In this document: piece after piece, positions 1-64,000 of the stretch
How the letters are laid out: every line of letters begins with the position of its first letter
Position numbering within the stretch: position 1 is the first letter of the stretch
DNA from: a virus
Length of the DNA stretch: 64,000 nucleotides
Direction: 5' to 3' (one strand)
IMG/VR virus record: IMGVR_UViG_3300029787_000002
Span: 32,001-96,000 of that record
The notes under the pieces: model-generated
What the model saw: the letters and a program-made list of their open reading frames with translations, nothing else
Database searches by the model: none
What the model was told of the DNA's origin: nothing
Position numbers and translations under genes: made by a program

Positions 1-165
1 GAACTTGATGATACTGCACAGGATGCTGCGGATAAAATTTCCGATGAACTTCCTGATAATGCAGAAGAAATCCCAGAACCTACACAAGGAAACGTCGAAA
101 CCCCTGAGGTAACAGACGAAACACAACCCGAAACTGAGGAAGAATCCGATGAGACTAATAGCTGA
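1..165 (+). CDS. 3' end of an acidic prohead-core-region protein (partial)
   Basis: Open frame from base 1 (ELDDTAQDAADK...EEESDETNS*) ending in TGA at 163-165. It is very acidic and overlaps the g21 start, the usual slot for a small core protein. Confidence 0.6.
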   Translation, partial: ELDDTAQDAADKISDELPDNAEEIPEPTQGNVETPEVTDETQPETEEESDETNS

Positions 166-793
166 AGAAATTAACCAAGTCGACTTTCTTTGCGAAGAGA
201 AAGAAGGCAAGAAGAATTACTTCATTGAAGGTGTCTTTTTGCAAGCGGAACTAAAAAACCGCAACAACAGAATGTACCCTCTCAAGACTCTTACTAAAGA
301 AGTCGCTAAATATGATGAGAACTACATTCAAAAAGGGCGTGCCCTTGGAGAACTAGGTCATCCTGATGGTCCATCTATCAACCTAGATAGGGTATCACAT
401 AAAATTCTCTCATTGAGAGAAGATGGAAACAACTTCATCGGAAAGGCGAAGTTACTTGACACCCCTATGGGAAAAGTCGCCAAGTCACTGCTAGACGAAG
501 GCGTAAAACTCGGTGTTTCATCGAGAGGCATGGGATCTATCCGCAAGGAAGATAACTGCAACGTTGTTATGGACGACTTCATGTTAGCAACTGCTGCTGA
601 TATCGTCGCTGATCCTTCAGCACCCGACGCATTTGTCGATGGTATTATGGAAGGAAAGGAGTGGGTTTGGGATAATGGAATCCTAAAAGAGTCTGCTGTT
701 GCTCAATTAAAAACAGAAATCGATCATGCAACCCTTTTAAATCTACAAGAACGCAAAGTTTCCGCGTTTGAGTCATTTCTAAAGAGTTTGTGA
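149..793 (+). CDS. g21: Prohead protease gp21
   Basis: Motifs ALGELGHP, GVSSRGMGS and DIVADPSAPDAFV of T4 gp21; lies upstream of g22 and g23. Confidence 0.96.
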   Translation: MRLIAEEINQVDFLCEEKEGKKNYFIEGVFLQAELKNRNNRMYPLKTLTKEVAKYDENYIQKGRALGELGHPDGPSINLDRVSHKILSLREDGNNFIGKAKLLDTPMGKVAKSLLDEGVKLGVSSRGMGSIRKEDNCNVVMDDFMLATAADIVADPSAPDAFVDGIMEGKEWVWDNGILKESAVAQLKTEIDHATLLNLQERKVSAFESFLKSL

Positions 794-795
794 TT

Positions 796-803
796 TATAA
801 ATA
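796..803 (+). promoter_or_regulatory. T4-type late promoter
   Basis: Exact TATAAATA about 40 bp upstream of the g22 start. Confidence 0.85.
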
Positions 804-841
804 AATACAGACAACGCTAAAGCATAACGGAGTTTAAACAA

Positions 842-1873
842 ATGGCTGAGACCCTCGAAAAAAATCTTGATAACATGGATGAAGTGACCGAAGGTGCTAC
901 CCAATCCAAAACAGCGGTTAACGACAAGGCAAAACCTGGTGACCCTATCGATACATCGAAAGGTGGTGCATCTAAGGTAATTGACGTTAACACTGATTCA
1001 GAAGAAGGCGCAAAAGGAACTAAGAACGCAGGTAAATCTGCAGCAGCACCAGTAGGTAAAGCACCTGTTCCGAGCACGAAACCTTCTGACGCATCCGCAA
1101 AAATGGAGGAAACCGAAGATGGCGAAGAAACAATCGCTGAAACCAAGTACGACTTTACTCAAGATGTTGACGCTCTTGTCGCTGGTGAAGAACTCTCAGA
1201 AGAGTTCAGAAACAGGGCAGTAACGATCTTCGAGGCAGTTGTAACTGAAAAGGTTAATGCTGAAGTTAAAGCGTTGCAAGAGGCATTTGAAGAGTCTCTG
1301 ACTGAAGAAGTCGAAAAAATCAAAACAGAATTGGCCGAGAAGGTTGATGACTACTTATCTTATGCTGCTGAGAACTGGATGAAAGAGAATAATCTCCAGA
1401 TCGAGCACGGTATTAAGAGTGAGATGAGTGAATCATTCTTCAATGGTCTAAAAAGTCTTTTCTTAGAGCACAACTTTAGTGTGCCTGAGGAAAAATTCAA
1501 TCTACTTGACGGTATGGTTGGAGAGCTTGATGATATGGAAAAGAAACTCAACGAAACAGTCGACACTAATGTTGCTTTAAACAAGCGCATCGGTGAGTTT
1601 ATTAAAATGGAAATCGTGAACGAGAGTGCTGTTGGTCTAGCAGAAACCCAAAAGGAGAAGTTAGCATCATTAGCAGAGGGTGTTGAGTTTGAGAATGAAG
1701 AAGATTTTCGTAAGAAGATCGAAACTATCAAGGAATCATACTTCACTAGGAAGGCTGAGATCGCAGAATCTGCGAAGGAACCCACCGAAGAAGCATCAGC
1801 ACCTTTGGTAGAATCAACAACAAGTGGCACAATGTCGAAGTACGTTGATGCAATCGCTCGTTGGTCCAAATAA
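842..1873 (+). CDS. g22: Prohead core scaffold gp22
   Basis: Acidic coiled-coil protein with KVDDYLSY..ENW and KESYF motifs; sits between g21 and g23. Confidence 0.93.
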   Translation: MAETLEKNLDNMDEVTEGATQSKTAVNDKAKPGDPIDTSKGGASKVIDVNTDSEEGAKGTKNAGKSAAAPVGKAPVPSTKPSDASAKMEETEDGEETIAETKYDFTQDVDALVAGEELSEEFRNRAVTIFEAVVTEKVNAEVKALQEAFEESLTEEVEKIKTELAEKVDDYLSYAAENWMKENNLQIEHGIKSEMSESFFNGLKSLFLEHNFSVPEEKFNLLDGMVGELDDMEKKLNETVDTNVALNKRIGEFIKMEIVNESAVGLAETQKEKLASLAEGVEFENEEDFRKKIETIKESYFTRKAEIAESAKEPTEEASAPLVESTTSGTMSKYVDAIARWSK

Positions 1874-1904
1874 TTTAAACTACTTACTCTATTAGAAAAA
1901 ACTA

Positions 1905-3284
1905 ATGACAGTTCAAAAACTACAAGAGAAGTGGGCACCCGTTCTTAATCACGACGCTCTCCCAGAGATCGGTGACTCTTATAAGAAAGGCGTAGTCGCA
2001 CAACTCTTAGAAAACCAAGAAAAAGCACAAATCGAAGAAGGTCAAATCCTTTCTGAGACTTTACAAACTACTGGTTATACTGGTGGCAGTACCGCTACAG
2101 GTCCTGTTGCAGGTTTCGACCCAGTACTTATCTCATTGATCCGTAGATCAATGCCTTCTCTAATCGCTTACGACATCGCAGGCGTTCAACCAATGACAGG
2201 TCCTACTGGACTTATCTTTGCGATGAGAACTAACTACGGTGCAGAAAGAGATCCTAACGCATCTGGTTACGATGAAGCATTCTTCAACGAACCAAACGCA
2301 GGTTTCTCTGGTGGTGCAGGCGGTTCTTACGATCCTGGCGCATCTGGTTCTGCAAACAACGACGCTGAAGGCAACAACCCTGCTGTTCTTAACGACGGTT
2401 CTCCTGGAACTTACGAACAGACTGGTGATGCTGCAGGCATGTCAACTGCTACATCTGAAGCATTAGACGACAGTGCATCTAACACTGCGTTCAGAGAGAT
2501 GGGTTTCTCCATCGAGAAGGTGACTGTTACTGCTAAGGCAAGAGCTTTAAAGGCAGAGTACAGCATCGAACTTGCTCAAGACTTGAAAGCAATTCACGGT
2601 CTTGATGCCGAGCAAGAACTTAGCAATATTCTCTCTACTGAGATTCTTGCTGAGATCAACAGAGAAGTTGTTCGTACTATCTTTACGAACGCTGTTGCAG
2701 GTGCACAGAACAACACTTCTACTGCAGGTATCTTCGACCTTGACGTTGACTCTAATGGTCGTTGGTCAGTTGAGAAGTTCAAAGGACTTCTTTTCCAGAT
2801 CGAAAGAGATGCTAACGCTATCGGTCAGCAAACTCGTCGCGGGAAGGGCAACATCTTGATCTGCTCTGCAGACGTTGCTTCTGCTCTAGGTATGGCAGGC
2901 GTTCTTGATTACGCTCCAGGTTTACAAGGTAACAACGCACTTACAGGTGTAGACGATACTTCTTCTACTCTCGTTGGTACTCTTAACGGACGCATCAAGG
3001 TTTACGTTGATCCTTACTCTGCTAACGTTGCTGACAAGCACTTCTACGTTGCAGGATACAAAGGTACTTCACCTTACGACGCAGGACTATTCTACTGTCC
3101 TTACGTTCCGTTACAGCAAGTTAGAGCAATCAACCCTAACACCTTCCAACCAAAAATTGGTTTCAAGACTCGTTACGGTATGGTTTCTAACCCATTCTCT
3201 GGCGGACTTACTCAAGGTTCTGGTGCACTTACTGCTAACGCTAACAAGTACTACAGAAGAGTACAGGTTGCAAACCTTATGTAA
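1905..3284 (+). CDS. g23: Major capsid protein gp23
   Basis: Motifs GVQPMTGPTGLIFAMR, ELAQDLKAIHGLDAE and FQPKIGFKTRYG. Confidence 0.99.
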   Translation: MTVQKLQEKWAPVLNHDALPEIGDSYKKGVVAQLLENQEKAQIEEGQILSETLQTTGYTGGSTATGPVAGFDPVLISLIRRSMPSLIAYDIAGVQPMTGPTGLIFAMRTNYGAERDPNASGYDEAFFNEPNAGFSGGAGGSYDPGASGSANNDAEGNNPAVLNDGSPGTYEQTGDAAGMSTATSEALDDSASNTAFREMGFSIEKVTVTAKARALKAEYSIELAQDLKAIHGLDAEQELSNILSTEILAEINREVVRTIFTNAVAGAQNNTSTAGIFDLDVDSNGRWSVEKFKGLLFQIERDANAIGQQTRRGKGNILICSADVASALGMAGVLDYAPGLQGNNALTGVDDTSSTLVGTLNGRIKVYVDPYSANVADKHFYVAGYKGTSPYDAGLFYCPYVPLQQVRAINPNTFQPKIGFKTRYGMVSNPFSGGLTQGSGALTANANKYYRRVQVANLM

Positions 3285-3306
3285 TAGGCAATATTGCTTA
3301 TCTTTT

Positions 3307-3334
3307 GAGAGGGTGCTTGACACCCTCTTTTTTT
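3307..3334 (+). terminator. Intrinsic terminator after g23, with TTGACA in the loop
   Basis: GAGAGGGTG-CTTGA-CACCCTCTT followed by a T run. Confidence 0.9.
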
Positions 3335-3344
3335 ATGCTATAAT
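3317..3344 (+). promoter_or_regulatory. Sigma70-type promoter overlapping the g23 terminator
   Basis: TTGACA (3317-3322), 16-bp spacer, TG-n-TATAAT (3339-3344). Confidence 0.8.
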
Positions 3345-3367
3345 TTAAGAGTAACGACGGTTACGTC

Positions 3368-3534
3368 GGGAGTGACTGAATAAACTTACTGGCATATAGC
3401 TAGTTAAGGTGATGAGACACAGGTGGTGCTGCTACGAAAGTAGAATCGATTTACCAATCGGGTCTCAGGCAAGAATGTTTTTACTCTGTAGTAATGCCCA
3501 TTCTTTGTTGGTATACAGGATTCCAACCTCCCTC
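3368..3534 (+). ncRNA. Structured ncRNA resembling the manA motif / cyanophage CfrI-type RNA
   Basis: ORF-free region with terminal pairing GGGAG/CTCCC and helices ACTGGC/GCTAGT, TGAGAC/GTCTCA, CTAC-GAAA-GTAG, CGATT/AATCG and GTTGG/CCAAC. The core TTAAGGTGATG..ACAGGTGGTGCTGC is recalled as manA-like; family name is from memory. Confidence 0.65.
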
Positions 3535-3539
3535 TATAT

Positions 3540-3547
3540 TATAAATA
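3540..3547 (+). promoter_or_regulatory. Late promoter
   Basis: TATAAATA. Confidence 0.65.
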
Positions 3548-3555
3548 AAATTAAT

Positions 3556-3579
3556 AGGACTCATTAGCAGTCCTTTTTT
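3556..3579 (+). terminator. Intrinsic terminator downstream of the ncRNA
   Basis: AGGACT-CATTAGC-AGTCCT followed by TTTTT. Confidence 0.65.
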
Positions 3580-3599
3580 AATACCTTAAATTTTAATAC

Positions 3600-3899
3600 A
3601 TGTTATCTACCGCTTATCGCCTTCGACTAGAAGGCATATGTAAATCTATCGCAGCAGGAACGGAAGTAAGTATAGACGATATGATATGGGCACAGAAACT
3701 AGCAAAATCAAATACGTCCGCAAGAGGTATGCTGAGTACAGCAAGACGTATGAATACGAATCCAGACGATTCTTTTCTTAACGGTCTGAATATTGGTGAC
3801 CCCGATTCAGGCAACCACCGTAGGGGTTTCTTTAATCCAGAAGAAGTAGTAGACTGGTTTCATCAAGAACGTTCAGATGATTGGAGACAACGCGACTAA
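3600..3899 (+). CDS. Conserved hypothetical cyanophage protein
   Basis: 99-aa ORF (MLSTAYRLRLEGIC...DWRQRD) of a type seen in cyanophages and picocyanobacteria. Confidence 0.75.
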   Translation: MLSTAYRLRLEGICKSIAAGTEVSIDDMIWAQKLAKSNTSARGMLSTARRMNTNPDDSFLNGLNIGDPDSGNHRRGFFNPEEVVDWFHQERSDDWRQRD

Positions 3900-4102
3900 T
3901 GAACACACAAGCAATGTCAGCACAACTTGGTGCTATTGATTTATCGGACATAGAAGCACAAAGAGATGCTATTCCACCTATGAAAGTAAACGAAATGAAT
4001 CTTTTATCTGATGCATTGAGGGTTGAACTTAAACAACTTATTAATGAAGTTCTAGACGAGAGGCAACGAGAAAGACCATTTGGAGGACTTGGGGGTAAGT
4101 AA
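3881..4102 (+). CDS. Hypothetical protein (start probably ATG 3899)
   Basis: ORF translationally coupled to its neighbours by TAATG overlaps. Confidence 0.6.
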   Translation: METTRLMNTQAMSAQLGAIDLSDIEAQRDAIPPMKVNEMNLLSDALRVELKQLINEVLDERQRERPFGGLGGK

Positions 4103-4308
4103 TGTTAGCAACGATCCTACTATTCAGTTGCATTCCATTTGTAACTGCCACTCTATGGTTTGGTACTAGGGGAGGATACTATGATACTGATGACTATGAT
4201 GGACATGGTACAGCACACAAAGTACTCTTAGATGATGAACCAAAAGTATACTGGTCAAGTGAAGCATTAGATCAGTTAGAAATGCTCCAGAAGAAAGAGA
4301 CTAAATAA
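4102..4308 (+). CDS. Small membrane protein
   Basis: N-terminal hydrophobic helix followed by GTRGGYYDTDDYDGHGTAH. The C-terminus is encoded by direct repeat copy 1. Confidence 0.7.
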   Translation: MLATILLFSCIPFVTATLWFGTRGGYYDTDDYDGHGTAHKVLLDDEPKVYWSSEALDQLEMLQKKETK

Positions 4309-4317
4309 AAAAAGAGA
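4265..4317 (+). repeat. 53-bp direct repeat, copy 1
   Basis: CATTAGATCAGTTAGAAATGCTCCAGAAGAAAGAgACTAAATAAaAAAAGAGA; 51 of 53 bases identical to 4683-4735. Confidence 0.95.
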
Positions 4318-4320
4318 TCG

Positions 4321-4599
4321 TCAAGATTGTACTTCTGGTGCTCTAAACTGCTGTGCATTAAAAGATTGAATTTCTGGATCAGTAATAATTTCCATAGAAA
4401 GAGGATTTCTTTTTTTGCCCCTTACGTTTGCAATTGCACATTTAAAATTATCAAGAACTTCATCAAATACATTATAAGTTTCTGCTGCAAATTTAAACTC
4501 ACCTCTTTCTCTTCCTGCTTGAAGAGTTTCTATCGCTTTGATAGATGTAACAAGATCCTTTATTTTCACGGATGCTCTTTGTGCTTTTTTGTTGGCCAT
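4321..4599 (-). CDS. Orphan protein in an inverted cassette
   Basis: 92-aa ATG ORF with its own minus-strand sigma70 promoter, bounded by the direct repeats. Confidence 0.75.
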   Translation of the reverse strand: MANKKAQRASVKIKDLVTSIKAIETLQAGRERGEFKFAAETYNVFDEVLDNFKCAIANVRGKKRNPLSMEIITDPEIQSFNAQQFRAPEVQS

Positions 4600-4622
4600 A
4601 ATAAAATTTAATTAGTACTAGT

Positions 4623-4658
4623 ATCTTAACATAAAAAAAAGGAATGTCAAGCATTCCT
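4623..4658 (-). promoter_or_regulatory. Terminator-hairpin / sigma70 promoter module
   Basis: Minus strand reads AGGAATG-CTTGA-CATTCCT-TTTTTTT-ATGT-TAAGAT, i.e. TTGACA, 16 bp, TG-n-TAAGAT. Confidence 0.75.
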
Positions 4659-4682
4659 ATAAAATTGATTTCATAATATACT

Positions 4683-4735
4683 CATTAGATCAGTTAGAAA
4701 TGCTCCAGAAGAAAGATACTAAATAATAAAAGAGA
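4683..4735 (+). repeat. 53-bp direct repeat, copy 2 (contains late-promoter-like CTAAATA)
   Basis: Near-identical to 4265-4317. Confidence 0.95.
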
Positions 4736-4745
4736 ATGACTTATT

Positions 4746-5336
4746 ATGATCACTGACATCAGATATGATGGGTTCATCGGTATATTCGATACCGAATACA
4801 ATACCCAACCCTTGATTGATTATTGGGAATACCAAAACAAAGTGGGATCTACATTTAAACGTAAAGGTTTATTTGGTAGAGAACGCAAAGCACATGCTCG
4901 TAAAGATACATGTCTTGCCACTGAAGACTTTATGTTGGATCACAACTGCGGTTATCAGTGGATGCGGGAATATAATGAAGTTACTGGTAGATGCCTTGAA
5001 GAATACATTGATCAGTTTGAACATCTTCTACATTATAGATATCAACAAGTATATCTGAATGTACAAAAGACTTTACCACAGCAAGGATATCATAGTTGGC
5101 ATTCAGAAGATGGTTCTTTAGGATGTAATCGTCGGATCCTTGCCACTATGATGTATCTTAATGATATTGCTGAAGGTGGTGAAACTGAATTTTTATATCA
5201 GTCTTTGAGGTATAAACCCAAACGAGGTCAGTTTCTTATCTGGCCAGCAGGTTTTACTCATGTACACAGAGGCAATCCTCCTTTGTCTGGTGAGAAATAC
5301 ATTTCTACATCATGGTTAGAAAATATAAACGCATAA
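4746..5336 (+). CDS. 2OG-Fe(II) oxygenase (prolyl-4-hydroxylase-like)
   Basis: Motifs YHSWHSE, MYLND..EGGETEF and THVHRGNPP..GEKY. Confidence 0.88.
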   Translation: MITDIRYDGFIGIFDTEYNTQPLIDYWEYQNKVGSTFKRKGLFGRERKAHARKDTCLATEDFMLDHNCGYQWMREYNEVTGRCLEEYIDQFEHLLHYRYQQVYLNVQKTLPQQGYHSWHSEDGSLGCNRRILATMMYLNDIAEGGETEFLYQSLRYKPKRGQFLIWPAGFTHVHRGNPPLSGEKYISTSWLENINA

Positions 5337-5337
5337 C

Positions 5338-5898
5338 ATGTCTGCACAAAACTGGTATCAAGAACAATTAACGAACAAGAACTTTCTATCTCCAATTGGA
5401 TTTGTATTCCTTTTGGAGAAAGCAAAGAAGGTTTCGTTTTTATGTCAGCGAGCAAGTATCCCAGAACTTAATGTTGGTGACATCCAAGTACCTACTAGAG
5501 GATTAGTCCGTGTTCCTATCGAAGGTAACATTGAATATGGAGACTTAACTCTAGAGTTTATCGTTGATGAAGATCTAAGAAATTATATGGAGATTCATAA
5601 CTGGTTGCGTGCATTAGGTACTCCTGATAATTACGGAGAAAGAACTTCATGGATGCAGGCAAACAGTGATAGAACATTTAATGACAGAGGATCTAAAGTA
5701 TCTGATGGCACATTACAAGTATTGAACAATAATAATATCGCAAACTTTGATGTAGTGTTTGAAGAGATGTTTCCAGTCAGTCTATCAACTCTGGACTTCA
5801 ACGTTACGAATACAGATACAGATTATCTTACAGCAAGTGTTACTTTTAAGTATCTTCTTTACGAGATCAGAAATACTAACCAACGTACTAGACGATGA
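5338..5898 (+). CDS. g3: Tail tube terminator / tail completion protein gp3
   Basis: Motifs NFLSPIGF, FIVDEDLRNY.EIHNW and FPVSLSTLDF. Confidence 0.88.
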   Translation: MSAQNWYQEQLTNKNFLSPIGFVFLLEKAKKVSFLCQRASIPELNVGDIQVPTRGLVRVPIEGNIEYGDLTLEFIVDEDLRNYMEIHNWLRALGTPDNYGERTSWMQANSDRTFNDRGSKVSDGTLQVLNNNNIANFDVVFEEMFPVSLSTLDFNVTNTDTDYLTASVTFKYLLYEIRNTNQRTRR

Positions 5899-6272
5899 AG
5901 TTCGAGTTTGAACATCATTGGGGTGGAAATGACAATTGGTATACTAAATCTAAGCGATGGGCAAAGAAACAAAACCCATCCATGTCCCTCATTGCATCAA
6001 TTTTTATAGAATGGTTGCATAAATGGTGGATTGATGGTAAAATACAAATGGTCCTTGACGACGTTGATCGCCAAGTTGACCTGATACATTCCCAATGGGA
6101 GGCAAATGACACAGAACTCACCCCACACACAGTGGAGACAGGAGTATTTGGAGATGAAGGATGGTCTATCTCAATCACAAATCCGATTGTTGAAAGAAGG
6201 ACCGAACCAACTGTCTCAGGCATGGTTACTCCAAGCGATGCACAACGACTACAACAAGATGAAGGGGATTAA
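5895..6272 (+). CDS. Hypothetical protein
   Basis: ATGA-coupled to g3; overlaps the next ORF by 167 bp. Confidence 0.55.
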   Translation: MKFEFEHHWGGNDNWYTKSKRWAKKQNPSMSLIASIFIEWLHKWWIDGKIQMVLDDVDRQVDLIHSQWEANDTELTPHTVETGVFGDEGWSISITNPIVERRTEPTVSGMVTPSDAQRLQQDEGD

Positions 6273-6351
6273 AGAACCTCCTAGTAAAGAAAGTGGTGTC
6301 CAGACATCAATGAAAGAATGGTTTCAAAACAATAAAGAGCAAGGAACATAA
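6106..6351 (+). CDS. Conserved hypothetical protein
   Basis: GGAGG RBS; WRQEYLEMK..L..GP..LSQAW.LQAM motif; TAATG-coupled to uvsY. Confidence 0.7.
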   Translation: MTQNSPHTQWRQEYLEMKDGLSQSQIRLLKEGPNQLSQAWLLQAMHNDYNKMKGIKEPPSKESGVQTSMKEWFQNNKEQGT

Positions 6352-6779
6352 TGAATCTGGAAAAACTGCAGGAACTGTGGAAGACAGATTGTCAGATCGA
6401 TACTGATTTGTATTGTGAAGAGTCAATCAAGATTCCACAGTTGCATCAAAGGTATTTGGAATTTTATAATACATACTCTCTTATGAAGAAGGAGAAAGAG
6501 GGTACGTTAAATGCATTAAAGAAAGATAAATGGTTATACTATAAAGGAAAAGCATCATCTCAAATCTACAAAGAGATGCCATTTGATTTAAAACTTACTA
6601 CTAAAGAAGAGATTTGGATGTTCATCGATGCAGATGAAGAGATCCGCAAGTTACGTTATAAGATTGATTATATCGATCAAGTATTATATTTCTTGGAAAA
6701 TGTTCTGAAGCAAATCAATACCAGAAATTTTCAAATTAAGAATGCTATTGAATGGACTAAGTGGAAAGAAGGTTCTTAA
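6351..6779 (+). CDS. uvsY: Recombination mediator UvsY
   Basis: ESIKIPQLH..YL and RNFQIKNAIEW; upstream of uvsW. Confidence 0.9.
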   Translation: MNLEKLQELWKTDCQIDTDLYCEESIKIPQLHQRYLEFYNTYSLMKKEKEGTLNALKKDKWLYYKGKASSQIYKEMPFDLKLTTKEEIWMFIDADEEIRKLRYKIDYIDQVLYFLENVLKQINTRNFQIKNAIEWTKWKEGS

Positions 6780-6812
6780 TACTCTGATACATAGTGTAGT
6801 GACTTGAACACT

Positions 6813-8285
6813 ATGTCAATGGATCTTAAGATCAAGAAGAAGAATGAAGTCTATCTTAAGGTTCAAGCAGAACCTCATATAAATTACGAGTTATCGGATT
6901 TCTTTACCTTTGAGGTTGAGTCTGCAAAGTTTATGCAGAAGCAAAGAAGGTGGAAAGGATGGGATGGAAAGATAAGATTATTCTCTCCTGCTACAGGGGA
7001 GATCTATTGTGGTCTCTATGATTATTTGGTTGACTACGCAAAGAAAAAGGGATACGAGTATGAGACGGAGACCGATGAGAATTTTGGTCATCCTGAAGAT
7101 GTGAATAAGTTTGTGACTCCTGAGGCAGTTGCAGGTTATATGAAATCGTTGAATCTTCCTGTAAAGGTACGCGACTACCAATATCAAGCAGTATACGAAT
7201 GCCTGAGATACAACAGACGACTCCTATTGTCGCCAACTGCCAGTGGGAAATCCTTGATGATTTATTCATTGGTTAGGTATCATGAAAAATTAGACAGAAG
7301 AATTCTTATCGTAGTTCCTACGACGTCTCTTGTTGAGCAAATGTACAAAGACTTTGAATCCTATGGATGGAAAGCGTCTGACTATTGCCACAAAATATAC
7401 GCGGGGCAAGAAAAATACACGAACCATGAAGTAGTAATCACCACTTGGCAGAGTATTTACAAGGAACCTAGTCAATGGTTTAGCAAATTTGATGTCGTGA
7501 TCGGTGACGAGGCGCACCAATTCAAAGCTAAATCTCTTACTTCTCTTATGGGTAAGTTGCATAACTGTAAGTATAGGTATGGATTTACAGGGACACTTGA
7601 TGGTGCAAATGTAAATCAGTTGACTCTAGAAGGATTGTTTGGTAGATGTACACAAGTAACAAGAACTAATGAGTTAATGAAGCAAGGATATATTGCAAAA
7701 CTAAAAGTTAAAATTGTATTATTGAAGCACGAAGAACAACTCTTCGAGGGATATCAGGATGAGATGAGTTATCTTGTAGAGCATGAAGGACGAAATAGAT
7801 TCATTCGTAACCTTGCTACAGATCTAAAAGGGAACACATTGATCCTCTTTAACTATGTAGAGCGTCATGGGGAACCTTTGTTTAACTTGATAAATAGTCA
7901 TGTGGAACGTCCAGTACATTTCGTGCACGGTGGTGTAGATGTTGAAGATCGAGAAGTGATTCGACAACTTACTGAAGTGTCTGACGATGCTATCATCATT
8001 GCCAGTTACGGAACGTTCTCTACAGGGATTAATATCAAAAACTTGCATAATGTAATTTTTGCTTCTCCTTCAAAATCAAGAGTCAGGAACTTACAGTCCA
8101 TTGGGCGAGTATTAAGGAAAGGAGAAAACAAATCACAAGCGACTTTGTATGATATTGCGGATGATATTTCTACTGATCGTGGAAATAACTATACTTTAAA
8201 TCATCTATTAGAACGAGTGAAAGTATACAATGAAGAAAAATTTAATTATGAAATTATAGACGTAAAACTAAAAGCCTATGATTAA
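6813..8285 (+). CDS. uvsW: UvsW SF2 helicase
   Basis: SPTASGKS, GDEAH, GFTGT and QSIGRVLR. Confidence 0.95.
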   Translation: MSMDLKIKKKNEVYLKVQAEPHINYELSDFFTFEVESAKFMQKQRRWKGWDGKIRLFSPATGEIYCGLYDYLVDYAKKKGYEYETETDENFGHPEDVNKFVTPEAVAGYMKSLNLPVKVRDYQYQAVYECLRYNRRLLLSPTASGKSLMIYSLVRYHEKLDRRILIVVPTTSLVEQMYKDFESYGWKASDYCHKIYAGQEKYTNHEVVITTWQSIYKEPSQWFSKFDVVIGDEAHQFKAKSLTSLMGKLHNCKYRYGFTGTLDGANVNQLTLEGLFGRCTQVTRTNELMKQGYIAKLKVKIVLLKHEEQLFEGYQDEMSYLVEHEGRNRFIRNLATDLKGNTLILFNYVERHGEPLFNLINSHVERPVHFVHGGVDVEDREVIRQLTEVSDDAIIIASYGTFSTGINIKNLHNVIFASPSKSRVRNLQSIGRVLRKGENKSQATLYDIADDISTDRGNNYTLNHLLERVKVYNEEKFNYEIIDVKLKAYD

Positions 8286-8721
8286 CCATGTAAAACACGA
8301 CGAAGATTTCTTTGGTATTTTTAAAATGACCAATGGAGAGGAAGTACTATCTCGCGCTGTCATCACAGTCGATCAAAATGAATCACTTATCTTTTTACAA
8401 GATCCAGTAATGGTTCATGTAATGACAAAACCTATGAGTGAAACCAAGATGGTGCGTGGAGTTGGATTTGTCAAATGGCAACAACTCTCCGATGAGGAAT
8501 TCTTTGTAGTGAAAGAAAAAGATGTAGTATGCATCGCCACCATGAGCAGAGAGGTTCAACTTTTGTATGAAGGTTACCTCATGACTGAAAATGGAGTCAA
8601 ACCAACGTCGTTCAAGGCAGGGTACCACATCAAACCAGATAAATCTATCGGATACGTTGGTAACACTGATGACTATAGAAAAAAATTAGAAGATATATTT
8701 AAAGCTACTGATAACCCTTGA
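8278..8721 (+). CDS. Conserved cyanophage protein (Sm-like fold suspected)
   Basis: KMTNGEEVLS motif; conserved slot between uvsW and g55. Confidence 0.7.
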   Translation: MINHVKHDEDFFGIFKMTNGEEVLSRAVITVDQNESLIFLQDPVMVHVMTKPMSETKMVRGVGFVKWQQLSDEEFFVVKEKDVVCIATMSREVQLLYEGYLMTENGVKPTSFKAGYHIKPDKSIGYVGNTDDYRKKLEDIFKATDNP

Positions 8722-8735
8722 ACCCTTACAGTGTT

Positions 8736-8776
8736 ATTGTACTCGGAATTGACATCCTTGTCAAGTATGCTATAAT
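8736..8776. promoter_or_regulatory. Bidirectional sigma70-type promoter upstream of g55
   Basis: Plus strand: TTGACA 8749-8754, 16 bp, TG-n-TATAAT 8771-8776. Minus strand: TTGACA 8764-8759, 17 bp, TACAAT 8741-8736. Confidence 0.75.
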
Positions 8777-8797
8777 AACAACAGCACTTAAACACAC

Positions 8798-9271
8798 ATG
8801 AAGCGAGTCGCCAAGAAAAAACAACACTACGTTGATAACAAAAAGTTCCTAGATGCAATCGTCGAATACAAACGACGTGTTGATGTTGCTAAAGAAAAGG
8901 GACTGGATAAACCTCGTGTCAACGATTATATTGGCGGTTGCTTTCTTAAGATAGCAAATCATCTGTCATTCCGTCCTAACTTTATCAACTATATGTACAA
9001 GGACGATATGATTTGTGATGGTATTGAAAATTGTATTCAATATATCGACAACTTTAATCCTGAAAAATCCAAGAACCCTTTTGCATACTTCACACAGATC
9101 GTATACTACGCATTCCTGAGAAGGATTGCTAAAGAGAAACGGCAGATGGACATCAAAGATAAGATCATTGACAAGTATGGATACTCGGATGTATTCACAG
9201 TTGACGGATCAGCAACAACCGACTATAATAGTATCAAGTCTAATATCCAAGTTAAGACTCGTCGTCAATGA
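8798..9271 (+). CDS. g55: Late-transcription sigma factor gp55
   Basis: HYVDNKKF, KIANHLS.RPNF.NY and NPFAYFTQI. Confidence 0.96.
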   Translation: MKRVAKKKQHYVDNKKFLDAIVEYKRRVDVAKEKGLDKPRVNDYIGGCFLKIANHLSFRPNFINYMYKDDMICDGIENCIQYIDNFNPEKSKNPFAYFTQIVYYAFLRRIAKEKRQMDIKDKIIDKYGYSDVFTVDGSATTDYNSIKSNIQVKTRRQ

Positions 9272-9278
9272 TTTCATT

Positions 9279-10310
9279 ATGAAAATACTCCTGATAACTG
9301 ATCAGCATTTCGGTGTCAGAGGAGACAATCAACACTTTATCAATCACTATAAAAAGTTTTATGGTAAGGTGGTGATTCCTTTTATCAAAGCATCGGGTAT
9401 TAAAGATATTATTTGTCTAGGAGATACGTTTGATAAACGTAGATCTATCAATTTTATGTCTCTGGACGAGGCAAAGAAAATGTGGTTTGATCCTATTGAC
9501 CAACTAGGATGTAGGATGACTATGCTTGTTGGTAATCATGACATTTACTACAAGAATACTTTGCGGGTGAATGCTGCAACTCAAATCTTAGGTGACTATG
9601 ATTTTAAAGTTGTTGAACAACCAACTGAACTGGAGTATGACGGTCTGAAGATCCTCATGCTTCCATGGATTTGTGATGACAATCGCGATGAAGTCTTTAA
9701 TATTGTAGCATCAACTGATGCGAAAGTATGTATGGGTCACTTAGAACTGAATGGTTTTGAGGCACACCCAGGACATGTCATGGAAAGTGGCATGGATAAA
9801 ACTTTGTTTGATAAGTTCAAACGTGTGTTCACTGGACACTATCATCAGAAATCTACTAAAGGTAATATCAGTTACCTAGGCAACCCTTATCAACTATATT
9901 GGAATGACTACGGATGCAAAAGGGGGTTTCACGTTTTTGATACGGATACTCTTAAGACTACTTTTTATAGGAATCCCTTTGACACTTTTCATAAATTGTA
10001 TTATAATAATGGAGTTAGTATCCCAGAGTCGGCAGAACTCGAAGGAGGTTTTGTAAAACTAATCGTTGAAGAAAAAGGCGATTACCAAAAGTTTGATTAC
10101 ACAGTCAAACAACTACAAAACATCGGTCTTGGAGATCTTAAGATTGTCGAAGACCTTAGTGCTGAACTAGAGTGTTCGGATACTACCCTTGAAACAGAGG
10201 ACACTATGACGTTACTCGAATCATACATAGATGAGATAGAACTAAAAGTCAATAAGACTAATATCAAATCTGTAATGAGATCTTTATACGTCGAAGCGTC
10301 TGAACTTTAA
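9279..10310 (+). CDS. g47: Recombination nuclease gp47 (Mre11-like)
   Basis: TDQHFG, GDTFD, GNHD and GHYH; true start taken as ATG 9279. Confidence 0.95.
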   Translation: MKILLITDQHFGVRGDNQHFINHYKKFYGKVVIPFIKASGIKDIICLGDTFDKRRSINFMSLDEAKKMWFDPIDQLGCRMTMLVGNHDIYYKNTLRVNAATQILGDYDFKVVEQPTELEYDGLKILMLPWICDDNRDEVFNIVASTDAKVCMGHLELNGFEAHPGHVMESGMDKTLFDKFKRVFTGHYHQKSTKGNISYLGNPYQLYWNDYGCKRGFHVFDTDTLKTTFYRNPFDTFHKLYYNNGVSIPESAELEGGFVKLIVEEKGDYQKFDYTVKQLQNIGLGDLKIVEDLSAELECSDTTLETEDTMTLLESYIDEIELKVNKTNIKSVMRSLYVEASEL

Positions 10311-10567
10311 TGTTTGTTTTAACCGAAGTTGGTACTGGTGGTGTCTATGCTTGCACTAATAAGGAAAAGCAGAAAACTGTAACTGTCTTTGAAAACGAAG
10401 ACGATGCTGAACGGTATGCTATTCTATTAGAAGCAACTGATTACCACAAAGAACTTGAACTCATGGAAGTTGATCCTGATATCATTGCCATGAACTGTGT
10501 TAACTACAACTATAAGTTTACAATCATTAAATCTAACGAACTGATCGTACCTATTATTAAAGAATGA
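10310..10567 (+). CDS. Conserved hypothetical protein
   Basis: FENEDDAERYA motif; between g47 and g46. Confidence 0.7.
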   Translation: MFVLTEVGTGGVYACTNKEKQKTVTVFENEDDAERYAILLEATDYHKELELMEVDPDIIAMNCVNYNYKFTIIKSNELIVPIIKE

Positions 10568-12285
10568 TTACCTTTGAAACACTTCGTTGGAAGAACTTTC
10601 TTTCGACAGGTGACCAATGGACCGAAATCGATTTAGATGGAAGTCCTTCTACATTAATCGTGGGCAGTAATGGCAGTGGGAAATCGACTATGCTCGATGC
10701 CCTTTGTTTTGCTTTGTTCAACAAACCCTTTAGACAGATTACTAGGGGACAACTAGTAAACAGTATCAATGAAAAGGGACTCAAAGTAGAGGTGACATTC
10801 TCTATTGGTAAGGATGATTATAGAGTATTCAGGGGTGCAAAACCTAACGTCTTTGAACTGTACAGGAATAATAAACTAGTTGATCAAGATGCTGCAGCAA
10901 AAGATACGCAGAAATATCTTGAGCAATCAGTTCTTAAACTTAACTATAAGTCTTTCACACAAGTTGTCATCTTAGGTTCATCAACCTTTGTACCTTTTAT
11001 GCAACTCAAAGGACCTCATAGGAGAGAAGTTATTGAAGATCTACTGGACATCAAGATCTTTTCACAAATGAATCTGTTGCTTAGGGATAGAGTCCGAGCA
11101 ACCATGGCATCAAGCAAAGAATGTGATCACCTGTTGACTGTAGCAGAACAACAAGTATCATCACAACAGAAATTATTAGATAACTTGACCGAGATCAATA
11201 AGTCTCGTCAGGATGAAAGAGAAAAAAAGATCAAAGACAATCGAGTAATGATTGAAGGTCTTGAAAAAGAAAGAGAAACTAAAAAGAAAGAACTATCTGA
11301 ACTCGAAGTTAAGTTAGTTGATGTTGAAGATAAGAGAAGTTCAATGTCAGATCTTAAAAGCGACAAAGCAGATATCACTGCAGAACTAAAATTGGCAAGG
11401 AAAGATATTAAGTTCTTGGAATCTCATGAAGAGTGTCCTACATGCAATCAACTTATTGAAAATGATTTTAGGCAGGCAAGAGTTGGTGTTCTACAAGGCA
11501 AATCTAAAATACAATTAAAGGAACTAGATAAAATTAAGAATGGTATTGATGATCTATTCAGGTCTATTGCTGAAGCAGATGATATGTCTATGCAATGCCA
11601 TGAAAAGAGAAGTGAAATTAGTCAAAGTGAACGTGATATTGTAAGAGTTGAAATGGAAACTCTTAAGATTCAGGATGAGTTGTTTAATCTGAGAGAGAAT
11701 CGTCCATCTATTGATAAGGAAGAGAAAGAACTTAAGGTCTTGCAGAAAGAACTTGCAGAAACTCAAGAAGGGTGTGCAAAAATTAGTAAGAAACTGGATG
11801 AGTTCCAAGTTGTATCACATTTATTGCGTGATGGGGGCATCAAAAGTCAAATCATTAAGAAGTATGTGCCAGTTTTTAACAAACTAATTAATAAATACCT
11901 TAACAACATGGACTTCTTTGTTAATTTTACTCTTGATGAAGAGTTTAACGAGACATTGAAGAGCAGATTTAGGGATGAGTTTACATATTCTTCTTTCTCA
12001 GAAGGTGAAAAGCAGAAGATTGATCTAGCACTACTGTTTACATGGAGAGAAGTTGCTAGAATGAAAAATAGTGTAGCAACTAATCTATTGATTCTTGATG
12101 AAGTATTCGATTCTTCTCTTGATGCAGGTGCAACTAACGAGTTACTTCAAATTTTGAGAGCACTAGGACATTCAACTAACCTATTTGTCATCTCACATAA
12201 AGGTGAGATCTTAGTTGATAAGTTTCTAAGGACTTTAAAGTTTGAAAAGATTAATGATTTCAGTAAAATGTCGGATGATTCCTAA
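10564..12285 (+). CDS. g46: Recombination ATPase gp46 (Rad50-like)
   Basis: GSNGSGKS, CPTC zinc hook, FSEGEK and LILDEVFD. Confidence 0.96.
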   Translation: MITFETLRWKNFLSTGDQWTEIDLDGSPSTLIVGSNGSGKSTMLDALCFALFNKPFRQITRGQLVNSINEKGLKVEVTFSIGKDDYRVFRGAKPNVFELYRNNKLVDQDAAAKDTQKYLEQSVLKLNYKSFTQVVILGSSTFVPFMQLKGPHRREVIEDLLDIKIFSQMNLLLRDRVRATMASSKECDHLLTVAEQQVSSQQKLLDNLTEINKSRQDEREKKIKDNRVMIEGLEKERETKKKELSELEVKLVDVEDKRSSMSDLKSDKADITAELKLARKDIKFLESHEECPTCNQLIENDFRQARVGVLQGKSKIQLKELDKIKNGIDDLFRSIAEADDMSMQCHEKRSEISQSERDIVRVEMETLKIQDELFNLRENRPSIDKEEKELKVLQKELAETQEGCAKISKKLDEFQVVSHLLRDGGIKSQIIKKYVPVFNKLINKYLNNMDFFVNFTLDEEFNETLKSRFRDEFTYSSFSEGEKQKIDLALLFTWREVARMKNSVATNLLILDEVFDSSLDAGATNELLQILRALGHSTNLFVISHKGEILVDKFLRTLKFEKINDFSKMSDDS

Positions 12286-12425
12286 TGGTATGTAAAGTAA
12301 CACTGTATAAAGCAGGAACTGTATTCACTGAAGAAGTGATTGCTATTGATTACGAAGATGCGAAGAAAGTAGCACTTGCAAGAAACCCTGGTGCACAGGT
12401 GATGAGTGTAACTTCGGTCATGTGA
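12285..12425 (+). CDS. Small conserved cyanophage protein (46 aa, not in the ORF track)
   Basis: MVCKVTLYKAGTVFTEEVIAIDYEDAKKVALARNPGAQVMSVTSVM; TAATG-coupled to g46. Confidence 0.7.
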   Translation: MVCKVTLYKAGTVFTEEVIAIDYEDAKKVALARNPGAQVMSVTSVM

Positions 12426-12478
12426 CAGTTGAATAAGTGGCACAACAAGTGGCACATGCTTGATCAGTCTGCTATAAT
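12422..12478 (+). promoter_or_regulatory. Early-type promoter with upstream palindrome
   Basis: GTGACAGTTGAATAAGTGGCACA, then TG-n-TATAAT 51 bp after the motif start. Confidence 0.75.
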
Positions 12479-12499
12479 AGGTATATACAAAGGAGATAC

Positions 12500-14686
12500 A
12501 TGATCAATCCAGAAGTCAAAGGCACACTCGCAAAACTACTCGCAACTGAGAACCTTACTGTAGAGCACCGTAAAGTGACTACAGCATATTTTGATGTTGA
12601 GAAGCGTGTTCTTTGTCTGCCTATCTGGAAGACTGCATCTAACACTGTCTATGACCTTCTAGTTGGTCATGAGGTTGGACATGCTCTATACACTCCTAAC
12701 CAAGGTCTTGATGGTGTCAACAAAGGTTTCGTAAATGTTCTTGAGGACATTCGTATCGAGAAGATGATGAAGGTGACCTACCCTGGTCTTCGTAAATCTT
12801 TCTTCCAAGGATATACTGAACTATGGAAAGATGATTTCTTTGGTGTGAATGAAGAAGATATCACCAAACTTCCTTTCATCGATCGTATCAATCTTTTCTA
12901 CAAAGGCAATCCTGAGATTCAGTTCACAGAAGAGGAGCAAGTGTATGTAGATCGTGCTGCTAATACTAAAACATTTGATGATGTTCTACAACTTGCAGAA
13001 GATCTATTCGGTCGTGCAGAAGATATTGAAGATAACAAAATGGACATGCCTCTACCATCACCAGAAGCATCACCAGAAATGGGTGGACAAGGTGAAGGTG
13101 AAGTAACTCCTCAATCATCACAGAATGAACCAACCCAAGAAGGAGATGGTGCAGACCAATCTGCAGAATCTCAACCAAGTCAGTCTGACTCAGACGGTTA
13201 TGGTAATGAGAATGCAGTGATCACTACTAATGGTGTAAACTCATTTGGTCAGGAAGAGTATGATGAGACTGAAAGTATCACTCAAGAAGCATTCAATCAA
13301 GCACTAGAGACTCTTATCGATGACAATGCTAAAGAGTGGGTTTATCTAAGTCTTCCAACTGTAGATCTTAGTGAGGTTGTTATTGGTCACAAAGAAGTTC
13401 AAGAAGATCTTAACAAGCACTATATCTTGGCAGAGCGTCCAGAACTAGAGGGTTCTTATTCTAATCGCACTGAAAAAGAAGCAGGCGAGTACAAACAATA
13501 TGTTGGTGAGCAGGTACAGTTAATGCGTAACGGTTACGAATCATACAAAAAGAATGCAGCAAAATCTGTTAACTATCTTGTAAAGCAGTTCGAGATGAAA
13601 AAGTCTGCTGATGATTACAAGCGTCAGTCTACTTCTCGCACTGGTGTTATCGATACCAACTCACTGTACAAGTACAAGTTGACTGATGACATCTTCAAGA
13701 AGATCACAGTTGTTCCTGATGGTAAGAATCATGGTCTTGTAATGCACATTGACTGGTCTGGTTCTATGTCTAATATCCTTTTGGATACATTGAAGCAAAC
13801 TTACAATCTTGTTTGGTTCTGCAGAAAAGCAGGTATCCCATTCAGAGTTCTTGCATTCCAAGATTCATATCACCACTCTCGTGAAGAAAACCATGGCAAA
13901 CAGGGTGATCTAAACATTCATCAGTCTTTCAAACTTCTTGAGTTCTTCAACTCAAAGCAGAACAAACAGTCTCTTGACAAGTCTATGTTCTTGGTCTGGT
14001 GTCAGGTATGGTCCATGGGTGGATACAATGTTCAGGCACATAGCAAGTATGGTCTTGGCGGTACTCCACTTGCTGAAGCAGTTCTTTGCACTCGTCAAAT
14101 TGTTGACCAGATGAAGAGAGAAGAGAACATTCAAAAAGTAAATGTTGTTTGTCTTACTGATGGTGAAGCAAATCCAATGGCATTCAATGAGTGGTATGAA
14201 CCAGGTTCTGAGCACTACGAACCATACATGAAGAGATCTTCTCTTTGTCATCAAATGGGTAAGGTATTTTACCTTCGTGACCCTAAGACTGGTTTCACTA
14301 AGAAGATCAGCAACAGTCCTTACACTACAACTAAGGAGATTGTAGGTTTCCACAGAGAGATTACTGATTACAACTGGATTGGTATTCGTATCTGCAGTAA
14401 GAGTGAACTCGGTCGTGCAGTTCGTAACAACGTGGACACTGTACCTGCTGACATGGACAAGAAGTGGAAGAAGGAAAAGTTCTTCTCTATCTCAAAGCAA
14501 GCAGGATTCTCTGAGTCTTTCTACATCCCTGATAGAAATCTTGGTGCTGAATCTGAAGATCTTGCGGTTTCTCAAAAAGGTGAAGTTGCTACCAAGGCAG
14601 AACTACAACGTGCATTCAAAAAGCACATGGGTTCTAAGATGGGTAACAAGACTATCTTGAACAAGTTCATCGAACAGATCGCGTGA
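12500..14686 (+). CDS. Metallopeptidase-VWA protein (CobT-like)
   Basis: HEVGH zincin motif, acidic linker, and MIDAS elements DWSGS, GGTPL and LTDGE. Confidence 0.85.
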   Translation: MINPEVKGTLAKLLATENLTVEHRKVTTAYFDVEKRVLCLPIWKTASNTVYDLLVGHEVGHALYTPNQGLDGVNKGFVNVLEDIRIEKMMKVTYPGLRKSFFQGYTELWKDDFFGVNEEDITKLPFIDRINLFYKGNPEIQFTEEEQVYVDRAANTKTFDDVLQLAEDLFGRAEDIEDNKMDMPLPSPEASPEMGGQGEGEVTPQSSQNEPTQEGDGADQSAESQPSQSDSDGYGNENAVITTNGVNSFGQEEYDETESITQEAFNQALETLIDDNAKEWVYLSLPTVDLSEVVIGHKEVQEDLNKHYILAERPELEGSYSNRTEKEAGEYKQYVGEQVQLMRNGYESYKKNAAKSVNYLVKQFEMKKSADDYKRQSTSRTGVIDTNSLYKYKLTDDIFKKITVVPDGKNHGLVMHIDWSGSMSNILLDTLKQTYNLVWFCRKAGIPFRVLAFQDSYHHSREENHGKQGDLNIHQSFKLLEFFNSKQNKQSLDKSMFLVWCQVWSMGGYNVQAHSKYGLGGTPLAEAVLCTRQIVDQMKREENIQKVNVVCLTDGEANPMAFNEWYEPGSEHYEPYMKRSSLCHQMGKVFYLRDPKTGFTKKISNSPYTTTKEIVGFHREITDYNWIGIRICSKSELGRAVRNNVDTVPADMDKKWKKEKFFSISKQAGFSESFYIPDRNLGAESEDLAVSQKGEVATKAELQRAFKKHMGSKMGNKTILNKFIEQIA

Positions 14687-14740
14687 CACTTGAATAAGTG
14701 GCACACACCCATTGCACACAGCAGTTGTACCTGCTATAAT
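14683..14740 (+). promoter_or_regulatory. Early-type promoter with upstream palindrome
   Basis: GTGACACTTGAATAAGTGGCACA, then TG-n-TATAAT 52 bp after the motif start. Confidence 0.75.
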
Positions 14741-14774
14741 AAGTACATAACAAACAAACAATCCTTTTAATACA

Positions 14775-15845
14775 ATGACTTTCGCTCCAAACCCAGTTAC
14801 TACTGAACAACTCGTTGACTATCTTACCAATAAGGTTGGTACTGATGTTGGTTGTTCTGATATTCGTTCTGCTGCGAAGGTCCTCAAAGTTGGATATGAG
14901 ACTGCTTGCAGGAGACTCAAAGAATACAAGACAGGTATCGGTAAATGGAATCTTACTACTCAAGAGATCGAAAAAATTTACGAAGCACCTGCTGCACAAC
15001 CTGCAGTAGAACCAACCTACATCCCTGATAAAGATGCTTCCTATGTCCAGTTTGGTACTTACACACCGATTAAAAAGATTATCAAGTCTAAACTCTTTTA
15101 TCCTGCATTCATTACAGGTCTTTCTGGCAACGGTAAAACAATGTCCGTTGAGCAAGTTTGTGCAGACCTTGGTCGCGAATTGATTCGTGTAAACATTACT
15201 ATTGAGACTGATGAAGACGATCTTATTGGCGGTTTCCGTCTTGTTGATGGGTCAACTGTTTGGCATAACGGACCTGTCATCGAAGCACTCGAAAGGGGTG
15301 CAGTCCTGCTACTCGACGAGATTGACCTTGCTAGTAACAAGATCCTCTGCCTACAATCCGTTCTTGAAGGGAAGGGTGTGTATCTGAAGAAGATCGGTAA
15401 GTATGTTCGTCCTGCTAAAGGATTCACAGTTATCGCTACTGCTAACACAAAAGGTAAGGGCAGTGATGATGGTAGGTTCGTCGGTACTAATGTATTGAAT
15501 GAAGCATTCCTTGAGCGTTTCCCTATCACTATCGAGCAAGAGTATCCTTCTTCTGCTATCGAGACTAAGATTCTTGTTGCTAATGGATGTGATAAAAACT
15601 TTACTGAGAATCTTGTCAAGTGGGCAGGTGTTATCCGTAAGACATTCTATGATGGTGGTGTTGATGAAGTTATCACTACTCGTAGACTTGTGCACATTGC
15701 TAAGGCATACTCCATCTTCGGTGATCGTCTTCAAGCAGTTACTCATTGTGTGAACCGTTTCGACAATGACACTAAGCAATCATTCCTTGACCTTTATACA
15801 AAGGTTGACGCAGGAGAAGAAACAGAGTATAATGAAGAGGACTAA
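14775..15845 (+). CDS. cobS: MoxR/CobS-like AAA+ ATPase
   Basis: GLSGNGKT, LLLDEID, ATANTKG and NEAFLERF. Confidence 0.9.
   Translation: MTFAPNPVTTEQLVDYLTNKVGTDVGCSDIRSAAKVLKVGYETACRRLKEYKTGIGKWNLTTQEIEKIYEAPAAQPAVEPTYIPDKDASYVQFGTYTPIKKIIKSKLFYPAFITGLSGNGKTMSVEQVCADLGRELIRVNITIETDEDDLIGGFRLVDGSTVWHNGPVIEALERGAVLLLDEIDLASNKILCLQSVLEGKGVYLKKIGKYVRPAKGFTVIATANTKGKGSDDGRFVGTNVLNEAFLERFPITIEQEYPSSAIETKILVANGCDKNFTENLVKWAGVIRKTFYDGGVDEVITTRRLVHIAKAYSIFGDRLQAVTHCVNRFDNDTKQSFLDLYTKVDAGEETEYNEED
15805..15833 (+). promoter_or_regulatory. Sigma70-type promoter for the clamp operon
   Basis: TTGACG, 17 bp, TATAAT inside the 3' end of cobS. Confidence 0.65.
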
Positions 15846-15860
15846 ATCCTCTTCTATATT

Positions 15861-16142
15861 ATGAAGTATCAAGAAGATACGATACTTGAAGAACTACGAT
15901 CATACATCAGTTCGACGTATGGTCAACATTACTCTTCAGGTAATGACAGTATTCAGACTCTCGATTTGATTCAAGCATGTGGGGACGCTGAGGCATTCTG
16001 TCGTAGTAATATTCTTAAGTACGCTTCACGGTATGACAAAAAGGGATCTGCACAAATGGATCTCTTGAAGGTCATGCACTACGCTGTACTCCTTTACCAT
16101 TTTAATCAAAAAGACAAAGAAATCGAAACCTATCCTCAATGA
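15861..16142 (+). CDS. DUF3310-like conserved phage protein
   Basis: HY...IQTLDLI, F..SNILKY..RY.KKG and DLLK. Confidence 0.75.
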   Translation: MKYQEDTILEELRSYISSTYGQHYSSGNDSIQTLDLIQACGDAEAFCRSNILKYASRYDKKGSAQMDLLKVMHYAVLLYHFNQKDKEIETYPQ

Positions 16143-16798
16143 CAGTAATCACTCCCCAAACAATTGAAGTCCTTAAAAACTTTTGTGCGATCAACAAATC
16201 AATCGTTATCAAACCAGGTAATACGATTTCTACTCTGAGCATTAACAAGAACATTCTTGCTATTGCTGAAGTTCAAGAACAGTTTGAATCTGAGATCAGC
16301 ATTTATGATTTGGGTCTTTTTGTTAACGGTCTCTCTCTTTTTGATCAACCAAAGATTGACACCAATAGCAAAAGTTTCGTAGTCGTTAGTGATGAAGTTG
16401 GTCGCTCTAAGACACGGTTCTTCTATGCTGATCCTGAAATCATTACTCAGGCACCTGAGGAAGAGATCAAACTTCCTGACATGGATGTTCACTTTCACCT
16501 AGATTCTGAAACCCATAAGCAACTCAATAAGGCAGCAGCAATCTATCAACTCCCAGACCTTTGTTTGTTTGGTGATGGTGAGGAGATGAATCTCTGTGTT
16601 ACTGACAAGAAGAACGAAACTTCTAATAACTTCTCAGTTAAGGTTGGAAACACAGATCAAACATTCTGTTATTGCTTCCGAGTTGAGAACTTGAAACTTC
16701 TTGCAGGTGCATATGATGTATCTGTTAGTAGTAAAAACGTTGCCAAATTCCAAGGAACTGGCATCAAGTACTATATCGCACTTGAACCTAATGAATGA
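16139..16798 (+). CDS. g45: Sliding clamp gp45
   Basis: LKNF.AINKSI, IYDL..F and YYIALE. Confidence 0.94.
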   Translation: MTVITPQTIEVLKNFCAINKSIVIKPGNTISTLSINKNILAIAEVQEQFESEISIYDLGLFVNGLSLFDQPKIDTNSKSFVVVSDEVGRSKTRFFYADPEIITQAPEEEIKLPDMDVHFHLDSETHKQLNKAAAIYQLPDLCLFGDGEEMNLCVTDKKNETSNNFSVKVGNTDQTFCYCFRVENLKLLAGAYDVSVSSKNVAKFQGTGIKYYIALEPNE

Positions 16799-17735
16799 TG
16801 ATTTTCTCTGGGTTGAGAAATACCGTCCTAAAATTATTGACGAGTGTATTCTACCCCAGAATGTGAAAGACACCTTCACTAACTTTGTAGAGCAGGGGGA
16901 GATTCCTAATCTTCTTCTCTCTGGCACAGCAGGTGTAGGTAAGACAACTATTGCGAAAGCACTTTGTAATGAACTAGGAGCAGACTCTTATGTCATCAAT
17001 GGATCTGATGAAGGTCGATTCTTGGACACTGTACGCAATCAGGCAAAATCCTTTGCTGCTACTGTGTCTCTTACTTCTTCTAGCAAGCACAAGATTCTTA
17101 TCATTGATGAAGCAGACAATACGACACCCGACGTACAACTACTCCTTAGGGCATCGATCGAAGAGTTTCAAAAGAACTGTCGTTTTATCTTTACCTGTAA
17201 CTTCAAGAACAAGATAATCGAACCCCTGCATAGTCGAACAACTGTTATCGACTTCAATGCTCGTGGTAAGATCAAACAAGAACTTGCTGCATCATTCTTT
17301 GAAAGATGTCGTGACATTCTTACTTCCGAGAAGGTTTCATTCTCCGACAAAGTTGTTGCTGAGGTTGTACAAAAATACTACCCAGACTTCCGACGTACTC
17401 TCAATGAACTTCAAAGGTATGCTTCATCAGGAAGTATTGACACTGGTATCCTAGCAATCCTAGGTGATGCCAAGATCGATACTCTTGTTGGTGCTATGAA
17501 AACCAAGAAGTTTAATGATGTAAAGAAATGGGTACAACAGAATCTAGATTCAGATCCTGCTGCTATCCTAAGACAGATCTACGATAATCTATCATCTATT
17601 ATGGATGGTCCTAGCACTGCAGCAGCAGTTCTAATTATTGCAGACTATCAATACAAATCTGCATTCGTAGCAGATCAAGAAATTAATCTGTTAGCATGTC
17701 TAACTCAACTTATGATGGAGTGTAATTTTAACTAA
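16791..17735 (+). CDS. g44: Clamp loader large subunit gp44
   Basis: LWVEKYRP, GTAGVGKTT and IIDEAD; start ATG 16791. Confidence 0.96.
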   Translation: MNDDFLWVEKYRPKIIDECILPQNVKDTFTNFVEQGEIPNLLLSGTAGVGKTTIAKALCNELGADSYVINGSDEGRFLDTVRNQAKSFAATVSLTSSSKHKILIIDEADNTTPDVQLLLRASIEEFQKNCRFIFTCNFKNKIIEPLHSRTTVIDFNARGKIKQELAASFFERCRDILTSEKVSFSDKVVAEVVQKYYPDFRRTLNELQRYASSGSIDTGILAILGDAKIDTLVGAMKTKKFNDVKKWVQQNLDSDPAAILRQIYDNLSSIMDGPSTAAAVLIIADYQYKSAFVADQEINLLACLTQLMMECNFN

Positions 17736-17974
17736 TGGGACCAGGAGAAATGCTCGCTATACGCGACCTAATCGCATCATGCCCACCAGTGTATACCCTA
17801 CCTGGAACTTGGACTAAGTGTAATGCAATCATCCCACATTACAATGCAGATCCAAACATTACTCTTGCTATCAGTGTAGGAGTTATCGTAGCACTTTTTA
17901 CCTTCTATGGTGTCTACCGAGGATTTTTTGCAAACGAAGGACTAGACGACCCATTTGACGATCATGACGACTAA
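17735..17974 (+). CDS. psbN: PsbN-like protein with N-terminal extension
   Basis: Single TM helix ending YGVYRGF, then LDDPFDDHDD, matching the PsbN C-terminal L.DP(F/W)(D/E)(D/E)H.D signature. Confidence 0.75.
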   Translation: MGPGEMLAIRDLIASCPPVYTLPGTWTKCNAIIPHYNADPNITLAISVGVIVALFTFYGVYRGFFANEGLDDPFDDHDD

Positions 17975-18221
17975 ACGAGACAAAGTACGACATCAAGTGA
18001 AAAGTAGATTCTACTATCTGTTCTGGGGCACTGCTACTGTTGCAGTTGTTGCAGGACAAGTTTATGTTGGAGCAGGTTACAGAATGTATTCAAGGAGTTT
18101 GAATAGGTTATTCAATTCTATTGATGCTGTTATTATTCCTCAACCAAAACCCAGAGGATACTATGCACCTTTAGTTCCACCACCTCCTACTGGAGATCCT
18201 GGTTACATTGAATGGTTGTAA
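17964..18221 (+). CDS. Small membrane protein
   Basis: Basic N-terminus, one TM segment (FYYLFWGTATVAVVAGQVYVG) and a Pro-rich tail. Confidence 0.65.
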   Translation: MTTKRDKVRHQVKSRFYYLFWGTATVAVVAGQVYVGAGYRMYSRSLNRLFNSIDAVIIPQPKPRGYYAPLVPPPPTGDPGYIEWL

Positions 18222-19057
18222 TGACTGTAGCAACATCTTTAAAAACACCTCTTAGATATCCTGGTGGAAAATCTCGTGCTGTTAAAAAGATGGCACCATA
18301 CTTTCCTAATCTAAGTGAGTACACAGAGTATCGCGAACCATTCTTGGGTGGTGGTTCTGTTGCATTGTACGTTACACAACAATACCCTAACATTAGTATT
18401 TGGGTTAATGATTTGTATGAACCATTATATACATTTTGGAAACAGTTGCAGATCTCTGGAGACAAACTAACTAATGAACTCAAACAACTCAAATCAAGAT
18501 ACTCCGATCAGCAATCAGCACGAGGAATCTTCATTGAAGCACGAGAATACCTCAACCGAGAACTCTCTGACAGTGAACCCTTTTATCGTGCCATTAGTTT
18601 TTATGTTGTTAACAAGTGCTCTTTTTCTGGTCTCTCTGAGTCCTCATCCTTTTCTTCCCAAGCGTCCGACCAAAACTTTTCAATGCGAGGAATCGAAAAA
18701 CTCCCTTTCTATTCCCAACTCATCCAAAAGTGGCACATCACTAACTTGTCGTATGAGAAATTGATGACGGATGATGATACTGTATTCTTGTATCTGGATC
18801 CTCCATACTCTATCAAAGACAACCTGTATGGTAAGAAGGGTAGAATGCATAGTGGATTCTCTCATGAAACATTCCATAAAACTTGTGACAAGTATAAGGT
18901 AGATCAAATGATCTCTTACAACTCAGACAATCTAATCAAAGAACGTTTCCAAGGTTGGAAGGCACAAGAATACGATCACACATATACAATGAGATCGGTA
19001 GGTGATTACATGAAGGATCAAGAAAAAAGAAAAGAACTAATCCTATTAAATTATTAA
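18221..19057 (+). CDS. dam: DNA adenine methyltransferase (Dam family)
   Basis: LRYPGGKS, EPFLGGGSV and YLDPPY. Confidence 0.93.
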   Translation: MTVATSLKTPLRYPGGKSRAVKKMAPYFPNLSEYTEYREPFLGGGSVALYVTQQYPNISIWVNDLYEPLYTFWKQLQISGDKLTNELKQLKSRYSDQQSARGIFIEAREYLNRELSDSEPFYRAISFYVVNKCSFSGLSESSSFSSQASDQNFSMRGIEKLPFYSQLIQKWHITNLSYEKLMTDDDTVFLYLDPPYSIKDNLYGKKGRMHSGFSHETFHKTCDKYKVDQMISYNSDNLIKERFQGWKAQEYDHTYTMRSVGDYMKDQEKRKELILLNY

Positions 19058-19058
19058 A

Positions 19059-19721
19059 ATGAACAAAGCACCATACAATCGAAGATCTATACACAAAGAT
19101 GTTTCACACCTACCTTTAGACCAGATTCAATATGCTATCACCCCTCCACTCTTGGAAGAGGAAATAGAACATTGCCGAAGGTCTGATGAGAAGAACCTTA
19201 CCAACTACGCAGGAAAAGTATGCGAAGATTTGGTAAAGTCTTACTGTGCAGAGAACAGATGGAATGTAGCAGAACCTGAGATTGATATGGGAATTGACTT
19301 GCTTATCAATAGAAGTAATAGGTGGGACAAAGTTCAAGTTAAGAAAGTTGTTTTCTGGGAAACTGACTATGGATTGATGACACAGAAGTTTCAGTTTCAA
19401 TCAGGTGGTATATCAAAGGATGTAAGATTACGTCATCGTCAATCAAGTCCTGATGACTTTGATTCATTCATTCATGTATTGTCAACTCCATATCGCCAAC
19501 TTATATTTGAGACTCCCGTAGATCAAATCCCTTTGAAAAAGGATGGTACTTTTATACAATCAAGAGGGACAGTTATTACTCAGAATTATAAGAAAGCACC
19601 GAAGGGGTATGTTGATTGGGGACAAAATATGGTAAGATGTTTATACCATCCTAAATTGTTTCTAACCTTCCCTGAGTTCTGGAACACAAGAGATAGCAAT
19701 CTTTCAACTTTATTATCATGA
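19059..19721 (+). CDS. Putative PD-(D/E)XK endonuclease
   Basis: G..CE..V.....W.V..PE.D.GIDLLI......KVQVK pattern. Confidence 0.7.
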   Translation: MNKAPYNRRSIHKDVSHLPLDQIQYAITPPLLEEEIEHCRRSDEKNLTNYAGKVCEDLVKSYCAENRWNVAEPEIDMGIDLLINRSNRWDKVQVKKVVFWETDYGLMTQKFQFQSGGISKDVRLRHRQSSPDDFDSFIHVLSTPYRQLIFETPVDQIPLKKDGTFIQSRGTVITQNYKKAPKGYVDWGQNMVRCLYHPKLFLTFPEFWNTRDSNLSTLLS

Positions 19722-20122
19722 AATACGATGACAGATATCCTCTAAAGGATTATCTAAACTCTATCAATCTCAACAAAGAGGACTTGATGGACGGTGAAGA
19801 TCCTACATGGGAAAAGAAGTACCCTGCTTTCATTATTAATAAATGCATGTCTCATCATATGGACACAGTTCTATATGCTAACGAGATGAATATGTATCCA
19901 AACTTACCTAATCGTATGCAGTATGATTTTTTTATACATATAGTACGACCCCGAAAGAGATTCTCTCCTTGGGGAAAGAAGGAAAAGGTGAATGATCTTG
20001 AACTTGTCAAGGAATACTATGGTTATAGTAATGAAAAGGCAAAACAAGCATTGCGTATCCTATCTCCTAATCATCTAGACTACATTAAAGACAAACTGAA
20101 CAAAGGGGGTAAGAAAAGATGA
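19718..20122 (+). CDS. g62: Clamp loader small subunit gp62
   Basis: YPAFIINK, ANEMN, RKRFSPW and YYGYSNEKA. Confidence 0.93.
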   Translation: MKYDDRYPLKDYLNSINLNKEDLMDGEDPTWEKKYPAFIINKCMSHHMDTVLYANEMNMYPNLPNRMQYDFFIHIVRPRKRFSPWGKKEKVNDLELVKEYYGYSNEKAKQALRILSPNHLDYIKDKLNKGGKKR

Positions 20123-20541
20123 GTGAAGGTAATGAAGTCCAATGGACTAAAGAGAATATGATTGAAGTGAACCTCAAGGAACCTGACGATTTCTTGAAAG
20201 TTCGCGAAACACTTACCCGTATTGGAGTTGCCTCCCGTAAGGAAAAGAAACTGTATCAGTCCTGCCACATTCTACATAAAAAAGGACAATACTATATCGT
20301 ACATTTTAAAGAACTATTTGCATTAGACGGAAAGAAAGCAAACTTATCAGACAACGATGTACAAAGACGAAACAGAATAATCAAACTATTATCTGATTGG
20401 GGTCTAGTCGAGATTGTAAAGGAAGACAGCATTAAAGGTGTAGCACCACTAAGTCAAATCAAAGTTATTGCATACAAAGAAAAGGGGGACTGGACACTAG
20501 AGTCTAAATACAATATCGGAAAGAAACGCACTACAGAATGA
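20119..20541 (+). CDS. regA: Translational repressor RegA
   Basis: DDFLKVRETLTRIG and LYQSCHILHK.G.YYIVHFKELF. Confidence 0.97.
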   Translation: MSEGNEVQWTKENMIEVNLKEPDDFLKVRETLTRIGVASRKEKKLYQSCHILHKKGQYYIVHFKELFALDGKKANLSDNDVQRRNRIIKLLSDWGLVEIVKEDSIKGVAPLSQIKVIAYKEKGDWTLESKYNIGKKRTTE

Positions 20542-21188
20542 GCGACTTTAATTATCATGTCCAGTGGTTTAAAAGTCCTGGATACCTACTAGCAGAGGTT
20601 CCCCCTGCAGTAGTTGAAGAATTACAGCATAGCATCAACACAGTCTCTAAGACCCCTGAGACGGACGCTAGAGGCATTCTGAGAGGGCATATAGAAGAAG
20701 AGTGGACTTTACCCCTATCTAAGGAGATAAGTGGGTTCACTCGCTGCCTTTCATACGAATATATCAAGCAGTTTGGTTTCCAACCTGCTATGGGTGTAGC
20801 AGAGACGATGAGAGAAATCAATGAGTGTGACTTTAAACTACAAAGACTTTGGGTAAACTTTCAAAGTAAATACGACTTCAACCCTCTGCATATACACAGT
20901 GGGTTATTTTCGTTTGTGATTTGGGTACAAGTTCCATACGACCTAGAAGAAGAGAGAAGGAGATATAAGACAAATGGAAATGAGACTGCAGCATTCATGT
21001 TCCAGTACAACACAGCACTAGGTGGACTAGATACAGAATACCTTTACATAGATAAAACTTGGGAATGGAAGATAGCATTCTTCCCTGCACGCCTTAATCA
21101 CGGTGTTAATCCGTTTTATACTACAGATGATCACCGCATCTCAATAAGTGGAAATCTTTATGTTATAGATAATAATACAATAGAATAA
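20538..21188 (+). CDS. 2OG-Fe(II) oxygenase
   Basis: WVNFQ..YDFNPLHIH, FFPA.L.HGV.PF and RISISGN. Confidence 0.85.
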   Translation: MSDFNYHVQWFKSPGYLLAEVPPAVVEELQHSINTVSKTPETDARGILRGHIEEEWTLPLSKEISGFTRCLSYEYIKQFGFQPAMGVAETMREINECDFKLQRLWVNFQSKYDFNPLHIHSGLFSFVIWVQVPYDLEEERRRYKTNGNETAAFMFQYNTALGGLDTEYLYIDKTWEWKIAFFPARLNHGVNPFYTTDDHRISISGNLYVIDNNTIE

Positions 21189-21193
21189 TTATC

Positions 21194-21607
21194 ATGGCAG
21201 ATGCAGTTAAAAAAGAAGACCCTAAGAAGGGTATCTTAGGTAAACTTAAAGAAGCAGCAGAGGATAAAGAGGAGCAACTTGCTATCCTTTCTACCTTTGT
21301 GCGACTTGGAATTTTGATTTGGTCTGGTGGAATCTTAACATTAGCGTATGTTGATCTACCACCTGCATTGAAAATTCCTAAACAGGACATGGATCCAACT
21401 TTCATAGCTTCGGTCTTCACAGGAGTCGTAGCTACCTTCGGTGTCCAAGCGGGAGGTAAGAAAAAGAATGGTGATGGTGGTGGTAGTGCAAACATATCTA
21501 AAAAAGATATGGAGTTTCTTATCGCTAAGGCATCAGAGACTGCTCCTGCTCAAACTATAAGGATCGAACAAGGTCCTGTAAAAATTGTCCCTTCTGATAC
21601 TAAGTAA
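21194..21607 (+). CDS. Two-TM membrane protein
   Basis: Hydrophobic segments LSTFVRLGILIWSGGILTLAYV and FIASVFTGVVATFGV. Confidence 0.75.
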   Translation: MADAVKKEDPKKGILGKLKEAAEDKEEQLAILSTFVRLGILIWSGGILTLAYVDLPPALKIPKQDMDPTFIASVFTGVVATFGVQAGGKKKNGDGGGSANISKKDMEFLIAKASETAPAQTIRIEQGPVKIVPSDTK

Positions 21608-21612
21608 TCATC

Positions 21613-21849
21613 ATGCAAAAAATTATTAACGTTCTTGCCCTCGCATCATTCACTGTTTCTATTTCCGCTGTTGGTGGTGCTGTGTATGTGTATACACAGA
21701 AAGATGCCATCATCGAAGATCTAAAAGAGAAAGCGTTAGGTTCTTTAGGTGCAGGAATCTCTTCAGCACTCCCTAATGTAGTCGAAGGTATCATGCCTGA
21801 GACAACAGGACCTGCTATCCCAGATGTTAAATTGCCTTCAATGCCATGA
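21613..21849 (+). CDS. Membrane-anchored small protein
   Basis: N-terminal TM segment and Pro-rich tail. Confidence 0.7.
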   Translation: MQKIINVLALASFTVSISAVGGAVYVYTQKDAIIEDLKEKALGSLGAGISSALPNVVEGIMPETTGPAIPDVKLPSMP

Positions 21850-22460
21850 ACACTAAATGGATATCAATCGGTATAATCGGTAGTTTGTTTGCTGCTTCTC
21901 ATATCGGTATGATTGGTATGCTTGCAACTAGAAATGGTTCCAAACTACCTGAGTTAAACATGCCTGTAGGACCTTATACTTCTTATGTTGCTACTGCAGA
22001 CGAAGATGGGTATAAGATCAGTTACAGTGCCAATGATCCTAAGACGATGCACATCACTAAGGACATTGTGAAACCTTCTGGGTTTCTCGGATTCGGGAAA
22101 ACCAAGACACAAGTTGTTGAAGAGTATGTCATGGACGGATCAACCAATCAAGGTGGACCTGTATCTAATGCTCGCTCATGGCAAGATGGTAGTGCAGGAG
22201 GTAAATCAGGAATCTCAAAAAAGTCTGTCGCGTGTATCGAGGCGGTCGGTGGTGGCAAGCAAACGGGACGTCTTGTCGGTACTAGTGTAGGTGCTGCTGT
22301 TGCTCCTGCTGTCACTGGAATCCCATTTGTTGGTTGGTTAGCAGCAGGTTGGATTGCTATGTTCGGTGGAGAACAAGGTTCAGAGATAGGTGGTAATATG
22401 GTTAATGATCTTAATGATGCATGTGAGGTAACTGAAGATGTCGGAGATACCAACGATTAG
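21846..22460 (+). CDS. Membrane protein with C-terminal glycine zipper
   Basis: N-terminal anchor; G..VG..VGA....IPFVGW.AAG...G...GS.IGG bracketed by two Cys. Confidence 0.75.
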   Translation: MNTKWISIGIIGSLFAASHIGMIGMLATRNGSKLPELNMPVGPYTSYVATADEDGYKISYSANDPKTMHITKDIVKPSGFLGFGKTKTQVVEEYVMDGSTNQGGPVSNARSWQDGSAGGKSGISKKSVACIEAVGGGKQTGRLVGTSVGAAVAPAVTGIPFVGWLAAGWIAMFGGEQGSEIGGNMVNDLNDACEVTEDVGDTND

Positions 22461-23220
22461 GATTGACGGTGGTTCAATTAGAACCATCAATATCCGAAAC
22501 AATTTCATCAGTGATATACCGAAATGGTTAACATCGGATCCCCCTATGGCGATTCCGATATATCCTCCTGTCACTCAACAGATTGGTGTACCCATCATTG
22601 ACATTCCTGGATGTGTTGAGGCACATGAAAGTAGTGATAAGAATGATAATATTGTAGGTGACGATCCTAAAGGTGCGAAGATATTTTGTGATGCAGGTTT
22701 ACCTTCATTCAATCCTATTGATTACTCACCAGAACAGTTACAGTATGAAATGCAGGCACCAGTTCCACCTGTAGCACCTCCTCCAGATGATGTAGAAACT
22801 GATACTGATATACCTCCAGTCAAACCTCCACCTACTGAGTGCCCTGGACCTAATCAACCTAGAGTTGGTGACCTAACAGCAAGTGGAGATGAAAGAGTTA
22901 TTGGTCACGAACTAAGTGAAGATGGTAAAATCTGTGTAATATTATATGAAGATACAACTGCAGTTGAAAAATTTCTACCAACTGCAAATCAAGTTAGCAC
23001 TACTGCATCAATTGCTGTAGTAGCTACCGCTGCTGCTGCAGCAACACCATTATTATTGAGAGTTGTTAAACCTATAGTCAAGCAAATTATTAAAAAGGTT
23101 CAAAAGTTACTAGGTAAAGAACCTCGTCAACCTACTAGAATTGAAGTTAAGGCAAACGCGATCCGTCAAAAGAGAGGGTTACCTCCTTTAAAAGTGAAGC
23201 ATCCGAAGAAACCTCGTTAG
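22438..23220 (+). CDS. Pro/Cys-rich protein with C-terminal TM and basic tail
   Basis: Four Cys, Pro tracts, hydrophobic IAVVATAAAAATPLLL and a Lys/Arg-rich end. Confidence 0.75.
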   Translation: MSEIPTIRIDGGSIRTINIRNNFISDIPKWLTSDPPMAIPIYPPVTQQIGVPIIDIPGCVEAHESSDKNDNIVGDDPKGAKIFCDAGLPSFNPIDYSPEQLQYEMQAPVPPVAPPPDDVETDTDIPPVKPPPTECPGPNQPRVGDLTASGDERVIGHELSEDGKICVILYEDTTAVEKFLPTANQVSTTASIAVVATAAAAATPLLLRVVKPIVKQIIKKVQKLLGKEPRQPTRIEVKANAIRQKRGLPPLKVKHPKKPR

Positions 23221-23880
23221 GTGTAATCTTATGAACGTGGGGTTTAATAGTATTAACACCTTGTACTACCACGTCAGCACACACAGAATAATAAGGTGAC
23301 TTTGGATGGAAGGATATACCCTCTTTCATTAATGAACCGCAATTTTTCAATCTCGCGATCTCAAAATCCAAGCGTTTATTAGCATTCATCTGATTCATCA
23401 ATGCGATGTTTGATGCTGCTGCTTCTTTACATAGTTTCTGCAGTTTCTTATCCATGGGGTTAGACCATGTAGCAGACACACCTATACTTAAATTATAATT
23501 ATCTTTCTGTCCTGTTCTTGTTGGAACAAAATATAAAATCTCTCCTGGATTATCGGGCACTCCATTATCATCTGCGTCTAACATATTGTAGACTGGAGAA
23601 TCCCAGTATTGTTCGTTTGGTTTTTGTGCTGATGCACTACCTGTAATGTATGGCGTGACATTCATAGTCGGTCCTTGACATTGAATGCCATTACCATAAG
23701 TGTTAGTTATATATGGACCTTGTAAAACCTGAATAGCTTGATTGGTCACTGAGCCTGAACTATTCGCAACGGGAGCAGCAGTTGCACTTACACCACCAAC
23801 AGTCTCTGCGTTAACAGAAGGCATAAACCCAGTCATAGCAAGGGATGTTGCTACTGGGAGAAGATACTTGTGGTATCTGT
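23147..23880 (-). CDS. Secreted/envelope protein, start uncertain
   Basis: Signal-like stretch ending PSVNA/ETVGGVSATAAPVANSSGSVTNQAIQ; four Cys; RLDFEIARLKNCG motif. Confidence 0.7.
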
Positions 23881-24303
23881 TACGCTTGTAACCTCGGTAG
23901 TCCTCTGGATTACCGTGTGATTTGAAAGACCTGGGGATTGATAGGTCTCTGTGAACTGAAACGCTGCCCCTGGTGTTGTCTGTGTGAACGTTGGTTTCGT
24001 TCCTATTCCTGTCCATGTCGAAGTCACTCCTTCAATAATTACGTTTGATTTCTCAGTGGTAGGGGATAGATTACCACTTGCAGATACGCCTGAACCAGTT
24101 ACCGAAAATTGATACCCAGTATTGTAGTCCATCGAATTGATGGTTTCTGTCACTTTTGATGTCGTTTCCGTGTGAGAAGTCATTGATCCCTGTTGGAAAT
24201 TTGGCACCACGGGGACAGCAATCGCAGGCGTAGTACTTACCAAAGTAATAACCGCACCTAGGACATATGTCCTCCTTGCTAATATATATGAAAGGTTCTG
24301 CAT
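23851..24303 (-). CDS. Secreted Ser/Thr-rich beta protein
   Basis: Signal peptide ending AIA/VPVVPNFQQG; alternating S/T strands. Confidence 0.78.
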   Translation of the reverse strand: MQNLSYILARRTYVLGAVITLVSTTPAIAVPVVPNFQQGSMTSHTETTSKVTETINSMDYNTGYQFSVTGSGVSASGNLSPTTEKSNVIIEGVTSTWTGIGTKPTFTQTTPGAAFQFTETYQSPGLSNHTVIQRTTEVTSVTDTTSIFSQ

Positions 24304-24325
24304 GGTAATCTTTCTCCACTAAACT

Positions 24326-24874
24326 TTAGTCAAAGACAGAGATTTCACTAACAAATTGACCAGTAGTTGTAGTACCTGCTAGACCTGTACCTGTTAGAGT
24401 AACAGCGTGTCCGTTGGTAACAGTACCTGGTGCATTAGCAGACGCTGATACACTACCTGCAGTGTAGTGAACTTGATTACCAAACGTTGCTTCATCAGCA
24501 CCTGATCCTCCAACATCACCTTGTGTGAATGACTGACTGAAATTGAATGATCCTGAACATGCTAGGTCACTTCCTGAACTTGATCCTGTGCATCCATTTT
24601 GAACACCAGTAATTGCTCCAACTGTTCCAACACCCGTAGTAGCACTATAGGAGTTAATGCCAATACCACCATCTACAGCACTACCACCTGTTGGTGTATG
24701 TGTTGTGACTACATTCGTACCAGAGATTGAGAAAGCATTACCAACTCTATTGTAAGATTTGTACCCTGCTTCCACCGTATGTTGTAAACTAGACTGATGT
24801 TTACTAACTATTCCACCCGCATGAGCAGGAATTCCTGCCATGAGTAACATAACCAGAGGTAAAATTTTCTTCAT
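24326..24874 (-). CDS. Secreted Gly/Ser/Thr-rich beta protein
   Basis: Classic signal peptide MKKILPLVMLLMAGIPAHA. Confidence 0.8.
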   Translation of the reverse strand: MKKILPLVMLLMAGIPAHAGGIVSKHQSSLQHTVEAGYKSYNRVGNAFSISGTNVVTTHTPTGGSAVDGGIGINSYSATTGVGTVGAITGVQNGCTGSSSGSDLACSGSFNFSQSFTQGDVGGSGADEATFGNQVHYTAGSVSASANAPGTVTNGHAVTLTGTGLAGTTTTGQFVSEISVFD

Positions 24875-24979
24875 TTTTACTCATGATTGAGATCTACCAC
24901 TATATAGGTTAGGTATTTCCTACAAAAGGGTTCGGACTGTACACTATCAGTTAGGGACTGGAATGTAGTTAAATATAAC

Positions 24980-25026
24980 TGTGATGCTTCGGGTCACACA
25001 TTCACACTCGCTTAATAAGGAGCACT
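24980..25026 (+). promoter_or_regulatory. ROSE-like RNA thermometer in the hsp20 5' UTR
   Basis: C(UUCG)G hairpin at 24980-24998, then CUCGCUU-AAU-AAGGAG hairpin that pairs the SD with a bulged G. Confidence 0.6.
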
Positions 25027-25476
25027 ATGACAAACTTACAAAAATGGTCCTCGAAGGACGTTAATGCAATTTTTGATGCAGCAAACCGCTACAGTGTAGG
25101 ACTAGATGATTTGTTCTACAGACTGCATTCATACGGAGCAGGATCTCCAGGTGGAGCATACCCTCCATACAATATCGTCAAAGAATCAAATGTTAAATGG
25201 CGTATTGAACTAGCACTAGCAGGATGGAAGAAAGAAGATATTGAAGTTACTACTGAATCTAACATTATGATTGTCAAATCAAAATGCCAAGAAGAAGCAC
25301 CAGATCAAGAACAATATCTACACAAAGGTGTGGCAGGTAGATCTTTCACACGAGGGTTCAACTTATCCGACGATGTAGAGATCGGTGAAGTTGCGTTTAA
25401 TAATGGTTTGCTAACAATCGAGTTAAAGAAAGTTATACCTGAACATCAAAAACTCAAGTCATACACTATCTCTTGA
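25027..25476 (+). CDS. hsp20: Small heat-shock protein Hsp20 (IbpA-like)
   Basis: YPPYNI, IELALAG, YLHKGVA.RSF.R.F.L and NGLLTI.L. Confidence 0.95.
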   Translation: MTNLQKWSSKDVNAIFDAANRYSVGLDDLFYRLHSYGAGSPGGAYPPYNIVKESNVKWRIELALAGWKKEDIEVTTESNIMIVKSKCQEEAPDQEQYLHKGVAGRSFTRGFNLSDDVEIGEVAFNNGLLTIELKKVIPEHQKLKSYTIS

Positions 25477-25480
25477 AAAC

Positions 25481-25525
25481 CTTAAACTGACCTTTACCCA
25501 AAACTATGGGCAACTGTGCTATATT
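25481..25525 (+). promoter_or_regulatory. Pho-box-like repeats and extended -10
   Basis: CTTAAACT (25481) and CTTTACCC (25492) at 11-bp spacing; TG-n-TATATT at 25517-25525; upstream of the barrel-pstS operon. Confidence 0.6.
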
Positions 25526-25577
25526 ACATAGGTGTTCTGATATACCAGAATACCTTGTAAATTTACACAAAAAACAA

Positions 25578-25937
25578 ATGAAAGCATTCGCAGTTGCCCT
25601 GCTCGGTTTGGCGATCTCCGCCCCCGTCATGGCAGGTCCATACGTTGAGTCCAAACACGAGTTCAAAGGGACTGATGAAGACTACAGTAAGGCAGTCCAC
25701 CAAGGACGTGTCGGTTATTCAACCAAGTCAGGTCGTTTCTCTCCATATATTGAAGGTGGTTTTGGTGTTTCCGTTCCTGAGAGTGGGGATAATGAAACAT
25801 TCAAAGTTATTGAAGTTGGTAGTAAAGTAAAGATCACTGACAAGTTCGGTGCTTATGGTAAGTGGGAGAACAAATTCCAAGATAGCGATGACACTCGCGA
25901 TTGGAAGTTTGAAGTTGGCACCAAGTACAAATTCTAA
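25578..25937 (+). CDS. Small outer-membrane beta-barrel protein (cyanophage pstS-linked family)
   Basis: Signal peptide ending VMA/GPYVE, amphipathic strands and C-terminal GTKYKF. Confidence 0.8.
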   Translation: MKAFAVALLGLAISAPVMAGPYVESKHEFKGTDEDYSKAVHQGRVGYSTKSGRFSPYIEGGFGVSVPESGDNETFKVIEVGSKVKITDKFGAYGKWENKFQDSDDTRDWKFEVGTKYKF

Positions 25938-25948
25938 GGGATTGACCA

Positions 25949-26950
25949 ATGAAACGTTCACTCGCTTTAATCGCAGCAGGTTTGACTGCTGCTCTCGCTA
26001 TTCCTACAGGAGCAAACGCTTTCTGGTGGGGTGGAGAAGAAAAGAAAGAAGAATTTAGAATCAATGGTGCAGGTGCATCATTCCCTGCCATGTTGTATGC
26101 CAACTGGTTTAATTCATTCTCAAAAGAAACTGGTAACAAAGTCAACTACCAAGCAGTTGGTAGTGGTGCAGGTGTTCGTCAGTTTATTGCTAAGACAGTG
26201 GACTTCGGTGCCTCTGATGGTGCTGTAAAGGACAGTAAGCAACCTGCTGAAGGTATGGTTCACATTCCTATGACTGGTGGTGCTATTGTTCCTGCTTATA
26301 ATAATCCTGGTTGTGATCTGAAGATGACACAACTGGAACTTGCTGATGTCTTCCTTGGTAAGATTGCTGATTGGTCTTACTTCGGTTGTGAGGGTGGTGT
26401 TATTAAAACTGTTCATCGTTCTGATGGATCTGGTACTACTAAGGGTTTCACTAACTCTTTGTCAGCATTCTCTCCTGAGTGGAAGAAGACTGTAGGCACA
26501 GGTAAGTCAGTAAAATGGCCAGTTGGTATTGGTGGTAAAGGTAACAGTGGTGTTGCTGCTTCTATCAAACTTACACCTGGTGCTATTGGTTATGTTAACT
26601 ATGGTTATGTGCAAAATGAGGAAGCACTTGAGCAACCTGCACTTCAAAACAAGGCAGGTAACTTTGTGAAGGCATCTGCTGAGACTGCTTCTGCAGGTCT
26701 TGGTAAGATTATTCTTGATGATCAACTTCGTGGTGCTGATGCTAACCCTGCAGGTGATAACTCATACCCAATCGTTTCTTTGACTTGGATTCTTGCATAC
26801 CCTGAGTATGATAAGAATGAAGCAGTGAAGGAAACTCTTCGTTATGCACTGACTCCTACTCAACAGCAGAAGGCAGACAGTCTTGGTTATGTTCCTCTTC
26901 CTGAGGAGTTGAGATTGAAGGCACTTGAGGCAGTAGAAAGTCTCAAATAA
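25949..26950 (+). CDS. pstS: Phosphate-binding protein PstS
   Basis: GAGASFP, YQAVGSGAG, DFGASD and RSDGSGTT. Confidence 0.96.
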   Translation: MKRSLALIAAGLTAALAIPTGANAFWWGGEEKKEEFRINGAGASFPAMLYANWFNSFSKETGNKVNYQAVGSGAGVRQFIAKTVDFGASDGAVKDSKQPAEGMVHIPMTGGAIVPAYNNPGCDLKMTQLELADVFLGKIADWSYFGCEGGVIKTVHRSDGSGTTKGFTNSLSAFSPEWKKTVGTGKSVKWPVGIGGKGNSGVAASIKLTPGAIGYVNYGYVQNEEALEQPALQNKAGNFVKASAETASAGLGKIILDDQLRGADANPAGDNSYPIVSLTWILAYPEYDKNEAVKETLRYALTPTQQQKADSLGYVPLPEELRLKALEAVESLK

Positions 26951-26978
26951 TCTGCATACATAATAATGAAACTAAACG

Positions 26979-27005
26979 GAGACCTTTCGCAGGTCTCTTT
27001 TTTTA
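26979..27005 (+). terminator. Intrinsic terminator after pstS
   Basis: GAGACCT-TTCGC-AGGTCTC followed by a T run. Confidence 0.88.
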
Positions 27006-27236
27006 ATGAATATCTATTTGAATTTAAAACCAAATAATTACGATGGAGAATCGGATCTCCTAACATTAGACTTGCCAAAGGATCATTTAGATGATATAAT
27101 GCGTTATGTGAGACCAATTGCTGATAACACTAAGCAAGCAGATCACCAGGTCCTAAAGGATCTGATCAAAGAGTGTATGTTAACTATTTCACAAAGGAAC
27201 TATGAGCGTAAGAATCGTAAGAACAAAAAGCGGTGA
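27006..27236 (+). CDS. Hypothetical protein
   Basis: 76-aa ORF with a basic C-terminus. Confidence 0.6.
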   Translation: MNIYLNLKPNNYDGESDLLTLDLPKDHLDDIMRYVRPIADNTKQADHQVLKDLIKECMLTISQRNYERKNRKNKKR

Positions 27237-27618
27237 AGATGTCATCTCTGACCTGTTCGAGGTAACTACTAAAGAGGACCCTGAGAAAGCAGTAGCATTT
27301 CAACTACGTTATCCTTATAATGTTTGGTTGGAGAATCGTGAGGAACCTGAGTTGCTTACGGAAGTTGAGGGTGAAGAACGTCTCAACAAAAACTCAAATC
27401 CCAATATTCGCTTTGAACCTTGGGCACCTTTATCAAAGGATAGAAGTATTATGTTGAAACTTGATGAAGTTGTCAGCGCATACGAAACCTATCCTGAGGT
27501 AGAGGAAAAATACAACAAAATCGTGGAGGCAGAAAGTGGAAGAGGAAATGCTGCAACAGGAGTTACGTTTGATCCTCCTGAAGGATCGTCCCCAGTATCT
27601 CTTGGGCAAAATAACTGA
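27202..27618 (+). CDS. Conserved cyanophage protein (Sm-like fold suspected)
   Basis: KSGEDVISD and PWAPLSKD motifs; upstream of g43. Confidence 0.7.
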   Translation: MSVRIVRTKSGEDVISDLFEVTTKEDPEKAVAFQLRYPYNVWLENREEPELLTEVEGEERLNKNSNPNIRFEPWAPLSKDRSIMLKLDEVVSAYETYPEVEEKYNKIVEAESGRGNAATGVTFDPPEGSSPVSLGQNN

Positions 27619-27793
27619 ACTAGATGAAGAACCTAGCATCTTAATTGAAAAATGCTTTGAGGTCGTTGGTGATGAGGAAATCATACCCTTCCCCAAGTAC
27701 ACAGATCAACGAGATTTGTTCTTGACATCTGAGCAAATCTTTACTATACTGGAACCGAGTTCCAAACTTGTAGAGATCTACAACAATACATGA
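27548..27793 (+). CDS. Hypothetical protein
   Basis: ELDEEPSILI and FPKYTDQRD; ATGA-coupled to g43. Confidence 0.65.
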   Translation: MLQQELRLILLKDRPQYLLGKITELDEEPSILIEKCFEVVGDEEIIPFPKYTDQRDLFLTSEQIFTILEPSSKLVEIYNNT

Positions 27794-30294
27794 GTTCATT
27801 CTATACAAACATTCAACTCGCAGGAGACACGATCCTTTATCGGGGATATGAGAACGGAGAACCCGTTCAATTTCGTACACAGTTTTCTCCTACATTGTAT
27901 GTTCTATCTAAGAATGCAACCGAAGAATACAAGACCCTTGATGGTCGCCCTGTAGCACCTATGCAGTTTCAGACTGCAAGGGAAGCAAGGGAATTTATCA
28001 AGACCTATGATGGGGTCGAAAGTTTTGAGGTGCATGGTTATGAAAGATTCGTATATCAGTATATCCGTCGTGAGTTTCCTGACGGTGTAGACTATGATAT
28101 CAAAAAAATCAAAATGTTTGCATTGGACATTGAGGTTCAATGTGACAATGGTTTCCCCTCAGTAGAGGAAGCAGCAGAAGAAATGCTATCAATCACCATC
28201 AAAGACATGGTGACAAAACAGTATTACACTTGGGCGATGCGTGAGTTTGATCCCCCTGAAGGAGTCAAGGCAAAGTTTTTCTGGACAGAAAATGAAATGC
28301 TTACTGACTTTATTACTTGGTGGGCACAGAACACTCCTGACATCTTGACAGGATGGAACGTCAATCTTTATGACGTCCCATACATTGCTCGTCGTGTAAA
28401 TAGAGTATTAGGTTCAAAGTGGACAAAATCATTGTCACCTTGGAATCGTGCAAACGAAAGGGAAGTTTATGTCCAAGGACGGAAGAACTATGCTTATGAC
28501 CTTAGTGGGATCAATATTCTTGACTATCTTGATCTTTATCGTAAGTTTACTTATAGTAACCAAGAGTCCTATCGACTCGACCATATCGCTTTCGTTGAGT
28601 TAGGACAACGTAAGGTTGACCATAGTGAGTATGAAAACTTCAAAGACTTCTATACAAAAGATTGGCAGAAGTTTATGGAGTACAACATCCAAGACGTTGA
28701 GTTGATCGACAGACTGGAAGACAAGATGAAGTTGCTTGAACTAGCAATCACTATGTCATATGATGCCAAGGCAAACTTTGAGGATGTATATTCTCAGGTT
28801 CGCATGTGGGATACTATCATCTATAACTATCTTACAGATCGAAAGGTCGTGGTGCCACCTCGAAAAGGTGCAGCAAGGAAGAACGAAAAGTATGCAGGTG
28901 CTTATGTTAAAGAACCGAAGACTGGATGCTATGATTGGGTGGTCAGTTTTGACCTTAATAGTCTGTATCCTCACCTTATTATGCAGTACAATATTTCCCC
29001 AGAGACCCTCGTCGAACAACGTCATCCAAAGGTTACAGTTGATCGAATCCTTAAAGAGGAACTAACTTTCGAGAAAGACTATTGTGTCTGTGCCAACGGT
29101 GCTCAATACCGTAAAGACGTCCATGGGTTCTTACCCGAAATCATGCAGAAGATCTATGATGAACGTACCATTTACAAGAAAAGGATGCTACAAGCAAAGC
29201 AGCATCTTGAACATGCCAAGACACCTGCAGAGACCTTGGCACTACAAAAAGATATATCAAAGTTCAACAACATCCAAATGGCAAGAAAGATCCAACTCAA
29301 CTCTGCCTATGGTGCCATTGGAAACCAATACTTCAGATACTACAATCTGGCAAATGCTGAGGCGATTACTCTCTCTGGGCAAGTAAGTATTCGATGGATT
29401 GAAAACAAAATGAACGAGTACCTCAACAAGGTACTCAAAACTGATGGAGATGATTATGTTATTGCTTCTGATACTGATTCTATCTACCTTAATCTTGGTC
29501 CTCTGGTCCAAGGTGTATTCAAGGGCGGAGAAACGGATGTTAAGAGGGTCGTTACTTTCCTTAACAAGGTGTGTGAGGTGGAATTTGAAAAATATATTTC
29601 GGATTCTTACCAAACGCTCGCCACATATGTCAACGCTTACGAGCAGAAAATGATTATGAAGCGTGAGAACATTGCTGAAAAGGGTCTATGGACTGCTAAG
29701 AAGCGATACATTCTCAACGTATGGGACAGTGAGGGTGTTCGTTATGAAACACCTAAACTTAAGATCATGGGTCTGGAGGCAGTTAAGTCTTCTACTCCTA
29801 TGGCATGTCGTGAGGCGATTCGTAAATGCTTTACCATTATCATGAATGAAGGTGAAGCAGAAGCACAGAAGTTTATCAAAGACTTCAAGACTGAGTTCTG
29901 TTCATTGCCAGTTGAAGACATCTCATTCCCAAGGGGATGCAACGGAATAAATAAGTGGGCGAACCCGACCACTATCTACAGCAAAGGCACACCCATTCAT
30001 GTTCGTGGTGCTTTGTTGTACAACTTTTACAACAAGAAAAACAAATTGACTCACAAGTATCCTCTGATACAAGATGGTGAAAAGGTCAAGTTTGTGTACA
30101 TGAAGACTCCAAACAAGATCAATGAAAACGTGATCAGTTACCTAAACACTTTCCCCAAAGAGTTTGGTCTTAACAATCATGTGGACTATGATCTACAGTT
30201 CTCTAAGTCTTTCCTTGAACCTGTAAAGGTTATCTTGGACACTATCGGGTGGAAACATGAAAAAGTAGCATCATTGGAGTTTTTATTTGCATGA
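27790..30294 (+). CDS. g43: DNA polymerase gp43 (family B)
   Basis: DIEV exonuclease motif, SFDLNSLYP, KIQLNSAYG and ASDTDS. Confidence 0.98.
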   Translation: MSSFYTNIQLAGDTILYRGYENGEPVQFRTQFSPTLYVLSKNATEEYKTLDGRPVAPMQFQTAREAREFIKTYDGVESFEVHGYERFVYQYIRREFPDGVDYDIKKIKMFALDIEVQCDNGFPSVEEAAEEMLSITIKDMVTKQYYTWAMREFDPPEGVKAKFFWTENEMLTDFITWWAQNTPDILTGWNVNLYDVPYIARRVNRVLGSKWTKSLSPWNRANEREVYVQGRKNYAYDLSGINILDYLDLYRKFTYSNQESYRLDHIAFVELGQRKVDHSEYENFKDFYTKDWQKFMEYNIQDVELIDRLEDKMKLLELAITMSYDAKANFEDVYSQVRMWDTIIYNYLTDRKVVVPPRKGAARKNEKYAGAYVKEPKTGCYDWVVSFDLNSLYPHLIMQYNISPETLVEQRHPKVTVDRILKEELTFEKDYCVCANGAQYRKDVHGFLPEIMQKIYDERTIYKKRMLQAKQHLEHAKTPAETLALQKDISKFNNIQMARKIQLNSAYGAIGNQYFRYYNLANAEAITLSGQVSIRWIENKMNEYLNKVLKTDGDDYVIASDTDSIYLNLGPLVQGVFKGGETDVKRVVTFLNKVCEVEFEKYISDSYQTLATYVNAYEQKMIMKRENIAEKGLWTAKKRYILNVWDSEGVRYETPKLKIMGLEAVKSSTPMACREAIRKCFTIIMNEGEAEAQKFIKDFKTEFCSLPVEDISFPRGCNGINKWANPTTIYSKGTPIHVRGALLYNFYNKKNKLTHKYPLIQDGEKVKFVYMKTPNKINENVISYLNTFPKEFGLNNHVDYDLQFSKSFLEPVKVILDTIGWKHEKVASLEFLFA

Positions 30295-30443
30295 CAACTA
30301 AATATGTGGTATCATATCAAAAAGCATTTGGTATCCCAGATAAGAGAGAGCAATCTTTCGAGGAAGAATCAGAAGCAAAATGGTTTGAGCGTGCCATGAA
30401 ACGTTCTAATTTTATTACAACTATGACGGAGGTCAAAGAGTGA
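30291..30443 (+). CDS. Small hypothetical protein (50 aa, not in the ORF track)
   Basis: [14 protein letters not shown]...TEVKE; coupled to g43 (ATGA) and uvsX (GTGA). Confidence 0.6.
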
Positions 30444-31447
30444 ACTCATTTCTAAAGGATGTATCAAGTGAAATTGATAATGATTATGCCAGTCTTGTCT
30501 CCGATGGAGTTTCAGCAGGAGATACTAGCAATTTCATTGACACTGGTAGTTATATCTTTAATGCTCTCGTTAGCGGAAGCATCTATGGGGGTGTACCAGG
30601 GAATAAGATCACTGCTATTGCGGGTGAGTCTTCCACTGGCAAAACTTTCTTTTGCCTTGGCATTGTTCAACATTTTCTTGAGTCTAACCCAGATGCAGGA
30701 GTGATCTACTTTGAGTCTGAGTCTGCTATTTCTAAGCAGATGATTGAAGATAGGGGTATTGATTCTACTCGTATGATGATTGTACCTGTAACTACAGTAC
30801 AAGAGTTTCGACATCAATCAATCAAGATCATTGACAAGTATATGGGACTTGATGATAAGAAACCTATGATGTTTGTTCTTGATTCTCTTGGTATGTTATC
30901 TACTTCTAAAGAAGTAACTGACAGTGAGGAAGGTAAAGAAACTCGTGACATGACAAGAGCACAAGTTGTTAAGTCTATCTTCCGAGTTTTGACTCTTAAG
31001 TTGGGTAAAGCAAATGTTCCTATGTTAGTTACTAACCATACCTATGATGTTGTAGGTGCCTACATTCCTACTAAAGAAATGGGTGGTGGAAGTGGACTTA
31101 AGTATGCATCTTCAAGTATCATCTTTCTCTCTAAGAAAAAAGAAAAGGATGGTAAAGAAGTAGTTGGTAATATTATCAAATGTAAGAATGCTAAATCACG
31201 TTTAACCAAGGAGAACTCGCAAGTTGAAACACGTCTTTATTACGACCGTGGACTGGACAGGTATTACGGACTACTGGAGTTGGGTGAGAAGTATGGAGTC
31301 TTCCAACGGAAGGGGAATCGCGTTGTTGTTGGGGAATCTTCCGTTTATCCTTCTGCTATTCTTGCCAATCCTGAGAAATATTTCACCGAAGAAATAATGA
31401 ACAAACTAGATGAAGCAGCAGCAAAAGAGTTTAGGTATGGCAACTAA
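30440..31447 (+). CDS. uvsX: RecA-like recombinase UvsX
   Basis: [16 protein letters not shown] and MGGGSGLKY. Confidence 0.95.
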
Positions 31448-32003
31448 TTTAAAAGACTATGTTAGAACGTATGATCAATTGGTTGACGCTGATCTTTGTC
31501 AGAGGATACTTGAAGCGTTTGGAAAATCCAACGGTGAGTATATTGATCGAGAGCAGCGACCTTCCTTCACGGAACTGAATCTAACAAATAGACTCAGAGC
31601 AAAAGATCCTTTATGGTCTGATATTCATGTCAAACTAGAGGATGCTTTTATTGATGCTACACAAATGTATATGGAAGAACTGGATTTAGGTCCAGACTTT
31701 CCATCAAAGTATTGCTTTGAAGAATTACGATTAAAATATTATCAAAACAATGGGCATGACCAGTTCAAGAACCATGTCGATGTACAAGACTACAACAGCG
31801 CACGTCGTTTCCTTGTTTGTTTCTTGTACCTAAACAGTGTCGGGATGGGAGGTCAAACACATTTTCCAAAGTTGGACTGTACAATTGAACCGAAGTGTGG
31901 TAGGATACTATTGTTCCCATCTACTTGGCAGTACAGACATGCGGGTCTACCCCCTGAGTCCAACAACAAGTACATCGTTGGCACCTATTTGCACTATCTC
32001 TAA
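31437..32003 (+). CDS. 2OG-Fe(II) oxygenase
   Basis: HVD, FLYLN...GGQTHF and FP..WQY.HAG.PP..KY. Confidence 0.85.
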
Positions 32004-33382
32004 TGTCCCTCGAACTCACGATTCTTAGTAATCTCGTCTATAATGAGAAGTATGCTCGCAAGGTCCTTCCCTTCCTGAAGGTAGACTACTTTACTGAGAA
32101 GACTCTCAAGGTTATCTTTCTGGAGATCCATGAGTACATCAGTCAGTATAACGGTTTACCATCTCTCAATGCCATTAGTATTGAGTGTCAAGAAAGGAAT
32201 GATCTAAGTGACGAGCAATATAAAACTGTTCTGGAGACTTTAAATGTCCTTTCCGATGATCCCACAGACTACGATTGGATCGTTGATACTACGGAAAAGT
32301 GGTGTCAAGAGCGTGCGATCTACCTATCTCTTATGGAGAGTGTCAAGATTGCTGACGGTCAAGATCCCAAGAAAGATAAGGGTGCCATTCCCCAGATTCT
32401 TTCAGATGCATTAGGGGTTTCCTTTAATCAAAGTGTTGGACATGATTACATGGACAACGCATTTGATCGTTTTGATTACTACCATCGTAAGGAAGATAAG
32501 ATTCCTTTTGACTTAGAGTTCTTTAATAAGATCACTAAAGGTGGACTGGTAAACAAATCTTTGAATGTTGCACTTGCAGGCACAGGTGTCGGTAAGTCTT
32601 TGTTTATGTGTCACGTTGCAGCAAGTATGCTACTCCGAGGTAAGAATGTTTTATACATCACTTGTGAGATGGCAGAAGAAAAGATTGCAGAAAGGATTGA
32701 TGCTAATCTTATGAACGTCAACATCCAGAAACTCTCTGAGTTACCTCGTATGATGTTTGAAAAGAAGATTCAGCAGTTAGGAAAGAAGACTCAAGGTAAG
32801 TTAATCATTAAAGAATATCCAACTGCTTCGGCACATGTTGGTCACTTTCGATCTTTGATTTCTGACCTTGCTCTCAAAAGAAGTATTAAACCTGATATTA
32901 TATTTGTAGACTACCTCAACATTTGTGCCTCTGAAAGGTACAAAGGATCTATTGTTAACTCTTATACCTATGTTAAAGCAATTGCTGAAGAACTCAGGGG
33001 ACTTGCTGTTGAAACTAATGTCCCCATTGTCTCTGCGACACAAACGACTCGCTCTGGTTTTGGGAGTACTGATGTTGATCTCACTGATACGAGTGAGTCC
33101 TTTGGTCTTCCTGCCACTGCTGATCTTATGTTCGCTCTTATCTCGACTGAGGAACTTGAGGGAATGAATCAGATCATGGTCAAGCAGTTGAAGAATAGAT
33201 ACAATGATCCGACTATGAACAAAAGGTTCTGTATCGGTATTGACAGAGCGAAGATGAGGTTGTATGATGTAGAGGAATCTGCTCAGACTGATATCGTTGA
33301 CTCTGGTCAAGAAGATCTAGAAAAGAATCTAGTCAAACGTTTCACTTCATCCAAACCTTTCGATGCACTCTCCTATGATTGA
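32003..33382 (+). CDS. g41: Replicative helicase gp41
   Basis: AGTGVGKS, FVDYLN, SATQTTR and KQLKNRY. Confidence 0.97.
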   Translation: MSLELTILSNLVYNEKYARKVLPFLKVDYFTEKTLKVIFLEIHEYISQYNGLPSLNAISIECQERNDLSDEQYKTVLETLNVLSDDPTDYDWIVDTTEKWCQERAIYLSLMESVKIADGQDPKKDKGAIPQILSDALGVSFNQSVGHDYMDNAFDRFDYYHRKEDKIPFDLEFFNKITKGGLVNKSLNVALAGTGVGKSLFMCHVAASMLLRGKNVLYITCEMAEEKIAERIDANLMNVNIQKLSELPRMMFEKKIQQLGKKTQGKLIIKEYPTASAHVGHFRSLISDLALKRSIKPDIIFVDYLNICASERYKGSIVNSYTYVKAIAEELRGLAVETNVPIVSATQTTRSGFGSTDVDLTDTSESFGLPATADLMFALISTEELEGMNQIMVKQLKNRYNDPTMNKRFCIGIDRAKMRLYDVEESAQTDIVDSGQEDLEKNLVKRFTSSKPFDALSYD

Positions 33383-33776
33383 TTTTAACAAGTATACAAA
33401 GTTCGTTAACGCTGTAACATCAGAAGAAAGTAAGTACGGTGGTCATTTCCAAGATCGTCTAAGAGACTTATACTCTAAAGATTTTCAAACACACAGAGCA
33501 CTGACTGCTGCACTAGGACTATGTGCTGAGTCAGGTGAGTTCACTGAGATAGTAAAGAAGATACTATTCCAAGGTAAACCAGTCAGTCAAGAGAATCTAT
33601 TTCATATGAAACGTGAACTAGGTGATATCATGTGGTATTTTATACAGGCATGTATAGCACTAGATGTATCTCCTGAGGAGGTCATTGAAATGAATGTGGA
33701 CAAACTAAAAGCACGTTACCCAGGTGGCGAGTTTGATGTTCACTTCTCTGAAAACCGTAAACAAGGTGACGTATGA
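33375..33776 (+). CDS. mazG: MazG-family NTP pyrophosphatase
   Basis: AESGEFTEIVKK, RELGDIMWY and NVDKL.ARYP. Confidence 0.92.
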   Translation: MIDFNKYTKFVNAVTSEESKYGGHFQDRLRDLYSKDFQTHRALTAALGLCAESGEFTEIVKKILFQGKPVSQENLFHMKRELGDIMWYFIQACIALDVSPEEVIEMNVDKLKARYPGGEFDVHFSENRKQGDV

Positions 33777-34051
33777 TTGGTAAACTAGACCCAGATGAAA
33801 GGGTTCTGTCTGATACAGAACCTATGCAACTTACTCCTGATCTGATTAATCAGATTAATGAGAAGATGGCACACACAAAGAAGGATGGTTCCTTCAACTG
33901 GTTGACTACTGATGATTATGAAATTCAAATCGCAGGTACGTTTGCTGCTGATAGATTTATTGTCATCAAGAACGTATCCAAGAATCCTTGGGTACCTTCC
34001 CAACCTCACCCCAACTATGACTATAAAAAAAAGGAGTTTAAAAAATTATGA
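33773..34051 (+). CDS. Hypothetical protein
   Basis: Coupled ORF starting MIGKLDPDERVL. Confidence 0.6.
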   Translation: MIGKLDPDERVLSDTEPMQLTPDLINQINEKMAHTKKDGSFNWLTTDDYEIQIAGTFAADRFIVIKNVSKNPWVPSQPHPNYDYKKKEFKKL

Positions 34052-34287
34052 AAGACTTAAAAGTTCCATTTGCCATCGTATCATTTCTGTTAGTTCAAGG
34101 AGCAGGTGCAGTATGGTGGGCGTCCCAAGTTGATGGACGAGTCCGAACTCTTGAAACTCAAAGTTTGAATATCGCAAAAGAGAATCGTAGATACATTGAG
34201 CAAGTAATTCAACCATCTTATGGAATTGGTAAAAATTGGAAAAATCAATATCATGATGAGTGGGTTCTAAAAGGAGGTTGGAAATAG
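34048..34287 (+). CDS. Small membrane protein
   Basis: N-terminal TM segment (..GAVWWAS) followed by a coiled coil. Confidence 0.6.
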   Translation: MKDLKVPFAIVSFLLVQGAGAVWWASQVDGRVRTLETQSLNIAKENRRYIEQVIQPSYGIGKNWKNQYHDEWVLKGGWK

Positions 34288-34288
34288 G

Positions 34289-34492
34289 TTGAAACAAGTT
34301 TGGAAGATCTGGAAGTATGCTTTAGGATCATTCAATGATAATAAAACTAAGAGATATGATGACATCATATGCATCATTAGAACTATTATTTTTACTCAGT
34401 TGGTAATTACCAACTTCTTTATTATTGCTGGTAACATCAGACACTGGAACGATCATTACTCACCACCTAATTATGAACATATTCGTGACTGA
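34289..34492 (+). CDS. Small conserved membrane protein
   Basis: WKYALGSF.D.KT..YD, one TM segment, GNIRHW. Confidence 0.65.
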   Translation: MKQVWKIWKYALGSFNDNKTKRYDDIICIIRTIIFTQLVITNFFIIAGNIRHWNDHYSPPNYEHIRD

Positions 34493-34544
34493 CCGTACCT
34501 CATAAATATCAGGGGACGAGAATGATTTGGAGATCTAAAGAGTA

Positions 34545-35642
34545 ATGGCATTCCTATCGGGTGGCGAACAAACAACTATCAACTCTACTATTACAGAGTT
34601 ATTTCCTGCACTAGCATTTAATACAGGAAAGAAGTTTAGTAACGCTGCTGATTTAGAAGAGTACATTGATAACTTAGATCTAAGATCAATAAAAGCAAAA
34701 AAGACATTTGTAAACAATAATAATATTGATGCAGCGTATGGTTATATTAATAAATTAGATCAGATTAGACCTGCAATGAAAAAAACAAAACTGGATAATG
34801 CTGTAGGTATTCTGAATTACTTGTATAAGTATCACAAGTCAAGACCAATCCAACAGGTTGTCTGGGGATATAGAGAAAAACCAAGAGGAGTTCCATCTAA
34901 TCACGCAGGTGATATTTTTTTAGTTCATAAAAATCAAAAGATTTCACCTAAAGTAGTAGGTATTAGTTTAAAAGCAGGAACAAAAAAATCCAAAGAACCT
35001 AAACTAAACTCTTATGTAGGAACAACTTTAAGAAAGGATGCATGGAAGAAGGCATACCCTAGAGCAACAGATCAGTTAAAAGATAAGTTGTGGGCAGAAG
35101 TATACTCTAAGGTCCCAAGATTACCTGTAAAAGGTAAAGACAAAGTTGATAAGAATAACTGGTTGACATTGACTGCCACTAGACAGAAACCAAATCCAAT
35201 TCTAGTAGAAAAAGTTCTTGATCTATTTGAAGCAGATCCTAAAAAGTTTGATGCTTTCTATATTGAAATGAATAAGGTCTGCAGAGAACATCTGGTTGGG
35301 ATGATCAATGGCAATCTAAATGCAACTAAAGCATGGATTAAAGAAGAGTTTAGATTGCAAGAACAAGATGTTGAAGTACCTATGATCTTAGTAAAAGCAA
35401 TTGGGAATAAAGCAGACTCATCTTCTACAGATCCTTTAAGAGATATTCTACCTAAGGTAACCAAAGTCAAAGCATACCTTAAGTCTGGTTCTGTCCAAGA
35501 ATGGTTTATCGATGTTATGGCAAATGGTAGTGAGAAATTAACTCTATCGATGACTATTAGAAGTGACTCAGAATATAGAAAGTCAAAACAGAAGGGTAAA
35601 CTAGGAGCGTACATGATGCTCAAGTTACTTTATAGAAGTTGA
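34545..35642 (+). CDS. Basic protein with a restriction-endonuclease-like motif
   Basis: ITELFP helix, HAGDIFL and VGISLKAG (D...SxK variant of PD-(D/E)XK); CATAAATA late promoter at 34501. Confidence 0.55.
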   Translation: MAFLSGGEQTTINSTITELFPALAFNTGKKFSNAADLEEYIDNLDLRSIKAKKTFVNNNNIDAAYGYINKLDQIRPAMKKTKLDNAVGILNYLYKYHKSRPIQQVVWGYREKPRGVPSNHAGDIFLVHKNQKISPKVVGISLKAGTKKSKEPKLNSYVGTTLRKDAWKKAYPRATDQLKDKLWAEVYSKVPRLPVKGKDKVDKNNWLTLTATRQKPNPILVEKVLDLFEADPKKFDAFYIEMNKVCREHLVGMINGNLNATKAWIKEEFRLQEQDVEVPMILVKAIGNKADSSSTDPLRDILPKVTKVKAYLKSGSVQEWFIDVMANGSEKLTLSMTIRSDSEYRKSKQKGKLGAYMMLKLLYRS

Positions 35643-35698
35643 GACAGTTCAACAACTGGCACACACCCCCTACACAAGGCACTTGACTGTGCTATAAT
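35641..35698 (+). promoter_or_regulatory. Early-type promoter with upstream palindrome
   Basis: GAGACAGTTCAACAACTGGCACA, then TG-n-TATAAT 52 bp after the motif start. Confidence 0.7.
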
Positions 35699-35718
35699 AA
35701 GGGTACCGAAAGACACCT

Positions 35719-36648
35719 ATGCCAAACAAACACCTAGAGCATCCAGAAGACATGATCATGTATGGTCGTCGTGCTGCTCTGAGGACAGTCAATGCTCTGT
35801 TACACGAGGATCTGCCTCTTGGTGTGAAGTGGGATGGTGCTCCTGCTATTGTATTTGGGACTAACCCTGACAATGGTAAGTTCTTTGTTGGTACAAAGTC
35901 TGTATTCAACAAGGTTAAGGTCAAGATTGCTTATTCATACGAGGACATTGATGCGTACTACAAGGGGGAAGTGGCGAACATTCTTCGTCTATGCTATCGC
36001 CACCTTCCTAGGATTGGTGGTATTGTCCAAGGTGACTATATTGGGGTATCTGGGGGTCGTACCTATACTCCTAACACTCTTGAGTATCGGTTTGCTACCA
36101 AAACTGGTGGTCATATTGTGTTTGCCCCTCACACTGGTTATGATGTTGTTTCTCCAACTGCCACTCCTCGTTTTGGTGTTAATGTTTTTGGTGAGTCTGA
36201 TTGCTTTATGCTAGGACACAACGAAGCAAGTGCTGTTTGTGAAGGAAAGGTTAAGTTCGACTGGTTCAAATTCATGAAGAATCTAGTCAGGGCAAAGGTT
36301 CCTGCTGATAAGAAGATTCGTGACCAGATGTTCAAGCACATCAATCTATGGATTCGATTTGAGATGGTACCACCTTCCGCAGAAATGTATAATGCCTTAC
36401 CTGATAAATATAAGCAAGAAGTGAATATCTACACCTTTAGAGTGTGGGATCAAATCTTCCAACTGAAACAGTCACTCATGAGCAATATACGAGTCAGTGG
36501 TACAGTCACTCCTTATTTGAATGACCAACCAACTGCTCACGAAGGTTTCGTTACACAAAACGAAGTACCTGTGAAACTTGTAGACCGAATGACCTTTAGT
36601 AAAGCAAACTTTAACCTTAAAAAAAATTGGACGAATGAAAAAGTTTAG
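35719..36648 (+). CDS. Ligase/capping-fold nucleotidyltransferase-like protein (DUF6267-like)
   Basis: KHLEHPED, VKWDGAP (motif I KxDG), VQGD, HEGFV (motif IV) and VKLVDR (motif V). Confidence 0.7.
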   Translation: MPNKHLEHPEDMIMYGRRAALRTVNALLHEDLPLGVKWDGAPAIVFGTNPDNGKFFVGTKSVFNKVKVKIAYSYEDIDAYYKGEVANILRLCYRHLPRIGGIVQGDYIGVSGGRTYTPNTLEYRFATKTGGHIVFAPHTGYDVVSPTATPRFGVNVFGESDCFMLGHNEASAVCEGKVKFDWFKFMKNLVRAKVPADKKIRDQMFKHINLWIRFEMVPPSAEMYNALPDKYKQEVNIYTFRVWDQIFQLKQSLMSNIRVSGTVTPYLNDQPTAHEGFVTQNEVPVKLVDRMTFSKANFNLKKNWTNEKV

Positions 36649-37792
36649 TGCTTTCCTATCTGAAGCAGAAAGATCGTTCGCTGCAAAAGCAGCAGAGAAA
36701 CTAAACCTCCAACACATTGGTTACGGACGGTATGCCGATCAAAATGGCAACGTAACCCATATGTCGAAGGATGGTAAACTAGTAAAAATTACAAAAGACA
36801 ATGACGCAGGACCCCAACAATCAGCAGGAGGAGAAGAAACTGCAGATGGCGAGGGTGCGGTCGATCAAGGTGCAATATCTATTACATTTGGAAGATTTAA
36901 TCCACCTACTATTGGACATGAGAAACTTCTAGACAAAGTAGCAAGAGAGGCAAAAACTAGTGGAGGAGAGTATAGAATATACCCCTCAAGGTCGGAGGAT
37001 CCTAAGAAGAACCCCCTCGATGCGGGGACTAAAATCAAGTATATGCGCCAAGCGTACCCTGATCATTCTAACGCGATTATTGATAATGCTGACATGCGTA
37101 CTATTTTTGATGTTCTCAGTGGACTCGATGCTGACGGGTATAGTTCAGTTAATATTGTGGTGGGTGGTGATAGGGTCAGTGAATTCAACTCACTAGCAAA
37201 CAAGTATAATGGTGACCTTTATACCTTTGATGAGATTAAAGTAACTTCAGCAGGTGGTAGAGATCCTGATGGTGAAGGTGTGTCAGGTATGTCAGCATCT
37301 AAACTTAGAGCAGCAGCAGTACAGGGTGACTTCGATTCATTTAAGTCAGGTATACCAAAGGGTATCAAAGATAAGGATCTTCAGTCACTTTACGGAACGT
37401 TAAGAACTGCAATGAAGGTTGAAGAAGACCAAGATTTTGGCGATTGTTCTTATAATATATTTGAGTACGCACCTAAGTTGGACTCTCAAGGATTGAGAGA
37501 AGCATACTTCTCAGGTGAATTATTCAAAGAGGGCACATTCGTTGAAAACCTTAACACAGGGATCATTTCTAAGATTGTTAGTAGGGGTAGCAATTACGTC
37601 ATCTCTATTGATGAGTCTGACCATCTATTTCGTACTTGGTTGAAAGACATGGTGGAACGAAATGACATCAAGTTCTTTAATTTCAAACCTGCAGGTGAGA
37701 TGGGAACTGATAAACTCGCTAACTATATGCGTAAACTTACCCCTGGTGAGTTTATTAACAAGATAAATAAAAAGGATAAGGTTACCAAATAA
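36635..37792 (+). CDS. HIGH-superfamily (cytidylyl/adenylyl) transferase
   Basis: TFGRFNPPTIGHEKL, VVGGDR and GMSASKLR. Confidence 0.85.
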   Translation: MKKFSAFLSEAERSFAAKAAEKLNLQHIGYGRYADQNGNVTHMSKDGKLVKITKDNDAGPQQSAGGEETADGEGAVDQGAISITFGRFNPPTIGHEKLLDKVAREAKTSGGEYRIYPSRSEDPKKNPLDAGTKIKYMRQAYPDHSNAIIDNADMRTIFDVLSGLDADGYSSVNIVVGGDRVSEFNSLANKYNGDLYTFDEIKVTSAGGRDPDGEGVSGMSASKLRAAAVQGDFDSFKSGIPKGIKDKDLQSLYGTLRTAMKVEEDQDFGDCSYNIFEYAPKLDSQGLREAYFSGELFKEGTFVENLNTGIISKIVSRGSNYVISIDESDHLFRTWLKDMVERNDIKFFNFKPAGEMGTDKLANYMRKLTPGEFINKINKKDKVTK

Positions 37793-37793
37793 G

Positions 37794-39263
37794 ATGAATT
37801 TTAAAGAACTACCTGATATGTCTGCTGCCTATCAAGAGGTGCAGGAGAAAACAAAGAAACTCGATCCAGTCGGGAAAGAGGATGGTGACATCAATAATGA
37901 TGGCAAAAAAGATAAAACAGATTCTTATCTTGCTAACCGCAGAAAAGTTATTGGAAATAAACTCAAGAACGAACATCATCAGAAAGATGAAGATGGTAAC
38001 GTCATTGAGCACGAAGAAACTACACCCAGTTCTGTAGAAGAAGGAGCAACTCCTGAGTCTGGTACTGGTAAGTATTATAAAGAGGGCAAACCTACTGCTA
38101 TGCAGAAGGAAAAGCGTGCCAAGATGGAGAAGATCAAGGCATTAACTAATGCAGGTAAGCATAAGGAAGCAAGTGCACTCTACAAGAAAGAAGAAGTAGA
38201 GGAAGTAGAAGAAGGTAGTGCATACGGTATCTACAAAGGTGACGGTAAGGATAAGATCCGAGCACCAAGAATGCAGAAAGGTGCCATGGCATATGATGGT
38301 CCTAACAAGGCAGCATCCGAAGCAAAGGATCGCATTCTTGCTAAGACTAAAGCAAAGATGAAGAAGGAAGCATTTGCTTTCTCTGAAGAAGAACTATTTG
38401 ATTTGTATGAAAACTTTGAAGAGTTTGATAGTGTAACTGATGAAGAACTCGTAGACTTCATGCTTGAGTCTATCTGTGAACTAGCAGAGGACGATCAGGA
38501 TCTTCTGGAAATCTGTGAAGCACTTGAGGAAGTTGAGGTTCTATCTGAAGAGAAGTATAAGCAACTTGAACTCAAGTTAAAACCTTCCAAGATGGATCGA
38601 GTAAAGAGTGCTGCAAAGAAAGCAGGTGGTATGCTCAAGAAAGGTGTTAAGGCAGCAGGTAAGTCTGTCGCTAAGAATACAGGTAAAGCAGTTGGTGAAT
38701 TCCAAGCAGCACGCATCAAAGCAAAGCGTGCATCGATGGAAAAAACTCCTGCTAAGTCCAAGGACGATGATGGTACTGGTGGCAAGTTAGATAAACTTAT
38801 CTCTAGTGTCAAAGGTAAGAAGTCTGACTCTGGCAGCAGCAGTTCTTCAGATAGCAGCAGCAGTTCTTCAGGTGGTAGTTCATCTGGTAGCAGCAGCAGT
38901 GGTGAAACTAGAAGGGCAGCAGGTGGTGCACTCAGGTCTGTAGGTAGACTCCTTAAGAAGGGTCTTAAGAAAGCAGTTGGTAAGACTTCTAGATTAGTAT
39001 CTAAAGGTAGTGACAAACTTGCTAAGAGACTTGGTGAAGACTATGAAACTATCTCTCATCTATATGAGTCAGGTCTGTTCCAAATCTTTGAGATCGAAAA
39101 CGTTATTGCAGAGAACTATCGTGCAATGAGAAATCCTGAGAAGTATGAGAGGGACCAAGAGAAGAGTGACAAGAGAAGTGCTAAACAGAAGAGAATGGCA
39201 GATCCTAAGAGAGGAATTAACTCTCCTGCATTTAAAGAGTTCATGCGTCAGCAAGGTATGTGA
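37794..39263 (+). CDS. Low-complexity, probable internal virion protein
   Basis: KLDPVGKEDGDINNDG motif; alternating acidic and Lys-rich blocks; Ser/Gly tract. Confidence 0.7.
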   Translation: MNFKELPDMSAAYQEVQEKTKKLDPVGKEDGDINNDGKKDKTDSYLANRRKVIGNKLKNEHHQKDEDGNVIEHEETTPSSVEEGATPESGTGKYYKEGKPTAMQKEKRAKMEKIKALTNAGKHKEASALYKKEEVEEVEEGSAYGIYKGDGKDKIRAPRMQKGAMAYDGPNKAASEAKDRILAKTKAKMKKEAFAFSEEELFDLYENFEEFDSVTDEELVDFMLESICELAEDDQDLLEICEALEEVEVLSEEKYKQLELKLKPSKMDRVKSAAKKAGGMLKKGVKAAGKSVAKNTGKAVGEFQAARIKAKRASMEKTPAKSKDDDGTGGKLDKLISSVKGKKSDSGSSSSSDSSSSSSGGSSSGSSSSGETRRAAGGALRSVGRLLKKGLKKAVGKTSRLVSKGSDKLAKRLGEDYETISHLYESGLFQIFEIENVIAENYRAMRNPEKYERDQEKSDKRSAKQKRMADPKRGINSPAFKEFMRQQGM

Positions 39264-39266
39264 TCT

Positions 39267-39917
39267 ATGTTAAGTTTTAAAGCACTTACGGAAAAGAAAT
39301 CTAAGATCCTTGTCAATCCTAAGAAAAAGGATATGATGGAGGTCAAGGGCATGAATCATGGTGAAGACTGTGACTGTAAAAAATGTGAGACAAAACGTAA
39401 AGGGGAGGAAGTACAGGACGGTCCTGATATCAGTACTGAACAAGTAAACCCCCTAAATAAAACACCTACACAAACAACCAACGCTTATGACAGTCAAGAA
39501 GAAGTTTCAGAAGAAAGCAATCAAGAAGAGCGCGATCCAGAAACTTCACTTATACGATTCAGAGAATTTAATGAGGCGACTAGATTAAAGAAGGAGAAAG
39601 GTTACGACAAGGGCGGTACTAGAAAACCTGTCCCAGGAGCAAAACCTTCTGCCATGGACGTAGTAAAAGCACAGATTGCCAAACAATATGGTAAAGGTGC
39701 AATCATCGGTCAAGGTGGCAGCAAACAAGACAAAAAAGTAAAGGGTGCTAAGTCTACTGCAGGTACTGGTAAGTACAAGAAAGCAGCAGATCAGAAAAAG
39801 CAAACAGCATCTGATGCAAAGAAGAGAGGTTTCAAGGACGTCAAGTCTTACACCAACACCATGGCACGCTACGGTGGTAAAGACAACTACGATAAAGGTA
39901 GAGGACTCGGATCTTGA
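39267..39917 (+). CDS. Basic, probable internal virion protein
   Basis: MLSFKALTE leader; internal FREFNEA followed by a Lys/Gly-rich block. Confidence 0.65.
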   Translation: MLSFKALTEKKSKILVNPKKKDMMEVKGMNHGEDCDCKKCETKRKGEEVQDGPDISTEQVNPLNKTPTQTTNAYDSQEEVSEESNQEERDPETSLIRFREFNEATRLKKEKGYDKGGTRKPVPGAKPSAMDVVKAQIAKQYGKGAIIGQGGSKQDKKVKGAKSTAGTGKYKKAADQKKQTASDAKKRGFKDVKSYTNTMARYGGKDNYDKGRGLGS

Positions 39918-40234
39918 AGGTTGACTTAACCAATAACTGCCCTCAGGGGCAGTATTATTGTTTTGATGATAAAAAGTGTAAACCCATGCCTAAAGGTATG
40001 ACTGTAGGAGGAGATGGTATGTTACGCAAAGAAGAACTAACACATCTTAAACAAGATAGAGAGCACAAAGAACGTGACGCTCGTATGAAATATGGTAAAT
40101 CATACAAAGAAGTTCTAAAAAATATGAAAGACAAGAAAGATAAATTATATTCTGACACCAGAAAGAAGGGTGTAAGATTTTACGATAAGAAGGGTTCAGG
40201 GTATATGAAGGATGGTAAGAAGACCTACGATTAG
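39914..40234 (+). CDS. Hypothetical basic protein
   Basis: CPQGQYYC..DKKCKP motif; GVRFYDKKGSGY. Confidence 0.65.
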   Translation: MKVDLTNNCPQGQYYCFDDKKCKPMPKGMTVGGDGMLRKEELTHLKQDREHKERDARMKYGKSYKEVLKNMKDKKDKLYSDTRKKGVRFYDKKGSGYMKDGKKTYD

Positions 40235-40268
40235 AAGCCTATATATTGTAGTTTCTAAAAATTAAATC

Positions 40269-40466
40269 ATGTTAGGTTTTCTATTACCACTCGCTTATAA
40301 AGTAGTTGATTCGGCAGTCGCTAAGATTCCTGAGGATGCAGAACTTGGCGAAAAACTTATCGACATCTGTTTACTAATCATCGGCAAGGCAGTTAAACTG
40401 ACTAAAACTGATGCAGACGACAAACTTTTTGAAAAAGTAAAAGAGTCTCTAGTCACTAGAGGTTGA
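40269..40466 (+). CDS. Small hypothetical protein
   Basis: LLPLA..., T.TDADD motif. Confidence 0.65.
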   Translation: MLGFLLPLAYKVVDSAVAKIPEDAELGEKLIDICLLIIGKAVKLTKTDADDKLFEKVKESLVTRG

Positions 40467-40510
40467 TAAACACCTAAATAAAGAATAGGAAAGATCTTTA
40501 CTGGAGTACC

Positions 40511-41365
40511 ATGGCAATCTACGGAATACTTGACGCCAAGGCAATGGGCACTAACGTTGGAGTTACCAACGCTGATGCTACTGTCACAACTTCGGGAGAC
40601 TTTACGTCCGCCTCCGACAATTTGGTTGAAGTAGGTGATGTATTGGAACTCGGTGGTGTCGCATATATCGTCAAGCAAAGAACTAGTGCAACCGCATTAG
40701 AATTACACAAGAATTATGCAGGATCAACTGCAACAATTACTGCAGCAAACGCAGTACGAAGAACACCTCCTCGTGCAGTAGCAGAATTTGTTATCAAAGG
40801 TGGCGATACTAACTCTTATGAGTTGGTTTTCGTTGACACTACTGAAGCAGCACTTGCAGAAAATAAATCACGAGGTATTACTGGACCAGGATGGTGGCAG
40901 TATCGTACCTTCACCGATCACAATGGTAACACCAGACATAAGACTGAGTGTTTAGCAGTTGTTCATTCAGCATCAGGAGCATCTGGTGATGACACAGATG
41001 ATACAGTCGTAGCAGACGCAGTATCAGCAGTCACTATCAGTTCTCAACCTGCAAACTCTACTTCCTCCTCTGGAGCAGGTACATTCGCAGTCGGTACTGC
41101 TACAACTGGTACACCTGGAACTCTTGCTTTCAAATGGCAGAGACAGACAGCAAACGCTACTACTCGTTGGGTTGATATCGTTGGTGGAGCAGGTGGACTT
41201 GACACTGGCATCACATACGCAGACTTCACAACTGCAACACTTGCATACTCAGCACTGGGTGGAGACACTCTTGATGGTTACAAGTACAGAGTGAAGATCA
41301 CATCAGCAGGTGGTACAGAAGAGATCATCTCAAACGGTGCAGCAACACTAACCTTCAGCAGTTAA
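40511..41365 (+). CDS. Probable virion structural protein with a C-terminal Ig-like domain
   Basis: CTAAATA late promoter upstream; GPGWW.Y.TFTD..G.TRHK.E; TISSQP...KWQRQ...DGYKYRV. Confidence 0.7.
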   Translation: MAIYGILDAKAMGTNVGVTNADATVTTSGDFTSASDNLVEVGDVLELGGVAYIVKQRTSATALELHKNYAGSTATITAANAVRRTPPRAVAEFVIKGGDTNSYELVFVDTTEAALAENKSRGITGPGWWQYRTFTDHNGNTRHKTECLAVVHSASGASGDDTDDTVVADAVSAVTISSQPANSTSSSGAGTFAVGTATTGTPGTLAFKWQRQTANATTRWVDIVGGAGGLDTGITYADFTTATLAYSALGGDTLDGYKYRVKITSAGGTEEIISNGAATLTFSS

Positions 41366-41372
41366 TAACTAA

Positions 41373-41735
41373 ATGAAATTTGACGAATTGAATGAGTCTA
41401 ACTACATTCTTTTCGCCATCAAACATTATGAAAATCCTCACTGTGTTACACGAGAGGATTTTGATGAAGACATAAAACGCTTCAAATACTTGAAGCGGTT
41501 ATTGAAAAGATACTTGAGAGGGGGTCCACTAAGGATCCCTTTGATCTTGAATCACCTCATCATACTTTATAATGTATTTGGCGAAGCAGCAACACCCCTG
41601 CTCTTTTTTAAATTTGAAAGGGAATATTGGTGTTTGCTCAAAACTCTACTTCTTTATTTGAATAAATATCCCATAGGGATGATGCCAAATCTTGACGTAG
41701 ATCCTACACTTAAAGCAGAATTGGACAAGATCTAA
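41373..41735 (+). CDS. Conserved T4-like hypothetical protein
   Basis: FAIKHYENP, EDF.EDIKRFKY.KRL and LILNH.I..YNVFG. Confidence 0.75.
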   Translation: MKFDELNESNYILFAIKHYENPHCVTREDFDEDIKRFKYLKRLLKRYLRGGPLRIPLILNHLIILYNVFGEAATPLLFFKFEREYWCLLKTLLLYLNKYPIGMMPNLDVDPTLKAELDKI

Positions 41736-42277
41736 TGAACGAAGAAATGATGACAGCAGGTACAGGAGGTTTCAGTGGCAGTGCTGCTGCGACAGGTCCT
41801 AATGCGGGTTATGATCCAGTTCTAAATTTTAAGAAAAAGGTACAGAAAAGAAAAAAATTAAAAGTAAAAGAATCCAAAGAAAATCCAACACAACCATCTA
41901 GACTATTTCAATACAAAGTAAAAGTTCCTGGGATCGGTGATACTATTATCTACGCTAATAGTCCTGCTGAACTCAAGATGAAACTCAGATTAACAGTGAT
42001 GCCTCAGTATAGAGGAGACATTAGTATAGAAAGAATCCTTCCTGCTAACGCTGCGAAGTTTTTTATGGATAAGCGGATGAAGCATATGAGAAATGTTAAT
42101 GTTCATGAACAGGCAGGTGATGCCCAGATGAAACAACAACAAACACAGATGAAGATTGCTATAGAAAAGAAGAAAGTGATGCTAAAGAAACAAGAATTAG
42201 CAAAACAACTTCAGATGAAGACCGCACAACTTAAGAAACAAGCAAGGGCAGGAGCAGAACAAGACGCAACGAGGTAA
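41735..42277 (+). CDS. Hypothetical protein
   Basis: Gly-rich start (GTGGFSGSA.ATGP.AGYD) and a C-terminal coiled coil. Confidence 0.65.
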   Translation: MNEEMMTAGTGGFSGSAAATGPNAGYDPVLNFKKKVQKRKKLKVKESKENPTQPSRLFQYKVKVPGIGDTIIYANSPAELKMKLRLTVMPQYRGDISIERILPANAAKFFMDKRMKHMRNVNVHEQAGDAQMKQQQTQMKIAIEKKKVMLKKQELAKQLQMKTAQLKKQARAGAEQDATR

Positions 42278-42660
42278 TGTCTGACATAAACACCGCAATA
42301 TTAGAGAGACTCGAAAGAGTAGTTGATTCCCTACAGGAAAATTCTGTAAAGATGGGACAACTTCTTGCTGTCCATAACGAGAAGTTGGAAAATCAAGATC
42401 AGATTGACCGTGTGTTATTTGAAAAGATTGATAGGTTACATGCGGATCTTACTCGTGATACATCAGAGATAAAAAAGGGGTGCGAACGTGACATCAGAAA
42501 AATCGATGAGCGTCTTAGACTCATGGAAAAGAAAATGTGGTCTATTTTTGGTGCTCTGTCTATTATATCTTTCTTGGTTAGTCCAATCGGACAAAAATTC
42601 CTCGGAGGATCAACAGGGTTGACAAACACAACAAACAGTAGTATCATAGAAAAGCAATAA
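42277..42660 (+). CDS. Coiled-coil protein with C-terminal TM
   Basis: LAVHNEKL and EKKMW.IFGAL; conserved slot upstream of the primase. Confidence 0.7.
   Translation: MSDINTAILERLERVVDSLQENSVKMGQLLAVHNEKLENQDQIDRVLFEKIDRLHADLTRDTSEIKKGCERDIRKIDERLRLMEKKMWSIFGALSIISFLVSPIGQKFLGGSTGLTNTTNSSIIEKQ
42619..42647 (+). promoter_or_regulatory. Sigma70-type promoter for g61-nrdAB
   Basis: TTGACA, 17 bp, TATCAT. Confidence 0.65.
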
Positions 42661-42671
42661 TTCTTTCCTAA

Positions 42672-43658
42672 GTGATCGACTATCACTTTGCCAATCTTGT
42701 ATCGGCACGCTTAGACAAATTTAAAAAGGTAAAGGACGGTACATACAACTTCCGTTGTCCTTATTGTGGTGACTCACAGAAGCATCTCAACAAGGCACGA
42801 GGGTACTTCTTTACTAAAAATTCAGGACTTGTTTACAAATGCCACAACTGTGGTGTAGGCAGGTCCTTTGGTAATTTTTTGAAGGATCAAGCGAACGATC
42901 TCTACGACGAATATGTCATGGAGAGGTACAAGAGTGGACTTACAGGAAAGGGTAGAAACGTTGCTTCCCCTAAGTTTGAAATTAAAAAACCTAAGTTCAA
43001 GAAAAAGGGAAACCTAGAGTCTGTTGCCGATCTAAATAATGAGCACCCCGCAAAAGGATACTTAAAAGGTCGTGGTATTCCAGAGAAATTCTTCTCTGAT
43101 TTATACTATGTGGACTCCTTTTGTACATGGGTCAATACCCAAAAACCTACTTTCACAGATGTCAATAAAGATCACCCCAGAGTTATCATACCTTTCATTG
43201 ACACGCAGGGAGAATGGTTTGGGTTTCAAGGACGATCGTTAAATCCTTCAGATAAACTACGTTACATAACGGTCATGCTTGATGATAATAGAACCAAAGT
43301 TTATGGTTTAGATCGAGTAGATTTTAATAAAACTGTTTACATCACAGAAGGACCGTTAGATAGTCTGTTTATCGACAATGCTATTGCAATGGCAGGAGCA
43401 GACATCGACTGGTCTCTATTGAAAGATAGAGAAGCAGTGTTCGTCTTTGACAATGAACAAAGAAATCCAGAGATTATCAAACGCATGTCAAGTGCTATTG
43501 ATAGGGGATACGAAATTGTTATCTTCCCATCACATTTGGTTGAAAAAGACCTTAATGATATGGCAAGTAGTGGACATGACGTTCAATCTCTGGTAGAATT
43601 CAATACTTACAGTGGACTAGAAGCACACGTTAAACTCAGTGAATGGAAAAAGGTATGA
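42672..43658 (+). CDS. g61: DNA primase gp61
   Basis: CPYCGDS..CHNC zinc domain; TOPRIM motifs EGPLDS, FDNE and KDLND. Confidence 0.95.
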   Translation: MIDYHFANLVSARLDKFKKVKDGTYNFRCPYCGDSQKHLNKARGYFFTKNSGLVYKCHNCGVGRSFGNFLKDQANDLYDEYVMERYKSGLTGKGRNVASPKFEIKKPKFKKKGNLESVADLNNEHPAKGYLKGRGIPEKFFSDLYYVDSFCTWVNTQKPTFTDVNKDHPRVIIPFIDTQGEWFGFQGRSLNPSDKLRYITVMLDDNRTKVYGLDRVDFNKTVYITEGPLDSLFIDNAIAMAGADIDWSLLKDREAVFVFDNEQRNPEIIKRMSSAIDRGYEIVIFPSHLVEKDLNDMASSGHDVQSLVEFNTYSGLEAHVKLSEWKKV

Positions 43659-45955
43659 CACCACCAACAGAAACTAATGTAATCAAAAGAGATGGTGCTA
43701 AGACACCTCTTGATCTTGATAAGATTCATAAAATGGTCGAACTCGCTTGCGAAGGTCTCGCAGGTGTATCCGAGTCGGCAGTTGAGATGAATTCATCACT
43801 TCAAATCTTTGATGGCATTAAGACTTCTGACATCCAAGAGATTCTTATTCGTTCTGCGAATGATTTGATTTCTCTTGAAGCACCCAACTATCAATATGTG
43901 GCAGCAAGACTGCTACTGTTTAGTCTTAGAAAACAAGTATACGGTGAGCATCCAGACCGTCGCCCTAATCTATATCAGCATGTGAAAAAATGCATTGATC
44001 AGGGTGTATACGATGCAGGTATCTTGAGCAAGTATACAGAAGAAGAGTTCAATGTTCTAGATGGTTATCTAGATCATGATCGTGATTACTTGTTCACATA
44101 TGCAGGTATGCGTCAGGTCTCTGATAAATACCTTGTACAATGTCGTAGTACTGGAGAGGTGTATGAAACACCCCAGTTCATGTACATCATGGTTGCTGCG
44201 ACTCTCTTCCAAGATGATGACAAGTTCTATCGATTGGAGTACGTTAAAAAGTATTATGATGCAATCTCAAAACACAAACTCAACATCCCAACGCCAATCA
44301 TGGCAGGGGTCCGAACCCCTATTAGACAATTTGCTAGTTGTGTTCTTGTTGATGTTGATGACACCCTCGATAGTATCTTTAGCAGTGACATGGCGATTGG
44401 TAAATATGTTGCACAACGTGCGGGTATCGGCATCAACGCAGGCAGAATCCGTGGGATCAACAGTAAAATCAGGAGTGGAGAAGTTCAACACACAGGTGTT
44501 GTACCATTCCTCAAAAAATTTGAGGCGACTGTCAGATGCTGCACTCAAAATGGCATTCGAGGTGGAAGCGCGACTGTCCACTTCCCAATCTGGCACCAAG
44601 AAATAGAGGACATTATTGTTCTCAAGAATAACAAAGGGACAGAAGACAACCGAGTAAGGAAACTAGATTATAGTATTCAATTATCAAAATTATTTTATGA
44701 GAGATTCTGTCAGAATGCAGAAATTAGCTTATTCTCACCGCATGACGTACCAGGTCTGTATGATGCTTTTGGTACTGATGACTTTGACACTTTATATCGG
44801 ATGCATGAACTCAATGATGCTGTTCCGAGAAAGACTATCGGGGCACAAAAACTCTTTATGGATATTCTAAAGGAGAGAGCAGAGACTGGTCGTATCTATC
44901 TGATGAACATCGACCACTGTAACACTCACTCTTCCTTTAAAGACAAGGTGAACATGTCTAACCTTTGTCAGGAGATCACTCTACCTACAGATCCTATCCA
45001 ACATATTGATGGTAATGGTGAGATTGCTTTGTGCATTCTATCTGCTATCAACGTTGGTAAGATCAACAAGTTAGATGAACTCGATGAGTTATGTGATCTA
45101 GCAGTCAGAGGATTAGATGCTCTGATTGATTATCAGAACTATCCTGTACTTGCTGCAAAGCAAAGTACGCTTAACCGAAGATCATTAGGAATCGGTTATA
45201 TTGGTCTAGCACATTACCTTGCAAAGAATGGTGCGAAGTATGATTCACAGAAGGCATTCGACCTCGTTCATAAACTGTCTGAGAGGTTCCAGTATGCCCT
45301 TCTAACGACGTCAAATCGTCTCGCCATGGAGAAGGGTCCTTGCGGTTATTTTGGTAAAACAAAGTACGCTGATGGAATTCTTCCCATCGATACATATAAA
45401 CAGGACGTGGATGAAATTGTACCAAATGACCTTTCATGTGATTGGGAGTATCTCAGGGGTAGGATTGTTGAGTACGGATTACGGCACAGCACGTTGTCCG
45501 CACAGATGCCTTCGGAGAGCAGTTCCGTTGTGTCAAATGCAACCAATGGAATCGAACCACCTAGAGACTACTTGTCCGTTAAAAAATCAAAGAAAGGACC
45601 CCTTAAGCAGATTGTTCCATCATATACTACATTAAAGAATAACTATACCCTTCTATGGGATATGCATAACAATGACGGTTACATCAAAGTAACTGCCCTT
45701 ATGCAGAAATTCTTTGATCAAGCAATCTCAGGTAACTGGAGTTATAATCCAGAGAACTATCCTGACAACGAGGTCCCTGTCTCAGTGATGGCAAATGATC
45801 TTCTAACAACTTACAAGTATGGTTGGAAGACGTCGTATTATCAAAACACCTACGACATTAAAAAAGATGGTGAAGAACCTTCTAATAATGTAGATCAGTT
45901 AATCAATGAAATACTAACTACCGAGGAGGAAGATTGTGACAGTTGCAAAGTTTGA
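43655..45955 (+). CDS. nrdA: Ribonucleotide reductase class Ia alpha subunit
   Basis: ATP cone VIKRDG, SNLCQEI, MPSESSS and C-terminal CDSC. Confidence 0.97.
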   Translation: MTPPTETNVIKRDGAKTPLDLDKIHKMVELACEGLAGVSESAVEMNSSLQIFDGIKTSDIQEILIRSANDLISLEAPNYQYVAARLLLFSLRKQVYGEHPDRRPNLYQHVKKCIDQGVYDAGILSKYTEEEFNVLDGYLDHDRDYLFTYAGMRQVSDKYLVQCRSTGEVYETPQFMYIMVAATLFQDDDKFYRLEYVKKYYDAISKHKLNIPTPIMAGVRTPIRQFASCVLVDVDDTLDSIFSSDMAIGKYVAQRAGIGINAGRIRGINSKIRSGEVQHTGVVPFLKKFEATVRCCTQNGIRGGSATVHFPIWHQEIEDIIVLKNNKGTEDNRVRKLDYSIQLSKLFYERFCQNAEISLFSPHDVPGLYDAFGTDDFDTLYRMHELNDAVPRKTIGAQKLFMDILKERAETGRIYLMNIDHCNTHSSFKDKVNMSNLCQEITLPTDPIQHIDGNGEIALCILSAINVGKINKLDELDELCDLAVRGLDALIDYQNYPVLAAKQSTLNRRSLGIGYIGLAHYLAKNGAKYDSQKAFDLVHKLSERFQYALLTTSNRLAMEKGPCGYFGKTKYADGILPIDTYKQDVDEIVPNDLSCDWEYLRGRIVEYGLRHSTLSAQMPSESSSVVSNATNGIEPPRDYLSVKKSKKGPLKQIVPSYTTLKNNYTLLWDMHNNDGYIKVTALMQKFFDQAISGNWSYNPENYPDNEVPVSVMANDLLTTYKYGWKTSYYQNTYDIKKDGEEPSNNVDQLINEILTTEEEDCDSCKV

Positions 45956-47096
45956 CACTAAAGGAATGACCGTATTTAACAAGAATCAAGTAGACACAAA
46001 GAAACAACCAATGTTCTTTGGACAACCATTAGGAGTCCAAAGATATGATGAGTATAAGTATCCTGTCTTTGACAAACTTACTCAGCAACAACTTGGATAC
46101 TTCTGGAGACCAGAAGAAGTATCTTTACAGAAGGATCGTTCCGACTATCAAACTTTGACACCTGAGCAGAAGCACATCTTTACTTCTAACTTGAAGTATC
46201 AGATCATGCTTGATTCTGTACAGGGTAGAGGACCTGGAATGGCATTCATTCCTTACTGCTCCTTACCTGAGTTGGAAGCATGTATGACTGTATGGGAATT
46301 TATGGAAATGATTCATAGTCGTTCCTATACTTACATCATTAAGAATGTATATTCCAATCCTGGAGATGTATTCGATACTATCTTGGATGATGAGAATGTT
46401 ATGTCTCGTGCTAGTAGTGTTACAGCATCCTACGATGACTTCATTGAACATGCACATGATTATGACACTGGTTCAATGTGGGATCTAGCAAGAGATGGTC
46501 ACACAACAGGACTCTATGACAGAAAAGAACTTAAGAGAAAACTCTACAGAGCAATCGCCAACGTCAATATCCTCGAAGGAATCCGTTTCTATGTGTCGTT
46601 TGCGTGCTCGTTTGCTTTTGGCGAAAATAAACTTATGGAGGGTTCGGCAAAGATACTCTCTCTTATTGCTAGAGATGAAAGTCAACACTTGGTTATCACG
46701 CAGAATATCTTGAAGAAGTGGGCAGAAGGAGATGATCCTGAGATGCAAGAGATTGCTACTGAGGAGAAGGATCAAGTACAACATATGTTTATGAAGACTG
46801 TTGATGAAGAGAAGGCATGGGCAAACTACCTCTTTAAAGAAGGTAGTATGATCGGTCTAAATGAAAAACTACTTCATCAGTATGTTGAATGGATTGCTAA
46901 CAAAAGAATGAAAGCAATCGGTTTAGATCCTATCTATGATATTCCTGCTAGGAATAACCCTCTTCCATGGACACAACACTGGTTGAGTTCTAGAGGATTA
47001 CAAAACGCACCACAAGAAACGGAGATTGAAAGTTATGTCGTCGGAGGAATCAAACAAGACCTCAAAGCAGATGCCTTTGCAGGATTCAGTTTATGA
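45936..47096 (+). CDS. nrdB: Ribonucleotide reductase beta subunit
   Basis: FWRPEEV, EMIHSRSY, ARDESQH and APQETE..SY. Confidence 0.97.
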   Translation: MTVAKFDTKGMTVFNKNQVDTKKQPMFFGQPLGVQRYDEYKYPVFDKLTQQQLGYFWRPEEVSLQKDRSDYQTLTPEQKHIFTSNLKYQIMLDSVQGRGPGMAFIPYCSLPELEACMTVWEFMEMIHSRSYTYIIKNVYSNPGDVFDTILDDENVMSRASSVTASYDDFIEHAHDYDTGSMWDLARDGHTTGLYDRKELKRKLYRAIANVNILEGIRFYVSFACSFAFGENKLMEGSAKILSLIARDESQHLVITQNILKKWAEGDDPEMQEIATEEKDQVQHMFMKTVDEEKAWANYLFKEGSMIGLNEKLLHQYVEWIANKRMKAIGLDPIYDIPARNNPLPWTQHWLSSRGLQNAPQETEIESYVVGGIKQDLKADAFAGFSL

Positions 47097-47247
47097 TGAC
47101 CTTTTAGATAAGGGAAATGAGATTGGTCCAGACGTGACAGACATGCTCTGGACTGCTGCTAAGAAGGAAGCATTAAGAAATATTAAAGAATAGAATAAAT
47201 TGTTCTAAAATGTAACGAGGTGAACTACAAATGTCAGGAAACTGTGT

Positions 47248-47255
47248 TATAAATA
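47248..47255 (+). promoter_or_regulatory. Late promoter / extended -10-like element
   Basis: TG-T-TATAAATA. Confidence 0.7.
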
Positions 47256-47260
47256 TAACA

Positions 47261-47293
47261 GTAGCAAAGAATACATTATGTATCCGCTGCTAC
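47261..47293. promoter_or_regulatory. Two NtcA-type boxes in an inverted repeat
   Basis: GTAGCAAAGAATAC (47261-47274) and GTATCCGCTGCTAC (47280-47293), each GTA-N8-TAC. Confidence 0.55.
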
Positions 47294-47299
47294 CGTCTA

Positions 47300-47551
47300 C
47301 GTTCATCACCTTCGGGTGACGCAAGTAGGTCGCGGAACGGAGCGTTCATCTCATGATACACTTAGTCGGACTACTACTAGCAAGTGGCATGACCTGTGCC
47401 GATATATCTGCAAAGATGGATCGAGTCAGGAACCATAAAGATCCATCACTAACTCCTGTTGCAAAGCAGGAAATTATTGAGGTCTATAGGATACATTTGG
47501 TGGAAGTATTAGGACTACAGTGCGACTGGGACGCAAACGACTGAAGGAACG
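47300..47551 (+). ncRNA. Tandem glutamine-riboswitch (glnA-type) aptamers
   Basis: Aptamer 1 is CGTTCA-TCACC-TTCG-GGTGA-CGCAAGTAGGTCGCG-GAACG (47300-47339). Aptamer 2 is CGTTCA-TCTCA-[ORF]-TGGGA-CGCAAACGACTGAAG-GAACG (47343-47551). Confidence 0.75.
47353..47544 (+). CDS. Small protein nested in riboswitch aptamer 2
   Basis: 63-aa ORF with a hydrophobic start and two Cys, ending CDWDAND. Confidence 0.65.
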   Translation: MIHLVGLLLASGMTCADISAKMDRVRNHKDPSLTPVAKQEIIEVYRIHLVEVLGLQCDWDAND

Positions 47552-47615
47552 GGTAAACGGATCCACCGCAAGGTGAGAAGGTTAACTATCCAACTACTTT
47601 AGGAGAAAAAAACAA

Positions 47616-47750
47616 ATGGCAAAAGTCGTTTACCGTGGGGTTCAATACAACCCAGAGGAGTACAAGGCAAAAGTACTCGCAGAAGCAGCACAAGAAAGAA
47701 ATCACGAACTTATGTATCGTGGTATCAAACTTGTAAAAAACTATAAGTGA
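47616..47750 (+). CDS. DUF4278-like small protein (not in the ORF track)
   Basis: AGGAG RBS; MAKVVYRGVQY...ELMYRGIKL with two YRG motifs. Confidence 0.8.
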   Translation: MAKVVYRGVQYNPEEYKAKVLAEAAQERNHELMYRGIKLVKNYK

Positions 47751-47760
47751 GGTTAGAACT

Positions 47761-47850
47761 ATGGAAGTACTTCAAATTAGTATCGCCATGGTGGTTTTCT
47801 TAGCACTTATCTATGGTGAGGTTCAGTTACTGTTTAGAACAGGACACTGA
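47761..47850 (+). CDS. 29-aa membrane peptide
   Basis: GAGG RBS; MEVLQISIAMVVFLALIYGEVQLLFRTGH. Confidence 0.5.
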   Translation: MEVLQISIAMVVFLALIYGEVQLLFRTGH

Positions 47851-47854
47851 AGCA

Positions 47855-48031
47855 ATGAAAATCAGTCTGGAGTTTGATTCCCGTAACTGGGATTACAATC
47901 TTCCAGAATATGATGAAGACATACATGACCCTGAACAGGTCTTTGCCCTGTTATGTTACCGTGGAATACACTACGCTAAGTGGGTTACTTTAAATCCATT
48001 TCTCGTATCACCAAACTGGAAGATTAAATAG
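47855..48031 (+). CDS. Small protein with a YRG motif
   Basis: HDPEQVFALLCYRGIHYAKW. Confidence 0.6.
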   Translation: MKISLEFDSRNWDYNLPEYDEDIHDPEQVFALLCYRGIHYAKWVTLNPFLVSPNWKIK

Positions 48032-48052
48032 TTGATCTGGAGATCGACACAC

Positions 48053-48098
48053 AGACCCTGGGTATTGACACCTGGGGTCTTTTGTTGTACAATAAATA
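48053..48098 (+). terminator. Terminator hairpin fused to sigma70 and late promoters for talC
   Basis: AGACCCTGGGT-ATTGAC-ACCTGGGGTCT-TTT; TTGACA 48065-48070, 17 bp, TACAAT 48088-48093; AATAAATA 48091-48098. Confidence 0.75.
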
Positions 48099-48123
48099 TT
48101 GTGAAACGTAAGTAAGGAGAGTC

Positions 48124-48792
48124 ATGAAACTTTTTCTGGACTGTTCTGATGCTGAGTTAATCAAAACCTATTACGAAACAGGATTGATTGATGGTGTCAC
48201 AACGAACCCATCACTCATGCTGAAGGCAGGTGAAGATCCCATGGAAGTATACAAAAAGATCTCAGATATCTTTCCATTCCATGCATCAATCTCTGCAGAG
48301 GTAGTAGGTGACACAGCACAAGAAATGTTAGATCAAGCAGAACCCTTGATTGACATTGGACCAAATATTACTATCAAGGTTCCATGCACCCCTCAGGGTT
48401 TAAAAGCATGTAAAGATTTGTCTGATGATGAAGTACCAGTAAACGTTACTTTGGTATTTGATACTTGTCAAGCAATCTTAGCAAGTAAAGCAGGAGCAAC
48501 ATATGTGTCTCCTTTTGTAGGTAGAGTCTATGACCAGTCGTTTGATGGCATTGGAGTCATCGAAGAGATTGCAGATGTATTCGCAACTCATAACTCAACT
48601 ACTCAAGTTCTAGCAGCATCTATTAGAGAGGTGTATCAGGTCGCCCAATCATTCAAAGTGGGTGCTGATATCTGTACTATCCCAGGTAAAGTATTTGCAG
48701 GGATGTACTCTCATATATTAACAGACAAAGGTCTGGAGACTTTTGATAGAGACTGGAAGAATCTACACGACGAATTGGGAAAGAAGAGTTGA
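48124..48792 (+). CDS. talC: Transaldolase TalC
   Basis: DGVTTNPSL, IKVP, VNVTLVF, SPFVGR and LAASIR. Confidence 0.96.
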   Translation: MKLFLDCSDAELIKTYYETGLIDGVTTNPSLMLKAGEDPMEVYKKISDIFPFHASISAEVVGDTAQEMLDQAEPLIDIGPNITIKVPCTPQGLKACKDLSDDEVPVNVTLVFDTCQAILASKAGATYVSPFVGRVYDQSFDGIGVIEEIADVFATHNSTTQVLAASIREVYQVAQSFKVGADICTIPGKVFAGMYSHILTDKGLETFDRDWKNLHDELGKKS

Positions 48793-48851
48793 CTTGTAAA
48801 AAAACTGATGCAGATTTTAGACGCTTACCCCAATCAAGTGGAGGAACAATT

Positions 48852-49001
48852 ATGACTAAACGAGATCTACTCGCAAGAATTTATAATCACAAAAAGAATC
48901 TTTACAATGGTCACTATGAAGAACAGACAGAAGAATGGTCTGAAGGAGCACATCATATGCTCAACAAAATGTTAGAACTAGCACAGGAGTATGGGGATTA
49001 A
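48852..49001 (+). CDS. Small hypothetical protein
   Basis: GGAGG RBS; W.EGAH..LNK.L motif. Confidence 0.6.
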   Translation: MTKRDLLARIYNHKKNLYNGHYEEQTEEWSEGAHHMLNKMLELAQEYGD

Positions 49002-49165
49002 TGAAAAAGAAAAACTTAAAAACACTCATTCACGATATTGAAATCGCACTAGCAGAGTTGAAATCAGAAGTTTATTCTGACGCTGCTGCTTATCGTATAA
49101 GTAATGATAGCGATAAGCACACTACATACATTGACGTTAACGACGACGACGGACTCTGCGACTGA
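49001..49165 (+). CDS. Small hypothetical protein (54 aa, not in the ORF track)
   Basis: MKKKNLKTLIHDIEIALAELKSEVYSD...DDDGLCD; TAATG-coupled. Confidence 0.65.
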   Translation: MKKKNLKTLIHDIEIALAELKSEVYSDAAAYRISNDSDKHTTYIDVNDDDGLCD

Positions 49166-49589
49166 TGATTACAAAAATCCTTGGGTTTACAATGGGAGTA
49201 TCTTTACTTCTAACGACATTGGTGAGTCTTTCGGGTTTGTTTACTCTATACACAATACAGTTAATGGTAAACGCTATATCGGTAGAAAATACTTCTATCA
49301 ATTCCGAACCCCCAAGGGTAAAAAAAGAAAAGTAAAATCAGAATCAGATTGGAAAAAATATTATGGAAGTTCAAAGGAACTCATAGAAGATAAAAAGAAG
49401 TATGGTGAAGAAGCATTTAATCGTGTTATAATCAGCATACATAATACGAAAGGTCTGGTAAACTTTACTGAGACCAAACAGTTATTTCTCAACAATGTAC
49501 TCACGGAGGCAATGGACGATGGAACCCCTGCATACTACAACTCAAACATCCTCGGACGGTACATGCGTAAAGACTATTTTAATACTTGA
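49104..49589 (+). CDS. GIY-YIG endonuclease (endonuclease II / DenA-like); start uncertain
   Basis: GFVY.I.N..NGKRYIGRK, SDWKKYYGSS and YYNSNI. Confidence 0.8.
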   Translation: MIAISTLHTLTLTTTTDSATDDYKNPWVYNGSIFTSNDIGESFGFVYSIHNTVNGKRYIGRKYFYQFRTPKGKKRKVKSESDWKKYYGSSKELIEDKKKYGEEAFNRVIISIHNTKGLVNFTETKQLFLNNVLTEAMDDGTPAYYNSNILGRYMRKDYFNT

Positions 49590-49614
49590 CAGACACTAGC
49601 GAATCGGTTATACT
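49586..49614 (+). promoter_or_regulatory. Sigma70-type promoter
   Basis: TTGACA, 17 bp, TATACT. Confidence 0.75.
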
Positions 49615-49640
49615 ACTGAGGTAGTTCAGAGACAACTTAC

Positions 49641-49799
49641 ATGAGTTGGATTGATTTCCTAGACGCTGACGTTGAAGAGGATTACCTCGACGTCCAGATC
49701 GATAAGTTGCATACTCTCGTTGACTTAGGTTACGAAGAGGATGCTGAAAAGTTGAATCTGAATATCAAAACTGCCTCCAAAATTCTTTTGGGTCAGTAG
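49641..49799 (+). CDS. Small acidic protein whose stop codon lies inside the tRNA
   Basis: 52-aa ORF MSWIDFLDADVEED...KILLGQ*. Confidence 0.5.
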   Translation: MSWIDFLDADVEEDYLDVQIDKLHTLVDLGYEEDAEKLNLNIKTASKILLGQ

Positions 49800-49862
49800 C
49801 ACAGCGGATAGTGCAACTGCCTTCTAAGCAGTCGGTCGCAGGTTCAAATCCTGCCTGACCCG
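49790..49862 (+). tRNA. tRNA-Arg(TCT)
   Basis: Acceptor stem GGGTCAG/CTGACCC, anticodon arm ACTGC-CTTCTAA-GCAGT, T arm GCAGG-TTCAAAT-CCTGC; CCA not encoded. Confidence 0.95.
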
Positions 49863-49908
49863 TTGCCCTTCACAGGGGCATTAACGGTCCATTAGAAAGG
49901 TACTTCAT

Positions 49909-50124
49909 ATGACTACAGCACAACGGTTCTCGTCGTGTCTCCCTATCCTTGAGGATGCGGTTGACAGGCAGATCATGCTCGACTCTGATTATCCTATCAT
50001 TCATAATCAATTAATGAAACACTATGAGGACAGAGGAGTCGACTTCTATGGTAATGTAGACGAGGATTATGACATCCTACTTGCTAAACTTGAATCCGAC
50101 CTTTATTATTATGACCAAGACTAA
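49909..50124 (+). CDS. Hypothetical protein
   Basis: GVDFYG.VDEDY motif. Confidence 0.65.
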   Translation: MTTAQRFSSCLPILEDAVDRQIMLDSDYPIIHNQLMKHYEDRGVDFYGNVDEDYDILLAKLESDLYYYDQD

Positions 50125-50347
50125 CATCATTTTGGAGCGATATCCTTATCGCTATGTTGAAGTTGGGACACTCGACAACGGGTTTCCCGACTATCGTATT
50201 CAAAAGTTTCATGAGTGGACCCAAAGGTACAGGGACATGTATCTCCTAGACAACTCTGTGCAACTGGATTATGCGATTGAAGATTTTGAATACACAAAAT
50301 GGTTAGATCCTGATCCTGAGGTGCAAGCATACCGCAAGTACACATGA
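50111..50347 (+). CDS. Conserved cyanophage protein
   Basis: ERYPYRYVEVG.LDNG.PDYRIQK and EDFEYTKWLDP. Confidence 0.75.
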   Translation: MTKTNIILERYPYRYVEVGTLDNGFPDYRIQKFHEWTQRYRDMYLLDNSVQLDYAIEDFEYTKWLDPDPEVQAYRKYT

Positions 50348-50417
50348 TTACTTTTATTGTTGTTGCAGTGCTCATCGCAGCAACTGCATTTCTTTTACGT
50401 TATTACGATCCTCACAA

Positions 50418-51041
50418 TTGACTCAACCTACAGCGGAACTAGTCCCTCTGTTTTCAACTCCTCTTTTTAAATCGAGGATTGAATCTCATAGTATCACTCC
50501 TGACATTCTAGAATCTCTAGAGTACAGAATTTACTCTGATGGAACTGGTCAACAAACCGTAGATACTAAGATCCTACTATTAAAACCTTTTAATGAATTA
50601 CGTCTTGAGATAGAGAGGTATCTTGGTCTATACGTTTTCGATACGTTGAAGATTGGTCAAGGACAACTAGCACATGTGCAGTCATGGATCAATAAGCATA
50701 GTCCAGGTGATTATGCACCTAAACATCACCACGTTAACTCATGTTATAGTGGTGTTTACTATTTGCATGTTCCCACTGGCAGCGGGGGCATCAGATTTTC
50801 AAAAAATCCTTCTGCTCAAGAGCAAATATTTGCTCATCCAACAGAAGGTAACATTTGGAATTCATCAGAGTGGGAGTTTCCTGTAAGGTCTGGGGACTTA
50901 ATTATTTTCCCCTCCCACCTCACACATTCTGTTCCCCCAAACAACTCTGATGAAACACGATACTCAGTTGCATTTAATTATTTCTTAGAAGGAATACTTG
51001 GTGACAACACTGGACAAGTTACTTTACGGATTGAATCATGA
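50418..51041 (+). CDS. 2OG-Fe(II) oxygenase
   Basis: SWIN, HHH.NS.YSGVYY, FPS.L.HSV and RYSVAFN. Confidence 0.87.
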   Translation: MTQPTAELVPLFSTPLFKSRIESHSITPDILESLEYRIYSDGTGQQTVDTKILLLKPFNELRLEIERYLGLYVFDTLKIGQGQLAHVQSWINKHSPGDYAPKHHHVNSCYSGVYYLHVPTGSGGIRFSKNPSAQEQIFAHPTEGNIWNSSEWEFPVRSGDLIIFPSHLTHSVPPNNSDETRYSVAFNYFLEGILGDNTGQVTLRIES

Positions 51042-51364
51042 ACATGTACAATTTGGCAACACAAGCGTTGAGGGATGCTGTCAAGCAAGCACTCGATGAT
51101 GAAGTAGATAGCAATCTACAGGGAGAACTTTGGAGGCACTATCAGGGTATGAAGTCTATTGCTTCACAACTCCAACCTGAGTCTGCAAAGTCTTCCCAAG
51201 CATACCGTCCACTTGGGGGTGAATTCTACACAACCCCAAGTACTTTCCCTACTGTATCTGAATCTTACGATCCAGATTACAATATAAATATCTCGTCTGG
51301 ATCAAACGTGGCAGCAGCACCTGTTTTCACGTCTGATACGAAGGATGTCGTCACCTTCTCCTGA
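51038..51364 (+). CDS. Hypothetical cyanophage protein
   Basis: ELWRHYQG; C-terminal DVVTFS. Confidence 0.7.
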   Translation: MNMYNLATQALRDAVKQALDDEVDSNLQGELWRHYQGMKSIASQLQPESAKSSQAYRPLGGEFYTTPSTFPTVSESYDPDYNINISSGSNVAAAPVFTSDTKDVVTFS

Positions 51365-51451
51365 TCTTCCGCCAATAGATCTCATAAACTCGATGGCATA
51401 TAAGCGCGACAGGAATCACATATCTTTGATTACCTGACGTCCAGACTACAG

Positions 51452-51479
51452 GGGGGTGGCGACACCCCTTCTTTTTTTT
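51452..51479 (+). terminator. Intrinsic terminator
   Basis: GGGGTG-GCGA-CACCCC followed by TTCTTTTTTTT. Confidence 0.85.
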
Positions 51480-51485
51480 AATATT

Positions 51486-52025
51486 ATGGAATGGTTAGTA
51501 CCTAACAAACTCATGGTGGCATACGTTCAACCCTTCGAGGAGTTGGAAGCATATGCTATGAAAGCACTAGAAGAAAAGGTTCCTCTTGGGGATGAAGATA
51601 ACGTATCTATCAAGAGAGAATATGCTATGGCAATACCACCTCTCTTTGAGAAGTGGATGATTGATACTGTCGATGAGATGTTCGATTTACACAAGGACGT
51701 CGGTGGTATCTTTGGAAACACTAAGGATAAGATGCGTATCGTAAAGATGTGGGCAAACGAGATGCACAAGGGTGATCAGCACCAACCCCATATGCACCAG
51801 TACTCATTATATTCCTTTACCTGTTATATAAGAACTACTAATGATGACGCTCCTTTCTATTTTATTTGGAATGAAACAGGAAATCCAGTGTACATAAACG
51901 AGGACTCTATAGGCCACGCCTTGATTTTCCCTGCTAACCTCATCCATACAGTGTACCCTAAGCAGACCGAAGACGTCAGGATTTCCATATCAGGTAACCT
52001 AATAATAGATGTTGACAAAACTTAA
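51486..52025 (+). CDS. 2OG-Fe(II) oxygenase
   Basis: WANEM..GD...PHMH, FPA.L.HTVYP and RISISGN. Confidence 0.85.
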   Translation: MEWLVPNKLMVAYVQPFEELEAYAMKALEEKVPLGDEDNVSIKREYAMAIPPLFEKWMIDTVDEMFDLHKDVGGIFGNTKDKMRIVKMWANEMHKGDQHQPHMHQYSLYSFTCYIRTTNDDAPFYFIWNETGNPVYINEDSIGHALIFPANLIHTVYPKQTEDVRISISGNLIIDVDKT

Positions 52026-52059
52026 TCTTTGCTATATAATAATGTAACGTTTCTTAACA
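52012..52059 (+). promoter_or_regulatory. Sigma70 promoter of the hli cluster with an HLR1-like repeat
   Basis: TTGACA, 17 bp, TATAAT (52035-52040); reverse-strand GTTAAGAA-AC-GTTACATT just downstream. Confidence 0.65.
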
Positions 52060-52067
52060 AAGCAAAA

Positions 52068-52268
52068 ATGACAACGGTAACTGAACAAGGTGGTAGACAA
52101 AACGTTTACGGCATCGAACCAAAGATGACTTATGACGAGTCCTATGAAGGATACGGTAGAAATGCTGAAAAACTCAATGGACGTCTAGCAATGCTTGGAT
52201 TAGTAGCAGGGGTTATTTCGTATGTTACCACTGGAAACTTCTTTTTCTTTGGACTCGCAGGATTCTAA
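52068..52268 (+). CDS. hli: High-light inducible protein
   Basis: AEKLNGRLAMLG. Confidence 0.93.
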   Translation: MTTVTEQGGRQNVYGIEPKMTYDESYEGYGRNAEKLNGRLAMLGLVAGVISYVTTGNFFFFGLAGF

Positions 52269-52325
52269 AGACACTGTGACATAACTGTCACACCAAATGT
52301 AAACAAACTCACACAGGAAAAAACA

Positions 52326-52433
52326 ATGACTCCAGAAGCAGAAAGATTTAACGGTTGGTGCGCCATGCTAGGTTTCGTAGCAGCAGTCGGTGCATACGCA
52401 ACTACAGGACAAGTAATTCCAGGTATCTTTTAA
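52326..52433 (+). CDS. hli: High-light inducible protein (35 aa, not in the ORF track)
   Basis: MTPEAERFNGWCAMLGFVAAVGAYATTGQVIPGIF. Confidence 0.93.
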   Translation: MTPEAERFNGWCAMLGFVAAVGAYATTGQVIPGIF

Positions 52434-52555
52434 TGAACGATAAGCAATCAAAAGCAATCGCTGAGAAACTTAACGGTAGATTAGCAATGCTCGGCATCAT
52501 CGCAGGATTAGGTGCTTACTTAACAACAGGACAAATCATTCCTGGTTTTGTTTAA
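52433..52555 (+). CDS. hli: High-light inducible protein
   Basis: AEKLNGRLAMLGIIAGLGAYLTTGQIIPGFV. Confidence 0.93.
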   Translation: MNDKQSKAIAEKLNGRLAMLGIIAGLGAYLTTGQIIPGFV

Positions 52556-52732
52556 GTGGACAGTCTAAGTACTGTCAGTTCAATTAGTTATGGGCAAGCA
52601 ATATTGTGGTGTCTATATCCATTCGGTGTCTTGATAGGGTTAGAACTCTTTCTTAGAGCACTGGATGGAGATGACGATGACGACGATCCAGAAGGTGGGG
52701 TAATGACACCTGCCTACGCACAACAATCTTAA
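52556..52732 (+). CDS. Small membrane protein with a poly-Asp tail
   Basis: GTG start; AILWCLYPFGVLIGLELF followed by DGDDDDDDPEGG. Confidence 0.6.
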   Translation: MDSLSTVSSISYGQAILWCLYPFGVLIGLELFLRALDGDDDDDDPEGGVMTPAYAQQS

Positions 52733-52757
52733 CAACACCTGAGGAGCACAAGGTAAA

Positions 52758-52871
52758 ATGACCAATTTCAAAACATCTTTTAACTCTATCCCCCCATCAG
52801 TGCATGGTATTCTAGAGTTCGCATTCTTTGTAGCAGTGGGGATTACTGCAGGGAACATGGGGTGGGTATAA
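52758..52871 (+). CDS. Small membrane peptide (37 aa)
   Basis: IPPSVHGILEFAFFVAVGITAG. Confidence 0.55.
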   Translation: MTNFKTSFNSIPPSVHGILEFAFFVAVGITAGNMGWV

Positions 52872-52976
52872 TGAAACCAATCCCCCTTAAGGTAGTACCA
52901 TACGTTTTCTTTGCATCTTTGGTGCTGTCTACGGTCACTGGGTTCCTACCCCAAACAGTAATGACTGGAGTTTGAG

Positions 52977-53033
52977 TATAAATACTCATCTTTAAGTACT
53001 TTACAAAACTTAGCATCTCTGCTATACTAAATA
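52977..53033 (+). promoter_or_regulatory. psbA promoters (late plus sigma70)
   Basis: TATAAATA at 52977; TTTACA, 17 bp, TATACT (53000-53028); CTAAATA at 53027. Confidence 0.7.
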
Positions 53034-53082
53034 AATCAACTGGGTGAGGATTTCCTCACCTTTTCAATGTGCACTCCGCAAA

Positions 53083-53180
53083 CCGAGACCTATAGGGTGC
53101 CTAAACGAGTCTCTCATACCTCCGCCTGAGGGTGGCGAAGGAATATCTTATCAGTGTTTCCCTGCACTATTATCTAACCC
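53083..53180 (+). ncRNA. PhotoRC-II-like psbA leader RNA
   Basis: GAGAC/GTCTC helix, CGCC-TGAGGGT-GGCG, and AGTG-TTTCCCTG-CACT (loop CCCT can pair with AGGG); directly upstream of psbA. Family name is from memory. Confidence 0.7.
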
Positions 53181-53187
53181 TTTTCAA

Positions 53188-54276
53188 ATGACAACTCTTT
53201 CACGTTCAAAACAACGCGGTGGTCTCCTCTCAGGATGGGACGAACTGTGCAACTGGGTCACCTCAGTTGACAACCGCATTTATGTTGGTTGGTTCGGTGT
53301 ACTAATGATCCCATGCTTGTTGGCAGCAACAACATGCTTCATCATTGCATTCATCGCAGCACCTCCAGTCGACATCGACGGAATTAGAGAACCAGTAGCA
53401 GGTTCTTTAATGTACGGTAACAACATCATCTCTGGTGCAGTTGTTCCTAGTTCAAATGCTATCGGACTTCACTTCTACCCTATCTGGGAAGCAGCATCAC
53501 TCGACGAGTGGTTGTATAACGGTGGTCCTTTTCAACTTGTAGTCTTCCACTTCCTTATCGGAATCACAGCATACTGTGGTCGTCAGTGGGAACTTTCATA
53601 CCGTTTAGGTATGCGTCCATGGATCTGTGTAGCATACTCTGCTCCAGTATCTGCAGCATTCGCTGTGTTCTTGGTGTATCCTTTCGGTCAAGGTTCTTTC
53701 TCTGATGCGATGCCTCTTGGTATCTCTGGTACTTTTAACTACATGTTCGTGTTCCAAGCAGAACACAATATCCTAATGCACCCTTTCCATATGATTGGAG
53801 TCGCAGGTGTATTCGGTGGTTCATTGTTTAGTGCTATGCACGGTTCACTAGTTACCTCTTCTCTAATCAGGGAAACAACTGAGCAAGAGTCTCAGAACTA
53901 TGGTTACAAGTTCGGACAAGAAGAAGAAACATACAACATCGTTGCTGCTCATGGATACTTTGGTAGACTTATCTTCCAATACGCATCTTTCAACAACTCA
54001 CGTTCACTTCACTTCTTCCTAGCAGCATTCCCAGTTGTTTGCATCTGGTTTACTGCAATGGGTGTGTCAACTATGGCATTCAACCTTAACGGATTCAACT
54101 TCAACCAGTCGGTTGTAGATGCTTCTGGTAAGATCATCCCAACATGGGCAGACGTATTGAACAGAGCAGGACTTGGTATGGAAGTTATGCACGAGCGTAA
54201 TGCTCACAACTTCCCACTTGACCTTGCTGCTGCTGAGACAACTCAGGTTGCTCTAACTGCACCGTCAATTGGTTAA
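53188..54276 (+). CDS. psbA: Photosystem II D1 protein
   Basis: [18 protein letters not shown] and [13 protein letters not shown]; true start ATG 53188; uninterrupted. Confidence 0.99.
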
Positions 54277-54306
54277 TAAATAGTTTCGTTCGAGATGGAA
54301 CTAAAT

Positions 54307-54334
54307 AGAGGGGGACACAACCCCCTCTTTTTTT
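54307..54334 (+). terminator. Intrinsic terminator after psbA
   Basis: AGAGGGGG-ACACAA-CCCCCTCT followed by a T run. Confidence 0.88.
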
Positions 54335-57300
54335 ATGGCATTCTATTATCCAGAAGGAAGTTTTGGTCCGATTTGTGATGTAATTCTTCCACCAACAGAA
54401 ACAGTATATCAACGACCAGGGGGATTGTTACCACCAGAGGATCCTTCGATCATAGTTATTGGTGACCCTAGAGACGACCCGCCTGAAGGTCCTCCTACTC
54501 GTAACCTCTTCCCAGGATTACCAAGGTTTATATCACAGAGATGTAAAGTAAGACCAGATGGAACTTTCCATGACTGTGAGTATGTTTATGATTTACCAGT
54601 CACTTGGGATTGTACTGGACAAAATCCTCCTAAGGAAGGTTGTGCAGGTGTCTTTCCAAATCCAAACTTTAACTTTGATCCCACTTTCTTTGTACCAAGA
54701 TTAGATGTTGACTCATGTATTGCTTGGGATCCAGAAATTAATATTAAACCTATTAAGTATTTCACACCATCAGGCACAACAATAACAAAGTACAGGAAGC
54801 AGAAATCTACACCTCTAACTTATCCTGTCACCAGTGCGACTCAAGAAACCATTGTTACTAATGATATGGTTGTGCAGTTTGATTCTACAGGTGATAATCT
54901 TATAGTCTCAGGCAGTGCTACTAGTGGTAGAGTTGCATTGGAACTTAATTGGGATGACGATCCAAAGACTAAAGACACTGCTCTAGGAAAGATTGAGGTC
55001 AATGGTCTTAAATTTGTACAACACATTTGCAATAACGTTGAAGATCTATCTCTTACGTTGTCTGGTACTTCTCTAGTGAGTTGGGGAAATGGTAGAGGAG
55101 AGCGTGGAGGGTTTAGAAAACCAAATGAGCATGACAATATCGGAAATCAATATATTGCTTTTGGAACTTCAGGAACTTCTCCCTTCAGTTCTCTACAAAC
55201 TACAAGAACTGCTGCTGTAACTCTAGATTTAGATAACGCAAATCATATTTTTGTGTATGCGACCTTAGGTAATGATACAAATGGTGGAGAAACAGTTAAC
55301 AATTCTGGTGAAGGACTGAAAATAGTCTGGCCAGATGGAACTCAAAACGACGTTGTTGATCTAGAAGCACAGCAAGATAGTGGACAGAGTGTTAAAACAT
55401 TTAAACAACGTAACTCTAAGTTTAGATATTGTGAGGTTCGTGTTCCTGTTGCATTTAGAAATTCCAATACAACAGTACAGTTCAAACAAACTATTCAAAA
55501 CTCTAGCGGTGAATTACAGACAAGTAATAACGTATCTCTTTCTGCATTTTTTAACCAATTAGGTGACCTTGAGATTACTGGACAAGGATCTGGTACACTT
55601 CAACTGGACTTTGATTGGAATGATGATCCAAACAATGCAGGAACTGCGGTATCAACAATCGAAGTTGGAGGACAAACTTTTACACAGAGTGGTGAGAAAG
55701 GGAGTCAATCAAAAAATATATCAATCTCTGCAGGACAAACTATTAACGTAACTTACAACGACAATACTGGAGGATATCGTTTAGTTGATAATGGTAGAGT
55801 TGTTTGTTTGATGGACGGTGATGACGATGATTGTAATGGAAATCTTAGAGTTGGTAATATCACCATGGATGCTATTTCAACTAATGATCCAAACTGTTTT
55901 GATAGTATTGCTATTGCAAGGATTGGATATCGTGCAGGTGGTAGTGGAGGTGATGTCGAAGAAGCAACCGTTAGAAGGTCTAAGGTGATGCAGACAGGTA
56001 CATATCCAATCACATACACAGATAGGGCACAAGCACCTACTCGTGATAATACATTTACCAAACTTAAATTTAAAGACAGTGGTGGTAACGATACGAATGC
56101 TACTTTCTCTGTAGCAGCAGATGGTGATGATGCCACTACGGTTGTCACTCAAGGATACTGGAGTGATGAAGGAAACAGGTATGCTGTATGGGTTAACCCA
56201 GAACAATGTACGTTACCATTACAACAGCAGACAGTAACTTATCTGATTCCTATTCCTGCTACTGACACATACACAATCACTGGTGGTAGTGATGATACAA
56301 TGTCAGTTTTCTTGAATAACTCTTCCACTCCACTTTCAAACTTCAACAATGCACCTGGTGGTATCTTCGCAGGTGGTTCGTATACTACTCCTTATTCAGA
56401 GACTCTTACTATCAATGGTGGTACACTAACTTTGGTAGTAAGATGTACAAACTCTGCTGCAGGTTTTCTAGACGGTGATGGTAATCCGATTGGTAATGCA
56501 TACAACTGGAATAGAAATCCAGGTGGATGGTATCTAAAAATCTGTAGAGGATCATCTTGTTACGGTGGTGCTACATCACCTTGGGTCAAGTCTGGTCCTC
56601 ATCAAGCATGGAACGCTCTGATGAATAAGTATGCTGTATACCCATCTAACGTAGAGACGCTCACTGGAGTGCCTCACAGCGCAAGTGTGCAGGTTAATAT
56701 CACGCAGGCAGGTAACTATGTGATGGAAGTTTCTGCTGATAACAGTGCTGATTATACTTTCGATGGAGTCAGTATCGGATCCCAGTCTGGTTTTGCAAGT
56801 AGTAGTACTATAAATATTAATAACGTAAGCATCGGACCTCATATTATTGGGGTCACAGTAACAAACGCAGCACCTGCTGCAGGCAACGAAGATGTCTGGT
56901 CTAAAAATCCAGGTGGAGTTGCATACACAATGAAACTGGCAGGGTCTTCTACAGTCAGTGCAAGTTTTAATTCTAGTGGTGGTATAACAACTACAGGTAC
57001 AGGCAGTAGAGAGTTTACTCTCGACTTTGAATGGGATGATAACCCAAGCGATGCAGGAACTGCTCTAGGAACATACAGGATAGCGGGTGTAAACTTCAGA
57101 CAAACTCCAGGTCAGACTTCAGGTAACACTAGTCAAGTAGTTATTCTTGAAGGGGGACGTACTTACAATGCAACCATCGTTGCTAACTCAGGTGGGTTCA
57201 GATTGAAAAACAATAATAGTCAGTTGTGTTTCATGGATCGCGATGGTGATGATTGTAACGCAGAACTTGACATTACCCCAGGTGCTAATGTAGACTTCTT

Positions 57301-57421
57301 TGCATCAACATCATTAGACCTAACTACAAGATCTGCTTCCAATTTAGGTAATCTTATTTGGAATACCAGAGATTCTATAGGTTATGAAATCACAACAAGT
57401 GCATCCGAAGGAGGGTATTAA
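54335..57421 (+). CDS. Large multidomain beta-rich protein, probable virion appendage / glycan-binding protein
   Basis: CTAAATA late promoter upstream; three W(D/N)D(D/N)P repeats; two PA14-like segments (SDD/ADN...NPGG). Confidence 0.7.
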   Translation: MAFYYPEGSFGPICDVILPPTETVYQRPGGLLPPEDPSIIVIGDPRDDPPEGPPTRNLFPGLPRFISQRCKVRPDGTFHDCEYVYDLPVTWDCTGQNPPKEGCAGVFPNPNFNFDPTFFVPRLDVDSCIAWDPEINIKPIKYFTPSGTTITKYRKQKSTPLTYPVTSATQETIVTNDMVVQFDSTGDNLIVSGSATSGRVALELNWDDDPKTKDTALGKIEVNGLKFVQHICNNVEDLSLTLSGTSLVSWGNGRGERGGFRKPNEHDNIGNQYIAFGTSGTSPFSSLQTTRTAAVTLDLDNANHIFVYATLGNDTNGGETVNNSGEGLKIVWPDGTQNDVVDLEAQQDSGQSVKTFKQRNSKFRYCEVRVPVAFRNSNTTVQFKQTIQNSSGELQTSNNVSLSAFFNQLGDLEITGQGSGTLQLDFDWNDDPNNAGTAVSTIEVGGQTFTQSGEKGSQSKNISISAGQTINVTYNDNTGGYRLVDNGRVVCLMDGDDDDCNGNLRVGNITMDAISTNDPNCFDSIAIARIGYRAGGSGGDVEEATVRRSKVMQTGTYPITYTDRAQAPTRDNTFTKLKFKDSGGNDTNATFSVAADGDDATTVVTQGYWSDEGNRYAVWVNPEQCTLPLQQQTVTYLIPIPATDTYTITGGSDDTMSVFLNNSSTPLSNFNNAPGGIFAGGSYTTPYSETLTINGGTLTLVVRCTNSAAGFLDGDGNPIGNAYNWNRNPGGWYLKICRGSSCYGGATSPWVKSGPHQAWNALMNKYAVYPSNVETLTGVPHSASVQVNITQAGNYVMEVSADNSADYTFDGVSIGSQSGFASSSTININNVSIGPHIIGVTVTNAAPAAGNEDVWSKNPGGVAYTMKLAGSSTVSASFNSSGGITTTGTGSREFTLDFEWDDNPSDAGTALGTYRIAGVNFRQTPGQTSGNTSQVVILEGGRTYNATIVANSGGFRLKNNNSQLCFMDRDGDDCNAELDITPGANVDFFASTSLDLTTRSASNLGNLIWNTRDSIGYEITTSASEGGY

Positions 57422-57666
57422 TGGACTTACCAAAGATAAAAAATGAAGATCTACCCAAGGAACTCAAAGAGATCCTAGGTGATGGAGACGCAGAGTTTGA
57501 AGCGATCATGGATCCAATGGACTACATTGATATTCAATACAACCCTGATGAATGGTATGAAGGAAGATCTAAAGTCGCTGAGATGCTAGTAGAATCAAGA
57601 AAAAAATTAGAGGAAATCCGAAATGAGATTAAAAGACACGATAAAGGCAGCAAAGAAAATTATTAA
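57421..57666 (+). CDS. Hypothetical protein
   Basis: TAATG-coupled 81-aa ORF. Confidence 0.6.
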   Translation: MDLPKIKNEDLPKELKEILGDGDAEFEAIMDPMDYIDIQYNPDEWYEGRSKVAEMLVESRKKLEEIRNEIKRHDKGSKENY

Positions 57667-57786
57667 AGCACGCAAATGTTGCCCAGAGTATTATAATAAA
57701 GAGGATGTTTTATATGCAAAACTTCTGAAAAAACGTGCTGAAAGATTGTTAGAGATCAAACACAATGTACGGTCATCAGAAGACAC

Positions 57787-57820
57787 TTGACAAAACTTCG
57801 GGATCATGTTACTATAAATA
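57787..57820 (+). promoter_or_regulatory. Overlapping sigma70 and late promoters
   Basis: TTGACA, 17 bp, TACTAT; TATAAATA at 57813-57820. Confidence 0.7.
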
Positions 57821-57978
57821 ATCGGTGAAGGTGGGACGCCACCCTTCGATTAAGTATTTCCGAATGCCTCAATTACTCGCGCTAGGTCCTTCTTCAATCA
57901 CCTAACACGATGTCATGTCGAGACATCTATCATCTGCTGACCAAAATTTTAATCAGCAAGTAAATTCTTTTAAACAAA

Positions 57979-58350
57979 ATGATCAAATCAACAATCGCAG
58001 CACTCGCTGCAACTCCTCTTCTTTTCTCTGGTGCTGCGTTTGCAGGTCCTTACGTTAATGTAGAAGCAAACGGTTCTTATCCTGATGGAACATATACTAG
58101 TGGTGCTCTTGAACTTCAGGTTGGATACGAAGGCGCGACTGAAGGCGGTCTTGCTTGGTACGCTTCTGTAGGACCTACTGTAGGACATACTGAGTCTACT
58201 GACGAGTTCGGTGACACTGAACTTGCAGGATACCTTGGAGCATCTAAGGGAATCAGCGAGAAGGTTTCCCTTTACGGTGAAGTCTACGGTGTAACTAACG
58301 ATTCTGACTTTGATATGTCTGGAAAAGTGGGTGCAAAATATACCTTCTAA
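57979..58350 (+). CDS. Small outer-membrane beta-barrel protein (paralog of 25578..25937)
   Basis: Signal peptide ending AFA/GPYVNVE; C-terminal GAKYTF. Confidence 0.8.
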   Translation: MIKSTIAALAATPLLFSGAAFAGPYVNVEANGSYPDGTYTSGALELQVGYEGATEGGLAWYASVGPTVGHTESTDEFGDTELAGYLGASKGISEKVSLYGEVYGVTNDSDFDMSGKVGAKYTF

Positions 58351-58374
58351 GATACACTATATAAATTAAACCTA

Positions 58375-58398
58375 GGGGATCTAAGGGTCCCCTTTTTT
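58375..58398 (+). terminator. Intrinsic terminator
   Basis: GGGGATC-TAAG-GGTCCCC followed by TTTTTT. Confidence 0.82.
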
Positions 58399-58410
58399 AT
58401 TCTCCTTTTT

Positions 58411-58653
58411 ATGTTTATGAACTTCGCTGTTTACACTCGTACTGGTTGCCCTTACTGCACAAAAATTAAGCAGGTGCTTGAGGGAAAGGGATATAATTTT
58501 AGAGAATACAGATTGGGGGTTGACTTTGAGCGCGATGCGTTCTATAATCAATTCGGTAATGGATCTACCTTTCCTCAGGTAGTTCTTAATGGTACTAATC
58601 TTGGTGGTTGCACCGAGACTGTACAATACCTCCGTGAAAACAATCTTATCTGA
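58411..58653 (+). CDS. nrdC: Glutaredoxin
   Basis: CPYC, TFPQV and LGGC. Confidence 0.92.
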   Translation: MFMNFAVYTRTGCPYCTKIKQVLEGKGYNFREYRLGVDFERDAFYNQFGNGSTFPQVVLNGTNLGGCTETVQYLRENNLI

Positions 58654-58655
58654 TA

Positions 58656-59003
58656 ATGGATGAATTTTATGAACTTGTGGAACGATCGATTGATTGTGCT
58701 TTTGAACAAAACAAATTTTATTTCAAAGCATATGACTATCTAAAGTCTCGCAAGGTGAAGAGGAGAGAGATAACTGAGTTTATCCAATCCTCATCTGCCG
58801 ATACCTTATCACAACTCTGTTATGATTTGGATGCATACATTAAGGGTGGGTCTGATTCAGAACATCGATTCATCCGTGAAGCGTATGGTCACCTTGGAAA
58901 ACCAAGGGCAAGAAAGATCAAAGACTATCTGTACAAGATCCTACAAGATGCTTGGCAATATGAAATAGATCGTAGACCAGGGCGCAGGAAACCTTCTAAA
59001 TAA
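58656..59003 (+). CDS. Conserved cyanophage protein
   Basis: REAYGHL.KP.ARKI..YL..IL.DA. Confidence 0.75.
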   Translation: MDEFYELVERSIDCAFEQNKFYFKAYDYLKSRKVKRREITEFIQSSSADTLSQLCYDLDAYIKGGSDSEHRFIREAYGHLGKPRARKIKDYLYKILQDAWQYEIDRRPGRRKPSK

Positions 59004-59066
59004 TATTAACATCAAACATAGGAGGTTGGTTTCCATTTATTATAACTTTCATCTAAGGAGGAAACC

Positions 59067-59303
59067 ATGCTAATAGCACTAGCAACTTTAGTTACCATCG
59101 GTGCATTCATCTTAGGAATCACTGTTTCATGGTTAGCAAAGGGTTACGTTGAAGACTACATCGAAAACGCTGCCTACGCAAAATCAGTTACACATCCAGA
59201 GATGCTTGACGAGGACGGTAACATTTTACATGATGAACTTATCTACGTCAGACCTACATCCCCTTGGGATATCCAAGACTTAGACGACGACGAGGACGAC
59301 TGA
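59067..59303 (+). CDS. Small membrane protein
   Basis: N-terminal TM segment, HPEMLDEDGN and an acidic tail. Confidence 0.72.
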   Translation: MLIALATLVTIGAFILGITVSWLAKGYVEDYIENAAYAKSVTHPEMLDEDGNILHDELIYVRPTSPWDIQDLDDDEDD

Positions 59304-59324
59304 CTTCATTATTTTAAAATCATT

Positions 59325-59792
59325 ATGGCAACAAGAAACATGGACAATAGCAACCCTAGGTTGCTAATCAGTGAGGTTTTACGAAAAGTCTCAAACGCAA
59401 AAACAAAAGAAGAGAAGGCAAAACTTCTCAACAAACATAATAGTCAAGCACTCAGGTCACTTTTGATCTGGAACTTTGACGACAGTGTAATTTCTATGCT
59501 CCCCGAAGGCGACGTACCTTACACCCCTAATGATGCACCAGTAGGAACTGATCACACTCGATTAGAACAAGAGTACCGAGGTTTGTACAGGTTCGTTAAA
59601 GGTGGTGCTGATAAACTACCTAGTCTTAAGAGGGAGTCTATGTTTGTGCAACTGTTAGAAGGGTTATCCGCTGAAGAAGCAGAACTTCTTGTTCTTGTAA
59701 AGGATAAGAAACTCACCAGTAAATACAAAAGGATTACTCGTTCTACAGTTGCAGAAGCATTTCCAAATATCGATTGGGGTAAAAGAAGTTGA
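59325..59792 (+). CDS. Conserved T4-like hypothetical protein
   Basis: LPEGDVPY and KRESMFVQLLEGL..EEA. Confidence 0.78.
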   Translation: MATRNMDNSNPRLLISEVLRKVSNAKTKEEKAKLLNKHNSQALRSLLIWNFDDSVISMLPEGDVPYTPNDAPVGTDHTRLEQEYRGLYRFVKGGADKLPSLKRESMFVQLLEGLSAEEAELLVLVKDKKLTSKYKRITRSTVAEAFPNIDWGKRS

Positions 59793-60058
59793 AAGTTCTA
59801 TACGAGAACTGCGATAAAGAAAAGGCAAACGACACTTCGTTGCCTTACACTGCCTACCTTGTAACCTATAAGGTGGACGGTAAAGAACGTTACGACATCA
59901 CTATCTCCCAGAAGGGAGTGGAATTGTTTGACTATTATTATGATCTCTATAAAAAAGACTTTGTAACTTTTGTCCAGAGTAGAGGAAACATCAATCCTAG
60001 ACTGTGGCAAGATCCATCAGAGGCAAAGAAACCTACCAAGAAGAAAAAAACCAGATGA
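59789..60058 (+). CDS. Conserved cyanophage protein
   Basis: LPYTAYLV.Y, FDYYYD.Y and G.INPRLW. Confidence 0.72.
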   Translation: MKVLYENCDKEKANDTSLPYTAYLVTYKVDGKERYDITISQKGVELFDYYYDLYKKDFVTFVQSRGNINPRLWQDPSEAKKPTKKKKTR

Positions 60059-60687
60059 ATGTAAGTTTGATTTCGGTCACTCCCGATGCGGAGAAGACTA
60101 TTGGTTATGTAGCGAGGGTTAGTAACCCTAACAATCAAAACAACCCTAAGGTATCAGGGTTGCTAAAGTATTGTATTAAACATCAACACTGGAGTATCTT
60201 TGAACAGGCGTTCATGACTCTAGAAATATCAACTACAAGAGCAATTGCTGCACAGATCCTAAGACATCGTAGTTTTACATACCAAGAATTTTCACAACGC
60301 TACGCTGATAGTTCTCTACTAGGTACGATTGATTTACCGAAACTCAGACGTCAAGACACAAAGAATCGTCAGAATAGCATCGATGATGTTGACGAATTCT
60401 TAATTCAGGAGTATGATATAAAGATGCGTAAAATTATTGATGACTCCTTTGCACTTTATGAGGAAATGCTTAATCACGGTATTGCCAAAGAGTGTGCTAG
60501 AATGATTCTACCTTTATGTACACCCACCAAACTTTACATGTCTGGTAGTGTTCGGTCTTGGATGCATTATATCTCATTGCGTTCTGGACATGGTACACAA
60601 CAGGAGCACATGGATATCGCTGACGCTTGTAAGCATATCTTTGTCGAACAATTTCCTACAATTTCTGAAGCAATGGAGTGGAACTAA
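60055..60687 (+). CDS. thyX: Flavin-dependent thymidylate synthase
   Basis: HWSIFE and RHRSFTYQEFSQRY. Confidence 0.95.
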   Translation: MNVSLISVTPDAEKTIGYVARVSNPNNQNNPKVSGLLKYCIKHQHWSIFEQAFMTLEISTTRAIAAQILRHRSFTYQEFSQRYADSSLLGTIDLPKLRRQDTKNRQNSIDDVDEFLIQEYDIKMRKIIDDSFALYEEMLNHGIAKECARMILPLCTPTKLYMSGSVRSWMHYISLRSGHGTQQEHMDIADACKHIFVEQFPTISEAMEWN

Positions 60688-60917
60688 TGCCTACTTACCC
60701 TGTAATTAACACAAAAACTGAAGAGAAGAAAGAACTCTCCATGTCTATGAAAGATTATGATCAATGGCGTAAGGACAACCCAGACTGGGATAAAGACTGG
60801 TCTGCGGGTGTTGCAGGTAAAACTTATGGCAAACCTAAGATGGACGATGGGTTCAAAGAGGTTATGTCTAAAGTTCAAGCAGCACATCCTCGTTCAAACT
60901 TGAGTCGATTCACCTAA
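60687..60917 (+). CDS. Conserved small protein (FmdB-like slot before phoH)
   Basis: MPTYPVIN; DGFKEV.SKV. Confidence 0.7.
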   Translation: MPTYPVINTKTEEKKELSMSMKDYDQWRKDNPDWDKDWSAGVAGKTYGKPKMDDGFKEVMSKVQAAHPRSNLSRFT

Positions 60918-60920
60918 ATT

Positions 60921-61682
60921 ATGGCAAGAGCACGAAAAGGAACTAACAATCCTAAAACATTTCCAAATGGTATGTCTAAGAAGCATATGAAACGCAAAAA
61001 ACCTATTGATGCATCCTATCTGGTTCCTATCAAACCATTGACTGATAATCAGAAGACTGCTTTTGCTCAGTACAATGAGGGTAAGAATCTTTTACTCCAT
61101 GGTGCTGCAGGTACAGGTAAGACTTTCATTACATTGTATCTTGCTTTACAACAAGTACTTGACGAAAACACACCTTATGATAAAATATACATTGTAAGGT
61201 CTTTGGTTCCTACCAGAGAGATTGGTTTCCTTCCAGGTGACCATGAGGATAAGAGTGCTCTCTATCAGATTCCATACAAGAACATGGTTCGATACATGTT
61301 CAGTATGCCTGATGATAATTCATTCGAGATGCTTTACGACAACCTTCGTGCACAAGAGACTATTAGTTTCTGGTCCACTAGTTTCATTCGTGGTGTTACT
61401 CTTGACAATGCTATCGTTGTTGTCGATGAATTTTCTAACTTAAACTTTCATGAGTTAGATTCAATGATCACCAGAATTGGTGAAGAAAGTAAGATCATGT
61501 TCTGTGGTGACATCACCCAGTCTGATCTAACACGAGAGAATGATAAGTCTGGTATCTCAGACTTCATCAGAATCTTAGAACAGATGAAAGAGTTTGCATG
61601 TATTGAGTTTGATATCAATGATATCGTTCGCTCTGGTCTTGTAAAGTCTTATCTCATCAGCAAATACAACCTAGGATTATAA
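60921..61682 (+). CDS. phoH: PhoH-family ATPase
   Basis: GAAGTGKT, IGFLPG, FIRGVT, GDITQSD and DIVRSGLV. Confidence 0.95.
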   Translation: MARARKGTNNPKTFPNGMSKKHMKRKKPIDASYLVPIKPLTDNQKTAFAQYNEGKNLLLHGAAGTGKTFITLYLALQQVLDENTPYDKIYIVRSLVPTREIGFLPGDHEDKSALYQIPYKNMVRYMFSMPDDNSFEMLYDNLRAQETISFWSTSFIRGVTLDNAIVVVDEFSNLNFHELDSMITRIGEESKIMFCGDITQSDLTRENDKSGISDFIRILEQMKEFACIEFDINDIVRSGLVKSYLISKYNLGL

Positions 61683-62359
61683 TGTTTGACTTCGTTAAAG
61701 TAGACTTCAAAGAAACTGAAGTTCAACCTGTGAATAAAGATGGTGTTCGTTTCTATAAAATACCTGATACTGATAAATACTTTCCAAGTGTTACCTCAAT
61801 CACATCGTTTCAGAACGCACAGTTCTTCAAAGAATGGAGGACCAAAATTGGTGAACAAGAGGCAAATCGTATCACTGCTAGAGCAACACAACGAGGCACA
61901 ACCTTTCACAGTATTACCGAAGATTATATCCGAGGCAATCTAGACATCGAACAATACCTGGAGAATAATCCATTGGCAGTTCGTATGTTTCAATCCGCAA
62001 AGAAAGATCTCAATCGTATTTCAAACATACATTGCTTAGAAACTTTCCTATACTCTCACTATCTCGGACTAGCAGGTCGTGTTGACTGCATTGCTGAGTT
62101 CGATGGCGAGTTGGCAGTGATCGATTTTAAAACTTCAACTAAAGAAAAGAAGGAAGATTGGATCCAGAACTATTTTGTTCAGGAGACTGCATACGCAGCA
62201 ATGTTCCTTGAAAGATCTGGAATCGAGGTAAAGAAAATTGTCACACTCATTGCCACTGAAGAGGGCACTATTCAAATATTTGAGAAGTACAATCTTGATG
62301 ACTATTTACAGTTACTCAAAACCTACATCTCTGAATTCGTCGCTTTCCATAATGGTTGA
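61682..62359 (+). CDS. PD-(D/E)XK exonuclease
   Basis: PSVT, RGT.FH, AGRVDC, IDFKTS and Q..AYA. Confidence 0.88.
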   Translation: MFDFVKVDFKETEVQPVNKDGVRFYKIPDTDKYFPSVTSITSFQNAQFFKEWRTKIGEQEANRITARATQRGTTFHSITEDYIRGNLDIEQYLENNPLAVRMFQSAKKDLNRISNIHCLETFLYSHYLGLAGRVDCIAEFDGELAVIDFKTSTKEKKEDWIQNYFVQETAYAAMFLERSGIEVKKIVTLIATEEGTIQIFEKYNLDDYLQLLKTYISEFVAFHNG

Positions 62360-62642
62360 TAAAGTATTATCAAACGATGGTAAGAAAAAGTCTACCAAGA
62401 AGTCTACTGAGGACAAGTTCCTCACACCTACAAAATTTTCTCAAGAGATTGAGAGACTTGTAAAGACTAGTGGAGGACTAATTTCATACATCGAAGCAGT
62501 AGTTACATACTGTCAAGAAAATGAAATCGAATTGGAGACGGTTCCAAAGTTATTATCTAAACCTCTCAAGGAACGCTTGAGACATGAGGCACAACGCCTC
62601 AACTATATGAAACAGACTTCTAAGGGAGTGTTACCACTGTGA
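62352..62642 (+). CDS. g33: Late transcription coactivator gp33
   Basis: FS.EIE, YIEA...YC.EN.IE.E and LKE.L..EA..LN. Confidence 0.88.
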   Translation: MVDKVLSNDGKKKSTKKSTEDKFLTPTKFSQEIERLVKTSGGLISYIEAVVTYCQENEIELETVPKLLSKPLKERLRHEAQRLNYMKQTSKGVLPL

Positions 62643-63238
62643 CAGGGTTTGAAGTTTACAAAACTTACCTAGCACTCAAACAACATTTCACAAAGACAGA
62701 CTATGATTACGAAAAGTATCGAGGTAAAGTTCGTGCTTCCGAACAATCCTTTGAGCAGAGACTTGATCGATACTTTTTCAAAAAACTAGCGGTGAAGTTC
62801 AAGGACCATGAAATCTTTGATTACTTCATCGCTAACTTTTTGTCAAATCCTAGAGGGTATATCAAATCATTTAGTGTGGAAAACTATACCAAATGGAAGA
62901 TTGCACGAGAGTCTTTGACTTATAAATTTAAAGAAGACGTGAACGTTTTATTAGATGATCTCGAATCACCTTATGATCAATCGTTTGAAGACATCTTTAA
63001 AGCAAGCAAAGGTAATCATCCTCCACTGTTGAAGAGATACTATGCTAATGAAGTTTCATTAGATACATTAGTCATCTTTGAAAACTGTTTGGGTTATATC
63101 GATAACCTTTCTAAGATATTAGTTGACCCTATCTGGGAAGATACTAAAATGAAAGTAACCAAATACAAACCCTTTCTACAGGTAGACTGTAAGAAATACA
63201 AGGGTGTTATACTAGACGTAATACACACAAAGCTATGA
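62639..63238 (+). CDS. g59: Helicase loader gp59
   Basis: YK.YLALKQHF..YDY.KY.GK and DRYFF.KL. Confidence 0.9.
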   Translation: MTGFEVYKTYLALKQHFTKTDYDYEKYRGKVRASEQSFEQRLDRYFFKKLAVKFKDHEIFDYFIANFLSNPRGYIKSFSVENYTKWKIARESLTYKFKEDVNVLLDDLESPYDQSFEDIFKASKGNHPPLLKRYYANEVSLDTLVIFENCLGYIDNLSKILVDPIWEDTKMKVTKYKPFLQVDCKKYKGVILDVIHTKL

Positions 63239-63567
63239 GTTTTTTTGAATCTGAACAAGTCCAAGAAAATCTTAACGATATCTTCAACACTTATCAAGCA
63301 GTTGCTATGGTGACATCACAACTTGCAGAGATGACTAAGGAAGAAAAACTGGAACACATCGATGGGTGTAGGCAACTCATTGAGAAGCAGAAGAATTTCT
63401 ACTTCCGTCTCTCCCTTGCTGCTAAAGAGGACGAAGAGGCAAAGGATATGAGAGACAGGATTCATCAGTTAACTAAAGCATTCGGGTACGAGGACCTGAT
63501 GGACTGCATGGATGCAATGGTTGTGACACTCGAACAAGCAGCACAACAAGAACTTGACAGACCCTAA
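63235..63567 (+). CDS. DUF1825-like conserved protein
   Basis: MSFFESEQVQ and LIEKQK.FY.RLSL. Confidence 0.7.
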   Translation: MSFFESEQVQENLNDIFNTYQAVAMVTSQLAEMTKEEKLEHIDGCRQLIEKQKNFYFRLSLAAKEDEEAKDMRDRIHQLTKAFGYEDLMDCMDAMVVTLEQAAQQELDRP

Positions 63568-63582
63568 ATAGTATGCTACGAT
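63554..63582 (+). promoter_or_regulatory. g32 promoter (sigma70 with a nested late element)
   Basis: TTGACA, 17 bp, TG-n-TACGAT; CTAAATA in the spacer. Confidence 0.7.
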
Positions 63583-63629
63583 AACTCAGTAGTACAAAAA
63601 CCAAATCCAAACAATACGGAGAATACACT

Positions 63630-64000
63630 ATGTCTTTCGCATCATTAAAGAAAGCATCTGCAACTGGTAACACACTTGCAAAACTAACACAGGAGATTGA
63701 GAAACTCAATCAACCTCAACAGAGTTCATCCAATGTAGATGACCGTCTTTGGAAACCAGAACTCGACAAATCAGGTAACGGTTATGCTGTTATCCGATTC
63801 CTACCTGCACCTGACAGTGAAGAGATTCCATTTGCAAAAGTGTGGAGTCATGCATTCAAAGGACCTGGTGGGCAATGGTACATCGAAAACTCTTTGACTA
63901 CTCTTGGTAAGCAAGATCCTGTCTCTGAGTATAATACAGAACTTTGGAACGCAGGTGGAGAAGGATCTCCACAACGTGCACAAGCAAGGGCACAGAAACG
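63630..64000 (+). CDS. g32: ssDNA-binding protein gp32 (partial, runs off the window)
   Basis: MSFASLKK, DDRLWKPELDKSGNGYAVIRFLP and HAFKGPGGQWYIENSLTT. Confidence 0.96.
   Translation, partial: MSFASLKKASATGNTLAKLTQEIEKLNQPQQSSSNVDDRLWKPELDKSGNGYAVIRFLPAPDSEEIPFAKVWSHAFKGPGGQWYIENSLTTLGKQDPVSEYNTELWNAGGEGSPQRAQARAQK

Follow-up and report, generated by a model that had tools for sequence, protein, structure and literature searches.

The window analysed here is a stretch of 64,000 nt from a T4-like cyanomyovirus (IMG/VR record IMGVR_UViG_3300029787_000002; 172.9 kb, 99% complete), and the records closest to it are P-RSM1 and other Kyanoviridae. A core-pattern scan of the whole genome found exactly two glutamine-riboswitch cores, both on the + strand, and the reversed pattern, run on the same genome as a control, found none. 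This double core is located between nrdB and talC, and elsewhere in the window a manA RNA, a tRNA and a PhotoRC-II RNA score above their Rfam gathering scores:

45936-47096, nrdB
48124-48792, talC
3350-3537, manA RNA (184.9 bits)
49790-49862, tRNA (72.7 bits)
53056-53154, PhotoRC-II RNA (61.3 bits)

The first core (unit 1) reads CGUUC-A-UCACC-UUCG-GGUGA-CGCAAGUA-GGUCG-C-GGAACG and spans 47300-47339. It is followed by a GAG linker and by the 5' part of unit 2 (CGUUC-A-UCUCA, 47343-47353), whose 3' part (UGGGA-CGCAAA-CGACU-GAA-GGAACG, 47527-47551) lies beyond a small gene. The elements of the locus are listed below, labelled according to the nested model that we develop in the text.

47300-47304, + strand, CGUUC, 5' strand of the outer P1 (partner GAACG, 47547-47551, in the nested model; invariant in 181 loci)
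47306-47319, + strand, P2 of the outer aptamer, UCACC-UUCG-GGUGA (first two pairs covary)
47320-47327, + strand, CGCAAGUA, the outer junction CGCA and the E-loop 5' strand AGUA (47324-47327), with linchpin base C47322
47328-47332, + strand, X1, GGUCG, 5' strand of the shared P3 (partner 47538-47542)
47334-47339, + strand, GGAACG of unit 1
47335-47347, + strand, inner P1' hairpin GAACG-GAG-CGUUC (predicted in the window fold and by RNAalifold)
47343-47347, + strand, CGUUC of unit 2
47349-47353, + strand, UCUCA, 5' strand of the inner P2 (A47353 is the A of the start codon)
47353-47544, + strand, nested gene, 63 aa, phrog_504 (open reading frame, profile match, conservation)
47527-47537, + strand, UGGGA, 3' strand of the inner P2 (47527-47531), and inner junction CGCAAA (C47534 opposite G47340)
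47538-47542, + strand, X2, CGACU, 3' strand of the shared P3 (covaries with X1)
47541-47546, + strand, CUGAAG, the E-loop 3' strand (GAA, 47543-47545) and apparent anti-SD, complementary to CUUUAG at 47597-47602
47547-47552, + strand, GAACG, 3' strand of the outer P1, and linchpin partner G47552
47558-47591, + strand, optional structured insert GGAU...AUCC, enclosing the GNRA hairpin CACC-GCAA-GGUG (47564-47575)
47597-47605, + strand, CUUUAG, overlapping the downstream SD AGGAG (47601-47605)
47616-47750, + strand, downstream DUF4278-like (IF17-like) gene, 44 aa, the presumed regulated output

The first-pass annotation of this DNA had described two aptamers, the first with a P2 closed by UUCG and the second with a P2 (UCUCA/UGGGA) enclosing about 173 nt of open reading frame. 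These positions were borne out by the sequence, as were the start of the AUG on the final base of the P2 5' strand, the double use of the last codons (TGG GAC GCA AAC GAC TGA) as the 3' core of the aptamer, and the complementarity of GGUCG in unit 1 to CGACU in unit 2.

The same layout was found in P-RSM1, P-TIM40, S-SSM5 and S-SM1, and 341 phage records match the region, mainly via aptamer pieces. Scans of IMG/VR for the junction pattern, with linkers of 3 nt and of 4-14 nt, gave 181 distinct loci after parsing, and in all of them the linker between the units measures 3-6 nt. Covariation statistics were obtained from an alignment of 80 relatives, the 181 loci serving as the larger set. A scan of viral contigs for a base other than G following the first GGAACG, in combination with a 3-nt linker, gave 117 matches, none of them genuine. 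When genome contigs were scanned for the junction, 120 chance matches in unrelated bacteria were returned, a result with no bearing on cyanobacterial genomes; the single core-like word among them was rejected as an aptamer.

At gathering thresholds, Rfam reports no glutamine riboswitch at the locus. Under relaxed thresholds the Glutamine model (RF01739) matched unit 1 with 29.4 bits (E 2.4e-4; gathering score 35), and unit 2 went undetected even then. Since the covariance model built for this locus (R1, below) is unable to span the 173-nt insert, natural relatives lacking the open reading frame were used in place of an in-silico deletion. There unit 2 takes the form of a simple hairpin aptamer whose flanks match those of the window, and aptamer 2 of one such relative (L036) scored 34.1 bits (E 7e-6) against the Glutamine model, with the P3 region skipped, which answers whether the loop-deleted unit fits a glutamine aptamer. 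A covariance model built on 28 such relatives with the nested structure (R1) gave only a spurious 26-bit partial match in the window. The Glutamine-II model (RF01704) reached 25.6 bits against a gathering score of 33, its 3' pseudoknot stem enclosing GGAACG being left unaligned.

Taken part by part, the RF01739 fold is distributed over the two units. The P2 hairpin after CGUUCA is present in both, and both stems covary. The P1 strands occur in two copies each and are invariant in the 181 loci, leaving their pairing partners unreadable from covariation. The sarcin-ricin-type E-loop (AGUA/GAA) beside P3 is complete only for the composite and in neither unit alone, with AGUA found in unit 1 only and GAA or AAA in unit 2 only. 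The local P3 hairpin is absent and a long-range helix between the units stands in its place; the linchpin, counterpart of the G23-C60 pair, is present as a Watson-Crick C-G or G-C pair.

Among the 80 relatives, the long-range P2 of unit 2 is paired in 97%, with CG/UA/UG and CG/UA/AU exchanges, and the P2 of unit 1 varies at its first pair (UA 68, AU 10, CG 2) and its second (CG 66, UA 12). For the helix between X1 and X2, pairing stands at 90.6%, and 5 of its 8 pairs show double changes; none of 500 shuffles reached the observed covariation score, and sliding the strands as a control brought pairing down to 28-48%. The P2 of unit 2 and the GGUCG/CGACU pair proposed in the first-pass annotation thus both covary among relatives, and its observation that neither unit has a P3 of its own holds, a covarying long-range helix between the units being found instead. 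Variants of this shared helix include AGUCG/CGACU, AGUCA/UGACU and GGUCG/CGACU, and other loci carry an 8-bp form whose eighth pair is U-A, A-U (about 19) or G-C (3) without exception in the 181 loci. We had considered local 2-bp mini-hairpins of the type AG-NNNN-CU as each unit's own P3, and these were rejected because the base at position 8 of X1 (U, A or G) changes in step with the other unit rather than with the A of its own. In the 8-bp form, loci with X1 = AGCCGACU and X2 = AGCCGACU (e.g. L012 and L264) are systematically mismatched (C.A and A.C) at positions 3 and 6, with U-A and A-U restored in a few loci; protonated A+.C pairs or a motif other than a helix may underlie the mismatches.

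These data bear directly on another reading of the locus, that it holds two independent tandem riboswitches with a chance complementarity and a mis-called open reading frame. There is precedent for it in the literature, where 157 glutamine doublets are listed as independent, pseudo-cooperative units (PMC9481103), and where the alignment of Weinberg 2010, which included such metagenomic sequences, aligned unit 1 alone and left unit 2 and the open reading frame as flank. The covariation of the shared helix, the linchpin and P2 contradicts this reading, the open reading frame is conserved, and P3 and a complete E-loop are missing from either unit taken alone. Neither aptamer is structurally complete, as independence would require, P3 being shared, the E-loop split and the linchpin crossed, and we regard the reading as hardly credible.

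How the two units are joined was examined through the linchpin. In the solved glutamine aptamer a ligand-dependent G23-C60 pair is formed (structure of Ren et al. 2015, as quoted in PMC6212724), and its counterparts here are base three of CG(N)A and the nucleotide that follows GGAACG. The outer linchpin, C47322-G47552, runs from the core of unit 1 to the base after the GGAACG of unit 2 and covaries in the 80 relatives (CG 68, GC 12, none broken), with 99.4% of cells paired. The inner one, C47534 opposite G47340, is GC in 79 of 80. If each core is instead given its own linchpin, G.G and C.C appositions result in 12-13 of the 80. On a subfamily tree the linchpin class needs 3-4 state changes, and the supported branches force only one, so that the independent support from linchpin class is limited. 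RNAalifold, given the 28 relatives without the open reading frame and no structure input, predicted the outermost CGUUC/GAACG pair and the middle GAACG-GAG-CGUUC hairpin. The minimum-energy fold of the full-length window sequence recovers P1' and the long-range P2 and differs from the proposed fold in the rest, leaving the topology undecided.

In the E-loop, the shared P3 and the linchpin alike, one partner comes from the 5' half of unit 1 and the other from the 3' half of unit 2. The simplest reading is that one aptamer lies inside the P3 of the other; the inner core is without an E-loop. With the P1 strands invariant, the case for P1 swapping draws on the linchpin class, the homology to the crystal structure and the fold that RNAalifold predicts. 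The alternative topology is that of two self-closed aptamers, each with its own P1, touching only through a kissing GGUCG/CGACU helix. The P1 of unit 1 would be able to form first during transcription, and the own linchpins are likewise C-G in 160+ loci. In 15-16 loci, however, the own linchpins would be G.G and C.C, against G-C and C-G for the swapped ones, AGUA and GAA belong to separate units, and the nested fold is the RNAalifold consensus and requires no pseudoknot, making the self-closed topology improbable. Of the interlocked double aptamer put forward in the first-pass annotation, the covarying helix joining the units therefore stands, and the picture of two self-closed kissing aptamers probably does not, given the split E-loop, the crossed linchpin and RNAalifold. 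Since both the own and the swapped linchpins are possible in most loci, the RNA may interconvert between the two. One IMG/VR contig (L091, ~6520-6900 of the oriented locus) has a triple arrangement with AGUA-type strands in two units and a GAA-type strand in one; the AGCCGACU of its first unit is without a partner strand.

The gene enclosed by the inner P2 matches phrog_504 over residues 5-63 (E 9.6e-19), and neither it nor the other nested open reading frames belong to a Pfam family. Its protein carries two invariant cysteines, C15 and C57, and three helices are predicted in the AlphaFold model (pLDDT 78). Orthologues are annotated as hypothetical, and as 'T4-like GC 430' in S-SM1 and S-SSM5. 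Conservation of the gene is clear: 139 of 141 long inserts in unit 2 hold an intact ATG open reading frame, the exceptions being one TTG start and one mis-parsed triple, and substitutions in the largest group favour third positions (0.35/0.17/0.48). Long P2 inserts in unit 1 also carry an open reading frame (46 of 47), mostly of phrog_6471, and the nested families include phrog_13397 as well; phrog_504 and phrog_6471 align cysteine to cysteine (hhalign, 75%, E 2.6e-5). Across the 181 loci, the P2 loops are occupied in neither aptamer (28), in aptamer 2 only (106), in both (33) or in aptamer 1 only (14).

The position of the nested genes relative to the aptamer is nearly constant. The ATG of the unit-2 genes falls 3-5 nt after CGUUCA, and in 131 of 138 cases a single nucleotide separates their stop from GGAACG. 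The class with a GAG linker and a 5-bp cross-pair comprises 74 loci with an open reading frame and none without, and the GAG loop with its preceding G forms GGAG, 10 nt 5' of the nested AUG, which is likely the SD of the nested gene. Many unit-1 genes (e.g. in L014, L027 and L118) end in ...GRK with the UAA of the E-loop strand AGUAA as their stop, and the unit-2 genes use the UGA or UAA inside CU(G/A)AA. Each of the two E-loop strands thus also supplies a stop codon.

It could be argued that these genes are passengers: the composite aptamer would control the DUF4278-like gene only, and the P2 loops would be tolerant sites where recombination at the repeated cores shuffles open reading frames whose translation carries no regulatory meaning. 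All four occupancy states exist among the 181 loci, several families (phrog_504, 6471 and 13397) are found, a single family occurs in either position (aptamer 1 of L010 and aptamer 2 of L075; 62% identity, E 2e-22), and the cores are identical in kind with or without a gene. Against this, the start and stop positions are fixed relative to the aptamer and the GGAG linker occurs only alongside an open reading frame. Neutrality is also physically unlikely, as a translating ribosome cannot avoid unfolding the sensor. We see the passenger explanation as a possible one, though with the odds against it.

Downstream, the 44-aa protein scores just below the Pfam cut-off for DUF4278 (PF14105; 24.5 bits, cut-off 25.3) and matches phrog_5049 (1.1e-21), and its orthologues in P-TIM40 and S-SSM5 are annotated as DUF4278. 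The motif CU(G/A)AAG, made up of the end of X2 and the E-loop 3' strand, is the complement of CUU(Y)AG at the SD of this gene. At the variable position of this pairing we counted A-U in 50 loci, G-C in 45, G.U in 51 and A.C in none (Fisher 5.6e-11, phylogeny ignored), and the helix appears in the local minimum-energy folds of 3 loci. From its sequence, the CUGAAG strand looks like an anti-SD of the DUF4278-like gene. In loci with C as the linchpin partner, a CUCUUU tail pairs with AAGGAG instead, an SD pairing of the type proposed for gifB (PMC6212724). A pairing of AAGUAG (47323-47328) with CUACUU upstream of the SD was rejected: this target is not conserved in many loci, for which reason the CUGAAG/CUUYAG pairing is preferred. 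Only some of the loci have the optional insert (47558-47591), its stem varying there in a compensatory way (CAGC-GAAA-GCUG, CUGC-GUAA-GCAG, CCUC-GCAA-GAGG), and its GNRA hairpin possibly makes a tetraloop contact.

Two NtcA-type boxes (GTA-N8-TAC; 47261-47274 and 47280-47293) were observed immediately 5' of the first CGUUC. P-RSM1 has one such box at the equivalent place, and other relatives have there a TTGACT-17-TATAAT promoter within a palindrome. In combining NtcA boxes, a glutamine sensor and an IF17-like gene, the locus mimics the region that controls gifB in the host. Among metatranscriptome contigs, some are identical to the window over 47358-47527, 47452-47618 and 47506-47692, which reflects presence in the libraries only and is no proof of transcription or of its start, strand or level; 47074-47295 is without such cover, a gap that does not by itself point to a transcription start. 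A 29-aa hydrophobic open reading frame (47761-47850) lies 3' of the DUF4278-like gene, followed by one of 72 aa (47813-48031) with a second YRG motif (CYRGIHYAKW). Both may be more members of the same small operon before talC.

Our preferred reading, drawn from sequence and alignment, is that the locus is probably one composite glutamine sensor made of two type-1 (glnA-type) cores, one inside the other. The outer aptamer would comprise P1 (47300-47304/47547-47551), the UUCG-hairpin P2, the AGUA/GAA E-loop, P3 (GGUCG/CGACU) and the C47322-G47552 linchpin. The inner aptamer would sit within the 'loop' of the outer P3, with the 47335-47347 hairpin as its P1, UCUCA/UGGGA as its P2 and CGCAAA as its junction, using the opposite end of the shared P3, so that two three-way junctions would stand on one P3 helix and the inner P2 loop would bear a translated 63-codon gene. 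We infer that both cores bind glutamine and that the locus responds as follows. Without glutamine, CUGAAG would pair with CUUUAG and mask the SD of the DUF4278-like gene, and the exposed GGAG and AUG would allow the nested gene to be translated. With glutamine, both cores would lock, CUGAAG would be captured in the E-loop, P3 and P1, the downstream SD would be freed (an ON switch, like the gifB riboswitch), and the nested start would be buried in P1' and P2 (OFF). A ribosome completing the nested gene would unwind the whole 3' half and could thereby reset the sensor.

The first-pass annotation had also held that ligand binding and translation of the nested gene exclude each other. On physical grounds the analysis supports this for folding and translation, since a ribosome on the nested gene must unwind the 3' strand of P2, the shared helix, the E-loop strand and P1. 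The toggle it drew between the nested gene and the DUF4278-like gene is something that we only infer. The nested stop (UGA, 47542-47544) lies inside the apparent anti-SD, so nested translation could open the downstream SD rather than oppose it. Unmasking of an SD by a terminating ribosome is an established mechanism of translational coupling. In such a coupled arrangement, nested translation would end on the strand that pairs with CUUUAG and the SD, the two genes would be co-expressed, and glutamine would offer a second, ribosome-independent route (an OR gate). However, the nested stop is 71 nt from the next AUG with a structured insert in between, and the anti-SD is unchanged in relatives lacking the nested gene; coupling seems to us unlikely. 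Returning to the composite sensor, a wider proposal can be made tentatively. The 'tandem' glutamine riboswitches of phages might be single two-site nested sensors that host translated genes, are reset by ribosomes and place the nested gene(s) and the IF17-like gene under reciprocal glutamine control, the cores also acting as scaffolds for recombination, by which cassettes of small genes would be shuffled from phage to phage.

The usual view takes a riboswitch aptamer to be a compact module free of coding sequence, and the members of a glutamine tandem to be independent of each other. The locus departs from this view, as a known ligand-binding fold appears divided over two units, with one core inside the other and complete protein genes enclosed by its stems. 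This layout is widespread among cyanomyoviruses, both marine and freshwater, and standard Rfam scans miss it; covariance-model searches should permit very long hairpin insertions. It suggests a two-site, possibly cooperative, glutamine sensor, provides a natural case where translation would compete with metabolite sensing on one RNA, and would tie the phage's control of an IF17-like factor, probably directed at glutamine synthetase, to the nitrogen status of the host. Our literature search found no published description of a gene-enclosing nested double glutamine aptamer, and the cyanophage papers only list the riboswitch.

The closest known system is the type 1 glutamine riboswitch (glnA RNA, RF01739), as in the leader of Synechocystis gifB/IF17 (PMC6212724). 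The phage locus shares with it the CGUUC/GGAACG P1, the A, P2 and the CG(G/C)A junction, as well as the AGUA/GAA E-loop, P3, the linchpin, a downstream gene of the DUF4278 type and an anti-SD adjoining the 3' end of the aptamer. It differs in that the parts of the aptamer are spread over two units, with a second core in P3 and genes in the P2 loops, and in that it scores below the Rfam gathering score. Glutamine-II (Downstream-peptide, RF01704) has a CGUUCA...CGCA...GGAACGG core without an E-loop that resembles the inner core of the phage, and shares the marine picocyanobacterial and phage niche and the DUF4278 genes, but the phage locus is without the pseudoknot stem. Glycine doublets, which act on one platform, and glutamine doublets (PMC9481103) likewise have two like aptamers per leader, with possibly two sites and one output. 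Unlike in these tandems, the phage cores are not serial: they have a helix in common, and in the nested model their P1 strands are exchanged and one lies inside the other. The group I and II introns with loop open reading frames likewise keep a protein gene in the loop of a structured or catalytic RNA whose stems close around it, whereas in the phage the RNA that hosts the gene is a ligand-sensing part of an mRNA leader, with a functional core that includes the gene's own start and stop. Finally, in leader-peptide and translational-coupling switches (attenuation, ribosome-unmasked SDs) the position of the ribosome on a short upstream open reading frame likewise selects the RNA structure; in the phage locus, by contrast, the upstream frame is a conserved protein gene of 50-70 aa and its competitor is a metabolite aptamer.
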